From a virus, in the UHGV virus genome UHGV-1588268: a stretch of 11,566 bases of DNA; one strand, given 5' to 3'. The notes below the pieces were generated by a model, which was given only the letters and a program-made list of their open reading frames with translations, did not search any database and had not been told where the DNA came from. The position numbers and the translations under genes are program-made. Shown here in pieces: positions 1 through 11,566 of this stretch. Positions within the stretch are counted from its first letter, which is position 1, and each line of letters begins with the position of its first letter.

Positions 1-61
1 ATTGAGTGGGAATGATTAACAGCTAACTCATAGCAACTCATTCCTATTCAGATACTAATTT

Positions 62-94
62 AACCCTCTGTTTTTACAGAGGGTTTTTGTTTTT
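62..94 (+). terminator. Rho-independent terminator-like hairpin
   Basis: Seen in sequence: 9-bp stem AACCCTCTG (62-70) / CAGAGGGTT (77-85), 6-nt loop, then a T-tract (84-94). Sits just upstream of the integrase gene. Confidence 0.5.
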
Positions 95-150
95 ATGTAT
101 TCATTTCTATTCACTCTACACCATATTTTTCGTCGGTACAGGTGACGGTA

Positions 151-165
151 TTACCTTAAAGGTAT
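151..165. promoter_or_regulatory. Operator-like palindrome TTACCT-taa-AGGTAt upstream of the integrase gene, nested inside the inverted repeat GACGGTAT (144-151) / ATACCGTC (171-178)
   Basis: Seen in sequence: one mismatch to the TTACCT-N3-AGGTAA motif found in the other promoter regions; overlaps a possible -10 element TATACT (163-168). Confidence 0.4.
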
Positions 166-207
166 ACTCTCATACCGTCATGAAAATGGTTTCTATACGG
201 GTGAATT

Positions 208-1458
208 GTGCTTACCGATACAAAATTAAAAAATCTCAAGCCGCAGGACAAACTGTACAAGGTCTCCGATCGTGACGGGCTGTATGTAGCTGTGCTTACG
301 TCAGGCACGGTCTCGTTTCGCTATGACTACCGTATCAACGGTCGCCGCGAAACACTGGTAATCGGGCAGTATGGGCGTGACGGTATCAGCCTGGCAGAAG
401 CGCGAGAAGAACTGATTGCTGCAAAGAAGCTGCTTAAAGCAGGCCAGTCACCGGCTGCGGCTAAACGTGACGGTATCAAAAAGATTCGTGGTGCCGAGAC
501 GTTTGCGGTACATACCGACAGTTATATGAAACACGTCATCCTGGCTGACAGTACCCGCGCAATGAAACAGGCGGTGATCGACCGTGACATACTTCCGGTT
601 CTTGGCAATAAAATGATGGCTGAAATTACCACATCAATGGTTCGTGATTTGTGTGACCGGATTGTCGAACGCGGTGGCCGGGCAACAGCAGTGCAGGCCA
701 GGGAGATCATCAGTAGCGTATACCGTCACGCCAATGACCGTGGTCATGGTTTGTTTAATCCTGCGGCTGACATTAAACCTTCGTCTATCGCCATATTTAA
801 ACCACGAGAGCGAACACTGACACCAGAAGAAATTGGCCTGTTCTTCCGCACGCTGGATGCCATTGGTGCTATGGGCACTATGAAAATGGCTTTAAAACTG
901 GTGCTTATCACTATGGTTCGTAAGGGCGAATTCACCAATGCAACGTGGGATGAAATAGATTTTAAAAAATGGACATGGACAATTCCTCCAGACCGCATGA
1001 AGGGAAGCCGGGCGCACGTTATTTACCTGCCCAAACAGGCACAGGATATATTGGTCGGGTTGCAGATGTGCGCTGGTGGAAGTGAATATCTGGTTCCTGG
1101 TCGTTACAATTTCCGGAAGCCATTATCTAATGCCGCGCTGAACTCTCTGATCGACAGAACGGTGAAAATAATAAATGAAGATGGTGAGCATATTCAGGAC
1201 TTCACTGTACATGATATGCGCCGTACAGCCAGTACGTTGTTGCATGAGGCTGGTTATCCTTCAGACTGGATTGAAAAGGCTCTGGCACATGAGCAGAAAG
1301 GTGTGCGCGCCGTATATAACAAAGCGGAATACGCCAGACAGCGCGCCTACATGTTGCAGCAGTGGGCCGATATGATTGATTCATGGATTGACGGGGAGCA
1401 TACGGATCTGATTCCGTTCTCCCCGTCGAAGTTTGAGAAGTGGATGGCGGGGGAATAA
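208..1458 (+). CDS. int: Tyrosine site-specific integrase, P4/CP4-57-like family
   Basis: 416-aa ORF with GTG start. N-terminus (LTDTKLKNLKPQDKLYKVSDRDGLYVAV...) matches the arm-binding domain typical of P4-family integrases; C-terminus carries H-x-x-R and a candidate catalytic Tyr (HDMRRTAS...VRAVYNKAEY). Family assignment from memory, not a search. Confidence 0.9.
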   Translation: MLTDTKLKNLKPQDKLYKVSDRDGLYVAVLTSGTVSFRYDYRINGRRETLVIGQYGRDGISLAEAREELIAAKKLLKAGQSPAAAKRDGIKKIRGAETFAVHTDSYMKHVILADSTRAMKQAVIDRDILPVLGNKMMAEITTSMVRDLCDRIVERGGRATAVQAREIISSVYRHANDRGHGLFNPAADIKPSSIAIFKPRERTLTPEEIGLFFRTLDAIGAMGTMKMALKLVLITMVRKGEFTNATWDEIDFKKWTWTIPPDRMKGSRAHVIYLPKQAQDILVGLQMCAGGSEYLVPGRYNFRKPLSNAALNSLIDRTVKIINEDGEHIQDFTVHDMRRTASTLLHEAGYPSDWIEKALAHEQKGVRAVYNKAEYARQRAYMLQQWADMIDSWIDGEHTDLIPFSPSKFEKWMAGE

Positions 1459-1461
1459 CGT

Positions 1462-1656
1462 TTAATAGTTCTGCTGATTTTCTTCCATCTCTGCTTCTGC
1501 TGCCAGTGATTCAATTTTGTTTTCGAATATTGCTGACAGTGTTGCAAATTCAGCATCAGTGACAGCGGGAATTGGAACAAACCTGATCCCGCTGTGTGCA
1601 AGCATGTTTGCAGTTTCAAGGCATTTTCTTAAATCTGCTGGTGATGCCCTGTTCAT
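1462..1656 (-). CDS. Hypothetical small acidic protein (64 aa)
   Basis: Start ATG overlaps the methyltransferase stop as ATGA (translational coupling); convergent with int. Sequence MNRASPADLRKCLETANMLAHSGIRFVPIPAVTDAEF...EAEMEENQQNY. No family recognised. Confidence 0.4.
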   Translation of the reverse strand: MNRASPADLRKCLETANMLAHSGIRFVPIPAVTDAEFATLSAIFENKIESLAAEAEMEENQQNY

Positions 1657-2303
1657 GCAGCACGCTCCCGCCCCTGGTTGTCTGTTGGTGACAGCGGAGC
1701 ATTGCTGAATGCATTTGTTAATCCGCCAATATCCAACGCGTATCCAGGGTGTAGTTGCACTGCCGGGTCTTCGCACTGATTACCCCAAACATCGAAGCCA
1801 TGAGACGTCTGGCGGGCGAACAGTTCAATGCGAGAAACATCGCCTAATAATTGCACAAGTTTTTCACGAACGATATCTGGCTTTCTTGAATGCTCAAGCC
1901 GCGGTGCGGTAAATGACTGAACGATCCCTGCATTAATGCGCGTAGGTAGTTTTCCCTTTACCGCAAACAGGCAATCTTCACTATTGGCGCGAGTCATGTG
2001 TCCCATACCCATAACCAGTTTATCTGGTTGTCGACTACCACATTTTATCCACGTGAAGCCCTTCATCGTCATCAGACGGAATCCCCAGGCTTCAACAACT
2101 TTTAGTGCTTCGAGTGGTTGTGTTGGCACCCACCACATGGCCAACAGACAGTTTTCATCGGCCAAATCCCACACAGGAAGGCGGCAGATATCCAGCACAC
2201 TCATAACCGGATATTTAAAACCGGCACCGCGATTACCATCTGCGGCTTTGTCCCGGTATACCCAGGGTGGATCTGCATAGATTAGTGTGTATTTCTTAGT
2301 CAT
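1653..2303 (-). CDS. MT-A70 family N6-adenine DNA methyltransferase (phage orphan methylase)
   Basis: 216-aa ORF. N-terminus MTKKYTLIYADPPWVY carries the DPPW catalytic motif of MT-A70-type adenine methyltransferases; WGF and FDVWGN motifs further downstream. Confidence 0.85.
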   Translation of the reverse strand: MTKKYTLIYADPPWVYRDKAADGNRGAGFKYPVMSVLDICRLPVWDLADENCLLAMWWVPTQPLEALKVVEAWGFRLMTMKGFTWIKCGSRQPDKLVMGMGHMTRANSEDCLFAVKGKLPTRINAGIVQSFTAPRLEHSRKPDIVREKLVQLLGDVSRIELFARQTSHGFDVWGNQCEDPAVQLHPGYALDIGGLTNAFSNAPLSPTDNQGRERAA

Positions 2304-2595
2304 AAACCACCCCGCAACATCCTATACCGCTATAGTCTCCACGGCGAAGGCCGTTACCTTTTGTGATACATTGGTCCCTGCGAACCGCGATCCTTGCACG
2401 CTCAACATCACCAGAAGCAACATCCATACACTGAAGCCAAAGGTGAGCGGCAATGCGGAACTGCCCTTTTTTCTCTCTTTCAATCGCGCGTTTTTCGATC
2501 TCTATCGCCGCAGGAGTAACGGCGACAATCTTTGACGGACTGCGCATTGAAACCTTATTCATGTGATATTTTTCAAGTCGGCTTAACTTTCTCAC
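2296..2595 (-). CDS. Hypothetical protein (99 aa; start uncertain)
   Basis: ORF overlaps the methyltransferase start by 8 nt. The GTG at 2595 overlaps the upstream stop as GTGA and has a GAGGG ribosome-binding site; internal ATGs are alternative starts. No family recognised. Confidence 0.45.
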   Translation of the reverse strand: MRKLSRLEKYHMNKVSMRSPSKIVAVTPAAIEIEKRAIEREKKGQFRIAAHLWLQCMDVASGDVERARIAVRRDQCITKGNGLRRGDYSGIGCCGVVYD

Positions 2596-2708
2596 TTAAT
2601 CCAACCCTCTCTGAAAATTAATGCCAGCAGATAAAGCCATGCTGAAACAGAGGCCAGGAATAAGTACCATCCTGACCATTTGATCCAGTGCCTTAGCAGC
2701 GCACTCAT
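2592..2708 (-). CDS. Putative small hydrophobic peptide (38 aa), candidate membrane protein
   Basis: Own translation: MSALLRHWIKWSGWYLFLASVSAWLYLLALIFREGWIK. ATG overlaps the alpA stop as ATGA. One predicted transmembrane helix. Below the cutoff of the supplied ORF track. Confidence 0.3.
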   Translation of the reverse strand: MSALLRHWIKWSGWYLFLASVSAWLYLLALIFREGWIK

Positions 2709-2953
2709 GCAGCGTTGCTCACGGGACGATATACACGTTGCTGAACAGGAGGTTTTTTACCCTGGAACTCTGCCGGGCTTGCTGCCTGACGTTCATCAAG
2801 CCAACGCTCAACTTCGTCACGGTTCCATGCGCAGCGTTTGTCAGTGATATACCAGCGTTTAGGAAATTCCCCTGCGCGCTCCATACGGTCGATAGTGCTC
2901 CATGACAGTGGCACCACCGCCAGGAGTTCCTTCTTACCTAATGCACCTTTCAT
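2705..2953 (-). CDS. alpA: AlpA/Xis-family DNA-binding protein (excisionase / prophage regulator)
   Basis: 82 aa; LSWSTIDRMERAGEFPKRWYITDKRCAWNRDEVERWL fits the AlpA/excisionase winged-helix pattern; AGAGAGG ribosome-binding site before the ATG. Confidence 0.8.
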   Translation of the reverse strand: MKGALGKKELLAVVPLSWSTIDRMERAGEFPKRWYITDKRCAWNRDEVERWLDERQAASPAEFQGKKPPVQQRVYRPVSNAA

Positions 2954-3002
2954 AAATACCTCTCTTGGTTGCAGTGCGGCGCGTGTGGCACCGCGGTGGT
3001 GG

Positions 3003-4025
3003 TTACTCGAATTCTGGACGTATATCGTTAAGCGTCATCATGAATTTTTGGTGATATTCATCACCGAGCTTTTCAGCCATGGTGTTAATCTCATTTTCAG
3101 CGCGCTTGAACATCGTTTTTGCATCTTCAGCAGATGGATCCAGGCTATTAAGTATCGCGATGATATATTCTCGAGCTTCTTCTCGTTCTGAATCTGAAAT
3201 TGGCGACAGGTGTTGACGCTCATCGTCAACTACGGAATATTCACCAGTGATAACAGCTGCGTTATCTTGGCTAAGTCCAGCTTCAGCGCGCTCATCCATA
3301 ACAACAGCCTTCTGCATTTCAATAGAAACAGGAAGATATTTGAATAGTCGGCGAATTACTGTTTTTTTAGCCATCTCATCGAAGTGATCAACCCATGGGC
3401 CACTGCTACCGGCTTTGCTCAGTGCACGAACTTTCTCAATGTCTGCCCGGCTCATAACTTCAAATTGGACTCCGCCATCTTTCAGTCGTGCAACGGCGTA
3501 AACGTGCGTTAATTCTCCGCGGTCACCTGTTTCGCAAGGTAAATGCTCGAGCGTTTCTTCCAGGCCGTATGAGTAGCTGAATTTGTCGTTTGTATGTACG
3601 GTACGAGCCGAGATACTCAGGATCTGCCCAGAGCGGCGGGCAAGGTCAATCATTCCGCGATAGCCGATAATCAGCTGTGCTTCTGTAGATACGGTTTCCC
3701 ATCTTCCATTTACTTTCTGGCGTTTGTCGAACGGTATCAGGTAAGCGTGTCCAAGAGCTCCGCCTGGTTCAAGACCCAATTGGGCACATTGCATAATTGC
3801 CCCCAGGAAGCTGGCTTGGTCGCATGATGCAAGTTTTGGAACCTTTCGGATCTCTGTGGTTGCTATGCGCGCCAGACGGTCTGCTGTCATGTGCTTTGGA
3901 AGTGCCAAAGCCATCTGAGCTTTAATTTTTGGGTCTGCCAGAAGTCCGGCCAGAGTTGTTGGTTTCTCATTATGATGTGCAACTTGGTTACCGGTAGCCG
4001 CTGCCTTAAGTGCATTGATAGACAT
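3003..4025 (-). CDS. recT: RecT-family single-strand annealing recombinase
   Basis: 340 aa. Long blocks match Rac RecT as I remember it (RIATTEIRKVP, QCAQLGLEPGGALGHAYLIPF, LIIGYRGMIDLARRSGQI, THVYAVARLKDGGVQFEVMSR, GPWVDHFDEMAKKTVIRRLFKYLPVSIEMQKAV). AAGGAG ribosome-binding site. Confidence 0.92.
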   Translation of the reverse strand: MSINALKAAATGNQVAHHNEKPTTLAGLLADPKIKAQMALALPKHMTADRLARIATTEIRKVPKLASCDQASFLGAIMQCAQLGLEPGGALGHAYLIPFDKRQKVNGRWETVSTEAQLIIGYRGMIDLARRSGQILSISARTVHTNDKFSYSYGLEETLEHLPCETGDRGELTHVYAVARLKDGGVQFEVMSRADIEKVRALSKAGSSGPWVDHFDEMAKKTVIRRLFKYLPVSIEMQKAVVMDERAEAGLSQDNAAVITGEYSVVDDERQHLSPISDSEREEAREYIIAILNSLDPSAEDAKTMFKRAENEINTMAEKLGDEYHQKFMMTLNDIRPEFE

Positions 4026-4034
4026 TTTTTCTCC

Positions 4035-4934
4035 TTACTTCATTCTGAAGACGCGTTGTGTCGTTGTTGTTTTGAATTTTTCGAATAACTCAGGGTGTAC
4101 TGACTGGAATAGCTTCTGGTCGAATCTGTTGCTGATCTGAGATTTCCATGTGCAGAGCGGCTTTCCGTCCAGGGTCAGGACTGAGTGCTCTTGCATGTAC
4201 ATCTTCAGCTTCTCTTCTGATATAGCTATTTCTTCTTCCAGTGATTTTCTGCGTGACTTCATGTCTCGTAGATCGTTGAATAGTGCGAGTGCCTTTCCGT
4301 CAGCCTCGATACTTGTCCCGGCATCTTTCTCAAACATCAGCGATACATCGCTTACGCTGGTAGCTTCCGGCGGGTTAAGATTTTTCACTCGGTCCCAGAA
4401 AGCGATTTCTTTTTCTAAGATCGCCTGGATAGTTTCTTCATCACGCTCAACCCGATAGATTCGGAAGTCGTCGCCACCGATAAGCACACCGAAAACGCAT
4501 ACCTGTTTGTTTGTAACCATCAACCCGTGCATGGCCTGGGCCGTGTAATGCACAGGAATTGCATCTGTCTGGATTTCTCCCCATTCTTTGGCTTTGAACG
4601 GACTAACTGTTTTGATCTCAATGTTCTCGCCTGACGCTGCTTCTGCATCGATCTCAGCTGCAATAAAATCGTAATCACGGTGGATATAGCGGTTTCCGCG
4701 ATGAACGATTTCCATCCCTGTTTCCTCAGAAAGCAGGTCTATTACGTATGGCTCCATACGCTGGCCACGCGTGAAAACTTTCTGCTTGCTTGGGTCTACT
4801 GGTTTGACACGTGGCTGGACCTTATCCAGATAAACCTCAAGCGGGGTGCGCCATGGGCTAATTCCAAGAATCCCTGCAACATCGCTTCCTCCGATGTATT
4901 TTGTTCTATCCATGATTCCAGCGTTCTGCATCAT
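4035..4934 (-). CDS. YqaJ/lambda-Exo-like recombination exonuclease (PD-(D/E)xK)
   Basis: 299 aa. N-terminal DRTKYIGGSDVAGILGISPWRTPLEVY is typical of YqaJ-type phage exonucleases; sits immediately upstream of recT, the usual exo-recT pairing. Start overlaps the upstream stop (ATGA). Confidence 0.85.
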   Translation of the reverse strand: MMQNAGIMDRTKYIGGSDVAGILGISPWRTPLEVYLDKVQPRVKPVDPSKQKVFTRGQRMEPYVIDLLSEETGMEIVHRGNRYIHRDYDFIAAEIDAEAASGENIEIKTVSPFKAKEWGEIQTDAIPVHYTAQAMHGLMVTNKQVCVFGVLIGGDDFRIYRVERDEETIQAILEKEIAFWDRVKNLNPPEATSVSDVSLMFEKDAGTSIEADGKALALFNDLRDMKSRRKSLEEEIAISEEKLKMYMQEHSVLTLDGKPLCTWKSQISNRFDQKLFQSVHPELFEKFKTTTTQRVFRMK

Positions 4935-5230
4935 GCCGCTTCCCTCTGCCCATCAATCCGATCCGCCAGATCCCAGCGGGCGATAATTGCCATTGCCTCG
5001 CGCCGGTAGGAATCTATCAGTTCTTCGAACTCAGGGCTGTCTTTAGCAGCCTCCAGCACTTCCTGACGAACGCCTTTGCCTGTTACAACGTCGAAAGTTG
5101 AGGACAGTTGATGAAGTCGGATGCTCTCAATCAGTTCAACTTGTCGGTCATATAGCTGTTCTGACAGGCGGTAGTCCTTGTCGAATGCCAGCATGATTTT
5201 TTGAAGATTTTTCTGCTGATTAACGTTCAT
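4931..5230 (-). CDS. Hypothetical early protein (99 aa) upstream of the exo-recT pair
   Basis: ORF with GGGAGGG ribosome-binding site 6 nt before the ATG at 5230 (MNVNQQKNLQK...). The track's longer version starts at 5245. Coupled to exo via ATGA. No family recognised. Confidence 0.55.
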   Translation of the reverse strand: MNVNQQKNLQKIMLAFDKDYRLSEQLYDRQVELIESIRLHQLSSTFDVVTGKGVRQEVLEAAKDSPEFEELIDSYRREAMAIIARWDLADRIDGQREAA

Positions 5231-5232
5231 TA

Positions 5233-5385
5233 TCAGCCCTCCCATATCTCGTTATCGTTGGCTACATCGCGAGCTTCTTTGCTGACGAAAGCCCACTTAA
5301 TGCCTTCCTGTAAGGTGCGGAACTTCCAGCTCATGAATCCGCATGCAGTAACGCAGTACCAACCGTTGATGATTTTCCACTGCAT
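5233..5385 (-). CDS. Putative small Trp/Cys-rich protein (50 aa), first ORF of the leftward early operon
   Basis: Own translation: MQWKIINGWYCVTACGFMSWKFRTLQEGIKWAFVSKEARDVANDNEIWEG. GAGG ribosome-binding site 9 nt upstream; lies directly downstream of the putative leftward promoter and operators. Confidence 0.35.
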   Translation of the reverse strand: MQWKIINGWYCVTACGFMSWKFRTLQEGIKWAFVSKEARDVANDNEIWEG

Positions 5386-5404
5386 AACTTGTTACCTCGG
5401 TCTG

Positions 5405-5481
5405 TTACCGTTGAGGTAATAATTATGCTTATTTGGTTTGGTGTCAATAGATATGAGTTAAAAAAATTACCCGTAAGGTAA
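5405..5481 (-). promoter_or_regulatory. Putative leftward early promoter with two operator palindromes
   Basis: Minus-strand -35 TTGACA (plus 5443-5448) and an A/T-rich -10 candidate (about 5418-5428), flanked by TTACCg-ttg-AGGTAA (5405-5419) and TTACCc-gta-AGGTAA (5467-5481). Confidence 0.45.
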
Positions 5482-5490
5482 TCTATCTGG

Positions 5491-5518
5491 CAATAAAAAA
5501 GCCGCCATGAGGCGGCTT
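5491..5518 (-). terminator. Rho-independent terminator downstream of the repressor gene
   Basis: 8-bp GC-rich stem AAGCCGCC (5499-5506) / GGCGGCTT (5511-5518), 4-nt loop; on the minus strand the hairpin is followed by a U-run (complement of 5491-5498). Confidence 0.7.
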
Positions 5519-5538
5519 ACTTACTGAAAAATATAGTT

Positions 5539-6123
5539 TTATTGTTTGCTTTTTTCGTTCTGGTTGATGACAAATTCAATGTAACTTTCGATCTTTGCTT
5601 TCTCGGTTTCGGGTAACAATGCGTAGCGTGAGCGGTCATAGTTGATAGTCGCAGGGTCGTGCGGGTGAATCAGTAGTTCATATCCGTGACGCCCGAATGC
5701 GGATGCAACATTCTCCAGGGTGGAAATGGAAACGCTGACCTCATTGTTTAACAGGCGGCTGATTGTCACCTGGGCGACGCCGGATGCGCGGTGAAGTTTT
5801 CCCTGTGTTGAAAGGTCGCGGCTTTCGCTCATCCAGCGTTCCAGATTGTGAGCCGCCAGCTGACCTATATCGCTCGGGCCGACAGGCTGAAAACCCTCCT
5901 GAGAAAGCGAACGATCAATATCAAGCCAGTTACGGGGTTTATTGGCGGCAGCTTCAATTTTTCGTGCAACCTGGTCGCCGATAACCTTCTTGCCAAGAGC
6001 CCAGCGGTTTACCAGATTTGCCTGAGTTCCAAGTTTTTCTGCCATCCGCGTCTGAACACCATTGAATTCACGGTCGATCAAGTCGTTGAGATTTTGCCTG
6101 CGGACGTCCTGGATACTTTTCAT
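5539..6123 (-). CDS. Phage repressor candidate: tandem HTH (XRE/Cro-C1 type) DNA-binding protein, no S24 peptidase domain recognised
   Basis: 194 aa. Two HTH-like segments (QTRMAEKLGTQANLVNRWALGKK and KLHRASGVAQVTISRLLNNEVSVSISTLENVA). Divergent from a Cro-like gene with operator palindromes between them. C-terminal 45 aa show no Ala-Gly/Ser-Lys autocleavage signature. Confidence 0.75.
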   Translation of the reverse strand: MKSIQDVRRQNLNDLIDREFNGVQTRMAEKLGTQANLVNRWALGKKVIGDQVARKIEAAANKPRNWLDIDRSLSQEGFQPVGPSDIGQLAAHNLERWMSESRDLSTQGKLHRASGVAQVTISRLLNNEVSVSISTLENVASAFGRHGYELLIHPHDPATINYDRSRYALLPETEKAKIESYIEFVINQNEKSKQ

Positions 6124-6178
6124 TTTCTGGAAAATCGCCTCATATATGAATCAGTAGATGATTCAATTTAAAGCAATA

Positions 6179-6241
6179 TTACCCAACAGGTAAATGCACC
6201 TCATAGGTAACTATCCTTGATTTTTGTTACCTTATGGGTGA
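6179..6241. promoter_or_regulatory. Divergent immunity-region control region with three operator-like sites
   Basis: Sites TTACCc-aac-AGGTAA (6179-6193), gcACCT-cat-AGGTAA (6196-6210), TTACCT-tat-gGGTgA (6227-6241); candidate rightward -35 TTGATT (6217-6222) and -10 GAATAT (6240-6245) overlap the sites. Confidence 0.5.
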
Positions 6242-6277
6242 ATATTTATTATCTGAAATAAATATCAGGCAATAGCT

Positions 6278-6508
6278 ATGAGCGATAACGGACATTTCGA
6301 TTTCAAAAAGCACTGGCTTGCACTTACTCCGGATGAGCGTGAAGCCTTCGCACAGGAAGCCGGAACGACGAGTCACTATATCCAGACTCACTTAACAGGC
6401 AAGCGCAAAATGCCAGGTAAGGTATTGATGAATGGGCTTTTTAAAGCCTGTAAAACAAGACAATGGCTGCGCTCAAAAGCAGAACTGGCATACTTCTTCT
6501 ACTCATGA
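6278..6508 (+). CDS. Cro/YdaS-like small HTH regulator
   Basis: 76 aa, divergent from the repressor; EAFAQEAGTTSHYIQTHLTGKRKMP resembles the HTH and Gly-Lys-Arg turn of Cro/YdaS-family proteins. Confidence 0.65.
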   Translation: MSDNGHFDFKKHWLALTPDEREAFAQEAGTTSHYIQTHLTGKRKMPGKVLMNGLFKACKTRQWLRSKAELAYFFYS

Positions 6509-6530
6509 TATCCAGCTACAACCCTCTGTA

Positions 6531-6555
6531 GACCGCCACCCGGCGGTCTTTTCAT
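6531..6555 (+). terminator. Rho-independent terminator-like hairpin downstream of the cro-like gene
   Basis: Stem GACCGCC (6531-6537) / GGCGGTC (6542-6548), loop ACCC, then TTTTCAT. Short T-tract, so moderate confidence. Confidence 0.5.
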
Positions 6556-6563
6556 ATCTATTC

Positions 6564-6578
6564 GTACCTCAAAGGTAA
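6564..6578. promoter_or_regulatory. Operator palindrome gTACCT-caa-AGGTAA between the cro terminator and the replication genes
   Basis: Seen in sequence; same motif family as the immunity-region sites. TTGATCAA (6592-6599) just downstream could be a -35 element. Confidence 0.45.
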
Positions 6579-6656
6579 TAAAAAACCAAATCTGGTTGAT
6601 CAAATTTTCCAATTGTGCAAAATAGCCAATATCAATAACAAAAAGGGGCGGAAAAA

Positions 6657-6869
6657 TTGAAGATAGTAACCAGAATGGAGGCCGCAAAAGCCGGGTTAAA
6701 TCGCTATTTCACAGGAAAGCGGTGCCGTCACGGCCATCTCTCTGAAAGGTATGTTCTGAACGGAACATGTGTTGAATGTGCAATGAATAGCGCCAACCGC
6801 CATCGTAATGAATTTGCTTGTGCACTAAAGAGTGCAAGAGGGGAAACCTATGGCAAGCAGCTGGATTAA
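6657..6869 (+). CDS. Small Zn-ribbon-like protein (70 aa) in the cII position
   Basis: ORF with TTG start and AAGGGG ribosome-binding site (alternative ATG at 6675). Cys/His pattern C-x-H-x-H...C-x-x-C (GKRCRHGHLSERYVLNGTCVEC). Overlaps the start of the O-like gene. No family recognised. Confidence 0.5.
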   Translation: MKIVTRMEAAKAGLNRYFTGKRCRHGHLSERYVLNGTCVECAMNSANRHRNEFACALKSARGETYGKQLD

Positions 6870-7674
6870 GGTTGAAGTTATCACTCCTGATAAACCTGAA
6901 ATTTTTCAGATAGCAGAAATTCTGGGTATTGATCCAGATGCTGTTCTTGGAAAGCTGGTTCGTATATGGGCATGGGCTGACCAGCAAACAATAGACGGTA
7001 ACGCTGGCAGCGTTACAAAAGGAGTACTTGATAGACTCGCTTTTATTACAGGATTTGCTGACGCCCTCATTAGCGTCGGATGGCTTGCTTATCATGACGG
7101 CAAACTAATTCTTCCAAACTTTGAGCGACATAATGGAGAATCATCGAAAAAACGTGCACTTACGAATAGAAGAGTGGCAGAGCATCGAAAACGAGTAACG
7201 CAAAAAGTAACGCCAACAGCGTTACAAAAGGAGTTACCAGAGGAAGAGGAAGATATATATAAAACCCCACACATAGCGCACGTGCGCGAGGGTGCTCCGA
7301 CCAGTGAAGCGAACAGTACGCCGTTGCAGGTGGCAGAACCTGAATTTCTGGATGGCCTGAGTGAACCCATCGGGAAATTTCCGATGACAGATGGCTGGCT
7401 ACCGTCGCCAGATTTTCGGTGGCGTGCTGCGCTGTGGGGAACGGCCCTGCCGGAACCGGAATTTACACCTGCTGAACTTGCTGCATTCCGGGATTACTGG
7501 ATGGCTGAGGGCAAAGTGTTCACGCAGGTTCAGTGGGAACAAAAATTCGCCAGGCACGTAAATCATATCAGGGGAAAATCAAAAAATGCCGGGAAAAGCG
7601 ATGAGCTTGACTGGAATAACACTGACTGGATAGAAGGGGTGTGGGATGAAATCAACTCCAGAACTTCTCAATGA
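6850..7674 (+). CDS. Replication initiator, O-like: N-terminal phage replisome-organizer domain plus C-terminal DnaT-like domain
   Basis: N-terminus MASSWIKVEV...IWAWADQ fits the phage replisome-organizer N-domain. C-terminus (GKFPMTDGWLPSPDFRWRAALWGTALPEPEFTPAELAAFRDYWMAEGKVFTQVQWEQKFARHV) aligns closely with E. coli DnaT as I remember it. AGAGGGGA ribosome-binding site. Confidence 0.8.
   Translation: MASSWIKVEVITPDKPEIFQIAEILGIDPDAVLGKLVRIWAWADQQTIDGNAGSVTKGVLDRLAFITGFADALISVGWLAYHDGKLILPNFERHNGESSKKRALTNRRVAEHRKRVTQKVTPTALQKELPEEEEDIYKTPHIAHVREGAPTSEANSTPLQVAEPEFLDGLSEPIGKFPMTDGWLPSPDFRWRAALWGTALPEPEFTPAELAAFRDYWMAEGKVFTQVQWEQKFARHVNHIRGKSKNAGKSDELDWNNTDWIEGVWDEINSRTSQ
6998..7234. repeat. 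Iteron-like repeats inside the O-like gene (candidate origin): GTAACGC-N5-GCGTTAC-AAAAGGAGT twice
   Basis: Copy 1 at 6998-7025, copy 2 at 7207-7234, plus an extra GTAACGC at 7195-7201 and CATCGAAAA(A)ACG direct repeats at 7143-7196. The two copies fall in different reading frames of the O-like gene. An A/T-rich tract follows at 7243-7262. Confidence 0.4.
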
Positions 7675-8422
7675 GTACGATCGCTTACGTGAGCATGGTG
7701 TTGCTGTGCATGAAGAGCGGCGTGACAGCAATGGCAAAAAGGAGCAGGTTGCTAGAATTTTCAATGAACTATTTGTCCAGTTACAGGCTGCATTTCCTGC
7801 AAGCGTTTCGACCATAAGGGAGCAGAACAAACTTAATGAATTCCGTAAGCAATGGATGCTTGCGTTTCTGGAGAATGGGATCACTACAATGGAACAGGTT
7901 AACGCTGGTATGCGCCACGCCCGCGCCAGTGAATCTCCGTTCTGGCCGTCGCCAGGGCAATTCATCAAGTGGTGCAAAGACAGCAAGATGGTTCTTGGCG
8001 TCACCATTGACGATGTGATGGCGGAGTTTCACCGGTACAGCAAGGAAAAAAGTTTATATCCTGGTGGTCCCGAAAGATTCCCGTGGCGGCATCCGGTTAT
8101 GTACTGGGTCGTATGTGATACCCGTCGTGCAATGTATCAGCGCCAGCTTAGCGAGAGTGAGGTTGAGAAACACGCGCGCAGGCTGCTCGATGATTGGGCG
8201 AAAAAGGTGGCTTCCGGACAGCAGATACCCGATCCGGTGATCAGCATACAGGCAAAGCCAGAGCCCATGAGTACACCTCCGGACACAGGGAGAGACGTTT
8301 ACCATCCACCAGGGCGAAGTTTCGGGTGCATGCCTAACGCCGCCACCCTTTGGGGAATAACACCGGCGCAGTGGCTGATGGAGGAATACAGGCGGGGAAA
8401 GGCGGCAGGATTTATCAAGTAA
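7646..8422 (+). CDS. Replication protein P-like (DnaB helicase loader)
   Basis: 258 aa. QLQAAFPASVSTIREQNKLNEFRKQWMLAFLENGITTMEQVNAGMRHAR...FWPSPGQFIKWC matches lambda P (ATFPASL...WVLAFRENGITTMEQVNAGMRVAR...FLPSPGQFVAWC) as I remember it. Overlaps the O-like gene end; AAGGGG ribosome-binding site. Confidence 0.88.
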   Translation: MKSTPELLNEYDRLREHGVAVHEERRDSNGKKEQVARIFNELFVQLQAAFPASVSTIREQNKLNEFRKQWMLAFLENGITTMEQVNAGMRHARASESPFWPSPGQFIKWCKDSKMVLGVTIDDVMAEFHRYSKEKSLYPGGPERFPWRHPVMYWVVCDTRRAMYQRQLSESEVEKHARRLLDDWAKKVASGQQIPDPVISIQAKPEPMSTPPDTGRDVYHPPGRSFGCMPNAATLWGITPAQWLMEEYRRGKAAGFIK

Positions 8423-8459
8423 TACCAGCGCGATAGCGCATTTTTTTACGCCTCGATAA

Positions 8460-8536
8460 TTACCTGTTAGGTAACAAAATATTATAAACTCTATTGATTT
8501 CATGTCTTATGTGGTTTTTAATTACCTCAGAGGTAA
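8460..8536. promoter_or_regulatory. Two perfect operator palindromes flanking a putative promoter upstream of the DUF1064-like gene
   Basis: TTACCT-gtt-AGGTAA (8460-8474) and TTACCT-cag-AGGTAA (8522-8536), the latter ending 3 nt before the ATG and containing the GAGG Shine-Dalgarno; TTGATT -35 candidate at 8494-8499. Confidence 0.5.
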
Positions 8537-8539
8537 ATC

Positions 8540-8884
8540 ATGAGAAAACAGATACAGGCTCTTGGTCGACTCAAAACAGGCCAGATGAACAAAACTGAAT
8601 CTGCGTATTGCCAGCACCTTGAGCTGCGTAAACGTGCAGGGGAAATCGCCTGGTATCGATTCGAGGGTATCAAGCTGCGGTTAGCTGACAACACGTTCTA
8701 TACGCCAGATTTCGCTGTGATGCTCGCCACCGGAGAGATGGAACTGCACGAAGTGAAAGGTTTCTGGACCGACGACGCCAGGGTGAAAACCAAAGTCGCC
8801 GCAGATCAGTATCCGTTCCGAATCATCGGGGTAACGGTTAAACCAAAGAAAGCAGGTGGTGGCTGGAACATCGAAGAGTTCTGA
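8540..8884 (+). CDS. DUF1064-like phage protein with PD-(D/E)xK nuclease signature
   Basis: 114 aa. YTPDFAV...ELHEVKG gives a D...E-x-K arrangement; size and context (after the replication genes) match DUF1064-type proteins. Family from memory. Confidence 0.7.
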   Translation: MRKQIQALGRLKTGQMNKTESAYCQHLELRKRAGEIAWYRFEGIKLRLADNTFYTPDFAVMLATGEMELHEVKGFWTDDARVKTKVAADQYPFRIIGVTVKPKKAGGGWNIEEF

Positions 8885-8945
8885 ATCGACGATCTTTTTA
8901 GTTATCAATGTAATCAATAAGTTATGTGGATAAGCGAGGGTAAAG

Positions 8946-9593
8946 ATGGAAAGTAATATCAAAGGGTTAGTTGCCGCCGGGCATGAGATGGCTTCGGAAC
9001 TGAAAGCAGAATGTGGTGCCGTTGATATGCGCAGTGTGGCAAAGCTGATCAGCGATTTGGCAACGCAACTGGAAGTGCAACTGGTGCGTGCTAATGCGCT
9101 GGCCGAAGACCAGCAGAAAGCGATTGAGTCAATTAAGCAGGCTGATGCGGCTGTTAAGTTGGCACACGAGAAGTTTTCGGCGTTGGCGGCGGAGAATGCG
9201 CTGGCTCGTAAGGCAGTTCAGGCATTCTGCGATGTTGTTGGCGACAACACCGAGGTTATCGCTGAGGAGGTTGGGCGAGATGGCGTTCTGGTTATTTTGG
9301 AGGCCATGAAGGCAACAGGAAATATGCCAGCCACCGATGCTTTTCTGGCTGTAGTGCGTGCGGAGGCACGCAACGAGGGGATTAACTATACCGCAAGCCG
9401 TCTTGCTGCTGCTTTCAACCACGGATTTATCAATAAGTCTTTACGTGAAGTTTTCGACGTTACGCGCATGATTCTGTCAGCGAAAGAAGAGTTGGCTAAT
9501 GAACCGCATCCGATTGATGGCCTGTCTGGTGAATATGCGGAAAAATCCCTAGAAGAATGGGCGGAACAGATTCGCAAAGGAGGCAACCAGTGA
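8946..9593 (+). CDS. Hypothetical alpha-helical/coiled-coil protein (215 aa)
   Basis: ORF with GAGGG ribosome-binding site. Stop overlaps the next start as GTGA. Ala/Glu/Leu-rich, predicted helical. No family recognised. Confidence 0.6.
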   Translation: MESNIKGLVAAGHEMASELKAECGAVDMRSVAKLISDLATQLEVQLVRANALAEDQQKAIESIKQADAAVKLAHEKFSALAAENALARKAVQAFCDVVGDNTEVIAEEVGRDGVLVILEAMKATGNMPATDAFLAVVRAEARNEGINYTASRLAAAFNHGFINKSLREVFDVTRMILSAKEELANEPHPIDGLSGEYAEKSLEEWAEQIRKGGNQ

Positions 9594-10288
9594 GCGAGAT
9601 TAACTATCAGGCTCTGCGACTGGCGGCAGAAAATGCAACACTAGGCGAATGGTGTACTGATGACTACCATGGAGTAATTGCCGATGCCGGACTGAACGCC
9701 AATTACTACATAGCATCATGCTCAGGACCGGATAATCGCGCCAATAAACGATTCATAGCCGCAGCCAATCCGGCTACCGTGCTGGCACTGCTGGATGAGA
9801 ACGAAAGCATGTGCCGCGACCTCATTGCTCGCAATGGTGAGATTGAAGGGCTTCGAAAACTGGTTGCTGAACTTGAGGAGACAAAATCAAAACTCAACGA
9901 GCAGCGTGAATATTACGAAGGTGTTATCTCGGATGGAAGTAAGCGTATTGCTGAACTGGAGAAAAGCGAAGAGCAACTCATCAGCGAGCGTGATCATGCT
10001 GAGTCTGCTTTAGCTGATATGTATTTTGCAGCAACCGGGGATAGGCCGGAGTGGAGCAACTTGTTCGGCTTTTCAGATGCTGTAGATGCCGTGGTTGACA
10101 GAATTGCTGATTTAGAAGCTAAACAGCCATCGCCAGTAGTACCGGAAGGACTGATTAAAGCGGTGCGTTTTTATGAGCAGGTAAAACGTGAGAACCCGCC
10201 AGTCGAAACCGGAGCATGGAAAGACGCTGTTGACTGGGTGCTCAAAGAGGCTTGCCCGGCTGTAAACATTGGCATCAAAGGAGAGTGA
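9590..10288 (+). CDS. Ead/Ea22-like family protein
   Basis: GTG start with AAGGAGG ribosome-binding site (the track's ATG at 9557 has none). N-terminus SEINYQALRLAAENATLGEW...CSGPDNRANKRFIAAANPATVLALLDENE matches my memory of Ea22-like prophage proteins; coiled-coil middle section. Confidence 0.6.
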   Translation: MSEINYQALRLAAENATLGEWCTDDYHGVIADAGLNANYYIASCSGPDNRANKRFIAAANPATVLALLDENESMCRDLIARNGEIEGLRKLVAELEETKSKLNEQREYYEGVISDGSKRIAELEKSEEQLISERDHAESALADMYFAATGDRPEWSNLFGFSDAVDAVVDRIADLEAKQPSPVVPEGLIKAVRFYEQVKRENPPVETGAWKDAVDWVLKEACPAVNIGIKGE

Positions 10289-10290
10289 GA

Positions 10291-10809
10291 GTGCAGATTT
10301 CACCGGTTACTCTTCGTGTTGCGAAGGCGTTTATATCCAGACATCACCGACACAATAAACCCCCGGTGGGGCATAAATTCAGCATTGGTCTGAGAAATGA
10401 TGCCGGAGAATTGATAGGTGTGGCGACAGCCGGTAGACCTGTTGCACGACATTTGGACGATGGATTAACGCTTGAAGTAAATCGCACATGTACCACAGGA
10501 GAACGCAACGCTAACAGCGCGCTTTATGGTGCTGTCTGGCGGGCAGCAAAGGCTATGGGTTATCAACGTTGTATTACGTACACCCAGGCAGATGAATCAG
10601 GAGCATCTCTTCGCGCAGCTGGTTTTGTTCGTGTGAAAGAGCTTCCTCCAAGAAAAAGCTGGGCGGAATCAAGCGTCGCCCTGCGGAGTAAACGCGATCC
10701 GGTCGGAAACGGTGGTGTTCCTCGTGTGCTCTGGGAAATCAGGAGAATGAGTACCACTGGCATTCGCATCAAAGGAGACGCAGGAGAACAAAACGATGAA
10801 AAACCGTAA
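10291..10809 (+). CDS. Conserved phage protein, GNAT-like acyltransferase fold suspected
   Basis: GTG start with AAAGGAGAG ribosome-binding site. Motifs RHHRHNKPPVGHKF, LIGVATAGRPVAR and the C-terminal SGASLRAAGF resemble GNAT acetyl-CoA-binding and motif-B regions. Function is inferred. Confidence 0.55.
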   Translation: MQISPVTLRVAKAFISRHHRHNKPPVGHKFSIGLRNDAGELIGVATAGRPVARHLDDGLTLEVNRTCTTGERNANSALYGAVWRAAKAMGYQRCITYTQADESGASLRAAGFVRVKELPPRKSWAESSVALRSKRDPVGNGGVPRVLWEIRRMSTTGIRIKGDAGEQNDEKP

Positions 10810-10972
10810 AGCAAAATTACTTCTTTTATCGCGTTCGACGGGGTACGAGAAGCTACCAATCAGCAATCACAAACGGGCGGTGATCGGCATGTTTGGTAGG
10901 GTGGTATTCGCATTTAACTATAAACCCACCGCGTCGCGGAACAGACGAGAGAAGGGGTACGCAGTGCGATGA
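10796..10972 (+). CDS. Putative small basic ORF (58 aa) beginning MKNRKAK
   Basis: Own translation: MKNRKAKLLLLSRSTGYEKLPISNHKRAVIGMFGRVVFAFNYKPTASRNRREKGYAVR. Start lies inside the 3' end of the preceding gene; stop overlaps the next ATG as ATGA. Below the track cutoff. Confidence 0.25.
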   Translation: MKNRKAKLLLLSRSTGYEKLPISNHKRAVIGMFGRVVFAFNYKPTASRNRREKGYAVR

Positions 10973-11160
10973 AAAACCGTAAGGCAAAGATGCTGATAGC
11001 AAAGCCGGGGCAGCGTATCCGTATCTCAAATCGGCTTGTTATTTACTATAGATATCTGGGTTTTAGGGGGTGTTCCTCTATTCGTTTTTACGGTGTCTGG
11101 CGAAACAGAAGCGCAGCACAAAACCGCTGGAAAAACCACTTTCGCACTAAAGGAGAGTGA
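10969..11160 (+). CDS. Putative small basic ORF (63 aa) beginning MKNRKAK
   Basis: Shares a 21-nt start region with the preceding small ORF (20 of 21 identical). Arg-rich. Stop lies within the ribosome-binding site of the next gene. Confidence 0.3.
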   Translation: MKNRKAKMLIAKPGQRIRISNRLVIYYRYLGFRGCSSIRFYGVWRNRSAAQNRWKNHFRTKGE

Positions 11161-11161
11161 T

Positions 11162-11566
11162 ATGACCACTATAACCGATAAGAAACAGTATCCAGGCGAG
11201 CAATATCTTAATGAGCTGATCACCAACATAGAGTTTGCTGCAAGGGCACCAGTTGAAGTCGTGAGAGCAATGGCAGCAGAGCTACAGAAGCGGCGCGAAG
11301 CTGATAGTGCCGAACCTGCAAGTAATCATGAAGAGTTGCCGCTTGATTATCTCCAAGGTCAAAAAGATGGTCTTGAATGGGCTGCGCAGCTTGCAGAAGC
11401 AAATCACCCACAAACTGGCGACTGGCTTTACGATGACCAGCTGGAGCTGGCTAAAGCTATCAGAAAAGGTCCTGACATGCCCGAATTCGATGGACCAACT
11501 CCGGTAACTCTGGATGGTTGGATAAGCTGTAGTGAGCGAATGCCCGCTCAAGATGATTGGATTTTA
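11162..11566 (+). CDS. Hypothetical protein, 5' partial view (runs past the window end)
   Basis: Open frame from ATG 11162 with AAGGAGAG ribosome-binding site and no stop to the window edge (135 codons; MTTITDKKQYPGEQYLNELI...GWISCSERMPAQDDWIL). The C-terminal W...ERMP segment is faintly reminiscent of DUF551-type prophage proteins; weak. Confidence 0.5.
   Translation, partial: MTTITDKKQYPGEQYLNELITNIEFAARAPVEVVRAMAAELQKRREADSAEPASNHEELPLDYLQGQKDGLEWAAQLAEANHPQTGDWLYDDQLELAKAIRKGPDMPEFDGPTPVTLDGWISCSERMPAQDDWIL

Follow-up and report, generated by a model that had tools for sequence, protein, structure and literature searches.

The window analyzed here, a stretch of 11,566 nucleotides from the virus genome UHGV-1588268, contains a chain of five minus-strand genes adjacent to an integrase gene. 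The chain begins with alpA, followed by a gene encoding a 38-aa peptide, a gene encoding a 99-aa protein, an MT-A70 methylase gene, and a gene encoding a 64-aa protein. Genes for recombination proteins and a repressor are located further upstream on the same strand (Table 1).

Table 1 Genes and sites in the integrase-to-repressor region of UHGV-1588268.
Feature	Position	Strand	Description
P4-type tyrosine integrase (int)	208-1458	+	Pfam Arm-DNA-bind_3, Phage_int_M, Phage_integrase
64-aa ORF	1462-1656	-	DUF1382 protein; lambda Orf63 homolog
MT-A70 methylase	1653-2303	-	216 aa; MT-A70-family N6-adenine methyltransferase
99-aa ORF	2296-2595	-	GTG start; PerC-family small helical protein
38-aa ORF	2592-2708	-	Single-pass membrane peptide; epsilon15 gp32 / phiV10 p35 family
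alpA	2705-2953	-	82 aa; AlpA-family winged-helix regulator
RecT annealing protein	3003-4025	-	Pfam RecT, 194 bits
YqaJ/RecE-like exonuclease	4035-4934	-	Pfam YqaJ, 83 bits
Small early gene phrog_856	4931-5245	-	PHROG, E 2.7e-54
Small early gene phrog_898	5233-5385	-	PHROG, E 1.9e-38
Promoter-like site	5447-5419	-	TTGACA-17-AATTAT; consensus match only
Terminator-like hairpin	5518-5499	-	Just downstream of the repressor gene
Helix-turn-helix repressor gene	5539-6123	-	Pfam HTH_3, E 1.2e-9

Gene junctions and protein families of the cluster

An earlier note on this DNA had described the five ORFs at 1462-2953 as chained by overlaps, and we confirmed this in the sequence at all four junctions. 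The overlaps are 4 nt between alpA and the 38-aa ORF (ATGA), between the 38-aa and 99-aa ORFs (GTGA), and between the methylase gene and the 64-aa ORF (ATGA). The 99-aa ORF and the methylase gene overlap by 8 nt (ATGACTAA). Every ORF of the cluster matched a Pfam family, a PHROG family, or both. Pairwise comparison with orthologs gave dN/dS values of 0.05-0.10 for alpA, 0.09-0.24 for the 38-aa ORF, 0.05-0.13 for the 99-aa ORF, and 0.04-0.27 for the methylase gene, and the 64-aa ORF, compared with phiV10 only, gave 0.10. All five ORFs are genuine genes, each under purifying selection.

The overlapping stop and start codons had been taken as a sign of stoichiometric expression. However, overlaps are generic in phiV10, an annotated 19.6-kb stretch of which has 27 same-strand junctions, 15 with an overlap and 9 of these with one of 4 nt. 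The overlaps therefore provide no argument for a stoichiometric complex. The run of overlaps is real yet not distinctive, and it is not above chance for such a phage; runs of overlapping small ORFs beside an integrase are normal phage architecture. The best explanation of the junctions is ordinary translational coupling in a compact phage operon.

The AlpA protein matched Pfam Phage_AlpA (PF05930; 24.2 bits, cut-off 21), phrog_66, annotated as 'excisionase and transcriptional regulator' (E 2e-16), and PDB 8c3t, an 'AlpA family phage regulatory protein' (E 1.8e-11). An AGAGAGG Shine-Dalgarno-like motif precedes its ATG. No separate xis gene was found among the ORFs of the window with Pfam and PHROG. 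Given its family, its location beside a P4-type integrase, and the finding that no second Xis-like gene occurs in the window, AlpA probably serves the prophage as excisionase (recombination directionality factor). The cluster, previously placed between xis and int, thus starts at the probable xis itself, as AlpA is the only excisionase-type gene.

The remaining small proteins had been regarded as three unrecognised partners of the methylase, for two of which a remote-homology search was proposed. The 99-aa protein belongs to the PerC family (PF06069), the 64-aa protein to DUF1382 with a match to PDB 8DSB, and the 38-aa peptide to an existing family as well. It matched phrog_17484 'membrane protein' over its full length (E 2.5e-26) and has a hydrophobic stretch from W13 to F32 with K10 and R33 on either side; the gene is annotated in phiV10, epsilon15, SPN1S, and Tyrion. 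The 64-aa protein scored 105 bits against Pfam DUF1382 (cut-off 27), and its residues 2-62 matched 8DSB (E 8.5e-13), the NMR structure of lambda Orf63, which forms a dimer and has a pro-lytic phenotype (PMC10869804).

The 99-aa protein scored 30.1 bits against Pfam PerC (cut-off 22.6) and matched phrog_868 (E 5.7e-62). Its AlphaFold model contains three helices spanning residues 28-82 with a pLDDT of about 85. No significant fold match to the model was found in searches of the PDB and BFVD. The closest folds, small phage ANR-like proteins and MIT domains, were not significant, including a phage protein annotated as ANR (rmsd 0.9 A over 56 residues, E 1.4). The protein is not a member of the ANR (AraC negative regulator) family, since it scored 23.6 bits against NCBIfam ANR_neg_reg, below the cut-off of 32. 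In the phiV10 record, perC starts at an ATG 30 nt downstream, giving a protein of 88 aa and no overlap, while the overlapping 99-aa start is used in the records of epsilon15, SPN1S, Tyrion, and PAS61. A GAGGG Shine-Dalgarno-like motif is located 9 nt upstream of the GTG of the 99-aa ORF, and this position favours the GTG as the putative start.

Distribution and variable slots

The cluster is 98.6% identical to phiV10 (NC_007804) over 1601 nt, and the region 1400-3000 matches further records of E. coli phages and prophages at 99.6-99.9% identity. Coverage of the region reaches 80% or more in 17 phage records and in 537 genomes of E. coli, and the cluster is present in about 10% of the complete genomes of this species. 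Genes p32-p36 of phiV10 correspond to the five genes and are arranged and oriented alike, likewise with a convergent P4-type integrase and with RecT and exonuclease functions upstream. The phiV10 record annotates a single fusion of exonuclease and RecT, whereas the two are separate here and in epsilon15. Epsilon15 (gp28-gp33) has alpA, the 38-aa gene, perC, and the MT-A70 methylase gene in common with the cluster at about 78% identity. It differs in having an extra 35-aa gene before the methylase gene and, in place of DUF1382, a gene for a 60-aa 'transacetylase repressor' after it. The cluster, already known and annotated, belongs to a well-known group of phages and requires no new category.

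We found a conserved gene order consisting of exo, recT, alpA, (the 38-aa gene), perC, variable genes, an adenine methylase gene, zero to two small genes, and a convergent int. This order was found in six Uetakevirus-type phage records (epsilon15, SPN1S, Tyrion, BUCT554, BUCT711, and ST512-KPC3phi13.3) and in prophages of many genera. The methylase slot always contained a methylase, but the family differed, with MT-A70, Dam (PF05869), and a Dcm-Dam fusion all occurring. The next slot, behind the methylase gene, was occupied by DUF1382, a NinI phosphatase gene, or an 82-aa gene plus Ant in E. coli relatives of at least 97% identity. Outside these relatives, in other genera, perC and the methylase gene were separated by a slot that contained DUF1317, DUF1382, a winged-helix gene, or a DndB/DGQHR or PD-(D/E)XK-like gene. 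These swappable genes bear out the suggestion that the int-adjacent interval is a cargo position.

Among the observations that the earlier note had named as speaking against a module are methylase homologs in related prophages without the flanking small ORFs. This is in part what we found: of 80 species-level loci with a methylase homolog, 1 also has DUF1382 and 7 have the 38-aa gene.

The cluster also resembles the exo-xis region of lambda and Shiga-toxin phages (orf60a, orf63, orf61, orf73, ea22, ea8.5), in which small non-essential early genes, an Orf63/DUF1382 homolog among them, lie between the recombination genes and the excision and integration genes and affect the choice between lysis and lysogeny (PMC8614690, PMC10869804). 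The two regions have no more than the Orf63 homolog in common; the PerC-like protein, the membrane peptide, and the methylase are extra here. In addition, the integrase gene is convergent here but co-directional in the lambda layout.

The methylase and its operon context

The methylase scored 80 bits against Pfam MT-A70 (PF05063; cut-off 23.9), covering the entire 172-position profile, and matched phrog_359 (E 3e-120) and PADLOC MTase_II (E 2.7e-77). Its catalytic motif, DPPW at residues 11-14, is intact, and an alignment of 14 homologs at 64-84% identity contains 60 invariant columns. Relatives in the PDB are the ciliate MT-A70 proteins and METTL3. Our search returned 2557 homologs, and the literature searched yielded no close homolog that has been characterised. 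M.EcoGI and M.EcoGII were rejected as such, being of another family (349-aa beta-class enzymes with DPPY, compared with 216 aa, MT-A70, and DPPW here), as was M.EcoGIX, a plasmid-borne, single-strand-specific enzyme.

No cognate restriction endonuclease is encoded beside the methylase gene, whose neighbors encode the PerC-like and DUF1382 proteins and have no nuclease domain in Pfam. In some relatives, a gene upstream of the methylase gene has a weak PD-(D/E)XK-like match (23.9 bits, below the cut-off). As a rule, prophage methylases stay silent in lysogens and are harmful if constitutive, and they are thought to shield the element when it enters a new host (PMC5778455, PMC4659465). M.EcoGI and M.EcoGII, likewise solitary prophage adenine methylases, are lysogen-silent, harmful if constitutive, and thought to be activated upon induction against restriction (PMC5778455), although their non-specific action should not be presumed for the enzyme here. 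Of the functions suggested earlier for the cluster (anti-restriction, epigenetic control, or toxin and antidote), anti-restriction by methylation is the most likely candidate role of the methylase. A toxin-antidote function found no match in Pfam, PADLOC, or Rfam.

The integrase gene and the cluster converge, with 3 nt separating their stop codons, and no terminator-like site was found between int and the 64-aa gene. The genes for RecT and the exonuclease are located upstream of alpA in an order identical to that in epsilon15. Further upstream, the repressor gene is the counterpart of phiV10 p40 and of the epsilon15 repressor, the latter of which has annotated operators. No promoter-like or terminator-like site was found on the minus strand from 5419 to 1462. 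The promoter-like site together with the two small genes that follow is probably the start of the early-left operon. The window contains no tRNA that could serve as an attachment site, and relatives are integrated beside guaA.

We consider it reasonably likely that the five genes form the distal, integrase-proximal end of the repressor-controlled early-left operon of a phiV10/epsilon15-type (Uetakevirus) phage, and that the methylase modifies phage DNA after induction. Transcription would start from the repressor-controlled promoter near 5447-5419 and proceed through the two small genes, the exonuclease gene, and recT into alpA and the genes for the 38-aa peptide, the PerC-like protein, the methylase, and the Orf63-like protein. 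Since one repressor-controlled transcript would carry them all, the cluster should be silent in the lysogen and its genes switched on together at induction or infection. AlpA would act as excisionase and regulator, and the PerC-like protein may be a small helical regulator working via protein contacts. The solitary methylase would N6-methylate adenines of the replicating phage DNA before packaging, so that progeny may resist restriction in the next host. The Orf63 homolog may tilt development to lysis, and the membrane peptide would be an accessory gene of the operon.

Alternatively, the methylase could be a lysogenic-conversion or epigenetic factor that is expressed from the prophage and alters host expression or shields the host chromosome. 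The presence of the cluster in roughly a tenth of complete E. coli genomes would fit this, as would M.EcoGIII, a phage-borne methylase that alters host transcription (PMC6602927). However, the methylase gene is distal in an operon below the repressor-controlled region and has no promoter-like site of its own, and the orphan prophage methylases examined to date are lysogen-silent (PMC5778455, PMC4659465). We therefore regard this alternative as improbable.

The cluster could also be a toxin-antidote, abortive-infection, or other defence module, in which the 38-aa peptide or the methylase is the toxin and a small neighbor the antidote. A small hydrophobic peptide can be toxic, a promiscuous methylase that escapes regulation is harmful to the cell (PMC5778455), and the genes are tightly coupled. 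Apart from MTase_II, no toxin, antitoxin, or defence family was matched in Pfam, NCBIfam, or PADLOC, and no RNA was matched in Rfam at the gathering threshold. Moreover, relatives can retain the methylase yet do without the 38-aa gene and DUF1382, and the whole set lies within a lytic early operon and is not an autonomous expression unit. We rejected a toxin-antitoxin or defence function on the basis of these searches and consider it very improbable.

Association of PerC-like genes with phage adenine methylases

The observation of the cluster is sound, and the cluster is ordinary except for one feature, a recurring and undescribed pairing of a PerC-like gene with a phage adenine methylase gene. 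A PerC-like gene was present in 22 of the 80 species-level methylase loci, in all 22 upstream, on the same strand, and within 2 kb. PerC was also the commonest family of the ORF immediately upstream of the methylase gene (14 of 78), followed by PaaX-like genes (6 of 78) and by NinB and several helix-turn-helix or replication-type families (5 each). The pair occurs in Uetakevirus early-left operons and in lambdoid early-right operons, 3' of replication genes, and the paired methylase in Uetakevirus prophages can be MT-A70, Dam, or a Dcm-Dam fusion. In the CPS-53 prophage of E. coli K-12, yfdN (PerC, E 8e-9) is followed by yfdM, a truncated Dam-type rather than MT-A70 methylase gene. A full-length Dam (PF05869) gene comes next in 72 of 80 YfdN-like loci; the PerC-centred survey of viral contigs contained near-identical YfdN-type loci only and represents one lineage rather than a census. 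The PerC and methylase genes frequently overlap, and in two assemblies a one-base deletion joins them in frame. The fusion stems from one T missing in a TTT run of an assembly made from short reads, and it could be erroneous.

The PerC-like protein and the adenine methylase could accordingly form a functional two-gene module, in which PerC controls the timing or expression of a potentially harmful methylase or acts as its protein partner and the other three genes are bystanders. We regard this as possible, though doubtful. The sampling was biased, as the PerC profile was built on methylase-adjacent PerC genes and YfdN was chosen on account of yfdM. In addition, 58 of the 80 methylase loci have no detectable PerC, further genes often sit between PerC and the methylase, and the slot may be a mere insertion hotspot for DNA-modification cargo. 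Canonical PerC and Pch are known as virulence regulators rather than as methylase partners. The consistent place of PerC upstream of methylases nevertheless hints that at least two genes of the cluster are not independent, a point on which the early-operon explanation is silent. The location of a PerC-like gene just upstream of adenine methylase genes of varied families, in several unrelated prophage contexts, may be new; given the biased sampling, it is a lead only.

A small gene directly upstream of, and overlapping, the gene for a potentially harmful DNA-modifying enzyme is also found in Mu com-mom and in the controller (C) proteins of restriction-modification systems. The short form of PerC is not known to contain a zinc finger or helix-turn-helix. 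The likeness to com-mom and C proteins can be read as a positional analogy only, with no sequence or fold similarity demonstrated.

The 99-aa protein resembles EPEC PerC and EHEC Pch in having a PerC domain above the Pfam threshold and in being, like them, a small protein encoded on mobile elements and prophages. Its identity to YfdN is about 29% over 49 residues and is low to other PerC-domain proteins. Unlike perC and pch, its gene is part of a phage early operon, where it immediately precedes a methylase gene, and has no known link to the LEE pathogenicity island. Pch acts by lifting H-NS silencing (PMC4764244); such an effect, or transcriptional activation, is known for Pch and PerC only.

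A broader proposal, which we consider unlikely but worth stating, is that phage adenine methyltransferases have dedicated partners or regulators in the PerC-domain proteins of enterobacterial prophages, that the pair is kept across methylase swaps (MT-A70, Dam, Dcm-Dam) and moves between early-left and early-right operons, and that the PerC/Pch virulence regulators derive from them. If true, PerC/Pch would have their ancestry in a phage system that couples DNA methylation to de-silencing or restrains a toxic methylase. The uncharacterised MT-A70 methylase, present in about a tenth of sequenced E. coli strains, could influence restriction barriers and host range in phage therapy. The PerC-methylase pairing provides a concrete, testable clue to the poorly understood mechanism of PerC/Pch.

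A phiV10-type phage and its five overlapping genes

Over window positions 1400-3000, identity is 98.6% with Escherichia phage phiV10 and 99.6% with a further two E. coli phage records; Salmonella phage epsilon15 is ~78% identical from alpA through the 99-aa gene. The phiV10 record annotates all five genes of the cluster. Among 5426 complete E. coli genomes, 561 carry the region, most of them at 95-99% identity, and there the NCBI pipeline labels four genes as MT-A70 family methyltransferase, PerC family regulator, helix-turn-helix regulator and DUF1382 family protein. By these matches, the window is a temperate phage or prophage of the phiV10 type (genus Uetakevirus). The cluster is already known and annotated, and not new. 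Related prophages in Klebsiella and E. coli (L168, L254 and L261) are integrated beside guaA, which encodes GMP synthase; the window contains no tRNA gene. A terminator-like hairpin at 62-85, in the window's first 207 bases, lies at a distance upstream of int similar to that of the annotated phiV10 terminator.

The five consecutive minus-strand ORFs described in the earlier note were confirmed in the window, as were their overlapping stop/start junctions, which read in order ATGA, GTGA, ATGACTAA and ATGA. The three small partners that had been called unrecognised all fall in known families (PHROG 17484, PerC and DUF1382).

Coordinates and family assignments of the five cluster genes
Gene	Position	Strand	Family or match
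alpA	2705-2953	minus	Pfam Phage_AlpA; PHROG 66 ("excisionase and transcriptional regulator"); solved AlpA-family protein 8c3t
38-aa ORF	2592-2708	minus	PHROG 17484; single-pass membrane peptide, equivalent of epsilon15 gp32
99-aa ORF (GTG start)	2296-2595	minus	PerC family, above Pfam threshold; PHROG 868
MT-A70 methylase	1653-2303	minus	MT-A70, across the entire profile
64-aa ORF	1462-1656	minus	DUF1382; PDB 8DSB, E 8.5e-13

Only the GTG start of the 99-aa ORF is in doubt. The phiV10 record begins this gene at an ATG 30 nt downstream; epsilon15, SPN1S, Tyrion and PAS61 are all annotated with the overlapping start, and the GTG is favoured by a GAGGG motif lying 9 nt upstream of it. All five genes are under purifying selection: the three that have diverged orthologs give dN/dS of ~0.05-0.24, and DUF1382, compared with phiV10 only, gives 0.10. 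In the methylase the DPPW motif is intact and the core is strongly conserved; its relatives with solved structures are ciliate MT-A70 proteins and METTL3.

The remote-homology check proposed for the 64-aa and 99-aa proteins linked the former to lambda Orf63 through its NMR structure, 8DSB; this exo-xis-region protein is a dimer and has a pro-lytic phenotype (PMC10869804). The latter had no significant structural match in PDB or BFVD. An AlphaFold model of the PerC-like 99-aa protein, built from 67 sequences, shows three helices spanning residues 28-82 (pLDDT about 85), and its C-terminus is disordered. Its nearest PDB matches are MIT domains (E 0.3, not significant) and its nearest BFVD matches are small phage proteins, one annotated as ANR family (0.9 A over 56 residues; E-value not significant). 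The protein also matches the NCBIfam ANR profile below cut-off. The predicted fold is consistent with a small regulator that binds other proteins. The PerC homolog Pch relieves silencing by H-NS (PMC4764244).

The overlaps had been taken as an argument for a stoichiometric complex. However, 15 of the 27 same-strand junctions in the 19.6 kb of annotated phiV10 sequence overlap, and at 9 of these the overlap is 4 nt. Because overlapping junctions are ordinary in phiV10, those of the cluster are no evidence of such a complex; they probably reflect the usual translational coupling of a compact phage operon, and are not special.

Comparative anatomy of the cargo region

Uetakevirus-type phages from Escherichia, Salmonella, Enterobacter and Klebsiella share one constant gene order with prophages of several more genera: exo, recT, alpA, (38-aa gene), perC, variable small genes, adenine methylase, zero to two small genes and convergent int. 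The perC-methylase interval holds DUF1317, DUF1382, a winged-helix gene, a DndB/DGQHR gene or a weak PD-(D/E)XK-like gene. The methylase slot is filled by an MT-A70, a Dam-type (PF05869) or a Dcm-Dam fusion enzyme. In E. coli relatives of at least 97% identity, the slot 3' of the methylase carries DUF1382, a NinI phosphatase, or an 82-aa gene together with Ant.

We surveyed 80 methylase-homolog loci, one per species-level genome. A PerC-like gene was found in 22 loci, alpA upstream of the methylase in 10, the 38-aa gene in 7 and DUF1382 in 1. Because the cargo varies and partner genes seldom accompany the methylase, the five-gene set is a lineage-specific arrangement in a mosaic cargo region and does not form an indivisible module. 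The cargo position and the anti-restriction methylase suggested earlier are plausible.

In some relatives a DndB/DGQHR gene precedes the methylase, as in SPN1S (L257, 3120-4705) and L010 (3937-5594; Pfam DndB, E 4e-48), and in others, such as L007 and L011, a weak PD-(D/E)XK-like gene lies upstream of it. The slot before the methylase can therefore accommodate larger DNA-modification or restriction-like cassettes.

PerC-like genes upstream of adenine methylases

PerC was the commonest family encoded immediately upstream of methylase homologs (14 of 78), followed by PaaX-like proteins (6) and by NinB and several HTH/replication-type families (5 each). In all 22 PerC-positive loci, PerC is on the same strand and at most 2 kb upstream of the methylase. 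Lambdoid prophages carry a longer PerC form after the replication genes and before MT-A70; its N-terminal extension is a predicted winged helix, and some database records label these proteins MarR family. In CPS-53 of E. coli K-12 (L163, 8113-8882), yfdN (PerC, E 8e-9) comes right before yfdM, which encodes a truncated Dam-type (PF05869) methylase unrelated to MT-A70. A full-length 217-aa Dam gene is downstream in 72 of 80 YfdN-like viral contigs (L170-L249), and a LexA_DNA_bind protein is encoded there in the other 8. In sampling biased toward methylase-adjacent PerC genes, 6 of the 7 PerC proteins whose contigs were looked up have a methylase within three genes downstream.

A PerC-like gene just upstream of adenine methylases occurs far beyond the phage group of the window, and we found no paper on this association in the literature. 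The association suggests that the two genes are functionally linked, with PerC perhaps controlling a methylase that is harmful. The sampling is biased, most surveyed methylase loci lack PerC and intervening genes are common, and the association is therefore treated as a lead of rather low probability. Rare in-frame PerC-methylase fusion proteins also occur (P0001 and P0003). In P0003 (L264, 1501-2394) one T is missing from a GGTTTATG run at the 8-nt overlap, and this fusion may be a sequencing error of short-read assemblies.

The probable early-left operon, its methylase and the integrase

Same-strand genes upstream of the cluster encode RecT, a YqaJ/RecE-type exonuclease and two small PHROG families, and a sequence resembling a promoter is at 5447-5419; all lie just downstream of a terminator-like hairpin and a helix-turn-helix repressor gene. 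From 5419 to 1462 the minus strand showed neither promoter-like nor terminator-like sites. Given this arrangement, the cluster is most simply the distal part of a repressor-controlled early-left operon. The exonuclease and RecT (3003-4934, minus strand) are encoded by two genes 9 nt apart, as in epsilon15, whereas the phiV10 record (L001, 10604-12364) annotates a single 586-aa RecE-RecT fusion. Since the window holds no Xis-like gene other than alpA, AlpA probably serves as the excisionase.

After induction or infection the operon would be switched on, and the recombination functions and AlpA would be made. The solitary adenine methylase would modify phage DNA and so blunt restriction in the next host, with the PerC-like and Orf63-like proteins as putative accessory regulators. 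An early-left operon with an anti-restriction methylase is the best-supported reading. Documented prophage methylases act in such a manner, being silent in lysogens, harmful if constitutive and presumed to be on at induction (PMC5778455; PMC4659465). They belong to a family other than that of the window's MT-A70 enzyme, and the likeness is one of mechanism, not of membership; no characterised close homolog of this enzyme was found in the literature searched. The alternative of a toxin-antidote module found no favour in PADLOC, Pfam, NCBIfam and Rfam searches, which pointed to neither a toxin-antitoxin nor a defence system. No restriction enzyme gene adjoins the methylase. A 185-aa ORF on the plus strand (10252-10809) matches the PHROG 'Mom-like DNA modification protein' (phrog_1384, E 3.5e-42) and, below cut-off, Pfam Mom (22.3 vs 27.1 bits). 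Alongside the MT-A70 methylase, the phage may therefore encode another adenine-modifying enzyme in its early-right region.

The integrase gene is convergent with the cluster, and no terminator-like site was found between it and DUF1382. Because the genes converge with stop codons 3 nt apart (1456-1464), early-left transcription would run antisense into int, a possible means of damping integrase expression in lytic growth.

Follow-up and report, generated by a model that had tools for sequence, protein, structure and literature searches.

A predicted single-helix membrane peptide gene with an embedded mRNA hairpin, conserved between alpA and perC in phiV10/epsilon15-like prophages

In an 11,566-nucleotide stretch of the virus genome UHGV-1588268 (hereafter the window), the recognised alpA and perC genes are separated by 117 bases that are filled exactly by one short open reading frame, raising the question of whether this frame is a gene and, if so, what its product does. 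The small ORF lies on the minus strand at 2592..2708, with the ATG at 2708..2706 and the TGA at 2594..2592, and comprises 38 codons plus the stop. Its 38-residue translation, MSALLRHWIKWSGWYLFLASVSAWLYLLALIFREGWIK, matches exactly the peptide of the original prediction. Directly upstream is an AlpA-like gene (2705..2953, minus strand; 82 aa), an excisionase/regulator assigned by Pfam Phage_AlpA (E=3.1e-5) and PHROG 66 ‘excisionase and transcriptional regulator’ (E=2e-16). Directly downstream is the gene for a PerC-family transcriptional activator (2296..2595, minus strand; 99 aa), which is matched by Pfam PerC (E=6e-7) and by PHROG 868 (E=5.7e-62), the latter aligning over residues 1–99 of 99 from a GTG start. 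The small ORF is joined to both neighbours by four-base overlaps: the TGA of alpA and the ATG of the small ORF share ATGA (2705..2708, minus strand), and the TGA of the small ORF and the GTG of the PerC-like gene share GTGA (2592..2595, minus strand). The overlap with the alpA stop had been predicted correctly, whereas the minus-strand orientation and the second overlap, with perC, had gone unmentioned.

The window derives from a phiV10/epsilon15-like (Uetakevirus) prophage. The 751 bases around the small ORF are 95–100% identical to a prophage in 556 of 5426 complete E. coli genomes, also match phiV10, the O157 typing phages 9 and 10, ZX5 and PAS61, and show 78% identity to Salmonella phage epsilon15. 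In NZ_CP031215.1, the one E. coli chromosome from which the annotated region was retrieved, the prophage adjoins guaA. The peptide aligns with PHROG 17484 from end to end (residues 1–38 on profile positions 1–38 of 38; E=2.5e-26) and is 97% identical to phiV10 YP_512290.1 and 82% identical to epsilon15 NP_848240.1; the family is represented in UniProt by Q858E3 and Q286Y2. A tblastn search recovered it at 100–66% identity in 35 phage records, and a 100% identical protein from phage vB_EcoP_PAS61 is deposited in NCBI and UniProt as ‘membrane protein’. The phage records name the ORF phiV10 gp35 (PhiV10p35), epsilon15 gp32 and Tyrion gp33. The record label of PhiV10p35 reads ‘membrane protein; one C-terminal transmembrane helix predicted; similar to epsilon15p32’, and that of epsilon15 gp32 reads ‘membrane protein’. 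The order AlpA–peptide–PerC is common to the window, phiV10, epsilon15, Tyrion, the Klebsiella phages and all representative loci. With the same length, 82–100% identity, and the same position and overlaps between AlpA and PerC, the window ORF is a member of this family and differs from it in nothing substantive. The sequence matches and gene order indicate that the small ORF is the epsilon15 gp32/phiV10 gp35 gene as carried by an E. coli prophage, a gene that is already catalogued.

The earlier description of the peptide as unannotated is therefore false for phage resources (phiV10, epsilon15, Tyrion and PHROG 17484) and holds only for PGAP-annotated E. coli chromosomes, from which the gene is absent (feature lists of the top 20 matches and one full table). 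The accompanying expectation that standard bacterial annotation would miss the gene was borne out, PGAP leaving the space empty in the E. coli chromosomes examined. Since PGAP omits the gene, small-protein catalogues built from RefSeq miss it as well.

Whether the frame is translated into a functional product is decided by conservation. The hydrophobicity of the small ORF is not by itself beyond chance: its best 19-residue Kyte-Doolittle mean is 1.92, which ranks fourth among the 83 ORFs of 30–60 aa in the window. A phmmer search over 1.84 billion cluster representatives returned five true relatives only, so the family is narrow. Alignment-based locus scans together with tblastn yielded about 165 related loci from metagenomes and from phages and prophages of Escherichia, Salmonella, Klebsiella, Enterobacter, Citrobacter, Pseudocitrobacter and Superficieibacter. 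Nearly all of them carry the small ORF intact, with 38 or 39 codons or, in one Enterobacter clade, 32, and destroyed copies were found at two loci only, one rearranged (L126) and one with a 5' deletion (L155). Thirty distinct nucleotide versions encode the 38/39-aa product, all with (A/G)TGA overlaps at both ends, and the flanking genes always encode an 82-aa AlpA and a PerC of 97–101 aa. The alpA junction is ATGA, or GTGA in Klebsiella phages, in 30 of 30 intact variants, and the GTGA at the perC junction is replaced by ATGA in epsilon15, Tyrion, and the Klebsiella, Citrobacter and metagenomic relatives.

Consistent with this conservation, the comparison of related prophages that the original prediction had proposed as a check spoke for the ORF. 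The frame is kept, and pairwise dN/dS is 0.10–0.53 with dS ranging from 0.3 to saturation. Pooled pN/pS is 0.30–0.35 in the small-ORF frame and 1.15 and 1.47 in the other two frames, the value of 0.30 being comparable to that of alpA (0.22). The 32-codon clade, comprising Enterobacter phage BUCT554 and about 40 viral contigs, has codon 33 changed to a stop, G13 to D or E, and W14 to V, and its small-ORF stop no longer overlaps the perC start. Its pooled pN/pS is 0.28 (29 distinct sequences), indicating that the truncated form is still under purifying selection. Being conserved, the small ORF is more than a chance frame, and the substitution pattern indicates that it is a genuine protein-coding gene.

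The same comparison bears on the start of perC. The N-terminal KLxxLxKYH motif of PerC is conserved starting from the GTG at the junction, and one PGAP-annotated E. coli record places the PerC start 16 codons too far downstream; the alignments indicate that the start is to be corrected to the GTG overlapping the small-ORF stop. An N-terminally extended PerC running through the peptide region, as annotated in Klebsiella phage records, was rejected, since that frame has a pN/pS of 1.47 and contains a TAA stop in E. coli.

Nine closely spaced genes make up the early-left operon, with the peptide gene in sixth place, in the order 50-aa ORF, 104-aa ORF, YqaJ exonuclease, RecT, AlpA/Xis, peptide, PerC, MT-A70 methylase and DUF1382. 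A consensus scan predicts the early-left promoter on the minus strand at 5447..5419 (TTGACA-17-AATTAT), within 5404..5482, and this is the only sigma-70-like promoter found upstream of the small ORF on that strand. It is flanked by two operator-like palindromes, ATTACC-N5-GGTAAY (5482..5466 and 5420..5404, minus strand), one of which covers the –10 element. This palindrome occurs at 8 sites in the window as compared with 0.94 expected, and in the epsilon15 record these palindromes carry the annotation of repressor binding sites. The gene for an HTH_3 repressor (5539..6123) and its terminator lie just upstream of the predicted promoter. The promoter and operators are thus predicted from consensus matches and from the annotation of the epsilon15 record. 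Nearer the small ORF, the consensus scan, a weak test, found no promoter-like site on either strand within 2200–3100. With repressor operators on both sides of the predicted promoter of the operon, synthesis of the peptide is expected upon prophage induction or infection and not in a quiescent lysogen; expression in the lysogen from an unrecognised promoter is also possible.

Translation of the peptide is most likely coupled to that of alpA. The calculated Shine-Dalgarno duplex with the 3' end of 16S rRNA is strong for alpA (–8 to –9 kcal/mol; –8.9 in the window). By comparison, that of the small ORF is –1 to –3 kcal/mol in most lineages and –5.7 in one Klebsiella lineage (L005), against a background mean of –2.2. 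For perC, the duplex energy is –5.6 to –7.7 kcal/mol in 10 of 10 lineages, at about the 5th–10th percentile of the background, and its Shine-Dalgarno-like element, GAGAGGG (2605..2611, minus strand), lies within the peptide codons R33-E34-G35. Since the small ORF lacks a Shine-Dalgarno sequence of its own, ribosomes that terminate alpA translation at the shared ATGA most likely resume on the small ORF, in whose last codons would lie, in turn, the perC ribosome-binding site and overlapping start codon. The coupling to the alpA stop that was originally proposed fits both the overlap and the missing Shine-Dalgarno sequence. Four-base overlaps occur at 4 of 7 junctions of the operon, and the coupling therefore reflects ordinary phage gene packing with no special device. 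We also considered an mRNA structure hiding the small-ORF start; a stem around the ATG is predicted, but was rejected because it lacks covariation (term –0.11) and the fold of the stretch analysed scores no better than shuffled sequences (z=–0.97).

The comparison of the loci brought out an RNA element inside the gene. An mRNA hairpin with an 8-bp stem and a 10-nt loop spans codons 11–19 (2652..2677, minus strand). Its 5' arm, GGUCAGGA (2677–2670), pairs with its 3' arm, UCCUGGCC (2659–2652), bringing codons 11–13 (UGG UCA GGA) together with codons 17–19 (UUC CUG GCC). RNAalifold predicts the hairpin independently in two alignments, and the share of paired cells is 96.4% over 48 distinct sequences drawn from the two clades, as compared with 27–44% in slid controls. 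Pair 14–27 occurs as GC (20), AU (23) or GU (3), and pair 15–26 as UA (24), AU (8), UG (4) or CG (3). In the 32-aa clade, a synonymous change of the Asp13 codon (GAU to GAC) goes with Tyr17 to Cys (UAU to UGU), and U–G intermediates exist; such a pathway through wobble intermediates is typical of RNA pairing and would not be expected of a DNA palindrome. The synonymous sites of the stem are nearly frozen (Ser12 UCA in 30 of 30, Leu18 CUG in 29 of 30 and Ala/Thr19 NCC in 29 of 30), whereas conserved residues outside the stem use several codons, and pS is 0.34 in codons 11–19 versus 0.62 elsewhere. The compensatory changes point to a conserved hairpin, a new side finding. The stem also holds 4 of the 11 invariant peptide residues (W11, S12, G13 and L18), and part of the apparent protein conservation is therefore imposed at the RNA level.

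Several regulatory identities of the hairpin were rejected. The window holds a single copy, as does the complete phiV10 genome, which speaks against a repeated motif such as a nut/boxB pair; the conserved U-tract that an intrinsic terminator would need is missing downstream; and the hairpin is not exceptionally stable, ranking only in about the top 5% when the operon is divided into 42-nt windows. A further hairpin, predicted for codons 22–30 in relatives, is broken in E. coli and shows no covariation. Rfam gave no match at E<=1 to the hairpin or anywhere near the small ORF.

The original prediction of one hydrophobic helix is supported by both the hydropathy profile and the AlphaFold2 model, in which, from the single sequence, residues 3–37 form one helix with a mean pLDDT of 86. 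The 19-residue hydrophobic core, WYLFLASVSAWLYLLALIF, has a Hessa-scale sum of –0.9. Five of the 38 residues are tryptophan: W8, W11 and W14 lie towards one end, W36 is at the opposite end, and W24, which is invariant, is central. Across eight lineages, the net charge is +1 to +4 in the N-terminal ten residues and –1 to +2 in the C-terminal tail, a tail that the 32-aa clade does not have. The peptide is thus predicted to form one transmembrane helix of roughly residues 11–32. Following the positive-inside rule, the short basic N-terminus is probably cytoplasmic and the six C-terminal residues periplasmic, so that the peptide would lie almost wholly within the bilayer. Every lineage preserves its length and hydrophobic character, and conservation is spread all round the helix; a single conserved face marking a binding interface was rejected (helical moment of conservation 0.05, permutation p=0.66). 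Searches with the peptide gave no family match in Pfam (E<=1), PADLOC or PDB sequences, and sub-threshold noise only in NCBIfam, including AciT at E=0.032. Three divergent members of the peptide family likewise matched no PADLOC defence-system model at E<=10.

What does such a peptide do? In the literature collection searched, no paper was found that mentions the peptide or tests its function. The explanation we prefer, to which we give about an even chance of being right, is that the epsilon15 gp32/phiV10 gp35 gene encodes an early-operon, single-helix peptide serving as an accessory host-directed factor, with the hairpin as an additional constraint on the same bases. The peptide is most likely a non-essential factor of the inner membrane that acts on the host during lytic development. 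With almost nothing of it outside the bilayer, it would have to act within the inner membrane, attaching to a membrane protein that is conserved among enterobacteria, much as small inhibitors of division or host physiology do; action as a pore-forming poison seems less likely than such binding. Its role would then parallel that of the early-left ‘kil’-type genes, and its form that of intramembrane inhibitors of very small size such as SidA or phage D3 Iap. A conserved host target is expected because the peptide is kept in phages of Escherichia, Salmonella, Klebsiella, Enterobacter and Citrobacter, hosts with different O-antigens. The gene itself appears dispensable, judging from the truncated Enterobacter clade, whose phages are viable, and from the occasional losses.

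An unlikely alternative, though the most probable of the rivals we weighed, holds that the ORF mainly serves to carry ribosomes from alpA to perC and to house a regulatory hairpin, its peptide having little or no function. The missing Shine-Dalgarno sequence, the four-base overlaps with alpA and with perC, and the placement of the perC ribosome-binding site within the last codons are all as such a relay would have them. So is the hairpin, with its compensatory and wobble-intermediate changes across 48 sequences, its frozen synonymous sites and the most invariant peptide residues in its stem, as well as its persistence in the 32-aa clade despite strong change in the peptide. However, the reading frame of a pure relay would drift towards a pN/pS of 1, and the value observed outside the hairpin is 0.36, the C-tail giving 0.28 and the remainder of the helix 0.34; the protein is therefore also under selection. 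The constancy of peptide length and hydrophobic character argues in the same direction, as does the 32-aa clade, in which the stop has moved off the perC start and purifying selection (0.28) nevertheless persists.

We also entertain, doubtfully, a dual-coding form of the host-directed reading, in which the 117 bases would encode a membrane effector together with a hairpin gating the flow of ribosomes from alpA to perC. The hairpin, the ATGA restart without a Shine-Dalgarno sequence and the embedded perC ribosome-binding site would then act together, and, if this is true, the synthesis of the excision protein, the peptide and the activator would be tied in fixed proportion.

Less probable still is a membrane-damaging toxin of the Hok/TisB type, with peptide oligomers in the inner membrane that would dissipate the proton-motive force. 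Small prophage peptides of the hydrophobic single-helix type are often toxic, and this peptide is small, very hydrophobic and single-helical; its conservation all round the helix is also what might be seen if each helix packs against two neighbours. Against these likenesses, neither Hok_Gef nor any other toxin family matched at E<=1, the peptide lacks cysteine and, within its helix, any charged or strongly polar residue, and neither an antisense RNA or Rfam match nor a promoter of its own was found. Transcription of the gene falls early, together with that of genes for recombination and excision, at a stage at which the phage still depends on the cell being energised. The phage has its holin elsewhere, in a lysis cassette (phiV10 p28): the phiV10 holin, endolysin and spanin lie at 25.2–26.6 kb, on the other side of int from the peptide gene. 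The proposed Hok/Kil-like class was not upheld on these grounds (no Pfam match, cysteine, antisense RNA or own promoter, and a position outside the lysis cassette), and the idea that the peptide works like a small membrane toxin is possible but unsupported.

We regard as improbable a superinfection-exclusion or immunity peptide that blocks the entry of incoming phage DNA at the inner membrane. The membrane location, the apparent non-essentiality of the gene and the PHROGs category of PHROG 17484, ‘moron, auxiliary metabolic gene and host takeover’, would suit such a role. By comparison, the gene sits in an operator-controlled early operon with no constitutive promoter found, the phiV10 record already assigns superinfection immunity to the O-acetyltransferase Oac, no PADLOC model matches, and the peptide is conserved across hosts with different surface structures and hence is not serotype-linked. 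Finally, a frame open by accident in an intergenic gap and left untranslated, as the commonness of hydrophobic small ORFs in the window (rank 4 of 83) and the missing PGAP call might suggest, is hardly credible, being effectively refuted by the dN/dS values, the excess of synonymous change specific to this frame and the 32-codon clade, with frame, length and junctions kept across lineages of saturated synonymous divergence.

About one in ten complete E. coli genomes carries the prophage module with the peptide gene. In the host-directed reading that we prefer, the peptide is one more conserved single-helix phage peptide and a reasonable, not exceptional, candidate for host takeover, and nothing here overturns current understanding. 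The useful outputs are the evidence for selection on the peptide, the corrected PerC start, the PGAP omission and the embedded hairpin. The last offers a neat small example of RNA and protein constraints on the same bases, in which compensatory changes force amino-acid substitutions (Tyr/Cys17 with the Asp13 codon).

Comparison with known systems places the peptide among small phage and bacterial membrane effectors to different degrees. Like Hok/Gef (PF01848), it is a small hydrophobic single helix encoded on a mobile element. It is distinct from Hok/Gef in size (38 aa versus about 50 aa) and in the location of its gene inside a polycistronic early operon, and lacks the sequence match, conserved cysteines, periplasmic domain, Sok-like antisense RNA, mok-type leader and own promoter of that family.

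The gene is short, appears dispensable and is predicted to belong to a repressor-controlled early-left operon that also holds genes for recombination and excision, and in this it would resemble the accessory genes for lambda Kil, Rac KilR and DicB. Proteins of the Kil type are soluble, with FtsZ as their target, whereas the peptide is a predicted integral membrane helix with no match to Pfam Lambda_Kil, and the analogy is one of position only. Lambda cIII is likewise a small early-left product acting at the inner membrane. It is a membrane-associated FtsH inhibitor with an amphipathic peripheral helix that is not transmembrane, and no Pfam match links the peptide to it.

In phage D3 of Pseudomonas, Iap is a phage-encoded inhibitor of the O-antigen polymerase. 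Its gene lies beside wzy-beta in a constitutive serotype-conversion unit, whereas the peptide gene belongs to an early operon and adjoins no O-antigen gene. Neither Iap nor Caulobacter SidA shows homology to the peptide; both resemble it in consisting of a single transmembrane helix with almost no soluble part. SidA, which acts on the divisome, and Iap are very small proteins that act by binding a host inner-membrane protein.

Codons 11–19 of the peptide gene, the 38-codon membrane-peptide ORF, house a conserved mRNA hairpin (2652..2677, minus strand), in which the arms GGUCAGGA and UCCUGGCC form an 8-bp stem closed by a 10-nt loop. Across 48 distinct sequences, both compensatory and wobble-intermediate changes are found in the stem, and synonymous sites are frozen in the hairpin. 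The hairpin occurs only once in the phage genome, and no match for it was found in Rfam.

In a clade of ~40 loci, the peptide takes a 32-residue version, MTALKKHIGRWSDVYLYLAVVAYLMWLAAVIS, as in Enterobacter phage BUCT554 (1089..1187 of related locus L127) and in loci L128–L168. The shorter version originated from a stop at codon 33, downstream of which remnants of the former tail (E-V-W-I-K) can still be read, and the overlap with the PerC start has been lost. Purifying selection nevertheless persists on this version (pN/pS, nonsynonymous versus synonymous variation, of 0.28).

The neighboring alpA is disrupted by stops and an N in the record of phage TL-2011b (L007 1241..1504), and frameshifted AlpA products of 77 and 119 aa, some of them fused to the peptide, are present in public protein sets (P0010, P0016, P0018 and P0019). 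These versions of alpA probably reflect sequencing errors or represent pseudogenes. Where alpA is disrupted or frameshifted in this way, the peptide ORF stays intact.

On the other side, the stop of the peptide gene is overlapped by a GTG at 2595, which, judged from sequence, is most likely the true start of the PerC-family gene (2296..2595, minus strand). The conserved N-terminal KLxxLxKYH motif of PerC runs from this GTG or its equivalent, and every relative examined outside E. coli has ATG at the equivalent position. Annotated starts differ: the NCBI pipeline PGAP and the phiV10 RefSeq record place them 16 and 11 codons downstream of the GTG, respectively, and Klebsiella phage records place theirs upstream of it, in a frame that shows no sign of selection.

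Hydrophobicity by itself is weak evidence, as exemplified by MGFYIYLPLPLVTPFVTLLALLFALLVFDALPLFYS (7160..7270, minus strand), the most hydrophobic of the small ORFs in the window, which is probably a chance frame. This ORF lies antisense within a 280-aa plus-strand ORF (6832..7674).

With up to two mismatches tolerated, the palindrome ATTACC-N5-GGTAAY occurs in eight copies in the window versus 0.94 expected. Two copies bracket the predicted early-left promoter (5404-5420 and 5466-5482), another two fall between genes on the repressor/cro side (6178-6194 and 6226-6242), and the others are at 150-166, 6563-6579, 8459-8475 and 8521-8537. The annotation of epsilon15 lists the identical motif as the operator of the repressor.

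A further, GC-rich palindrome, CACCGCGGTG (2989..2998), is located just 3' of recT, whose stop is at 3003, and ahead of alpA, which starts at 2953. It is followed by no U-tract, and in the epsilon15 record this place carries the label 'stem-loop; transcriptional pausing'. The exonuclease (4035..4934) and RecT (3003..4025), both on the minus strand, are encoded by two separate ORFs (3003..4934), as in epsilon15, whereas the phiV10 RefSeq record contains a single RecE–RecT fusion of 1761 bases (L001 738..2498).

Follow-up and report, generated by a model that had tools for sequence, protein, structure and literature searches.

Which protein reads the short palindrome that recurs around the immunity genes of this prophage, and how many of the prophage promoters does it control? 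The window, a stretch of 11,566 nucleotides from UHGV virus genome UHGV-1588268, comprises the early region of a phiV10/epsilon15-like prophage (Uetakevirus), and guaA adjoins it. An earlier note on this DNA described an immunity switch built on a 15-bp palindrome, TTACCT-N3-AGGTAA, with three sites between divergent repressor (rep) and cro-like genes and two at the promoter of the leftward early operon (PL), and likened it to lambda OL/OR. Positions 5000–9000 of the window are 99.7% identical to the Combat2C1 prophage, and Rep is carried by 537 of the 5,426 complete E. coli genomes, ST131 and APEC strains included, with an identity of at least 95% throughout. An operator map would describe the silencing of one of the commonest E. 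coli prophages.

Distribution of the Palindrome

All five sites named in the earlier note are present in the sequence and the repeat is real, but TTACCT-N3-AGGTAA is exact in none of them (1, 1, 1, 2 and 2 mismatches). What is conserved is the core TTACC-N5-GGTAA, with 10 specified positions in two half-sites separated by one helical turn. Allowing up to two mismatches to TTACCT-N3-AGGTAA, the window contains 10 matches against 0.23 expected from 200 dinucleotide-preserving shuffles, none of which gave 10; the exact core occurs five times against 0.00 in 100 shuffles. The chance estimate of 11566/4^12 given in the earlier note is valid for exact sites only, but its conclusion that the recurrence is not random is borne out by the shuffles. 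The nine credible sites in the window all lie in non-coding DNA. The tenth match (11347–11361) has two core mismatches, lies inside long ORFs and is probably a chance occurrence.

The motif scan of related genomes that had been called for gave about 8–11 exact cores per genome in seven Uetakevirus genomes, with 11 in epsilon15, against about 0.01 expected (0.00–0.02 per genome in five whole Uetakevirus genomes). All exact core sites are intergenic in the genomes checked. The operator sequence, said in the earlier note to differ from that of lambda, is no peculiarity of this phage: 13 of 13 Uetakevirus-type genomes and prophages checked share the core.

The epsilon15 record (AY150271.2) labels seven copies of a 17-bp element, ATTACC-N5-GGTAAT, as protein_bind ‘repressor’: one upstream of terS, one upstream of the head operon, one in the ant–tailspike gap, three at PL and one at the equivalent of the promoter P3 described below. 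The three rep–cro sites and the proximal P3 site are present in that genome, though they carry no label. As far as could be checked, the labels are predictions. No operator features appear in the phiV10 record or in the RefSeq annotations of E. coli, and operator annotation is missing from most records of this phage group. A literature search, whose reach did not extend to the primary SPC32H texts, found no paper defining these operators. The repeated palindrome is genuine, is of a type already known and was labelled earlier in this sister phage, and the finding reveals no new kind of system.

Sites between rep and the cro-like Gene

The three sites between the divergent rep (5539–6123, minus strand) and cro-like (6278–6508, plus strand) genes were confirmed in the sequence and are of graded quality. 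Site a (TTACCCAACAGGTAA, 6179–6193), the best of the three and the closest to rep, has an exact core and one mismatch to TTACCT-N3-AGGTAA. It lies 55 bp from the rep ATG, and the same −70 offset from the rep ATG is found in six further prophages. Site b (GCACCTCATAGGTAA, 6196–6210), with two mismatches to TTACCT-N3-AGGTAA, has one perfect half-site and one that matches at 3/5 positions, and its centre is 17 bp from that of site a and 31 bp from that of site c. The defective half-site, GCACC, is kept in the window, phiV10, Tyrion and BUCT554, and this position is TTACC in the epsilon15/SPC32H/BUCT711 group. Site c (TTACCTTATGGGTGA, 6227–6241), also with two mismatches, has GGTGA as its right half and lies between or over the −35 and −10 hexamers of PR. 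The PR region (6217–6252, plus strand) has a −35 hexamer TTGATT (6217–6222) that is invariant in seven phages, and either GAATAT/AATATT (6240–6246) or TATTAT (6247–6252) is a candidate −10 hexamer. PRM was not located in the rep–cro alignment, in which the hexamer candidates differ between two phage groups. An intrinsic terminator (6530–6549, plus strand), also annotated in phiV10, lies 3′ of the cro-like gene.

Paired Sites at PL and P3 and Single Sites at P2 and int

Two sites at the leftward promoter were likewise found where they had been placed. PL (5419–5447, minus strand) has a −35 hexamer TTGACA (5447–5442), a 17-bp spacer and a −10 hexamer AATTAT (5424–5419), which together match 10 of 12 consensus positions in a promoter scan; CTATTGAC and ATTAT of PL are invariant in the seven-phage alignment. 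The proximal site (TTACCGTTGAGGTAA, 5405–5419) starts at the last base of the −10 hexamer and has the predicted transcription start at its centre, and its half-site columns are invariant in the seven phages of the PL alignment. The distal site (TTACCCGTAAGGTAA, 5467–5481) lies 19 bp upstream of the −35 hexamer, at a centre-to-centre distance of 62 bp from the proximal site. Each has an exact core and one mismatch to TTACCT-N3-AGGTAA. Both had been thought to overlap the −35 and −10 elements; the proximal site does share one base with the −10 hexamer, but the distal site touches neither hexamer. An intrinsic terminator of rep (5499–5518, minus strand), annotated as a terminator in phiV10, separates rep from PL. 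The first gene of the leftward early operon (5233–5385, minus strand) encodes a 50-aa protein of PHROG 898, and its Shine-Dalgarno sequence (5393–5397, minus-strand reading) is also an AGGTAA half-site.

The promoters bearing the palindrome are more than the earlier note listed. P3 (8494–8522, plus strand), a core promoter read from the sequence, has a −35 hexamer TTGATT (8494–8499), a 17-bp spacer and a −10 hexamer TTTAAT (8517–8522), and its CTATTGA and AAT are invariant in the seven-phage P3 alignment. The distal P3 site (TTACCTGTTAGGTAA, 8460–8474), with the −35 hexamer 19 bp downstream, and the proximal P3 site (TTACCTCAGAGGTAA, 8522–8536) are the only exact copies of TTACCT-N3-AGGTAA in the window, are both absent from the earlier note, and have their centres 62 bp apart. 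PL and P3 share a common layout of a site, 19 bp, the −35 hexamer, 17 bp, and a −10 hexamer overlapping a second site. Of 26 pairs of sites, 22 have a centre spacing of 62 bp and the others one of 61–63 bp, and the sequence between the paired sites varies. A putative terminator, annotated in phiV10, precedes P3, and the GAGGTAA right half of the proximal site also provides the Shine-Dalgarno sequence of a DUF1064 gene (8540–8884, plus strand; Pfam domain match), which starts with the ATG at 8540 and is predicted to be driven by P3. The P3 promoter and its sites are retained in Tyrion and epsilon15, yet the downstream gene there encodes a RusA-type resolvase, and the block is missing 5′ of DUF1064 homologues in phages outside the Rep matches.

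Two further sites overlooked by the earlier note are single. One (GTACCTCAAAGGTAA, 6564–6578) follows the cro terminator and lies 17 bp upstream of P2 (6596–6624, plus strand; TTGATC, 17 bp, TGcAAAATA), a candidate promoter of the replication operon that was read from the sequence and falls below the promoter-scan threshold. The GGTAA right half of this site and the TTGATC hexamer are conserved in 7/7 phages. The other (TTACCTTAAAGGTAT, 151–165) is operator-like, with one core mismatch, and sits inside a larger inverted repeat GACGGTA...TACCGTC, 43 bp upstream of the start of int (208). It is also found upstream of int in phiV10, SPC32H, Tyrion and BUCT554; its conservation, taken alone, says little because the whole attP–int region is conserved.

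Rep and Its Antirepressor

The assignment of 5539–6123 as the prophage repressor gene is supported by the 99.5% identity of its 194-aa product to ZX5 ORF21, overexpression of which abolished free phage and reduced the mRNA of holin and endolysin by over 99.9%; the ZX5 ORF4 antirepressor was likewise assayed by overexpression (PMC9782041). A phmmer search of the PDB aligns residues 1–190 of Rep with residues 2–197 of SPC32H Rep (5D50_A; E 3.5e-42; 43% identity), and this homology spans the N-terminal domain (NTD), the middle domain and the C-terminal domain. Pfam matches are of HTH types only (HTH_3 at 106–147 and a YdaS-like match at 21–61), and the Pfam search found no Peptidase_S24, the module for RecA-dependent self-cleavage, in Rep. 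By these homologies, Rep of the window is a member of the SPC32H Rep family and not a self-cleaving repressor of the lambda CI type; SPC32H Rep itself is a tetramer that is inactivated by a LexA-controlled antirepressor (Ant). The predicted layout of the window's Rep comprises an N-terminal DNA-binding HTH whose recognition helix is NLVNRW, a dimerisation domain of HTH_3-like fold in the middle and, at the C-terminus, a segment for tetramerisation and Ant binding; the domain roles are those assigned in PMC9986798.

According to PMC9638917, SPC32H Rep binds palindromic DNA in tetrameric form. Rep combines N-terminal DNA binding with a tetramerisation domain whose fold is named for DNA looping by pLS20 Rco, and the tetramer interface of SPC32H Rep is hydrophobic and involves Phe187 and Phe190 (PMC9986798). 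In our alignment, F184 of the window corresponds to Phe190 and is invariant, and Y181 corresponds to Phe187, a conservative change; the tetramer-interface feature is present in Rep of the window at the level of the predicted protein. Residues 1–72 are the best conserved part between the window and SPC32H (53%, compared with 34% in the middle domain), and the NLVNRW helix is invariant in the Rep alignment, as is the half-site in the DNA.

The window itself does not include ant. In the Combat2C1 prophage, a homologue of Ant (85 aa) is encoded, and a perfect LexA box (CTGTATAAATATACAG) lies 37 bp upstream of it (box start 6397, ant ATG 6434 in the coordinates of that prophage). Between phiV10 and SPC32H, Ant is about 85% identical, as judged by eye from the alignment, compared with 43% for Rep. 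The idea that immunity diversifies through the C-terminus of Rep and Ant was rejected, Ant being far better conserved than Rep. The Rep/Ant lysis–lysogeny system of SPC32H was reportedly described by Kim and Ryu in 2013 and by Kim et al. in 2016.

Candidate Binders of the Palindrome

We consider that the palindromes are operators for Rep, used in the bracketing and autoregulation scheme set out below, with a probability of about three in four. Since conservation is as strong in the cro-like HTH protein as in the NTD of Rep, it cannot by itself identify the binder. The 76-aa product of 6278–6508 had been put forward as a small HTH protein divergent from rep, which agrees with its match to PHROG 35 (‘transcriptional repressor’, E 5.6e-13) and with an AF2 model of five helices (pLDDT 81.6). 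It would be the main binder if it, instead of Rep, lowered the early promoters and rep in lytic growth; in a variant, both proteins would use the palindromes, as Cro and CI of lambda both use OR. The protein is 58–84% identical across the genus, its HTH segment AGTTSHYIQ.HLT is invariant, as the half-sites are, and the three graded switch sites look like a two-protein switch. However, the best PDB neighbours of the model, YdaS-NTD and the 434 repressor DBD, are statistically non-significant (best E about 1), the epsilon15 depositors gave the sites to the repressor, palindromic-site binding is credited to Rep in the literature (PMC9638917), and the paired 62-bp geometry is more readily matched by a protein with two DNA-binding heads than by a small dimer. 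We regard the cro-like protein as an improbable binder in place of Rep; the two proteins may share the sites. The TATGTGGTT element is one example of a different sequence that this protein might bind instead.

A strict lambda-type switch, with a CI-like repressor acting at a three-site OR and at OL only and a cascade controlling the remainder, is also quite improbable. Three unequal sites between divergent rep and cro genes, one of them inside PR, and more sites at the leftward promoter do fit such a switch, and the likeness to lambda OL/OR is in part supported. It breaks down in the type of repressor, the layout of OL and the confinement of the sites. Rep has no S24 peptidase domain and is a homologue of an Ant-controlled tetramer, and its family and induction route are unrelated to those of CI. 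Lambda OL consists of three adjacent sites, whereas the PL pair forms a 62-bp bracket, and the switch sites of the window are 15 bp long with centres 17 and 31 bp apart, compared with 23–24 bp in lambda. Sites as good or better lie at P3, P2, int and the late operons, and terminators followed by separate operator-bearing promoters are found after cro and before P3. The lambda repressor is limited to PL and PR, after which antitermination takes over, whereas this phage has putative operators at P2, P3, int, terS, head, tail fibre and lysis units.

The palindrome is very unlikely to belong to another conserved factor, such as a host protein or a phage activator, rather than to the immunity repressor. 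Such a factor would account for the motif at late as well as early operons, often well upstream of the −10 hexamer, and for a core that stays the same among phages from Escherichia, Salmonella, Klebsiella, Enterobacter and further genera. At PL and P3, however, one copy covers the transcription start next to near-consensus hexamers, which is the position of a repressor and not of an activator, and the motif follows the Rep-bearing lineage. To our knowledge, no enterobacterial regulator has TTACC-N5-GGTAA as its consensus. Six more enterobacterial prophages whose Rep carries NLVNRW (TLVNRW in Scandinavium) have sites at the same promoters with the same offsets, and five distant Rep-NTD relatives with a different helix, from Paraburkholderia, Hydrogenovibrio and Thiomicrospira, have no exact TTACC-N5-GGTAA and no recurring palindrome. 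This pattern is consistent with covariation of helix and operator but is too thin to count as a test, and shared ancestry confounds the joint presence of the motif and Rep because the motif-bearing genomes form one phage lineage. Four of the five distant relatives have a single TAGCAAATTGGCTA-like element upstream.

Across the seven phages, 65 of 70 alignment columns are invariant in the half-sites, compared with 5 of 35 in the central spacers and 106 of 322 in the remaining intergenic DNA. That duplicated promoter cassettes or chance produced the recurrence, with the palindrome itself unselected, is hardly tenable: PL and P3, with the same layout, could be paralogous cassettes, but only half-sites and promoter hexamers are kept between the two and across phages while the spacers differ, and no shuffle approached the observed counts.

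A Proposed Scheme for Repression by Rep

If Rep is the binder, it would act as a tetramer whose N-terminal HTH recognises TTACC-N5-GGTAA, and in the lysogen it would shut off several promoters. Induction would proceed through the LexA-controlled antirepressor Ant and not through RecA-mediated cleavage. At PL and P3, sites centred at about +1 and −62 would bracket the −35 and −10 hexamers, and we infer from the spacing and the published oligomeric state that one tetramer probably bridges each pair, so that the promoter would lie within a short stretch of bent or looped DNA. At PR, site c would act from inside the core promoter, with site b in helical phase 31 bp upstream, and site a is placed such that Rep may regulate its own gene. 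The promoter of the replication operon and int are probably repressed as well, through their single sites.

Elsewhere in the phage, the same motif is found 5′ of terS, the head operon, the tail fibre/ant region and the lysis cassette. Since the motif precedes late operons, Rep appears to gate most transcription units directly, apparently without an antitermination cascade. The single sites at late promoters lie far upstream, at roughly −50 to −70, which counts against reading them as Rep operators. A hidden partner 62 bp downstream of these sites was considered and rejected, the pattern being inconsistent across late promoters: a GGTAA half-site lies in the 62-bp register in the head operon and at about 50 and 53 bp in the tail-fibre and lysis units. 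It is a tentative and rather doubtful proposal that Rep is a genome-wide gatekeeper with its own operators at about nine units, a tetramer clamping PL and P3 at 62 bp (six turns), and cross-repression between phages. Given the invariance of both operator core and recognition helix, Uetakeviruses from eight enterobacterial genera could to a large extent repress one another; if true, their immunity would be unlike the highly diversified immunities of lambdoid phages.

Comparison with Known Repressors

The C1 repressor of phage P1 has dispersed operators at many transcription units and is countered by an antirepressor and not cleaved; its operators are asymmetric 17-mers. The proposed Rep system resembles it in having one repressor, operators at many separate units and an antirepressor instead of cleavage. 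It differs in that C1 is unrelated to Rep in sequence, and that the sites in the window are palindromic and some of them stand in rigidly spaced pairs. Rep shares with TetDloop repressors such as pLS20 Rco an N-terminal HTH, a C-terminal tetramerisation domain and a similar antirepressor logic, and its paired operators suggest that one tetramer occupies two sites; Rco forms a longer loop with several tetramers, whereas the spacings of 62 and 31 bp in the window are much shorter and looping by Rep is only a conjecture (PMC9986798 for Rco). According to that structural paper of 2023, the mechanism of repression by SPC32H-type Rep has not been extensively characterised (PMC9986798). The 62-bp brackets at two promoters and the 17 + 31 bp switch provide testable predictions for a two-headed tetramer.

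The closest relative is the SPC32H Rep/Ant system (PDB 5D50, 5D4Z). Rep of the window has the same three-part architecture without a cleavage domain, and the same core motif lies at the same promoters; the host is different, and the Rep sequences have diverged by 57%. In the phage group of the window, T is preferred at position 6 of the half-site, with A in 1/16, whereas SPC32H and epsilon15 have A or T there and an AT-rich centre. A third PL site, located 76 bp downstream in the SPC32H group, has no counterpart in the window, and the middle switch site is degenerate in the window, unlike in the SPC32H group.

Distribution of the palindrome in the window

The truly conserved element of the early region is a 10-position palindromic core, TTACC-N5-GGTAA, which occurs five times exactly in the window (0.00 in shuffles) and eight times with no more than one mismatch (0.16 expected). 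An earlier note had proposed the longer consensus TTACCT-N3-AGGTAA from five palindromes, and all five are found where it placed them, but none fits that consensus exactly, the mismatches being 1, 1, 1, 2 and 2. The only exact copies, at 8460-8474 and 8522-8536, had been overlooked, as had the sites at 6564-6578 and 151-165 with one mismatch each. Its claim that the recurrence exceeds chance holds, as the 10 matches with at most two mismatches compare with an expectation of 0.23, and a count of 10 was not attained in any of 200 shuffles. The nine credible sites all lie in non-coding DNA, which makes up an estimated 9% or so of the window. The tenth match (11347-11361) has two core mismatches, lies inside long ORFs and probably reflects chance.

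Complete E. coli chromosomes match the window at 99.7% identity (measured on 5000-9000), and the Uetakevirus phages ZX5, HEMP4, TL-2011b and phiV10 of the phage collection match it at 96-98%. The window starts with the 3' end of guaA, and its positions 1-17 are exactly attgagtgggaatgatt, identical to the reported ZX5 attP/attB core at the guaA 3' end, indicating that they are the attL junction of the prophage. In the annotation of matching records, int (208-1458, plus strand) is followed by a leftward early operon (5385 to 1462) for a 50-aa protein, a 100-aa protein, a YqaJ-type exonuclease, RecT, AlpA, PerC, an MT-A70 methylase and DUF1382, in that order. Next come rep (5539-6123, minus strand), the cro-like gene (6278-6508, plus strand), a 70-aa gene, the DnaT-like and P-like replication genes, and the DUF1064 gene (8540-8884, plus strand) with accessory genes after it.

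Arrangement of the sites at the promoters

The leftward promoter PL, on the minus strand, consists of a -35 element TTGACA (5447-5442) and, after a 17-bp spacer, a -10 element AATTAT (5424-5419); a terminator (5518-5499) separates it from rep. The last base of the -10 element is also the first of the proximal operator (5405-5419), whose centre coincides with the expected transcription start, whereas 19 bp separate the distal operator (5467-5481) from the -35 element downstream of it, so that the overlap with promoter elements described in the earlier note applies to the proximal site only. The two operators are 62 bp apart from centre to centre. Within 5386-5400, a separate AGGTAA half-site is the Shine-Dalgarno sequence of the 50-aa gene; with the proximal operator it can form a 13-bp hairpin (5389-5422).

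P3, on the plus strand upstream of the DUF1064 gene, has exactly the PL layout: a distal operator (8460-8474) 19 bp before the -35 element TTGATT (8494-8499), a 17-bp spacer, the -10 element TTTAAT (8517-8522) and a proximal operator (8522-8536). The right half of the latter, GAGGTAA, doubles as the ribosome-binding site for the ATG at 8540, and hence the P3 leader is only about 10 nt long. The P3 promoter/operator block is retained where a RusA-type Holliday junction resolvase replaces DUF1064 downstream, and is absent at DUF1064 homologues of phages not among the Rep matches. The terminator-operator-promoter block (8423-8539, compared with Tyrion and epsilon15) behaves as a portable module.

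Three sites lie in the gap between rep and the cro-like gene: site a (6179-6193) has the exact core, site b (6196-6210) has GCACC as its left half, and site c (6227-6241) has GGTGA as its right half, with centre spacings of 17 bp between a and b and 31 bp between b and c. An invariant hexamer TTGATT (6217-6222) is likely to be the -35 element of PR, the promoter of the cro-like gene, which places site c within the core promoter and site b just upstream. A single site (6564-6578) follows the terminator 3' of the cro-like gene (6530-6549), 17 bp upstream of the candidate replication-gene promoter P2, and another (151-165) lies 43 bp ahead of the int start.

Conservation of the core among related phages

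Scanning of related phages finds 8-10 exact cores per whole genome in phiV10, SPC32H, Tyrion, BUCT711 and BUCT554, against 0.00-0.02 expected, and 11 in epsilon15. Every exact copy in these phages is intergenic, and the copies occupy corresponding places: upstream of terS, int and the lysis cassette, about 90 bp ahead of the head operon's first gene, in the gap between ant and the tail fibre gene, as pairs at PL and P3, and as a triple in the rep-cro gap. Some copies carry one core mismatch, such as the lysis, int and switch-c sites of phiV10 and SPC32H, and the phiV10 group has the extra single site after the cro terminator. In alignments of PL, the switch and P3 from seven phages, 65 of 70 half-site columns are invariant, as against 5 of 35 in the central spacers and 106 of 322 elsewhere. 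Of 26 site pairs, 22 have a centre-to-centre distance of 62 bp and the others one of 61 or 63 bp, while the sequence between the paired sites is variable. The defects of sites b and c are conserved inside each phage group, which suggests that differing affinities have been selected. When one genome per species is scanned, six more prophages emerge (in Superficieibacter, Candidatus Erwinia dacicola, Klebsiella, two Citrobacter species and Scandinavium), and in every one the sites keep the same distances from the start of rep. The palindrome is a real and functionally coherent element.

In phiV10, Tyrion and BUCT554, half-site position 6 is A in 1/16, 1/18 and 1/16 half-sites, respectively; the window is placed with this group by its phiV10 Rep type. 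In the epsilon15/SPC32H group, A and T are about equally frequent at this position and the centre is AT-rich, a contrast that could reflect a partial difference in specificity. The latter group also has a third operator on the PL side, just before the first gene and 76 bp farther downstream than the proximal one (33528-33542 in L003, 32479-32493 in epsilon15 and 4794-4808 in both L013 and L015, members of the group), where the window has a half-site only.

Rep as the probable ligand

We estimate a probability of roughly three in four that the palindromes are Rep operators. The Rep family is already structurally characterised, and the motif is already annotated in the epsilon15 GenBank record, where seven ATTACC-N5-GGTAAT copies are labelled protein_bind 'repressor'. 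Rep aligns over its full length with Rep of Salmonella phage SPC32H (PDB 5D50; E 3.5e-42), a tetramer that binds palindromic sites (PMC9638917). In SPC32H Rep, an N-terminal DNA-binding domain precedes one for dimerisation and one for both tetramerisation and binding of the antirepressor Ant; its repression mechanism "has not been extensively characterized" (PMC9986798). ZX5 ORF21, 99.5% identical to the window Rep, eliminates free phage and lowers holin and endolysin mRNA by more than 99.9% when overexpressed (PMC9782041). Rep is best conserved in its N-terminal domain, and its recognition helix NLVNRW is invariant. The exact core has no match in five distant relatives of the N-terminal domain, whose recognition helix differs, a hint of covariation between helix and core that is confounded by phylogeny. 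Rep has two HTH-like regions (residues 21-61 and 106-147). The significant Pfam HTH_3 match falls in the middle dimerisation domain, and the N-terminal region, DNA-binding according to the SPC32H Rep structure, gives no more than a sub-threshold YdaS-like match; the ZX5 paper is probably mistaken in assigning DNA binding to the C-terminal HTH.

Alternatively, judging from sequence, the cro-like protein may bind the palindromes, alone or together with Rep. It matches PHROG 35 'transcriptional repressor' (E 5.6e-13) and is predicted to form a five-helix HTH domain (pLDDT 81.6); among solved folds, it comes closest to the YdaS N-terminal domain and the DNA-binding domain of the 434 repressor, neither match being statistically significant.

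If Rep is the ligand, the spacing of the sites and the published oligomeric state would suit a tetramer that contacts DNA through two heads. Such a tetramer would enclose PL or P3 by placing one head over the transcription start and its second head six helical turns farther upstream. At PR, the -35 element is flanked by sites b and c, which are three turns apart; site a may control rep itself.

The likeness to lambda OL/OR drawn in the earlier note extends to the three sites in the rep-cro gap and the presence of sites at PL. The repressor family, the induction route and the PL layout differ, and this prophage, unlike lambda, has operators at many further transcription units, several of which follow terminators. 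No peptidase domain was found in Rep, and in the near-identical Combat2C1 prophage a perfect LexA box lies just upstream of a gene for an 85-aa Ant homologue. The P1 C1 system has dispersed operators and antirepressors, and this prophage resembles it more than lambda in having operators at many transcription units. Some interest is added by the fact that a rigid bracket of 62 bp recurs at two promoters, that the graded triple of the switch is conserved and that the core does not vary across eight host genera, and by the prevalence of the prophage: megablast detects rep at 95% identity or higher in 537 of 5,426 complete E. coli genomes. No divergent rep allele was found by megablast among these genomes; a single rep immunity type is present in about 10% of them, including ST131 and APEC O1.

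Other recurrent elements

A second element, roughly yWTAT(G/A/C)TGGTT, recurs 12-41 nt from operators at P3, P2, PL (in antisense), the head operon, and the tail-fibre and lysis promoters (window 8506-8516, 6587-6597 and 5428-5438; phiV10 about 3308, 20921 and 24739); the rep-cro gap has no copy. In phiV10, 21 matches to the loose pattern ATNTGGTT are found, compared with about 5 in shuffles, and many of the 21 are in coding DNA. A second regulator could bind this element.

In phiV10 (87-119) and the RefSeq prophage L001 (12274-12288), a pair of adjacent operator-like sites falls within terS at its annotated 5' end. The homologous sites of SPC32H and epsilon15 are upstream of the terS start, suggesting that terS of the E. 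coli phages is probably annotated about 80 nt too early. In the Combat2C1 prophage, two more exact core sites and one with a single mismatch (7739-7753, 7864-7878 and 8911-8925) lie in an accessory region with BRO-N and YafO-type toxin genes between tail fibre/ant and the structural genes, and such cargo genes may also be under Rep control.

Follow-up and report, generated by a model that had tools for sequence, protein, structure and literature searches.

A putative SPC32H-type immunity repressor with two helix-turn-helix folds and its operator sites in a phiV10-like prophage

Results

The left arm of a phiV10-like prophage

The DNA analysed here is a stretch of 11,566 nucleotides of the virus genome UHGV-1588268 (referred to as the window), which extends from attL to early genes only; its features are collected in Table 1. 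The DNA around the rep gene is 97-98% identical to that of the E. coli phages phiV10, ZX5, TL-2011b, and HEMP4. Positions 1-17 of the window are attgagtgggaatgatt, the att core reported for ZX5 at the 3' end of guaA, and since the window opens exactly with this sequence, its first position is taken to be the attL junction. A close relative, the XH992 prophage of E. coli, adjoins guaA with the gene order unchanged. Judged by these alignments, the window is the left arm of a Uetakevirus prophage of the phiV10 type and contains attL, int, recombination genes, rep, and replication genes. No record of the E. coli collection matched the window from end to end, the best coverage being 88%, and the prophage element is therefore mosaic.

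Some genes of the right-hand part of the window were also noted. A 185-aa ORF (10252-10809, plus strand), in a part of the window that is not common to phiV10 or TL-2011b, matches Mom-like DNA modification proteins (phrog_1384, E 3.5e-42); its match to Pfam Mom (E 1e-4) is below the cut-off. Two small plus-strand ORFs, 10796-10972 (58 aa) and 10969-11160 (63 aa), both begin with MKNRKAK and both match phrog_1380, a pattern that resembles the tandem duplication of one small gene.

Table 1. Features of the rep region and operator-type sites elsewhere in the window
Feature	Position	Strand	Remarks
Single operator-type site	151..165		TTACCTTAAAGGTAT; upstream of int
Left operator region	5405..5481		Two perfect sites, 5405-5419 and 5467-5481; 62 bp apart
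PL-like promoter	5447-5442, 5424-5419	-	TTGACA-17-AATTAT; 10/12 consensus matches
Intrinsic terminator	5499..5518	-	After rep stop; 8-bp stem, 6 GC pairs, then T run
rep	5539..6123	-	Putative immunity repressor of phiV10-like (Uetakevirus) prophage, 194 aa
C-terminal tail of rep product, residues 153-194	5542..5667	-	Counterpart of SPC32H Rep CAD (tetramerisation and Ant binding)
Second XRE HTH fold of rep product, residues 85-152	5668..5871	-	Five helices; counterpart of SPC32H Rep MDD
N-terminal HTH of rep product, residues 1-72	5908..6123	-	Predicted to read the operators; HTH helices 24-31 and 35-43
Right operator region	6179..6241		Three TTACC-N5-GGTAA sites between rep and the cro-position gene
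Right operator sites	6179-6193, 6196-6210, 6227-6241		0, 2, and 1 mismatches, respectively
PR-like sigma-70 promoter (putative)	6224..6252	+	TTGTTA-17-TATTAT; 9/12 consensus matches
cro-position gene	6278..6508	+	76 aa; divergent from rep
Single operator-type site	6564..6578		1 mismatch; past the terminator of the cro-position gene
Operator-type pair	8460..8536		Perfect sites 8460-8474 and 8522-8536, 62 bp apart; before the DUF1064/resolvase-like gene at 8540

Domains and relatives of the rep product

Two XRE-type HTH folds (residues ca. 20-60 and 85-152) and a 42-residue tail behind the second fold were found in the rep product, as a sequence-only reading of this DNA had claimed when it described two HTH segments and a short C-terminal tail. 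Pfam matched HTH_3 in two stretches, the best of which (residues 106-147, E 1.2e-9) scored above the gathering score, and a YdaS/Cro-type HTH at residues 21-61, while separate PHROG repressor families matched each half of the protein. An AlphaFold2 model, calculated with 37 homologues in the alignment (mean pLDDT 75.9), contains two helix bundles joined by a disordered linker: an N-terminal four-helix bundle (helices 4-19, 24-31, 35-43, and 50-59) and a canonical five-helix XRE bundle (85-100, 107-114, 118-125, 133-142, and 147-151). The tail is modelled with a long helix, 172-192. Both the HTH_3 score and the five-helix fold are those of the XRE / Cro-C1 HTH family. Among the 37 homologues, residues N36, R40, and W41 of the N-terminal recognition helix are invariant, the mean net charge of the N-terminal domain is +4.1, and the tail motif I160-x-Y162-D163...Y167...L170-P171...K175...F184 is invariant or nearly so.

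A tblastn search of the phage collection revealed a repressor 100% identical to the rep product in HEMP4 and repressors 99.5% identical in phiV10, ZX5, and other phages. Identity was 78% in the case of Enterobacter phage Tyrion, 45% for Klebsiella podophages, and 42.7% for SPC32H, SPN1S, and epsilon15, the SPC32H alignment covering 99% of the length. When the PDB was searched with phmmer, 5D50_A, named 'Repressor', was matched over residues 1-190 (E 3.5e-42), and 5D4Z, which contains residues 92-198 of Rep, was matched with E 3.6e-20; these are the structures of Rep from Salmonella phage SPC32H with its antirepressor Ant (5D50) and alone (5D4Z). SPC32H Rep has been described as a protein of three domains, of which the N-terminal one binds DNA, the middle one (MDD) dimerises, and the C-terminal one (CAD) is responsible for tetramerisation and Ant binding (PMC9986798). 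By domain, the rep product is 53% (N-terminal), 34% (MDD), and 50% (CAD) identical to SPC32H Rep, or 43% overall, and it shares with this protein both homology along the full length and the three-part architecture. The sequence-only reading had placed a repressor at the cI position; by homology, the protein there is the immunity repressor (Rep), a full-length member of the SPC32H Rep family, of a phiV10/ZX5-like Uetakevirus podovirus prophage.

The protein is, in effect, already known: a structure, an antirepressor, and an SOS link have been published for its family, and a near-identical copy was tested in ZX5. When this copy, ORF21, was overexpressed, free phage was abolished and the transcripts of endolysin and holin fell by more than 99.9%, and overexpression of an anti-repressor lowered lysogeny (PMC9782041). 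The ZX5 experiments used overexpression only, and the anti-repressor employed was a Bro-N fusion protein, not the small Ant.

One phage record calls the protein 'plasmid maintenance system antidote protein VapI', which raises the alternative that it serves not as the phage repressor but as the XRE-type antitoxin (HigA/VapI-like) in a toxin-antitoxin pair. NCBIfam profiles of HigA, HipB, and VapB do match weakly, as does Pfam YdaS_toxin (E 3e-4), but all of these matches are far under the curated cut-offs (18.7 bits versus 47.7 in the case of HigA, and 12.7 versus 79 in the case of HipB). There is also no adjacent toxin gene, the neighbours of rep being a terminator and the divergent cro-position gene, so that neither the scores nor the gene context are those of a HigA/VapI-type antitoxin. 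Together with the full-length homology to a solved phage repressor and the repression of lytic genes by the overexpressed ZX5 protein (PMC9782041), these observations make an antitoxin role highly improbable.

The rep product has no recognisable self-cleavage module

The cI position of rep, in an early region of lambdoid style (RecT, exonuclease, and O-like and P-like replication genes), and the SOS inducibility of phages of the phiV10 type would both be expected of a lambda cI/LexA-type repressor that undergoes RecA-stimulated self-cleavage and whose cleavage module has diverged past recognition. However, Peptidase_S24 of Pfam gave no match to the rep product at E<=1, and no Ala-Gly or Cys-Gly dipeptide occurs in any of the 194 residues; the protein thus lacks both the S24 domain and the cleavage site of LexA / lambda cI-type repressors, and the earlier statement that it carries no autocleavage module stands. 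The C-terminal half consists of an all-helical HTH fold and the 42-residue tail homologous to 5D4Z; because these fill it entirely, there is no room for a beta-rich S24 fold. SOS inducibility is, moreover, accounted for by a LexA box on the antirepressor gene of related phages, as described below. A hidden self-cleaving repressor is, in our view, barely tenable.

An antirepressor gene with a LexA box accompanies this type of repressor in related phages

The SPC32H ant gene (86 aa; KC911856, 19676-19936) lies far from rep, is divergent from the tail-spike gene, and has a LexA box, CTGTATGTTTATACAG, directly upstream. Orthologues of Ant were found by tblastn in 35 of the 36 phage records that contain a full-length Rep homologue, the sole exception being a 138-kb record; in these phages, ant codes for 85-86 aa and is located beside the tail-spike gene. 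Ant of SPC32H is 87-88% identical to that of the E. coli phages, whereas Rep is merely 43% identical. A consensus LexA box is present ca. 40 nt before the ant ATG in seven out of eight relatives examined (phiV10, HEMP4, TL-2011b, Tyrion, epsilon15, SPC32H, and the XH992 prophage), and the box of the eighth, a Klebsiella phage, is off by one base. An operator-type site is found ca. 94 nt upstream of ant in all eight. The ant gene is also present in the XH992 prophage, which matches the window at 97.6% identity in its left arm.

The window itself yielded no Ant homologue by tblastn (best E 3.7), and no antirepressor family (Bro-N, ANT, KilAC, or Tum) was matched by its other ORFs in Pfam or PHROGs. 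LexA boxes in the window were limited to matches with one mismatch, which occurred at the chance rate (5 versus 3.98 expected). These blank searches and the place of ant beside the tail-spike gene in relatives agree with the earlier suggestion that no antirepressor is encoded in the window and that it would lie elsewhere. The accompanying proposal, induction by an antirepressor or another route independent of RecA cleavage, gains support from the homology to SPC32H Rep and from the LexA-boxed ant of relatives with the same Rep. The rep product is most likely induced via an antirepressor encoded outside the window, and the UHGV-1588268 prophage itself presumably carries ant and behaves like its relatives. 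In several Salmonella prophages, LexA cleavage is described as leading to Ant synthesis and inactivation of the repressor (PMC7380047, citing Kim and Ryu 2013), and a DNA-damaging microcin induces prophages of the phiV10 species 21- to 47-fold (bioRxiv 10.64898/2026.05.26.727859).

Of 5426 complete E. coli genomes, 537 contained rep and 529 contained ant together with its promoter. The repressor gene is therefore very common, and not unusual.

Related phages also contain a larger gene with an Ant-like part. The product of ZX5 ORF4, the 'anti-repressor' (record L011, 2571-3266), is a fusion of Bro-N (residues 17-107) and a C-terminal Ant-like domain (150-223), which is 42% identical to the small Ant of ZX5 (E 1e-19). 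Bro-N::Ant-like genes were also observed in the XH992 prophage (L005, 34769-35479) and HEMP4 (L004, ca. 2533-2754). The small LexA-boxed Ant, encoded just upstream of the fusion gene, is annotated as hypothetical. With the fusion and the small Ant side by side, these phages therefore have two tandem Ant-type genes.

Operator sites around rep and elsewhere in the window

The motif TTACC-N5-GGTAA occurs in the window at eight sites with at most one mismatch, versus 0.17 expected. The centres of the three sites of the right operator region are located 63, 80, and 111 bp from the rep ATG, and those of both SPC32H and epsilon15 at 62, 79, and 109 bp; the layouts agree within 2 bp. The rightmost of these sites overlaps the PR-like promoter of the cro-position gene. 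On the other side of rep, the left operator pair flanks the leftward PL-like promoter, and SPC32H has three sites in the equivalent place. SPC32H-type operators, (A)TTACC-N5-GGTAA(T), are thus arranged around rep in the window. The epsilon15 record labels ATTACC-N5-GGTAAT sequences in syntenic locations as repressor binding sites, namely on the left side of rep, ahead of the terminase gene, next to ant, and behind the replication gene, the rep-cro spacer being unannotated. The half-site and the N-terminal recognition helix of the repressor are conserved together in phages of E. coli, Salmonella, Enterobacter, and Klebsiella. From the annotation and this conservation, we infer that Rep, and not the cro-position protein alone, binds the sites.

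The cro-position protein matched phrog_35, 'transcriptional repressor', with E 5.6e-13, and had no match in Pfam, the PDB, or NCBIfam; a Cro-like role is inferred from its position alone. Inspection of the rep-cro spacer by eye revealed two further palindromes, TCATATATGA near the rep start (6139-6150) and ATATTTAT-N8-ATAAATAT over the -10/start region of the PR-like promoter (6244-6267). These could be candidate sites for the cro-position protein or IHF.

The operator-type pair before the gene at 8540 has syntenic counterparts with equal 62-bp spacing in SPC32H (35972 and 36034) and the XH992 prophage. The right half of its second site (GAGGTAA) is also the Shine-Dalgarno sequence for the ATG at 8540. 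This distance of 62 bp, roughly six helical turns, is found again between the two left operator sites as well as in SPC32H and XH992, and would suit a single tetramer bridging two sites. The single site TTACCTTAAAGGTAT is identical and in the same place before int in SPC32H (L002, 26960) and XH992 (L005, 1572), which suggests either repressor control of int or a role of the site at attP.

The second HTH fold

Residues 85-194 of the rep product were searched against 1.8 billion representative proteins. Many proteins of 93-175 aa share the middle HTH as their only HTH, followed by a tail of the type I-x-Y-D...L-P...E-K; these single-HTH relatives fall in phrog_13326 and are 34-49% identical over ca. 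100 residues. They look like a family of mini-repressors with a tetramerisation-type tail. The likeliest origin of Rep is that a Cro-like N-terminal head was added to a complete mini-repressor, the old HTH becoming the dimerisation domain. A recent internal duplication as the source of the two HTHs was rejected, a BLASTP comparison giving no alignment at E<=100.

A 161-aa single-HTH protein related to the middle and C-terminal domains of Rep (L012, 4001-4486; GCA_000832305.1, CP010536.1) is encoded in a prophage-like region, where its gene diverges from a leftward operon whose small genes include HTH_39, DUF1376, and DpdA. The NCBIfam profile of RstR, from CTXphi, matched residues 106-192 of the rep product far below its cut-off (E 8e-4).

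The sequence-only reading had suggested that a monomer might read one palindromic operator with both of its HTHs. Both units could also read DNA if the middle HTH were a second head with a target of its own, in which case the tetramer would have eight heads. In sequence, the middle domain is canonical for an XRE HTH, and of the two it is the one that Pfam matches more strongly. Its homologues in phrog_13326 have no other HTH and carry a CAD-like tail, one of them being encoded in a prophage-like region at a divergent junction that resembles a switch, and Q107, Q118, and R123, at the usual DNA-contact positions of XRE proteins, are invariant in phiV10-type Reps and the single-HTH relatives. However, the equivalent domain of the solved SPC32H homologue is described as the one that dimerises, and it is the N-terminal domains that are credited with DNA binding. 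The middle 'recognition helix' is identical to that of SPC32H at two of eight positions, Q107 and Q118 being lost in SPC32H, and the charge of the domain is close to neutral, versus +4 for the N-terminal domain, although the single-HTH relatives are themselves only weakly basic. The two HTH domains of the rep product do not align with each other in BLASTP (E<=100); because they have no detectable mutual similarity, they would not read identical palindrome half-sites. Each operator is a 15-bp palindrome whose half-sites lie 10 bp apart. Sites of this kind are normally bound by two identical HTH heads, which speaks against a monomer that spans them with both of its HTHs.

We therefore consider it very unlikely that both HTH units read DNA. 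The narrower proposal, that the middle HTH of phiV10-type Reps dimerises and still contacts DNA, is also very doubtful. If it were true, the Rep tetramer would have eight HTH heads of two kinds, and Rep would be a Cro-like head fused to a complete mini-repressor with both heads active.

Discussion

The observations are best explained by a Rep/Ant switch of a phiV10-like prophage integrated at the 3' end of guaA, with a repressor of the SPC32H Rep family that is released by Ant and not cleaved; we put the probability of this explanation at about 0.85. It draws, from the present analysis, on homology, fold, domain layout, the absence of S24, the operator motif and its layout, and the LexA-boxed ant of relatives with the same Rep, and, from the literature on homologues, on repressor activity, tetramer binding, and Ant action. 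In the proposed switch, the N-terminal HTH of Rep would read DNA, the second XRE fold would dimerise, and the C-terminal element would tetramerise and dock Ant. Tetramers of Rep would occupy the 15-bp palindromes (A)TTACC-N5-GGTAA(T), three over the PR-like promoter, two flanking the PL-like promoter, and, elsewhere, the pair before the gene at 8540 and the single sites before int and after the cro-position gene, and this occupancy would keep lytic transcription off. Upon DNA damage, Rep would remain uncleaved, while LexA cleavage would derepress the small ant gene (85-86 aa), which is expected ca. 30 kb away, beside the tail-spike gene and outside the window. Ant would then bind the C-terminal part of Rep and bring it off DNA. 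Ant of the SPC32H type was reportedly found by Kim et al. in 2016 to bind the C-terminal domain without competing for the DNA-binding surface. In agreement with such binding, the mode of action of Ant has been described as conformational trapping (bioRxiv 2025.11.27.690993). SPC32H Rep is described as binding DNA in tetrameric form, with the members of each pair of DNA-binding domains supplied by different dimers, while two Rep dimers are bound by an Ant tetramer (PMC9638917).

The closest studied system is SPC32H Rep, to which the repressors of SPN1S and epsilon15 (gp38) are identical or nearly so. The likeness includes length, three-part layout, gene position and orientation, operator motif, a right operator region of three sites, and, in relatives, a LexA-boxed ant next to the tail-spike gene that is 87% identical. 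The differences are in host and phage species, in Q107, Q118, and R123 (kept in the rep product, partly lost in SPC32H), in the operator spacers, which are less A/T-rich in the case of the rep product, and in the number of left-hand operators (two versus three). The repressors of phiV10, vB_EcoP_ZX5 (ORF21), TL-2011b, and HEMP4 are 99-100% identical to the rep product and do not differ from it in substance; the guaA attachment core is common to these phages, and the rest of the early region of the window is mosaic relative to them. The phrog_13326 proteins share the middle HTH and the C-terminal tail motif but not the extra N-terminal HTH, and many have a basic low-complexity C-terminal extension; RstR of CTXphi, with its weak NCBIfam match, is a more distant likeness.

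With 186 CI/Tum, the Gifsy and Fels-2 repressors, P22 C2/Ant, and TP901-1 CI/MOR, the Rep/Ant system has a common logic, the removal of a non-cleaving repressor by a small protein, but the folds of those repressors and antirepressors are unrelated to Rep and Ant. In 186 and the Gifsy phages, the antirepressor gene is under LexA control (PMC7380047). Rco of the Bacillus plasmid pLS20 resembles Rep in its N-terminal HTH, its C-terminal strand-helix tetramerisation element (TetDloop), and its antirepressor (PMC9986798), but has no middle HTH-fold domain.

As the re-identification of a known repressor family, the finding itself adds little. The phiV10-like type of prophage is common, however, with rep in about one-tenth of complete E. 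coli genomes, and most records give no more specific names than 'helix-turn-helix domain-containing protein' for Rep and 'hypothetical protein' for the small Ant. Transfer of the Rep/Ant annotation would explain the induction of these prophages by DNA damage. Since Ant is 87% identical in phages whose Reps are 43% identical, and since the operator half-site is common to them, cross-induction, and possibly cross-immunity, among E. coli and Salmonella phages of the Rep/Ant type looks plausible.

Follow-up and report, generated by a model that had tools for sequence, protein, structure and literature searches.

We propose, with a probability of roughly 70%, that positions 6998-7264 of the viral DNA under study are the core of a prophage replication origin embedded in the initiator gene, and that replication would start in this interval. 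The elements found there are under selection at the DNA level, independent of the reading frame. Repeats that are frame-independent and co-vary are as expected of binding sites of the encoded initiator at an origin, and the candidate origin that a sequence-only reading had placed in this gene is supported by strong comparative evidence.

The window (the whole stretch of 11,566 nucleotides of virus genome UHGV-1588268 that was analyzed) is 98-99% identical between 6600 and 7700 to the left arm of Escherichia phage TL-2011b and of vB_EcoP_ZX5. Its relevant features are the following, the loader gene overlapping the 3' end of the initiator gene by 29 nt.

Elsewhere in the window: integrase and recombination genes
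5539-6123, minus strand: CI-like repressor
6278-6508: Cro/CII-like ORF
6657-6869: small Cys/His-rich ORF, overlapping the start of the initiator gene
6850-7674, plus strand: replication initiator gene, ATG at 6850, 274 aa, PHROG 2509
6850-7253, plus strand: mosaic module, the N-domain coding sequence with its embedded cis elements
6998-7016, both strands: site 1, perfect 19-bp palindrome GTAACGC-TGGCA-GCGTTAC, read as G-N-A-G-S-V-T
7195-7201, plus strand: extra direct half-site GTAACGC, 12 bp upstream of site 2
7207-7225, both strands: site 2, perfect 19-bp palindrome GTAACGC-CAACA-GCGTTAC, read as V-T-P-T-A-L-Q
7231-7238, minus strand: trailing half-site GAGTTACC (degenerate GCGTTACC), oriented as the right arm of site 2
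7239-7253, plus strand: purine tract AGAGGAAGAGGAAGA, 15 nt, the local version of the family-wide AGAGAAGAGAAGAG... tract, read as EEEED
7253-7264: A/T-only run ATATATATAAAA, 12 bp, candidate start of unwinding
7646-8422, plus strand: lambda-P-like helicase loader gene (Pfam Phage_lambda_P, E = 5e-56; PHROG 109 'P-like helicase loader')

Palindromes, half-sites and tract in the initiator gene

The 28-nt unit GTAACGC-N5-GCGTTAC-AAAAGGAGT described by the sequence-only reading is indeed present twice in the initiator gene, at 6998-7025 (GTAACGCTGGCAGCGTTACAAAAGGAGT) and at 7207-7234 (GTAACGCCAACAGCGTTACAAAAGGAGT); the two copies agree at 25 of 28 bases, with all mismatches falling within the N5 spacer. 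None of 200 shuffles reached the count of two GTAACGC-N5-GCGTTAC matches (up to 2 mismatches; 0.03 expected), and a cluster of 228 bp (6998-7225) holds five of the six GTAACGC heptamers present in the 11.5 kb of the window. Moreover, across the 44.8 kb of the TL-2011b genome the palindrome, at the same tolerance of mismatches, is restricted to these two places. Copy 1 starts at codon position 2 and is translated as GNAGSVTKGV, copy 2 starts at codon position 1 and is translated as VTPTALQKEL; being read in different frames and into different amino acids, as had been noticed, the copies are not a protein repeat.

A third GTAACGC had been pointed out at 7195-7201; it is there, though it varies in close relatives, most of which carry GAAACGC, and among distant loci extra direct half-sites are common at 11-12-bp spacing. 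The second cluster of the window (7195-7237) can be written as GTAACGC-5-GTAACGC-5-GCGTTAC-5-GAGTTAC, that is, two rightward and then two leftward half-sites with a 12-bp period, where the GAGTTAC at 7231-7237 is a fourth, degenerate half-site overlooked earlier. As for the A/T tract that had been placed at 7243-7262, the A/T-rich region is real, but the pure A/T run covers the 12 bp of 7253-7264 and comes after the purine run of 7239-7253, a conserved tract that had likewise gone unnoticed. The duplex free energy of 7234-7263 is -33.7, compared with a window mean of -42.0 (sd 3.4), which puts this segment among the 12 least stable 30-mers of the window, not as the least stable one. The direct repeats CATCGAAAA(A)ACG are also present, as a 9-nt exact match of CATCGAAAA at 7142-7150 and 7183-7191, but chance alone would produce about 3 pairs of this kind in 1.3 kb, and their third positions drift ordinarily in relatives; we do not consider them meaningful.

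Both sites were also evaluated as terminators. The 'terminator-like' calls on the minus strand stem from the hairpin plus an A-run, and this reading was rejected because the flanking runs are not kept as T-runs and because the sites share sequence, not merely structure.

Conservation in close and distant relatives

A scan of viral contigs yielded 80 loci with an N-domain 88-100% identical to that of the window, which together with three phage records gave 49 distinct indel-free sequences of 405 nt. Degenerate third positions were variable at 12 of 28 positions within the elements (taken as 6995-7025 plus 7195-7250) versus 95 of 102 outside of them (Fisher p = 3e-8). Both arms of site 1, the right arm of site 2, GTTACCAGA and GAAGAGGAAGA make up the longest stretches of the N-domain without variation in these 49 sequences; the invariant blocks span 6998-7007, 7009-7017, 7233-7241 and 7243-7253, the last one being the longest. 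At site 2 the arms are conserved and the N5 spacer is free.

Two of the relatives, BUCT554 and Klebsiella phage ST11-OXA245phi3.2, match the window solely over 6850-7253, with 80-84% nucleotide identity; BUCT554 shares 93% amino acid identity with the window in the N-domain versus 44% in the C-domain. Ungapped similarity is lost at 7246-7253 in 60 of 68 unique relatives and, on the upstream side, exactly at 6850 in 45 of the 68, and the match of an Actinobacillus phage is confined to 7255-7573. Where similarity is broken (BUCT554 and the Klebsiella phage) the C-domains are still DnaT-like, far more diverged. Since similarity breaks at 6850 and at ~7253, the segment between both points behaves as one exchangeable module.

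A profile search with the N-domain in one-genome-per-species contigs retrieved 51 loci with 37-85% amino acid identity, including those from Samsonia, Pantoea, Shigella/E. coli, Pectobacterium, Pseudomonas, Ralstonia, Achromobacter, Akkermansia, Verrucomicrobiota and Planctomycetota; the elements themselves are spread over Enterobacterales, Pseudomonas, Burkholderiales, Xanthomonas phages, Akkermansia/Verrucomicrobiota and Planctomycetota. About 40 of the 51 loci have the palindrome (up to 2 mismatches) at both of the same gene positions. Site 1 is located at +148/+151, always in phase 1, and at +160 in the Rac-like group as a result of a 12-nt insertion just upstream; site 2 is located between +337 and +395, in phase 0, 1 or 2. 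A third palindrome at -32/-44 is found in the Rac-like and Pantoea loci, and besides these copies and the two sites there is none elsewhere in the 3.4-kb loci of the set of 51. In about 8 of these 51 distant loci no palindrome can be recognised, which counts against the origin reading. Exact half-site hexamers occur at 10.1 per kb from -60 to +460 of the gene and at 0.37 per kb in the flanks, a 27-fold difference.

Codon choice was analyzed in loci picked by the protein motif GNAx[SG]VT, which keeps the test from being circular. Inside the motif, Gly is encoded by GGT in 17 of 18 cases (25% elsewhere in the N-domain), Asn by AAC in 18 of 18 (58%), Ser by AGC in 15 of 15 (21%) and Val by GTT in 18 of 18 (40%), and the Thr codon just beyond the palindrome is free (ACA 9, ACC 7, ACG 1, ACT 1). 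The suppression of third positions, the three phases of site 2 and the fixed codons of the arms bear out the earlier proposal that conservation is at the DNA level; the repeats are kept despite synonymous drift, strongly so, in close relatives and across phyla.

The surroundings of site 2 are equally regular. Nearly all distant loci show a trailing (G)CGTTACC half-site 4-6 nt 3' of site 2, and in all classes (see below) the order is a half-site ending in CC, then AGAGAAGAGAAGAG... over 14-33 nt, then an A+T-rich stretch; a AGAGAAGAGAAG-type purine tract plus half-site is found downstream of site 2 almost everywhere, and in the distant loci a 30-nt stretch of 60-80% A+T lies directly past the purine tract. 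The tract was judged by its position and by the maximum run length of the whole locus, a test on Arg codons being discarded as circular (the tract had been defined as purine-only): in 41 of 57 loci, including hosts with 32-40% A+T, the run at +330 to +480 surpasses all other purine runs of the locus, both strands considered. Because the unit of the tract is 5 nt long, all frames give cyclic permutations of EKRRE, which explains the 'EKRREEK' seen in protein alignments. The window displays this embedded architecture, with a palindrome at ~+150 and a palindrome, half-site and purine tract at ~+340 to +420. When the plasmid database was searched just two matches were obtained, both of them phage-like circular elements that carry no information on autonomous replication.

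Five half-site classes could be distinguished, GTAAC, GTCAC, GTTGC, GTCCG and GTAGA; those other than the class of the window are represented as follows.

GTCACGC-N5-GCGTGAC: loci L121, L124, L125, L132 and others
GTTGCGC-N5-GCGCAAC: locus L108
GTCCGC...GCGGAC: epsilon15 and phiPSA1
GTAGACG-N6-CGTCTAC: Ralstonia phage Raharianne

Every one of the 33 loci that have two perfect palindromes carries the same arms at both sites (25 GTAAC, 4 GTCAC, 2 GTCCG, 1 GTTGC and 1 GTAGA), and the trailing half-sites switch with the class to GCGTGACC, GCGCAAC or GCGGACC. The encoded motif also tracks the DNA class, from GNAxSVT to GHAxxVT to GCAPSAT; as the encoded residues follow the DNA, the protein 'motif' is a by-product of the site.

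The initiator and possible functions of the sites

The 274-aa product of the gene is assigned to PHROG 2509 ('replication initiation protein', E = 4e-126), and its N-domain alone (aa 1-135) matches the same family (E = 4e-75), placing it in PHROG 2509/9474; searches of aa 1-135 against Pfam and NCBIfam matched no model. The layout comprises the N-domain (aa 1 to ~120), a linker and a DnaT-like ssDNA-binding C-domain at aa 177-247, the latter recognized by Pfam DnaT PF17948 (E = 2e-17), and the DnaT chains of the PDB align with aa 163-249, i.e. with the C-domain only. Assignment as a full-length DnaT was rejected: the equivalog NCBIfam PRK02854 has a cut-off of 201 bits, of which the protein reaches 88.8, and matches aa 169-250 alone. 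In the AF2 model the N-domain has four helices, a β-hairpin and a long basic helix, a predicted fold compatible with a winged-helix-like DNA binder. The repeats had been assigned to the linker, which holds for the second cluster (7195-7264), but copy 1 lies within the N-domain (aa 50-56), in a loop of low confidence. Both segments encoded by the sites, aa 49-53 (site 1) and aa 119-135 (site 2 plus tract), have pLDDT < 50, so that the protein probably tolerates residues dictated by the DNA. The family is large: when sequences are clustered at 50% identity, 7,207 representatives have E <= 1e-3 and 4,877 have E <= 1e-10; among the best 145 representatives, GNAxxVT is found in 99 and an E/K/R run in 92, mostly as EKRRE permutations.

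The sole companion of the site architecture is the N-domain. Out of 60 distant loci the DnaT-like C-domain is encoded in 6, the small upstream ORF in 4 and a P-like gene in 7, and the gene next to the initiator is always a replication gene, either P-like, DnaC-like or DnaB-like. Site class tracks the lineage of the N-domain and differs between phages whose enterobacterial hosts are close relatives (E. coli TL-2011b and the Rac-like phages have GTAACGC, Salmonella epsilon15 has GTCCGC), which argues against a host factor; the N-domain is thus the probable binder of the sites.

In the origin that we propose, dimers of the initiator N-domain would bind both 19-bp palindromes, and further subunits would occupy the flanking half-sites of 7195-7237, two rightward and two leftward with their 12-bp period. 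At site 2 the complex, which may be bridged to site 1 ~190 bp upstream, would destabilise 7239-7264, and the purine tract and A/T run of this interval are our favored candidate for the unwinding element. The DnaT-like C-domain would then bind the exposed single strand and recruit host DnaB carried by the P-like loader. Several observations count against the origin reading: there are two full sites, 190 bp apart, and no tandem array; the A/T run is merely 12 bp long; several intergenic stretches of the window are less stable than 7234-7263; no DnaA box, IHF consensus or GATC cluster was detected near the sites; and our literature search found no experiment on any member of this replicon type.

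The purine tract stays constant while the half-sites change between classes, and it may either be recognized by a conserved part of the initiator or act through a physical property. The second option can be extended to an old, pan-bacterial class of phage origins, made of palindromes plus the AGAGAAGAGAAG tract and opened by a property of the tract itself, which we regard as rather improbable. Speculatively, the purine-rich transcript of the initiator gene might pair with the pyrimidine template strand in an R-loop of unusual stability, or the tract might form triplex H-DNA under supercoiling; in both versions the initiator at the adjacent sites might trap the displaced strand so that the helicase can be loaded, in the window through the DnaT-like domain, and the constraint of the cis DNA might be the cause of the most conserved motifs of the family, GNAxSVT and EKRREEK. 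E. coli uses a DnaT-like module in restart dependent on R-loops and D-loops.

The palindromes could also be operators of the replication operon, serving the initiator (or some other regulator of the phage) as an autoregulatory roadblock or in translational control, with the origin elsewhere. Plasmid Rep proteins do autorepress via inverted repeats of the dimer type, and the third palindrome of the Rac-like loci, just 5' of the start codon, could affect an RBS or a promoter. That initiator sites might serve autoregulation and not initiation counts against the origin reading; the two roles are not mutually exclusive. In the window, however, both sites lie deep in the coding sequence and none at a promoter, and autoregulation does not account for site 2 being invariably linked to a purine/A+T tract and a mosaic boundary, making an operator function by itself unlikely. 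There is quite a slim chance that the inverted repeats work as hairpins, either as structure in the mRNA or as ssDNA signals for primosome assembly or single-strand initiation. As ssDNA, either palindrome forms a structure of about -8 kcal/mol (z = -3.5 to -4.3), changes in the arms are compensatory, and the ssDNA primosome form would fit a DnaT-like domain; but a hairpin needs complementarity and not identity, and within each of the 33 loci the two sites and even the unpaired half-sites are identical, as is the sequence of the GTAACGC class across several phyla. Moreover, an Rfam search returned no match, and the DnaT domain that would be served accompanies the sites in merely those 6 loci of 60.

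Binding of the sites by a host protein, or by the small protein of 6657-6869, instead of the initiator N-domain seems very unlikely. The Cys/His-rich ORF, with its overlap into the start of the initiator gene, is retained in BUCT554, ST11phi3.2, Samsonia and epsilon15, but it is missing from 56 of 60 loci with the architecture, and the distribution of the classes over hosts and N-domain lineages described above speaks against a host factor. Barely credible, and largely refuted by the frame and codon analyses, is an explanation devoid of any cis function, whether a repeated protein motif, gene conversion or linker sequences merely promoting the recombination of modules. The sharp mosaic boundary at 7253 would suit it, and NAxSV(T) does occur twice in the proteins of many relatives; against it, the two copies of the window are in different frames and site 2 occupies all three phases across loci, codon choice is fixed solely inside the arms, and the residues of the motif switch together with the class of the DNA (N to H to C). 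Gene conversion would have homogenised the spacers, yet within a locus the two copies have different ones.

If the origin reading is correct, the origin would be pinned to the nucleotide for a replicon family of thousands, comprising Uetakevirus-type (epsilon15/TL-2011b) phages, Rac-like prophages of E. coli/Shigella, phages of Xanthomonas, Ralstonia and Pseudomonas, and prophages of Akkermansia and Planctomycetes. The initiator N-domain of this family has no Pfam model and we found no published origin for these phages; the literature searched on TL-2011b, on DnaT plus iterons, on ydaU and on the epsilon15 origin contained no description of the elements, most subscription journals lying outside the search. 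The five half-site classes are natural specificity variants for studies of how initiators recognize DNA, and the idea that a conserved purine tract aids origin opening in very different hosts is testable. A cis element that dictates conserved residues of the overlapping protein also advises caution on 'protein motifs' in phage initiators. On the practical side, the origin, if correct, would help in annotating origins, engineering phages and designing vectors derived from them.

Comparison with known replication systems

Among E. coli elements, the 'ydaU' of strain 442/2 and the 'O' of vB_EcoS-673R7 carry the N-domain described here (64-66% identity), and in Rac-like prophages and phages the module has three GTAACGC palindromes followed by the DnaC-like YdaV. 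Published oriJ plasmids reportedly derive from the YdaU region of the K-12 Rac prophage, and a paper by Potrykus et al. that appeared in Plasmid in 2000 is said to be the key one on oriJ. YdaU of K-12 Rac has a DUF1376 N-domain and shares its C-domain with YdaU of a Rac-like phage; K-12 ydaU was scanned for GTAACGC sites and has none. Homology of our N-domain to K-12 YdaU was rejected (BLASTP E = 1.0; hhalign aligns merely the C-terminal tails of other family members), and so was the oriJ lead, the primers given in PMC3945230 mapping inside K-12 ydaV and K-12 YdaU being of another type. As the K-12 protein is of that other type and its gene lacks the sites, the oriJ literature does not cover the type of origin proposed here.

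A second system worth comparing is DopC/DopE of Cellvibrionales, where the gene of an initiator-like protein, with a DnaT motif at its C-terminus, lies beside a λ-P-like gene (Brezellec et al. 2017, PMC5509034). The N-domain of DopC is of the HTH_36 type, and the authors found neither iteron-like repeats nor origin activity at dopC (PMC5509034). The window shares with it the DnaT C-domain and the P-like neighbor; in contrast, its initiator gives no HTH_36 match and has an N-domain of another family, with strongly conserved sites.

Iteron plasmid origins (RepA, π, TrfA) have repeated initiator sites beside an A+T-rich unwinding element, which the putative initiator sites and tract of the window resemble, and in those plasmids inverted repeats bind Rep dimers and single repeats bind monomers. 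The characteristic tandem direct iterons of 17-22 bp and DnaA boxes are not found in the window, whose element, in addition, lies inside a coding sequence; the winged helix of Rep is at best compatible with the predicted fold of the N-domain. According to PMC4081077, Rep proteins contact one strand of the DUE.

The closest parallel is oriλ, to which the layout of the region had been likened. The comparison holds for the sites, the purine/A+T tract, the mosaic boundary, the loader-interaction domain and the P-like gene: the putative origin of the window, as oriλ, would lie inside the initiator gene, downstream of the DNA-binding N-domain. In λ (annotation of NC_001416) 18-bp dyad sites are situated in the middle of gene O, where the window has 19-bp palindromes inside the initiator gene; an A-rich purine tract comes directly after the sites (AAAAGAAAAAAGAAAAGA in λ, AGAGGAAGAGGAAGATATATATAAAA in the window), a recombination boundary lies just right of it, and a P-family loader gene is next in both. 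Dyad sites inside the gene, a purine-skewed A+T tract and the adjoining loader are therefore all found in the window, the P-family loader being kept in 7 of the 60 distant loci and replaced elsewhere by DnaC-like or DnaB-like genes. The two differ in that λ has four tandem iterons and the window two palindromes plus half-sites, in the location of site 1 inside the folded N-domain, and in the DnaT-like C-domain. 'O-like', as the gene had been called, is appropriate by position and analogy, but the N-domain has no detectable homology to λ O (no match to Pfam Phage_rep_O, PF04492; hhalign probability 0.2%, E = 0.31). The best reading is that the proposed origin of the window would be analogous, not homologous, to oriλ.

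Placement and extent of the palindromic sites

The first palindrome does not occupy the same position in all relatives. In the GTCCGC class, one of the five half-site specificity classes, it is found at +65 from the initiator start codon (codons 22-28) and not at +148, as seen in epsilon15 (L137) and phiPSA1 (L140); thus site 1 (6998-7016 in the window) has been relocated within the N-domain in the course of evolution, with site 2 (7207-7225) and the purine tract (7239-7253) staying put.

As regards the extent of the sequence recognized, the Ala codon that follows GTAAC at site 1 is GCT in 15 of 18 loci from distant N-domain relatives. The first base of the spacer (window position 7005) is therefore usually T, and the half-site recognized may be 8 nt long, GTAACGCT.

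A third full palindrome was detected near the initiator start codon, at -32 in four relatives (L086, L088, L135 and L142) and at -44 in another (L085). In these Rac-like and Pantoea relatives it is located just upstream of the start codon, across the likely RBS region, which suggests autoregulation on top of the origin function.

Distribution and exchange of the N-domain

Two proteins named YdaU provide a clear-cut natural case of domain exchange in a replication initiator. The C-terminal half of "YdaU" from a Rac-like phage (E. coli 442/2; L135, 1228-2016) is near-identical to that of YdaU from K-12 MG1655 (L136, 5120-5977), whereas their N-domains are unrelated, the former belonging to the same family as the window initiator and the latter being a DUF1376 domain.

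The planctomycete Stieleria magnilauensis (NZ_CP036432.1) carries two copies of the locus, L090 and L091, at 7.98 and 8.02 Mb of one chromosome; they are separated by ~44 kb, have identical site sequences and may represent tandem prophages or a duplication. Only two records annotated as plasmids include the N-domain, E. coli pE16EC1016-8 (L145) and a plasmid of Pusillimonas sp. T7-7 (L146); both are circular, 41-52 kb long, non-mobilizable and full of phage genes, and are possibly either phage-plasmids or the circular genomes of phages.

Neighborhood of the initiator gene and the candidate origin

Upstream of the initiator gene, and overlapping its start by 20 nt, lies a small ORF:
6657-6869, Cys/His-rich ORF of 70 aa, PHROG 1081, unknown function

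This ORF is kept beside the initiator in phages BUCT554 and ST11-OXA245phi3.2 and in Samsonia, is found ~1.2 kb upstream of it in epsilon15, and is missing from 56 of the 60 distant loci. A C-5 cytosine methyltransferase gene ends within the start of the initiator gene in epsilon15 (L137, 342-1511) and in a Vibrio phage (L141, 504-1508); since the half-sites include CG, their methylation is conceivable.

A strong terminator-like hairpin with a T-run (AGACCGCCACCCGGCGGTCT TTTCATATCT) is present at 6530-6549, between the Cro/CII-like ORF (6278-6508), which it follows immediately, and the replication genes downstream; because of this position, rightward transcription may require antitermination or a separate promoter in order to reach the origin region.

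On the other side of the candidate origin, ~12 bp downstream of the A/T run, a perfect 12-bp palindrome, GCGCACGTGCGC, is located at 7276-7287. It is not preserved in the near-identical E. coli phage TL-2011b (CACACGCGCGCG) or in BUCT554; in the window, it loosely resembles the palindrome that lies on the right-hand side of the λ A+T-rich region.

Follow-up and report, generated by a model that had tools for sequence, protein, structure and literature searches.

Identity of the window and organization of its genes

The window (the whole stretch of DNA analysed, 11,566 nucleotides of the virus genome UHGV-1588268) is approximately 99% identical to Escherichia phage vB_EcoP_ZX5 (ZX5), as found by sequence comparison. 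TL-2011b shows 97% identity to the window, and phiV10 97% identity over the parts that it shares with it. All three phages are members of the genus Uetakevirus, and the window is a Uetakevirus prophage of the epsilon15/phiV10 group, i.e. an epsilon15-like podovirus. Its positions 1-17 are the att core attgagtgggaatgatt, as reported for ZX5, whose integration site is the 3' end of guaA (ZX5 paper). As the window begins with this core, its start may be a prophage junction. The genes referred to below are as follows:

208-1458, plus strand: integrase gene
ending at 5385: leftward early operon
5539-6123, minus strand: repressor gene (rep), whose product is the presumed palindrome binder (full-length match to SPC32H Rep, PDB 5D50, E 3.5e-42)
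6278-6508, plus strand: cro-like gene (PHROG 35, 'transcriptional repressor')
6657-6869: small ORF
6832-7674: DnaT-like gene
7646-8422, plus strand: P-like replication gene, the last of the replication unit (Pfam Phage_lambda_P, E 4.9e-56; 'DNA replication protein' in ZX5)
8540-8884, plus strand: DUF1064 gene, the first of the downstream unit (Pfam DUF1064, 31 bits versus a cut-off of 24.7)

Rep of the window shares 42% identity with its counterpart in phage SPC32H, and all Rep types have the same N-terminal motif NLVNRW. Pfam analysis of the window repressor identified HTH families only, and an S24 peptidase domain was not found. As the repressor is a homologue of SPC32H Rep with an HTH part and no S24 domain, the phage is not lambdoid, despite its lambda P-like gene. 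The lambdoid framing used in a preliminary description of this DNA had to be abandoned: we are dealing with a Uetakevirus that carries a repressor of the SPC32H Rep type.

The product of the DUF1064 gene matched PHROG 190 ('Holliday junction resolvase', E 7e-43) and showed weak similarity to T7 endonuclease I. It is probably a Holliday junction resolvase.

Two palindromes and a candidate promoter upstream of the DUF1064 gene

The region of interest had been placed between a P-like and a DUF1064-like gene, and the Pfam matches of both flanking genes bear this out. It contains the following features:

8428-8447, plus strand: terminator-like hairpin GCGC-GATA-GCGC (8428-8439) followed by a run of 7 T (8441-8447); fold of -7.4 kcal/mol
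8460-8474: distal operator TTACC-TGTTA-GGTAA, TTACCTGTTAGGTAA, a predicted Rep site
8476-8482, plus strand: AAAATAT, within the A/T-rich tract 8475-8493, conserved in alignments
8494-8499, plus strand: -35 hexamer TTGATT, with 0.3% minor alleles in 65 relatives
8510-8514, plus strand: TGTGG, a conserved motif in the promoter spacer
8517-8522, plus strand: -10-like hexamer TTTAAT, 17 nt after the -35 hexamer and in the same register as the -10 hexamer of PL (AATTAT)
8522-8536: proximal operator TTACC-TCAGA-GGTAA, TTACCTCAGAGGTAA, a predicted Rep site

Several statements of the preliminary description could be read directly from the sequence. The palindromes are indeed 47 bp apart (8475-8521; 62 bp start to start or centre to centre) and bracket TTGATT, and the proximal one does hold the Shine-Dalgarno sequence (GAGGT, 8530-8534) and ends 3 nt (ATC) before the ATG of the DUF1064 gene at 8540. 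The interval between the palindromes is 79% A+T, versus 52% for the whole window.

It had also been claimed that the window contains only two perfect copies of TTACCT-N3-AGGTAA, and a zero-mismatch scan found just those at 8460 and 8522. When up to 2 mismatches were allowed, 10 matches were obtained in the window versus 0.23 expected (200 shuffles). The looser core TTACC-N5-GGTAA occurs there in 5 perfect copies (5405, 5467, 6179, 8460 and 8522) versus 0.01 expected, so the uniqueness of the pair holds for the 6-N3-6 form only. The operators on either side of the repressor gene (5405/5467 and 6179/6196/6227) share their motif with the two palindromes. Nothing other than the A/T richness of this intergenic region speaks for the view that the two motif matches arose by chance. 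This view retains practically no probability, being refuted by the five perfect core matches and by the invariance of the half-sites across host genera (see below).

The palindromes could also be thought to act as RNA hairpins, the proximal one hiding the Shine-Dalgarno sequence in read-through transcripts and so controlling translation of DUF1064, as it includes GAGGT and is able to pair into a 5-6 bp stem. However, the folds are weak (approximately -4 kcal/mol) and no better than those of shuffled sequences (z from -1.1 to -1.7), the stems are invariant instead of covarying, with loops that vary, and the same motif is present where no coding start follows. RNA-level control by the palindromes thus seems extremely unlikely. 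An Rfam search gave no match at gathering thresholds, and at relaxed settings only a chance snoRNA match (E 0.074). The palindromes were likewise rejected as intrinsic terminators, given their A/T-rich stems, folds of about -4 kcal/mol and the lack of a T-run after either of them.

A more plausible terminator is the hairpin at 8428-8447, which separates the replication unit from the operator pair and whose phiV10 homologue is annotated as a putative rho-independent terminator. Its stem and T-run are kept in the E. coli, Salmonella, Enterobacter and Klebsiella relatives, with a variable loop. As the stem is just 4 bp long, the terminator is probably leaky, and read-through from PR may add to, or even account for much of, the expression of the DUF1064 unit.

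As a candidate sigma-70 promoter, the element has a 17-nt spacer between the -35 and the -10-like hexamers, in a position and register that are conserved and identical to those of PL. TTGATT-17-TTTAAT matches the consensus at 9 of 12 positions. Position 2 of the -10 hexamer is a T and not the critical A, so the consensus scanner did not call the promoter. This position is T in most clades of the present element versus always A in PL, which indicates that the promoter may be weak or need help. The proximal operator begins with the last T of TTTAAT. With the -10 hexamer at 8517-8522, transcription would start near 8529-8531, leaving a leader of only about 10 nt, so the start near 8510-8525 proposed earlier is probably slightly too far upstream. 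The proximal operator would accordingly span the edge of the -10 hexamer, the predicted start and the Shine-Dalgarno sequence. We infer that the tract with AAAATAT is possibly a UP-element-like region.

The spacer of this element keeps TGTGG (or TATGG) in phages of four host genera; the PL cassettes lack the motif.

Two other promoter candidates were considered and rejected. The best scanner match in the region is a minus-strand promoter directed toward the P-like gene (AAGACA-16-TATAAT, 8508 to 8481), which is not conserved. It is probably a chance match, since its -10 hexamer falls within the segment that varies most and is missing from phiV10, SPC32H and other relatives. The plus-strand candidate TTACCT-17-TATAAA (8460-8488) was dismissed for the same reason, i.e. 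a -10 hexamer in a variable segment that is not conserved.

Related operator sites in the window and in ZX5

Other copies of the motif in the window are as follows:

151-165: operator-like site TTACCTTAAAGGTAT, with one mismatch, upstream of the integrase gene
5405-5481, minus strand: PL cassette, in which the operators 5405-5419 and 5467-5481 (OL) flank TTGACA-17-AATTAT, a promoter called by the scanner
6179-6241: OR, a cluster of three operators (6179, 6196 and 6227) in the gap between rep and the cro-like gene
6564-6578: single operator-like site GTACCTCAAAGGTAA just after the terminator of the cro-like gene (6530-6549)

The OL pair is located downstream of the repressor gene. The PL cassette and the 8460-8536 element have a common geometry: an operator, 19 nt, TTGAnn, and a second operator that begins 28 nt after the start of the -35 hexamer, with the operator centres 62 bp apart. 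They also have the block TCTATTGA in common. This identical layout makes the 8460-8536 element a second, rightward-facing version of the PL design.

The GTACCTCAAAGGTAA site is conserved in relatives, with a degenerate left half. In the segment 6530-6601, a strong terminator (6530-6549) is followed by this site and then, 17 nt on, by TTGATC, and the segment looks like a third terminator-operator-promoter junction, placed before the replication genes. The site TTACCTTAAAGGTAT is preceded by a terminator (62-85) and followed, approximately 45 nt on, by the integrase start. Both ZX5 and epsilon15 (26882) have retained it with the same single mismatch, which suggests repressor control of int.

In the ZX5 genome, 91.4% of which is coding, 14 sites with no more than one mismatch were found, all 14 of them intergenic. 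They precede the antirepressor region, tail fibre, integrase, PL, PR, the replication unit, the DUF1064 unit, terminase and the head genes. In Uetakevirus the palindrome precedes almost every transcription unit. With no S24 domain in the repressor and with sites also at 151, 6564, 8460 and 8522 in the window and throughout ZX5, a lambdoid CI/OL-OR system could be rejected.

At 19625-19657 of ZX5, the gene for the small terminase subunit is directly preceded by two operators 18 bp apart, of which the second stops 2 nt short of the ATG. The same pair is found at 8400-8434 of locus L004 and at 12-44 of epsilon15; the corresponding locus would lie just past the end of the window. This arrangement implies direct repressor control of late genes.

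Conservation of the element across relatives

Both palindromes, at the 62-bp distance, are present in every relative identified by flanking similarity (phiV10, SPC32H, BUCT554, Tyrion, three Klebsiella phages and epsilon15), together with the terminator, the -35 hexamer and the -10 region. The module is retained in E. coli, Salmonella, Enterobacter and Klebsiella phages despite differing upstream replication genes and a differing downstream gene. The slot after it is occupied by a gene for a RuvC-like resolvase in Tyrion and epsilon15 (4669-5133 in locus L005; 35987-36451 in epsilon15) or else by DUF1064, as in the window, a non-orthologous displacement that supports the resolvase role of the DUF1064 protein. 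As the replication module upstream varies too, the cassette marks a module junction. It was considered whether the cassette is a property of the DUF1064 gene itself. No such cassette was found at the DUF1064 genes of F116, Vibrio phi 2, Bcep176 and AbIPP1, where the homologues sit inside operons, and the idea was rejected, as DUF1064 genes of unrelated phages do without it.

For a quantitative view, 80 viral loci were picked by DUF1064 protein similarity, giving 65 distinct upstream sequences. No indels were found among the 65, and the operator spacing is unchanged. Minor alleles averaged 0.2% per column in the 20 half-site columns and 0.3% in those of the -35 hexamer, versus 25.8% in the 10 columns of the two 5-bp operator centres and 6.7% in the other intergenic columns. 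The 65 sequences are related and the counts are hence not independent events, but the contrast between half-sites and centres is still very large. Judging from this alignment, the operator half-sites are under strong purifying selection. Conserved half-sites around a free centre are the pattern expected for a dimer-bound site.

In relatives that share 97-100% identity in the genes on either side, the centres (8465-8469 and 8527-8531) vary far more than the adjacent unconstrained intergenic DNA. This hypervariability could stem from diversifying selection, from a mutational hot spot or from exchange between the operator copies.

A further scan of viral contigs for operator pairs required perfect half-sites and was used only for the position of the -35 hexamer and for the downstream genes. 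In 142 of the 144 distinct 62-bp pairs, one operator is followed at exactly 19 nt by TTGA, always in the same orientation. Nine sequence clusters with unrelated inter-operator DNA all keep TTGAnn-17-nnnnAT in the same register, and in one divergent clade TTGAAA-17-CAGTAT occupies this register within an otherwise unrelated inter-operator sequence.

These data bear on the view that Rep binds both sites with no functional promoter between them, so that the pair would be a roadblock to PR read-through or an anchor looping to OR/OL that strengthens repression of the switch. The poor -10 hexamer (T at position 2), which left the promoter uncalled by the scanner, is in keeping with this view, as are the weak terminator, which makes read-through plausible, and the ability of a Rep tetramer to bridge sites. 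However, a promoterless pair does not explain why TTGA is held at a fixed distance and in one orientation in nearly all operator pairs, nor why the divergent clade keeps the register. In addition, the geometry is identical to that of PL, whose promoter is near-consensus, and the conserved terminator directly upstream implies that transcription must restart. We regard the absence of a functional promoter as unlikely.

Among species-representative bacterial genomes, all 6 full-length Rep homologues were accompanied by an OL pair, an OR cluster and the present pair. Relatives with an altered half-site were sought in phage records, viral contigs and species-representative genomes, but TTACC/GGTAA was the only form present beside full-length Rep homologues. 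The centres, in turn, differ between Rep types. In genomes with an SPC32H-type Rep (42-64% identical to that of the window), A/T-tract centres (AAAAA, ATTTT, ATAAA) are found at OL, OR and the distal site; in those with a window-type Rep, the centres at these places are mixed, with the same half-sites. This covariation of centre composition with Rep type is a weaker form of operator-repressor covariation, and it suggests that the operator centres may carry immunity specificity.

The palindromes might instead be bound mainly by a protein other than Rep, e.g. by the cro-like protein (6278-6508), which would lower expression of the unit in lytic growth. This protein matches a PHROG of transcriptional repressors (see the gene list), and in lambda-type switches, according to textbook knowledge, Cro and the repressor share operators. 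However, the sites are the same in kind as those flanking rep and their centre composition tracks the Rep type; moreover, Cro of the telomere phages is reported to bind one operator only, and the prophage repressor all of them (PMC4997575). A mainly Rep-independent function of the pair seems very improbable to us, but Rep and the cro-like protein could share the sites, which would be compatible with Rep control.

Proposed mechanism

Based on these observations, we consider it highly probable that Rep, the repressor encoded by the prophage itself, uses the two palindromes as operators and that together with a sigma-70-type promoter these form a Rep-controlled cassette. Direct control by Rep of a separate post-replication promoter is the best reading because of the shared motif, the conserved -35 hexamer that the operators flank and the strong purifying selection. 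This part of the preliminary description stands, by comparison with relatives, but the notion that such control is a surprising departure from lambdoid rules does not.

The cassette would be a self-contained promoter-operator element (-35 at 8494-8499, -10 at 8517-8522) located just after the terminator of the replication genes. As this terminator precedes it, the next unit needs its own promoter, and the cassette would drive that unit, which begins with the putative DUF1064 Holliday junction resolvase gene. The distance of 62 bp corresponds to 5.9 helical turns between the centres, placing both operators on the same face of the DNA. With the promoter bracketed by same-face operators, Rep bound at the two of them would most likely act by keeping RNA polymerase off the promoter.

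SPC32H Rep is described, in passages of PMC9638917 and PMC9986798 that both cite Kim et al. 2016, as binding palindromic DNA as a tetramer in which each DNA-binding pair consists of domains from different dimers. A single Rep tetramer, with its two DNA-binding dimers, could occupy the two sites at once and exclude RNA polymerase. Bridging by a single tetramer is possibly how the pair works, but this is a conjecture, as a 62-bp loop is tight. We infer Rep binding at 8460-8474 and 8522-8536, promoter activity and one-tetramer bridging from sequence data.

In the lysogen, Rep would silence the DUF1064 unit independently of PR. Passages in papers citing the SPC32H work state that SPC32H Rep is inactivated by an antirepressor and not by RecA-mediated cleavage. 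Once Rep is inactivated, the DUF1064 unit would be switched on at the same time as PL, PR and the other units guarded by operators. Each unit of the genome would thus be separately guarded, and all would be released together on induction.

A broader hypothesis, which we offer only tentatively and think rather doubtful in its entirety, joins these elements. In this phage genus, tetrameric Rep may clamp promoters in 62-bp microloops formed by operator pairs and, with terminators at the unit ends, parallel de-repression of at least 7 guarded units, late genes included, could replace an antitermination cascade of the lambda style. Moreover, the free 5-bp centres, A/T tracts with one Rep type but mixed and hypervariable with the other, may set immunity specificity by indirect readout despite shared half-sites.

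The operator-promoter layout is standard for the epsilon15/phiV10 group. As a discovery the cassette adds little: a homologous site has already been marked by prediction in epsilon15, and operators scattered over a phage genome have precedents, so its layout is not new. It illustrates, however, that these phages would silence their genes in a way other than lambda, each terminator-bounded unit having its own operator-guarded promoter, and this helps to predict prophage expression in a lysogen. Phages of the epsilon15/phiV10 group serve as reporters and for typing in work on E. coli O157 and Salmonella, and in phage engineering an insert placed downstream of 8540 would fall under direct repressor control. 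The fixed 62-bp operator pairs may also help to interpret the unusual tetrameric Rep structure, as a concrete substrate on which two-site binding could be probed.

Comparison with known systems

The closest precedent is epsilon15. Its RefSeq record (NC_004775) contains a protein_bind feature 'repressor' at 35906-35922, the homologue of 8460-8474, which lies between the last replication gene and a Holliday junction resolvase gene, as in the window. The palindrome is the same (ATTACC-N5-GGTAAT, 15-17 bp), but the downstream gene encodes a RuvC-like resolvase in epsilon15 and a DUF1064 protein in the window. Other sites are annotated in epsilon15 before the terminase, gp3, head and tail-fibre genes, and three at OL. 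As far as could be verified, these repressor-site annotations are predictions. Only the distal site of the pair is marked there; the proximal site (35969-35983), the OR sites and the relation to the PL twin are unannotated. The operators are not described in the ZX5 paper.

In SPC32H the same operator pair stands before the DUF1064 gene (4534 and 4596 of locus L003), with A/T tracts as operator centres in contrast to the mixed centres of the window. The Rep/Ant lysis-lysogeny switch of this phage was reportedly the subject of Kim and Ryu 2013 and Kim et al. 2016 (PDB 5D50 and 5D4Z).

The palindromic operators of lambda CI overlap the early promoters and are bound cooperatively at multiple sites, with looping between the operator sets. 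In lambda, however, operators are found at OL and OR only, and the downstream genes are controlled via N and Q antitermination. By contrast, operators of the window phage precede many terminator-bounded units, and its repressor is devoid of the S24 self-cleavage domain.

Dispersed operators, with one immunity repressor acting at many distant sites, are known from P1 (C1), mycobacteriophage L5 (the stoperators of gp71), Streptomyces phage phiC31 (the inverted repeats of the c repressor) and coliphage 186 (CI at pB), and their targets include promoters of replication, late-regulator or structural genes. The sites of P1 and L5 are asymmetric, and those of L5 block elongation in an orientation-dependent manner, whereas the sites of the window are symmetric and bracket a promoter, and its repressor is unrelated to the P1, L5, phiC31 and 186 proteins. 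A stoperator of the L5 type was rejected for the present pair, since its sites are perfect palindromes, intergenic and arranged around a promoter.

Another partial analogy is provided by N15 and phiKO2, in which CB binds an OL operator pair that overlaps the repA promoter, outside the cB-cro switch (PMC4997575). Those operators adjoin the repressor gene and control plasmid replication, while the pair in the window is located approximately 2.3 kb away from its repressor gene, beyond the replication genes.

Follow-up and report, generated by a model that had tools for sequence, protein, structure and literature searches.

The stretch of DNA analysed here (UHGV virus genome UHGV-1588268, 11,566 nucleotides, hereafter the window) covers the early part of a lambdoid prophage. 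Near its right-hand end lies a gene whose product the initial annotation described as a GNAT-like protein with an RHHRHNKPP motif, possibly a DNA-modifying enzyme of the type of phage Mu Mom or else some other acyltransferase. The question raised by this locus is whether the resemblance to Mom is genuine and, if so, how much of the Mom mechanism this short protein could share.

The open reading frame is without doubt a genuine gene. It is 519 nt long, begins with GTG (10291–10293), ends with TAA (10807–10809) and encodes 172 aa. The same GTG is the RefSeq start of a near-identical gene in E. coli SCU-308, and 37 homologues align with the protein from residue 1. A TTG at 10252 was considered as an alternative start and rejected, since it would overlap the upstream gene and has no support among the homologues. 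The gene is under purifying selection, with a median dN/dS of 0.095 over 42 distinct alleles from viral contigs. The reading frame and its motif, in which H19-R20-H21 is near-invariant among 133 family representatives, are thus as originally annotated. Homologues from E. coli match nucleotides 1–488 of the gene and then diverge, and the last ~10 residues of the protein are not conserved, which places a recombination (mosaic) junction within the 3' end of the gene.

Table 1. Genes of the window and features of the XF1762-family gene (aa, residues of the encoded protein)
Feature	Position	Strand	Evidence or remark
Integrase	208–1458	+	
MT-A70-type DNA methyltransferase	1653–2303	-	DPPW motif, aa 12–15
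Transcriptional activator	2296–2595	-	phrog_868
Xis/AlpA-like	2705–2953	-	
RecT	3003–4025	-	
RecE-like exonuclease	4035–4934	-	
Repressor	5539–6123	-	
Cro-like	6278–6508	+	
O-like replication initiator	6832–7674	+	
P-like helicase loader	7646–8422	+	
Holliday-junction resolvase	8540–8884	+	
Ea22-like ORF, first	8946–9593	+	
Ea22-like ORF, second	9557–10288	+	
RBS GGAGAG	10280–10285	+	read off sequence
TGA stop of upstream gene	10286–10288	+	directly after the RBS
XF1762-family gene, predicted short Mom-clade GNAT-fold protein	10291–10809	+	NCBIfam, PHROG, AlphaFold2, Foldseek
RHHRHNKPP motif, aa 17–25, end of predicted helix alpha1	10339–10365	+	sequence, AF2 model, alignment
E62-V-N-R65, predicted strand beta4; aligns with Mom E108-L-N-R111	10474–10485	+	hhalign, conservation
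N73-A-N-S76, start of predicted helix alpha3; aligns with Mom N121-S-E-S124	10507–10518	+	hhalign, conservation
E102-S-G-A-S106, after predicted strand beta5	10594–10608	+	hhalign, conservation
Predicted beta6-beta7 linker, ~aa 119–144, basic, conserved W124	10645–10722	+	AF2, linker lengths
Non-conserved C-terminal tail	10777–10809	+	E. coli homologue matches, alignment, pLDDT
Small paralogous ORF, 58 aa	10796–10972	+	phrog_1380
Small paralogous ORF, 63 aa	10969–11160	+	phrog_1380

The protein belongs to the XF1762 family of NCBIfam (NF045478), which it matches with 204.5 bits (E 5.9e-61; model positions 2–130 of 143) against a curated cutoff of 50 bits, and RefSeq gives the XF1762 name to the near-identical E. 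coli genes. It is a full-length, high-scoring member, distinguished from the rest of the family only by the unconserved 10-residue C-terminal tail. As the family is already catalogued by NCBIfam and labelled ‘Mom-like’ by PHROGs, the protein is a routine member of it, and a search of the literature on XF1762, phrog_1384 and PF25680 found no paper naming or testing the family. Its homologues number 5655 in 90% clusters and form 3300 clusters at 50% identity. They occur in phages Kapi1, TL-2011a, PhiR44_2, ZF40, phi1026b and Min1 and in Streptomyces phage Samy, in prophages of M. abscessus and in phages of Synechococcus, Pelagibacter, Pseudomonas and Vibrio; the hosts span Proteobacteria, Actinobacteria, Firmicutes and Cyanobacteria. 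The family is at least as large and as widespread as the Mom clade. A locus search with close alignment returned enterobacterial prophages only, at 80% identity or more, and the gene is present in 182 of 5426 complete E. coli genomes. Of the 198 matching loci in these genomes, 28 lie on plasmids, possibly phage-plasmids.

In sequence, the relationship to Mom is weak but specific. Mom (PF25680) is the sole Pfam match of the protein, at 22.2 bits (E 1.3e-4) and so below the gathering threshold of 27.1 bits, and the match spans residues 2–104 and model positions 3–118 of 202. Some relatives exceed the threshold, with 30–32 bits, and many carry a precomputed PF25680.2 match, so that the XF1762 family straddles the boundary of the Pfam model. 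Among 67 diverse members, 48 match Pfam Mom (E ≤ 0.01) and none matches another GNAT family. The prophage protein and Mu Mom also both fall into phrog_1384, at E 4e-42 and E 8e-84 respectively, and for Mu Mom this is the sole PHROG match. This PHROG is annotated as ‘Mom-like DNA modification protein’ and overlaps NF045478; the proposal of a Mom-type enzyme therefore coincides with a computational annotation that already existed. Profile–profile alignment (hhalign) of 133 XF1762 representatives with 121 Mu-clade Moms pairs 118 columns, residues 2–121 with Mom 41–173, at E 5e-4 and a probability of 30%, or 16% when narrow alignments are used. BLASTP of the protein against Mu Mom is not significant (E 0.25), an HMM made from Mu-clade Moms only scores at most 11 bits on XF1762 members and a search in the opposite direction is just as weak, single-sequence and profile-HMM searches of PDB sequences return nothing meaningful and do not find Mom, and Mu Mom itself matches no NCBIfam model. 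The link is detectable only via the broader model of Pfam, PHROGs, profile–profile alignment and structure. The two groups are also alike in charge, the median pI being 9.9 in the XF1762 family, where 91% of representatives lie above pI 9, and 10.0 in the Mom clade.

An AlphaFold2 model of the protein, made from a 38-sequence alignment, has a pLDDT of 84 and a pTM of 0.75. Its elements follow in the order beta1, alpha1, beta2–beta4, alpha3, beta5, alpha4, beta6, linker, beta7, in agreement with the GNAT core (beta1-alpha1(-alpha2)-beta2-beta3-beta4-alpha3-beta5-alpha4-beta6-beta7), and the predicted fold is certainly that of a GNAT. The beta6-beta7 linker is modelled with low confidence (pLDDT 64–72) as two short helical turns, and the chain is disordered past about residue 152, with pLDDT below 50 at aa 157–171. 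Foldseek against the PDB places Mu Mom first (8BV8_B, E 1.9e-8, TM 0.67) and lists over 300 GNATs after it. The GNAT-like call of the initial annotation was right. A search of BFVD returns the protein's own family first, then Mom together with the Mom–endonuclease fusions of jumbo phages, and generic GNATs last; one of the own-family matches, A0A6J5LU57, is an XF1762 copy inside an 877-aa ART-PolyVal-like protein. Judged from the model, Mom is the nearest known structure, but structure alone does not set Mom decisively apart from other GNATs.

How much of the Mom active site is retained can be asked of the individual residues. In the Mom reaction, glycine passes from Gly-tRNAGly to the N6 position of adenine in dsDNA and yields N6-carbamoylmethyl-dA; R111, S124 and R151 are essential, D149, H58, Y59, W48, Y159 and W181 are important, and deletion of an HTH-like insertion, residues ~175–209, abolishes momylation (PMC13219725). 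The equivalences that follow rest on the profile alignment, of 30% probability, together with counts of conserved residues within either family. On this weak alignment, two of the essential residues have counterparts, R65 for R111 (R65 in 132 of 133 representatives) and S76 for S124 (128 of 133). Also conserved in both families are H19 (Mom H58), E62 (Mom E108; 131 of 133), N73 (Mom N121) and E102 (Mom E150). By the same alignment and conservation in the 133 representatives, R151, D149 and Y159 find no counterparts: a four-residue deletion falls at R151, D101 opposite D149 is variable in the family (S, T or D), and a near-invariant L107 stands opposite Y159. Likewise, Y59 faces the near-invariant R20, and R9, opposite the dimer-interface residue W48, is not conserved. 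Around the predicted active-site cleft, ~20 positions are near-invariant in the 133 representatives, which share at most 50% identity.

Two further features bear on the relation between the families. The canonical Q/R-x-x-G-x-G/A loop of motif A, between beta4 and alpha3, was found by regular expression in 0 of 133 XF1762 representatives; the position of the CoA pyrophosphate loop is filled in both the XF1762 family and Mom by [RKP]-N-x-x-S, and N-x-x-S has the look of a derived feature common to both. In the beta6-beta7 linker the median length is 28 aa for the XF1762 family and 47 aa for the Mom clade. The shortening, by ~19 residues, means that most of the HTH-like insertion of Mom is missing from the prophage protein. 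Several basic residues are kept in the linker. W124, found in 114 of 133 representatives, pairs with Mom W181 only under a forced global alignment.

The loss of the insertion and of R151 means that the product or the sequence context of any reaction may differ from the N6-carbamoylmethyl-adenine of Mom, and that the protein does not belong among the orthologues of Mom. The Mom-type proposal is partly supported: the protein is best described as a relative of Mom within the Mom clade. The likeness to Mu Mom (PDB 8BV8; PF25680) lies in two phage-borne proteins of predicted or known GNAT fold, both of pI ~10. The differences are in length (172 aa versus 241 aa), in the N-terminal 40 residues of Mom, for which the prophage protein has no counterpart, and in expression. 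Mom is a tightly regulated late gene under translational control by Com, whereas the XF1762 gene belongs to an early operon and no Com-like ORF is present in the window, so that the two genes are regulated differently. Relative to Mom, the XF1762 family is a distinct variant: shorter, devoid of the insertion and regulated otherwise.

Gene fusions also bear on function. Among the best 150 cluster representatives surveyed, full-length XF1762 domains (181–218 bits) occur fused to a Dam-like N6-adenine methylase (P0268), a Dcm-like C5 methylase (P0308), PAPS-reductase-like domains (P0370, P0279), DUF6884 (P0353), the polyvalent-protein domains YodL and LPD28 (P0343), a recombinase fragment (P0344) and a beta-lactamase-fold domain (P0363). 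According to the polyvalent-protein hypothesis, proteins of this kind act in the recipient cell upon DNA entry. Mom-clade GNAT domains are also known from jumbo phages, as fusions to restriction endonucleases in proteins of 500–560 aa (Iyer et al., PMC7824862). These resemble the XF1762 family in being Mom-clade phage domains tied by fusion to DNA-conflict domains, but their partner is an endonuclease, whereas the prophage protein stands alone and its family is joined to methylases, PAPS-reductase-like domains and polyvalent proteins.

The neighbourhoods of other family members have a similar content. In phi1026b a DNA methylase gene begins within the end of the XF1762 gene and is itself followed by a ParB-like gene. 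In gut-phage contigs, Dam or N6_N4 methylases lie ~0.3–1 kb from the XF1762 gene, with PAPS_reduct, ParB_N, a C5 methylase or Lar nearby on the same contigs, and in ZF40, Samy and one M. abscessus prophage a methylase lies 1–4 kb away. In one lineage (P0437) methylase, PAPS_reduct, ParB_N and Lar are all absent within 4 kb; in most sampled lineages a methylase, PAPS_reduct, ParB_N or Lar is found within ~5 kb. These neighbourhoods fit a role in DNA modification or anti-restriction, a fit that is uncontrolled, because DNA methylases are common in the early regions of temperate phages. Genes of nucleotide metabolism also recur a few kb downstream (L002, 7587–8123; L088, 7002–7349; L099, 6204–6572; L103, 4935–5216), examples being dATP/dGTP pyrophosphohydrolase, dGTP_diPhyd_N and a DUF4406/nucleoside 2-deoxyribosyltransferase-like protein. 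The window's own methylase gene, that of MT-A70 type, lies ~8 kb from the XF1762 gene in a separate operon; it adjoins the integrase gene, and its 5' end overlaps the phrog_868 activator gene (2296–2595). The window contains no tRNA or tmRNA gene, the region upstream of the integrase gene (1–207) included.

The explanation that best accommodates these data is that the protein is an active Mom-clade GNAT transferase working on nucleic acid, most likely by modifying DNA bases and so evading restriction, a reading about which confidence and doubt are evenly balanced. The gene comes after those for replication, the resolvase and the Ea22-like proteins, a position that makes it an accessory gene of the early-right operon, and it would be expressed from there in the prophage. 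In E. coli SCU-308, ral, kil, recT and Ea22-like genes precede the copy, which belongs to a leftward cluster of early type and there too directly follows an Ea22-like gene. The protein would then most likely act as a ‘mini-Mom’ of the XF1762 family that attaches acyl or aminoacyl groups to bases of nucleic acid. If Mom is a guide, the group may come from an aminoacyl-tRNA and not from acyl-CoA, and an exocyclic amine in DNA may receive it. The purpose would likely be to shield the phage DNA from host restriction. What the data show is the fold, the specific tie to Mom, the conservation of active-site residues, the basicity, the purifying selection and the fusions to DNA-modification domains; catalysis, DNA as acceptor, the donor and a role against restriction are inferred from these.

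Two other readings, each of them improbable in our judgement, deserve to be weighed. The first places the target in RNA or translation: the protein might bind charged tRNA at its 3' end and either transfer or block the aminoacyl group, in the manner of FemX or TacT, or it might modify RNA bases in host takeover or anti-defence. The donor of Mom is itself a charged tRNA, the tRNA-facing R111 and S124 are the residues with counterparts in the prophage protein (PMC13219725), and what the protein misses is the DNA-facing insertion. Its basic charge would suit the binding of tRNA as well as of DNA, and an early-operon gene is compatible with such a role. Against this, the fusions and near neighbours (DNA methylases, ParB-like and PAPS-reductase-like proteins) point to DNA, and FemX, L/F-transferase and TacT are not prominent in the structure searches. 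Nor does the locus look like that of a GNAT toxin of the TacT/AtaT type, as an antitoxin-like partner is absent and the neighbours are an Ea22-like gene and the small phrog_1380 ORFs. PADLOC gave zero matches, which leaves the defence-system and toxin readings unsupported, and these were dropped.

The second reading, about as unlikely as the first, is that of a conventional acyl-CoA GNAT with a host or phage protein, or else a small molecule, as its acetylation substrate and with no part in DNA modification. Phages provide precedents in AcrVA5, which acetylates Cas12a, and in the Rac protein of phiKMV. GNATs bind CoA mostly via backbone contacts, so the missing Q/R-x-x-G-x-G/A loop is compatible with CoA binding. 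The same absence, in every one of the representatives, nevertheless counts against an acyl-CoA enzyme, as do the Pfam matches, which favour Mom to the exclusion of any acetyltransferase family, and the very basic character of the family. The canonical acetyl-CoA GNATs, such as RimI and the phosphinothricin acetyltransferases, have no profile match to the prophage protein and differ from it in this strong basicity and in possessing the loop. The fusion partners, too, are DNA methylases and domains of the DNA-modification type rather than protein-targeting modules.

That the protein might merely bind nucleic acid or protein through a GNAT fold, with no group transfer, is suggested by the loss of the Mom-important R151, Y159 and D149 and by the lack of a known activity for any family member, but this is very improbable given the near-invariant cleft and the strongly purifying selection, a pattern typical of enzymes.

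For decades Mom stood alone, and not until 2026 was it established that a charged tRNA is its donor and adenine in DNA its acceptor. A family that keeps the two catalytic residues of Mom and drops its DNA-binding insertion is an obvious place to seek further tRNA- or acyl-dependent modifications of nucleic acid and anti-restriction functions. It is conceivable, though rather doubtful, that the XF1762 family could install an undescribed modification of DNA (or RNA) bases, possibly aminoacyl-tRNA-dependent and unlike that of Mom in donor, product or context. If this were true, a second ‘momylation-like’ system would have gone unrecognised in ~3% of complete E. coli genomes. The ground on which to search includes prophages of E. 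coli and the cultured phages Kapi1, ZF40 and phi1026b. The value of the analysis lies in a sharpened, testable hypothesis rather than in a discovery.

The genes flanking the XF1762 gene have features of their own. The two Ea22-like ORFs upstream (8946–9593 and 9557–10288) encode coiled-coil proteins and overlap by 37 nt; they match positions 1–72 and 66–222 of phrog_250, and such consecutive matches suggest a modular or split Ea22-like gene. In SCU-308, the gene upstream of the XF1762 gene bears the RefSeq name ‘ead/Ea22-like’. Downstream come the two ORFs that match phrog_1380, a family without an assigned function; the first shares 14 nt with the 3' end of the XF1762 gene and 4 nt (ATGA) with the second. 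The proteins of both (10796–10972 and 10969–11160) begin with MKNRKAK.

Follow-up and report, generated by a model that had tools for sequence, protein, structure and literature searches.

The question raised by this locus is whether a near-perfect direct repeat at the starts of two small tandem reading frames is a duplicated start joined to unrelated sequence or part of two real genes. The window (the whole stretch of DNA that was analysed, 11,566 nucleotides) is an E. coli lambdoid prophage, in which genes for integrase, methyltransferase, RecT, a RecE-like exonuclease, a CI-like repressor and a Cro-like protein are followed by O-like and P-like replication genes, DUF1064, a hypothetical gene, an Ea22-like gene, an XF1762/Mom-like gene, ORF1, ORF2 and DUF551, the ORF1-ORF2 pair being among the accessory genes of the early-right operon. 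The gene upstream of the pair (10291..10809, + strand; 172 aa from the GTG start that PGAP annotates in relatives) matches NF045478 (E 6e-61) and phrog_1384 (E 5e-42), and the label 'GNAT-like' given to it in a preliminary description of this DNA is fair, because it is an XF1762-family/Mom-like gene. ORF1 (10796..10972, + strand; 58 aa) begins inside the 3' end of this gene, 14 nt ahead of the stop codon at 10807-10809, and ORF2 (10969..11160, + strand; 63 aa) begins at an ATGA overlap in which the TGA of ORF1 is shared with the ATG of ORF2, both as first described. The 5' part of a DUF551-domain gene (11162..11566, + strand; annotated by PGAP in relatives) follows and runs off the end of the window. 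The repeat consists of GATGAAAAACCGTAAAGCAAA at 10795-10815 and GATGAAAAACCGTAAGGCAAA at 10968-10988, with one mismatch; with the preceding C included it is 22 nt long and 21/22 identical, copy 1 lying at 10794-10815 (+ strand; CGATGAAAAACCGTAAAGCAAA; the ORF1 start codon and codons 2-7, MKNRKAK) and copy 2 at 10967-10988 (+ strand; CGATGAAAAACCGTAAGGCAAA; the ORF2 start, including the overlap with the ORF1 stop). The two copies had been placed at 10794-10814 and 10967-10987, one base too far to the left; the spacing of 173 nt and the recurrence itself stand. A second match with ≤3 mismatches was found in 0 of 200 dinucleotide-preserving shuffles, and the DNA flanking the near-perfect repeat has no detectable nucleotide similarity. 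Each copy does, as reported, open a small Arg/Lys-rich ORF with the N terminus MKNRKAK: ORF1 and ORF2 contain 15 and 17 K+R and 2 and 1 D+E, respectively, and have pI values of 11.6 and 11.8.

Pairwise BLASTP of ORF1 against ORF2 aligns the first 10 residues and nothing beyond, which suggested a mere common start; profile methods overturn that reading. ORF1 matches the phrog_1380 HMM at E 5.8e-23 (residues 1-58 on profile positions 1-60 of 62) and ORF2 matches it at E 5.5e-13 (residues 1-63 on positions 1-62 of 62), the E-value being better for ORF1 than for ORF2. In family alignments the two proteins are 35% identical in amino-acid sequence from end to end and have in common M1, N3, R4, K5, A6, L9, N21, N52 and R53, all of which are invariant or nearly so in the family (all of 29 sequences have N3, R4 and N21, and R53 is also invariant in the family alignments). 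The family signature derived from our alignments is M(K/N)NRKAK ... (R/K)(I/V)SN(R/H) ... SAAQNRWKNH(L/F)RTKGE, and the motifs common to both ORFs are MKNRKAK and (I/V)SN(R/H), with a QNR-containing tail that ORF1 has in degenerate form. ORF1 (MKNRKAKLLLL...), of sub-type B1, has a central ISNHK, in the context PISNHK, and the tail ...KGYAVR-stop; ORF2 (MKNRKAKMLIA...), of sub-type C, has PGQRIRISNR, with RISNRL as its central motif, and ends in SAAQNRWKNHFRTKGE followed by the stop. The C-terminal motif is SAAQNRWKNH in ORF2 and TASRNRREKG in ORF1, where the A..NR core alone is retained; this A..NR-core tail is common to all B-type (GYAVR-tail) members, and sub-type B, including ORF1, is shorter, with the tail TASRNRREKGYAVR. 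The earlier proposal of a partial gene duplication finds no support in the form given, since homology spans both ORFs fully, as seen in the end-to-end profile matches, the identity and the invariant residues. We conclude, as far as sequence comparison can tell, that ORF1 and ORF2 are complete, old, diverged paralogs of one small basic phage gene family, and that the repeat is their best-conserved part, not a start copied in front of unrelated sequence.

Members of this family are encoded in 142 phage records (tblastn), including 933W, VT2-Sakai, many Stx phages and the P1-like RCS47, and also the Salmonella phages Sasha and Sergei. They include an unannotated ORF adjoining L0068 (933W), H0078 (VT2-Sakai) and gp78 (Salmonella phage Sasha), as well as the RefSeq entries WP_072103251.1 and WP_072048487.1 ('hypothetical protein'), and they are ~58-65 aa long with a pI of ~11.7. 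Homolog searches returned 8 close relatives for ORF1 and 44 for ORF2; the ORF1 protein is identical in 5 viral contigs, and ORF2 is 100% identical in phage HEMP4 and carries the annotation 'hypothetical protein' in strain 160-11H1. When 1.84 billion cluster representatives (50% identity) were searched exhaustively with the family profile, only 50 proteins were found, from enterobacterial phages, and the family is therefore narrow. The top match in that search (P0053; 1335 aa, 18 repeats) and a lower one (P0084) were discounted, as their scores add up weak matches along tandem-repeat ORFs, and longer relatives (P0090-P0098) have no Pfam domains and are fusions to other uncharacterised PHROGs or frameshift products.

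Nei-Gojobori proportions calculated on the DNA of >150 family genes from viral contigs bear on whether both gene types are coding. As sums over pairs that are phylogenetically non-independent, pN/pS values are ~0.15-0.5 within and between sub-types and 0.15-0.4 within most sub-types, with 0.26-0.29 within B2 and 0.37-0.42 for B1 vs. B2. Within B1, the sub-type of ORF1, the 8 synonymous and 23 non-synonymous pairwise differences (ratio 0.91) represent too little variation to inform, and the evidence for constraint on ORF1 rests for that reason on B1 vs. B2 (pS 0.67, pN 0.25) and on the values within B2. Evaluated in different frames, pN/pS is 0.26-0.56 in frame +0 and mostly 0.6-2.2 in frames +1 and +2, with a weaker signal for the D type; for B1 vs. 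B2 it is 0.42 in the ORF frame vs. 0.95 and 1.14. Among the three sense frames, the ratio is lowest in the ORF frame; one antisense (−1) frame has an equally low value, probably because it mirrors the ORF frame, with third codon positions aligned. Dozens of contigs contain intact 58-aa ORF1-type genes, whose divergence is mostly synonymous. Taken together, the results indicate that both gene types are under coding (purifying) constraint in the ORF frame.

The family occurs singly and in arrays, among many different neighbours. The loci examined comprise 98 single genes, 41 pairs and 1 triple, set in 35 upstream contexts and 34 downstream contexts that form 61 distinct combinations. A scan of viral contigs found the 19-mer start at at least 120 loci, where it opens at least 6 different gene bodies; two copies lay 173-179 nt apart in about one-third of the matches listed. 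The pairs seen included B2+A1 (the commonest), B1+C (the pair in the window), B1+E, B1+D and B2+D, and the triple was B2+A1+D; the exact B1+C pair, at ≥80% query coverage, was present in 22 of 5,426 complete E. coli genomes, including ~90 kb phage-plasmids. The upstream neighbour in arrays is a B-type gene or a hybrid with a B-type tail, and the tail ...AAGGGTACGCAGT(A/G)(A/C)G, encoding KGYAVR-stop, stands ahead of every adjacent second copy with a −4 overlap (ATGA). The ORF1 type, with its GYAVR tail, is the upstream array member, with partners of the C, D, E and A types, and it also occurs without ORF2, beside a D-type or E-type partner. A degenerate C-terminal pattern that matched at least 120 viral contigs gave no match in genome contigs. 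The arrays would be translated by termination-reinitiation coupling at ATGA, because the Shine-Dalgarno sequence of ORF2 (AAGGGG) is weak and distant, whereas those of ORF1 and DUF551 are good. We found no description of the tandem arrangement or of the sub-type structure in the literature, and nothing for MKNRKAK or XF1762; a preprint on the Pas sRNA proved unrelated to the ORF1-ORF2 locus. We regard as modestly new the sub-type structure, the rule that the upstream member is GYAVR-tailed, and the coincidence of mosaic joints with conserved family ends.

The family behaves as a cassette, with a conserved 5' end made up of the leader ACGCAGGAGAGCAAAACG and ATGAAAAACCGTAARGCAAA, a variable core, and a 3' end, ...CAGAACCGCTGGAAAAACCAC..ACTAAAGGAGAGTGA, the last codons of which serve the next gene as its Shine-Dalgarno sequence. 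In the window, the leader (ACGCAGGAGAACAAAACG; 10779..10795, + strand) places the Shine-Dalgarno sequence AGGAG 9 nt ahead of the ORF1 ATG, and the same leader, ACGCAGGAGAGCAAA(A/G)CG, is found ahead of most first-copy family genes in viral contigs, inside unrelated upstream genes. In a sample ascertained by the C-terminal motif alone, most members start with ATGAAAAACCGTAA(A/G)GCAAA, and distant members have the same peptide in other codons. For 14 representatives with <70% identity, the same-codon fraction at conserved residues is 0.46-1.0 in codons 2-7 and 0.18-0.47 in the body, and is also elevated in part of the C-terminal block. Values of pS in codons 2-9 are about half those of the middle in two of three length classes; a regional pN/pS of 0.98 for the middle of the 63-aa class is unreliable because C and D types are non-colinear there. 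BLAST endpoints between relatives fall at 10967/10968 and 10816-10827, corresponding to the edges of the conserved 5' block, and hybrid genes occur, among them one that joins an A-type body to a GYAVR tail and another (P0007) that has an RTKGD tail on a B1 body. We conclude that what recurs as the 22-nt repeat is the conserved 5' region of the family, not a scar of local duplication. The preliminary description had offered a recombination scar as one reading; this is borne out in so far as breakpoints cluster at the edges of the 5' block, but the block itself is the 5' end of the family and not a scar.

How near-identity of the 5' ends is kept at synonymous sites allows two accounts. We infer that homologous exchange at the conserved ends would maintain this near-identity and would shuffle cores and neighbours, in the manner of classical lambdoid mosaicism, with selection on the translation-initiation region probably also contributing. 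According to the other account, which we hold to be a serious though less probable alternative, the 5' identity is kept by selection on the mRNA and not by recombination, the candidates being an A-rich unstructured initiation region, an AAA second codon and the efficiency of reinitiation at ATGA, and breakpoints cluster where they do since the block is all that can be aligned. A-rich early codons favour initiation in E. coli, and codon 2 is AAA in every representative that has K there; moreover, distant members keep M(K/N)NRKAK with other codons (AAT, CGC, AGA, GCC/GCT/GCG), and the peptide is therefore the long-range constraint. Selection on the mRNA fits less well with the finding that nine sub-types, with synonymous divergence saturated elsewhere, share an exact 19-mer together with a ~18-nt leader inside unrelated genes, with the joining of near-identical gene bodies to unrelated partners exactly at the block edges, and with the existence of hybrid genes. 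With these data, recombination and selection are inseparable as the cause of the 5' nucleotide identity. For the locus as a whole, the reading as diverged tandem phrog_1380 paralogs in a mosaic lambdoid accessory region, that is, as ordinary phage mosaicism, is very probably correct.

Comparison with relatives defines the joints at which the two genes entered this arrangement. The window contains three copies of a junction repeat, D1 (...TTCGCA(TC/CT)AAAGGAGA..). Copy 1 (10266..10288, + strand; ACATTGGCATCAAAGGAGAGTGA) forms the 3' end of the Ea22-like gene (...GIKGE-stop) and the Shine-Dalgarno sequence of the next gene; copy 2 (10760..10782, + strand; GCATTCGCATCAAAGGAGACGCA) forms the left boundary of a two-gene insertion; and copy 3 (11138..11160, + strand; ACTTTCGCACTAAAGGAGAGTGA) forms the 3' end of ORF2 (...RTKGE-stop) and the right boundary, and carries AAGGAG, the Shine-Dalgarno sequence of the DUF551 gene. 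The junction form, ...CAAAGGAGA(GTGA), is present at 10760-10782 and 11138-11160 and encodes ...(I/T)KGE-stop together with an AAGGAG ribosome-binding site for whichever gene comes next; the gene-end tail ...AAAGGAGAGTGA is common to Ea22-like, XF1762 and phrog_1380 genes. In MINF_2E, XF1762 directly abuts DUF551 and neither small gene is present, and relative to MINF_2E the window has an insertion of ~363 nt (roughly 10779-11141) with D1 copies at both boundaries. The earlier conjecture that a 173-bp segment is an insertion bounded by the repeat is thus replaced: 173 nt is the length of the first gene, and the real insertion is bounded by D1. In 160-11H1, XF1762 is followed by an apparently unrelated 57-aa ORF and an ORF2 homolog (92% nucleotide identity), without ORF1, both small genes being annotated; in VTB96815v, an Ea22-like pseudogene is followed by the same ORF1-ORF2-DUF551 block (99.6% nucleotide identity), with the pair unannotated; and in BA92, ORF1 is followed by a D-type family member, and the second gene alone is annotated. 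In several RefSeq genomes, too, ORF1 lacks a PGAP annotation, and often neither gene of the pair has one. XF1762 ends in IKGE-stop or IKGGE-stop in relatives and in IKGDAGEQNDEKP followed by the stop here, where its last 9 codons (DAGEQNDEKP-stop) traverse the ORF1 leader and first codons; the 3' extension of XF1762 and its overlap with ORF1 arise because the usual ...IKGE stop is replaced at the D1 joint.

On these results, it is very unlikely that a recent duplication of a 21-nt start, or a 173-bp insertion, produced a degenerate ORF1 that is not a real gene. Such an origin would accord with a near-perfect repeat between flanks that lack detectable nucleotide similarity, with the frequent absence of ORF1 from annotation and with the existence of relatives that have ORF2 only; but ORF1 scores above ORF2 against phrog_1380 (E 6e-23), ORF1-type genes of 58 aa are intact in dozens of contigs with predominantly synonymous B1 vs. 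B2 differences (pS 0.67, pN 0.25), ORF1 occurs without ORF2 in pairs with D-type or E-type genes, and the D1 junction, not the 21-mer, marks the ends of the insertion when the 'empty' arrangement is taken as reference. A single gene in relatives, with copy 1 as an unconstrained remnant, had been put forward as the alternative outcome; ORF1-type genes are instead intact in many loci. Still more improbable is the regulatory or leader-peptide arrangement suggested at the outset, taken here as a leader peptide or cis-regulatory RNA in which translation of the small ORFs would control DUF551 expression through RNA structure. The small size and overlap of the ORFs would fit, a terminator-like hairpin with a T-run lies within ORF2 at 11064-11080, and terminator-like sites in the region number 7 vs. 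1.5 in shuffles, but the fold of 10760-11170 has no added stability over shuffles (z = −0.70), the sole Rfam match (ylbH, 21.7 bits) falls below its gathering score of 50, and no sigma-70-like promoter was found. Coding constraint in the ORF frame argues in the same direction, and the amino-acid sequence is conserved across hosts and contexts, which, together with the 34 different downstream contexts, makes the family a poor fit to a dedicated leader. The explanation of the locus thus appears to be an ordinary one: a catalogued, uncharacterised small phage gene family, with diverged members in tandem in a translationally coupled accessory region.

What the proteins do can be approached through a predicted structure. 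Pfam and NCBIfam contain no family for ORF1 or ORF2, a PDB sequence search with the family profile found no relative, and PADLOC gave no match for ORF1, ORF2 or XF1762 at E ≤ 0.1. The best AF2 model, of moderate confidence (pLDDT 73, pTM 0.46), has two helices (residues 4-10 and 49-62) with three strands between them (16-20, 23-28 and 39-45), and the predicted fold is a small helix/three-stranded sheet/helix. In structural searches no fold match was significant; an AP2/integrase arm-type three-stranded-sheet-plus-helix DNA-binding fold, which would call for a significant structural match, was among the candidates considered. With a moderate model and no such match, any statement of function is a guess. 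Our low-confidence guess is that the proteins are expressed early, have a non-essential accessory role and use their high positive charge to bind nucleic acid or else an acidic partner from host or phage; they might possibly be dimeric, with the B type as the partner subunit in arrays. An unlikely but more specific idea is that the cassettes serve an arms race, in which specificity variants with recombinogenic ends and fast-evolving cores, stacked one to three per phage, would be swapped against a host or competitor target, with the GYAVR B-type as a dedicated first-position partner. If this were true, the GYAVR B-type would be, for example, one half of a heterodimer with an exchangeable second subunit.

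In practice the results matter chiefly for annotation: PGAP regularly overlooks two real small genes in E. coli prophages and phage-plasmids, and the XF1762/Mom-like gene owes its apparent 3' extension to the junction. The locus also illustrates, cleanly and on a small scale, how lambdoid module shuffling is accompanied by conserved gene ends that double as ribosome-binding sites and starts, and the spread of the family among Stx phages makes it a reasonable, non-urgent candidate for small-protein screens.

Comparison with known systems places the pair first of all with phrog_1380 itself. ORF1 and ORF2 resemble members of that family in full-length profile match, size, charge, motifs and an early accessory setting in temperate enterobacterial phages; ORF1 differs in having the degenerate form described above in place of the C terminus SAAQNRWKNH..RTKGE and in being of the type that is the upstream member of tandem arrays. 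CsrA/RsmA, which provided the top, non-significant Foldseek matches, is similar in length and has a beta-rich core followed by a C-terminal helix; it was rejected on a Foldseek E of 0.58 and TM of 0.37, an hhalign probability of 0.09 and the absence of PF02599 matches in 29 members. Phage Mu Com is a small, basic, ~60-aa translational activator with a Cys4 zinc finger, encoded upstream of mom and overlapping it. By analogy with Mu com-mom, the pair, whose products are likewise small, basic and ~60 aa long and which lies immediately downstream of, and overlaps, a Mom-type DNA-modification gene, could be a Com-like partner that assists the modification enzyme or controls its translation, but we give this scarcely any credence: no homology to Mu Com was detected, the zinc-finger cysteines are lacking (0 Cys in ORF1, 1 in ORF2), the gene order is opposite, and the linkage with XF1762 is unconserved, given 35 upstream contexts (including Ea22-like and ParB-like genes and the 57-aa ORF) and XF1762 genes that occur without the small genes. 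The arrangement also resembles the mosaic module junctions of lambdoid phages. Short conserved sequences at the gene boundaries of the nin and ea regions have reportedly been discussed for lambda, P22, HK97 and HK022, in connection with the modular theory of Susskind and Botstein and in later work by Juhala, Hendrix, Clark and colleagues. As at those junctions, breakpoints fall at gene boundaries, short conserved blocks flank interchangeable cores, and genes are tightly packed and translationally coupled. Unlike at those junctions, the blocks conserved here are parts of the coding sequence in a single gene family and are present in tandem in one genome, and a direct repeat is therefore visible.

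The junction repeat (...CAAAGGAGAGTGA) is present in three copies in the window, at 10266-10288, 10760-10782 and 11138-11160. Each copy coincides with, or lies close to, the 3′ end of a gene, and the three genes concerned (the Ea22-like gene, the XF1762/Mom-like gene and ORF2, respectively) are unrelated. The repeat encodes the peptide ...(I/T)KG(E/D), and the gene that follows takes its Shine-Dalgarno sequence from it; in other phages, most phrog_1380 genes likewise end with the junction-repeat tail.

The XF1762/Mom-like gene (10291-10809, plus strand, right operon) has nine extra codons, within 10779-10809, compared with its relatives: the relatives terminate in ...IKGE or ...IKGGE, whereas the gene in the window terminates in ...IKGDAGEQNDEKP. 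The usual stop is lost through the junction, and reading therefore continues into the leader and first codons of ORF1. An Ea22-like pseudogene in strain VTB96815v carries the same extension. The XF1762/Mom-like gene is one of two DNA-modification-type genes in the prophage, the other being a DNA methyltransferase gene (phrog_359; 1653-2303, minus strand, left arm). ORF2 contains a terminator-like hairpin (11064-11080, plus strand), in which TAGGGGGTGTTCCTCTA precedes TTCGTTTTTA; the interval 10000-11566 contains seven terminator-like sites, as compared to 1.5 expected from shuffles.

In strain 160-11H1, the slot of ORF1 is occupied by an apparently unrelated 57-aa ORF (MRVACIGLLPYPTRFWASALIAKPHVLMADNIIPAQKRRHTGIAAARREAKKRRRAK; L003 2019-2192), and the DNA encoding its basic tail is the conserved family leader for the ORF2 homolog next downstream. 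A longer protein, P0039, begins with residues similar to those of this 57-aa ORF. The proteins P0076 (222 aa), P0073, P0086 and P0088 include frameshifted or fused variants: one variant joins ORF2 residues 1-34 out of frame to a DUF551 protein, and others are A-type genes whose ends change over to ...LLQKAQRGAKPLEKPLAH, a tail produced by reading the conserved C-terminal block in an alternative frame. The top scorers in the profile search included two long tandem-repeat ORFs, P0053 (1335 aa) and P0084 (264 aa), whose scores were built up from multiple weak hits (18 in P0053 and 4 in P0084) in the middle of the profile. We judged both to be spurious; they are probably protein translations of satellite-like DNA.

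In RefSeq/PGAP, annotation is missing for ORF1, and in many cases for both members of the pair, or an over-extended "ead/Ea22-like" CDS covers them (VTB96815v, L001 1540-1905; strain BA92, L164 1218-1394; matches H102-H105). The homolog in phage 933W (L162 2501-2686) is likewise unannotated and overlaps the start of annotated L0068.

The pair also occurs, at 98-100% nucleotide identity, on ~90 kb E. coli plasmids (NZ_CP122828.1, 90,359 bp, H101; NZ_CP069647.1, 89,674 bp, H106) whose size makes them probable P1-like phage-plasmids. The P1-like phage RCS47 (H67) has a phrog_1380 family member. These occurrences suggest transfer of the cassette between lambdoid and P1-like elements.
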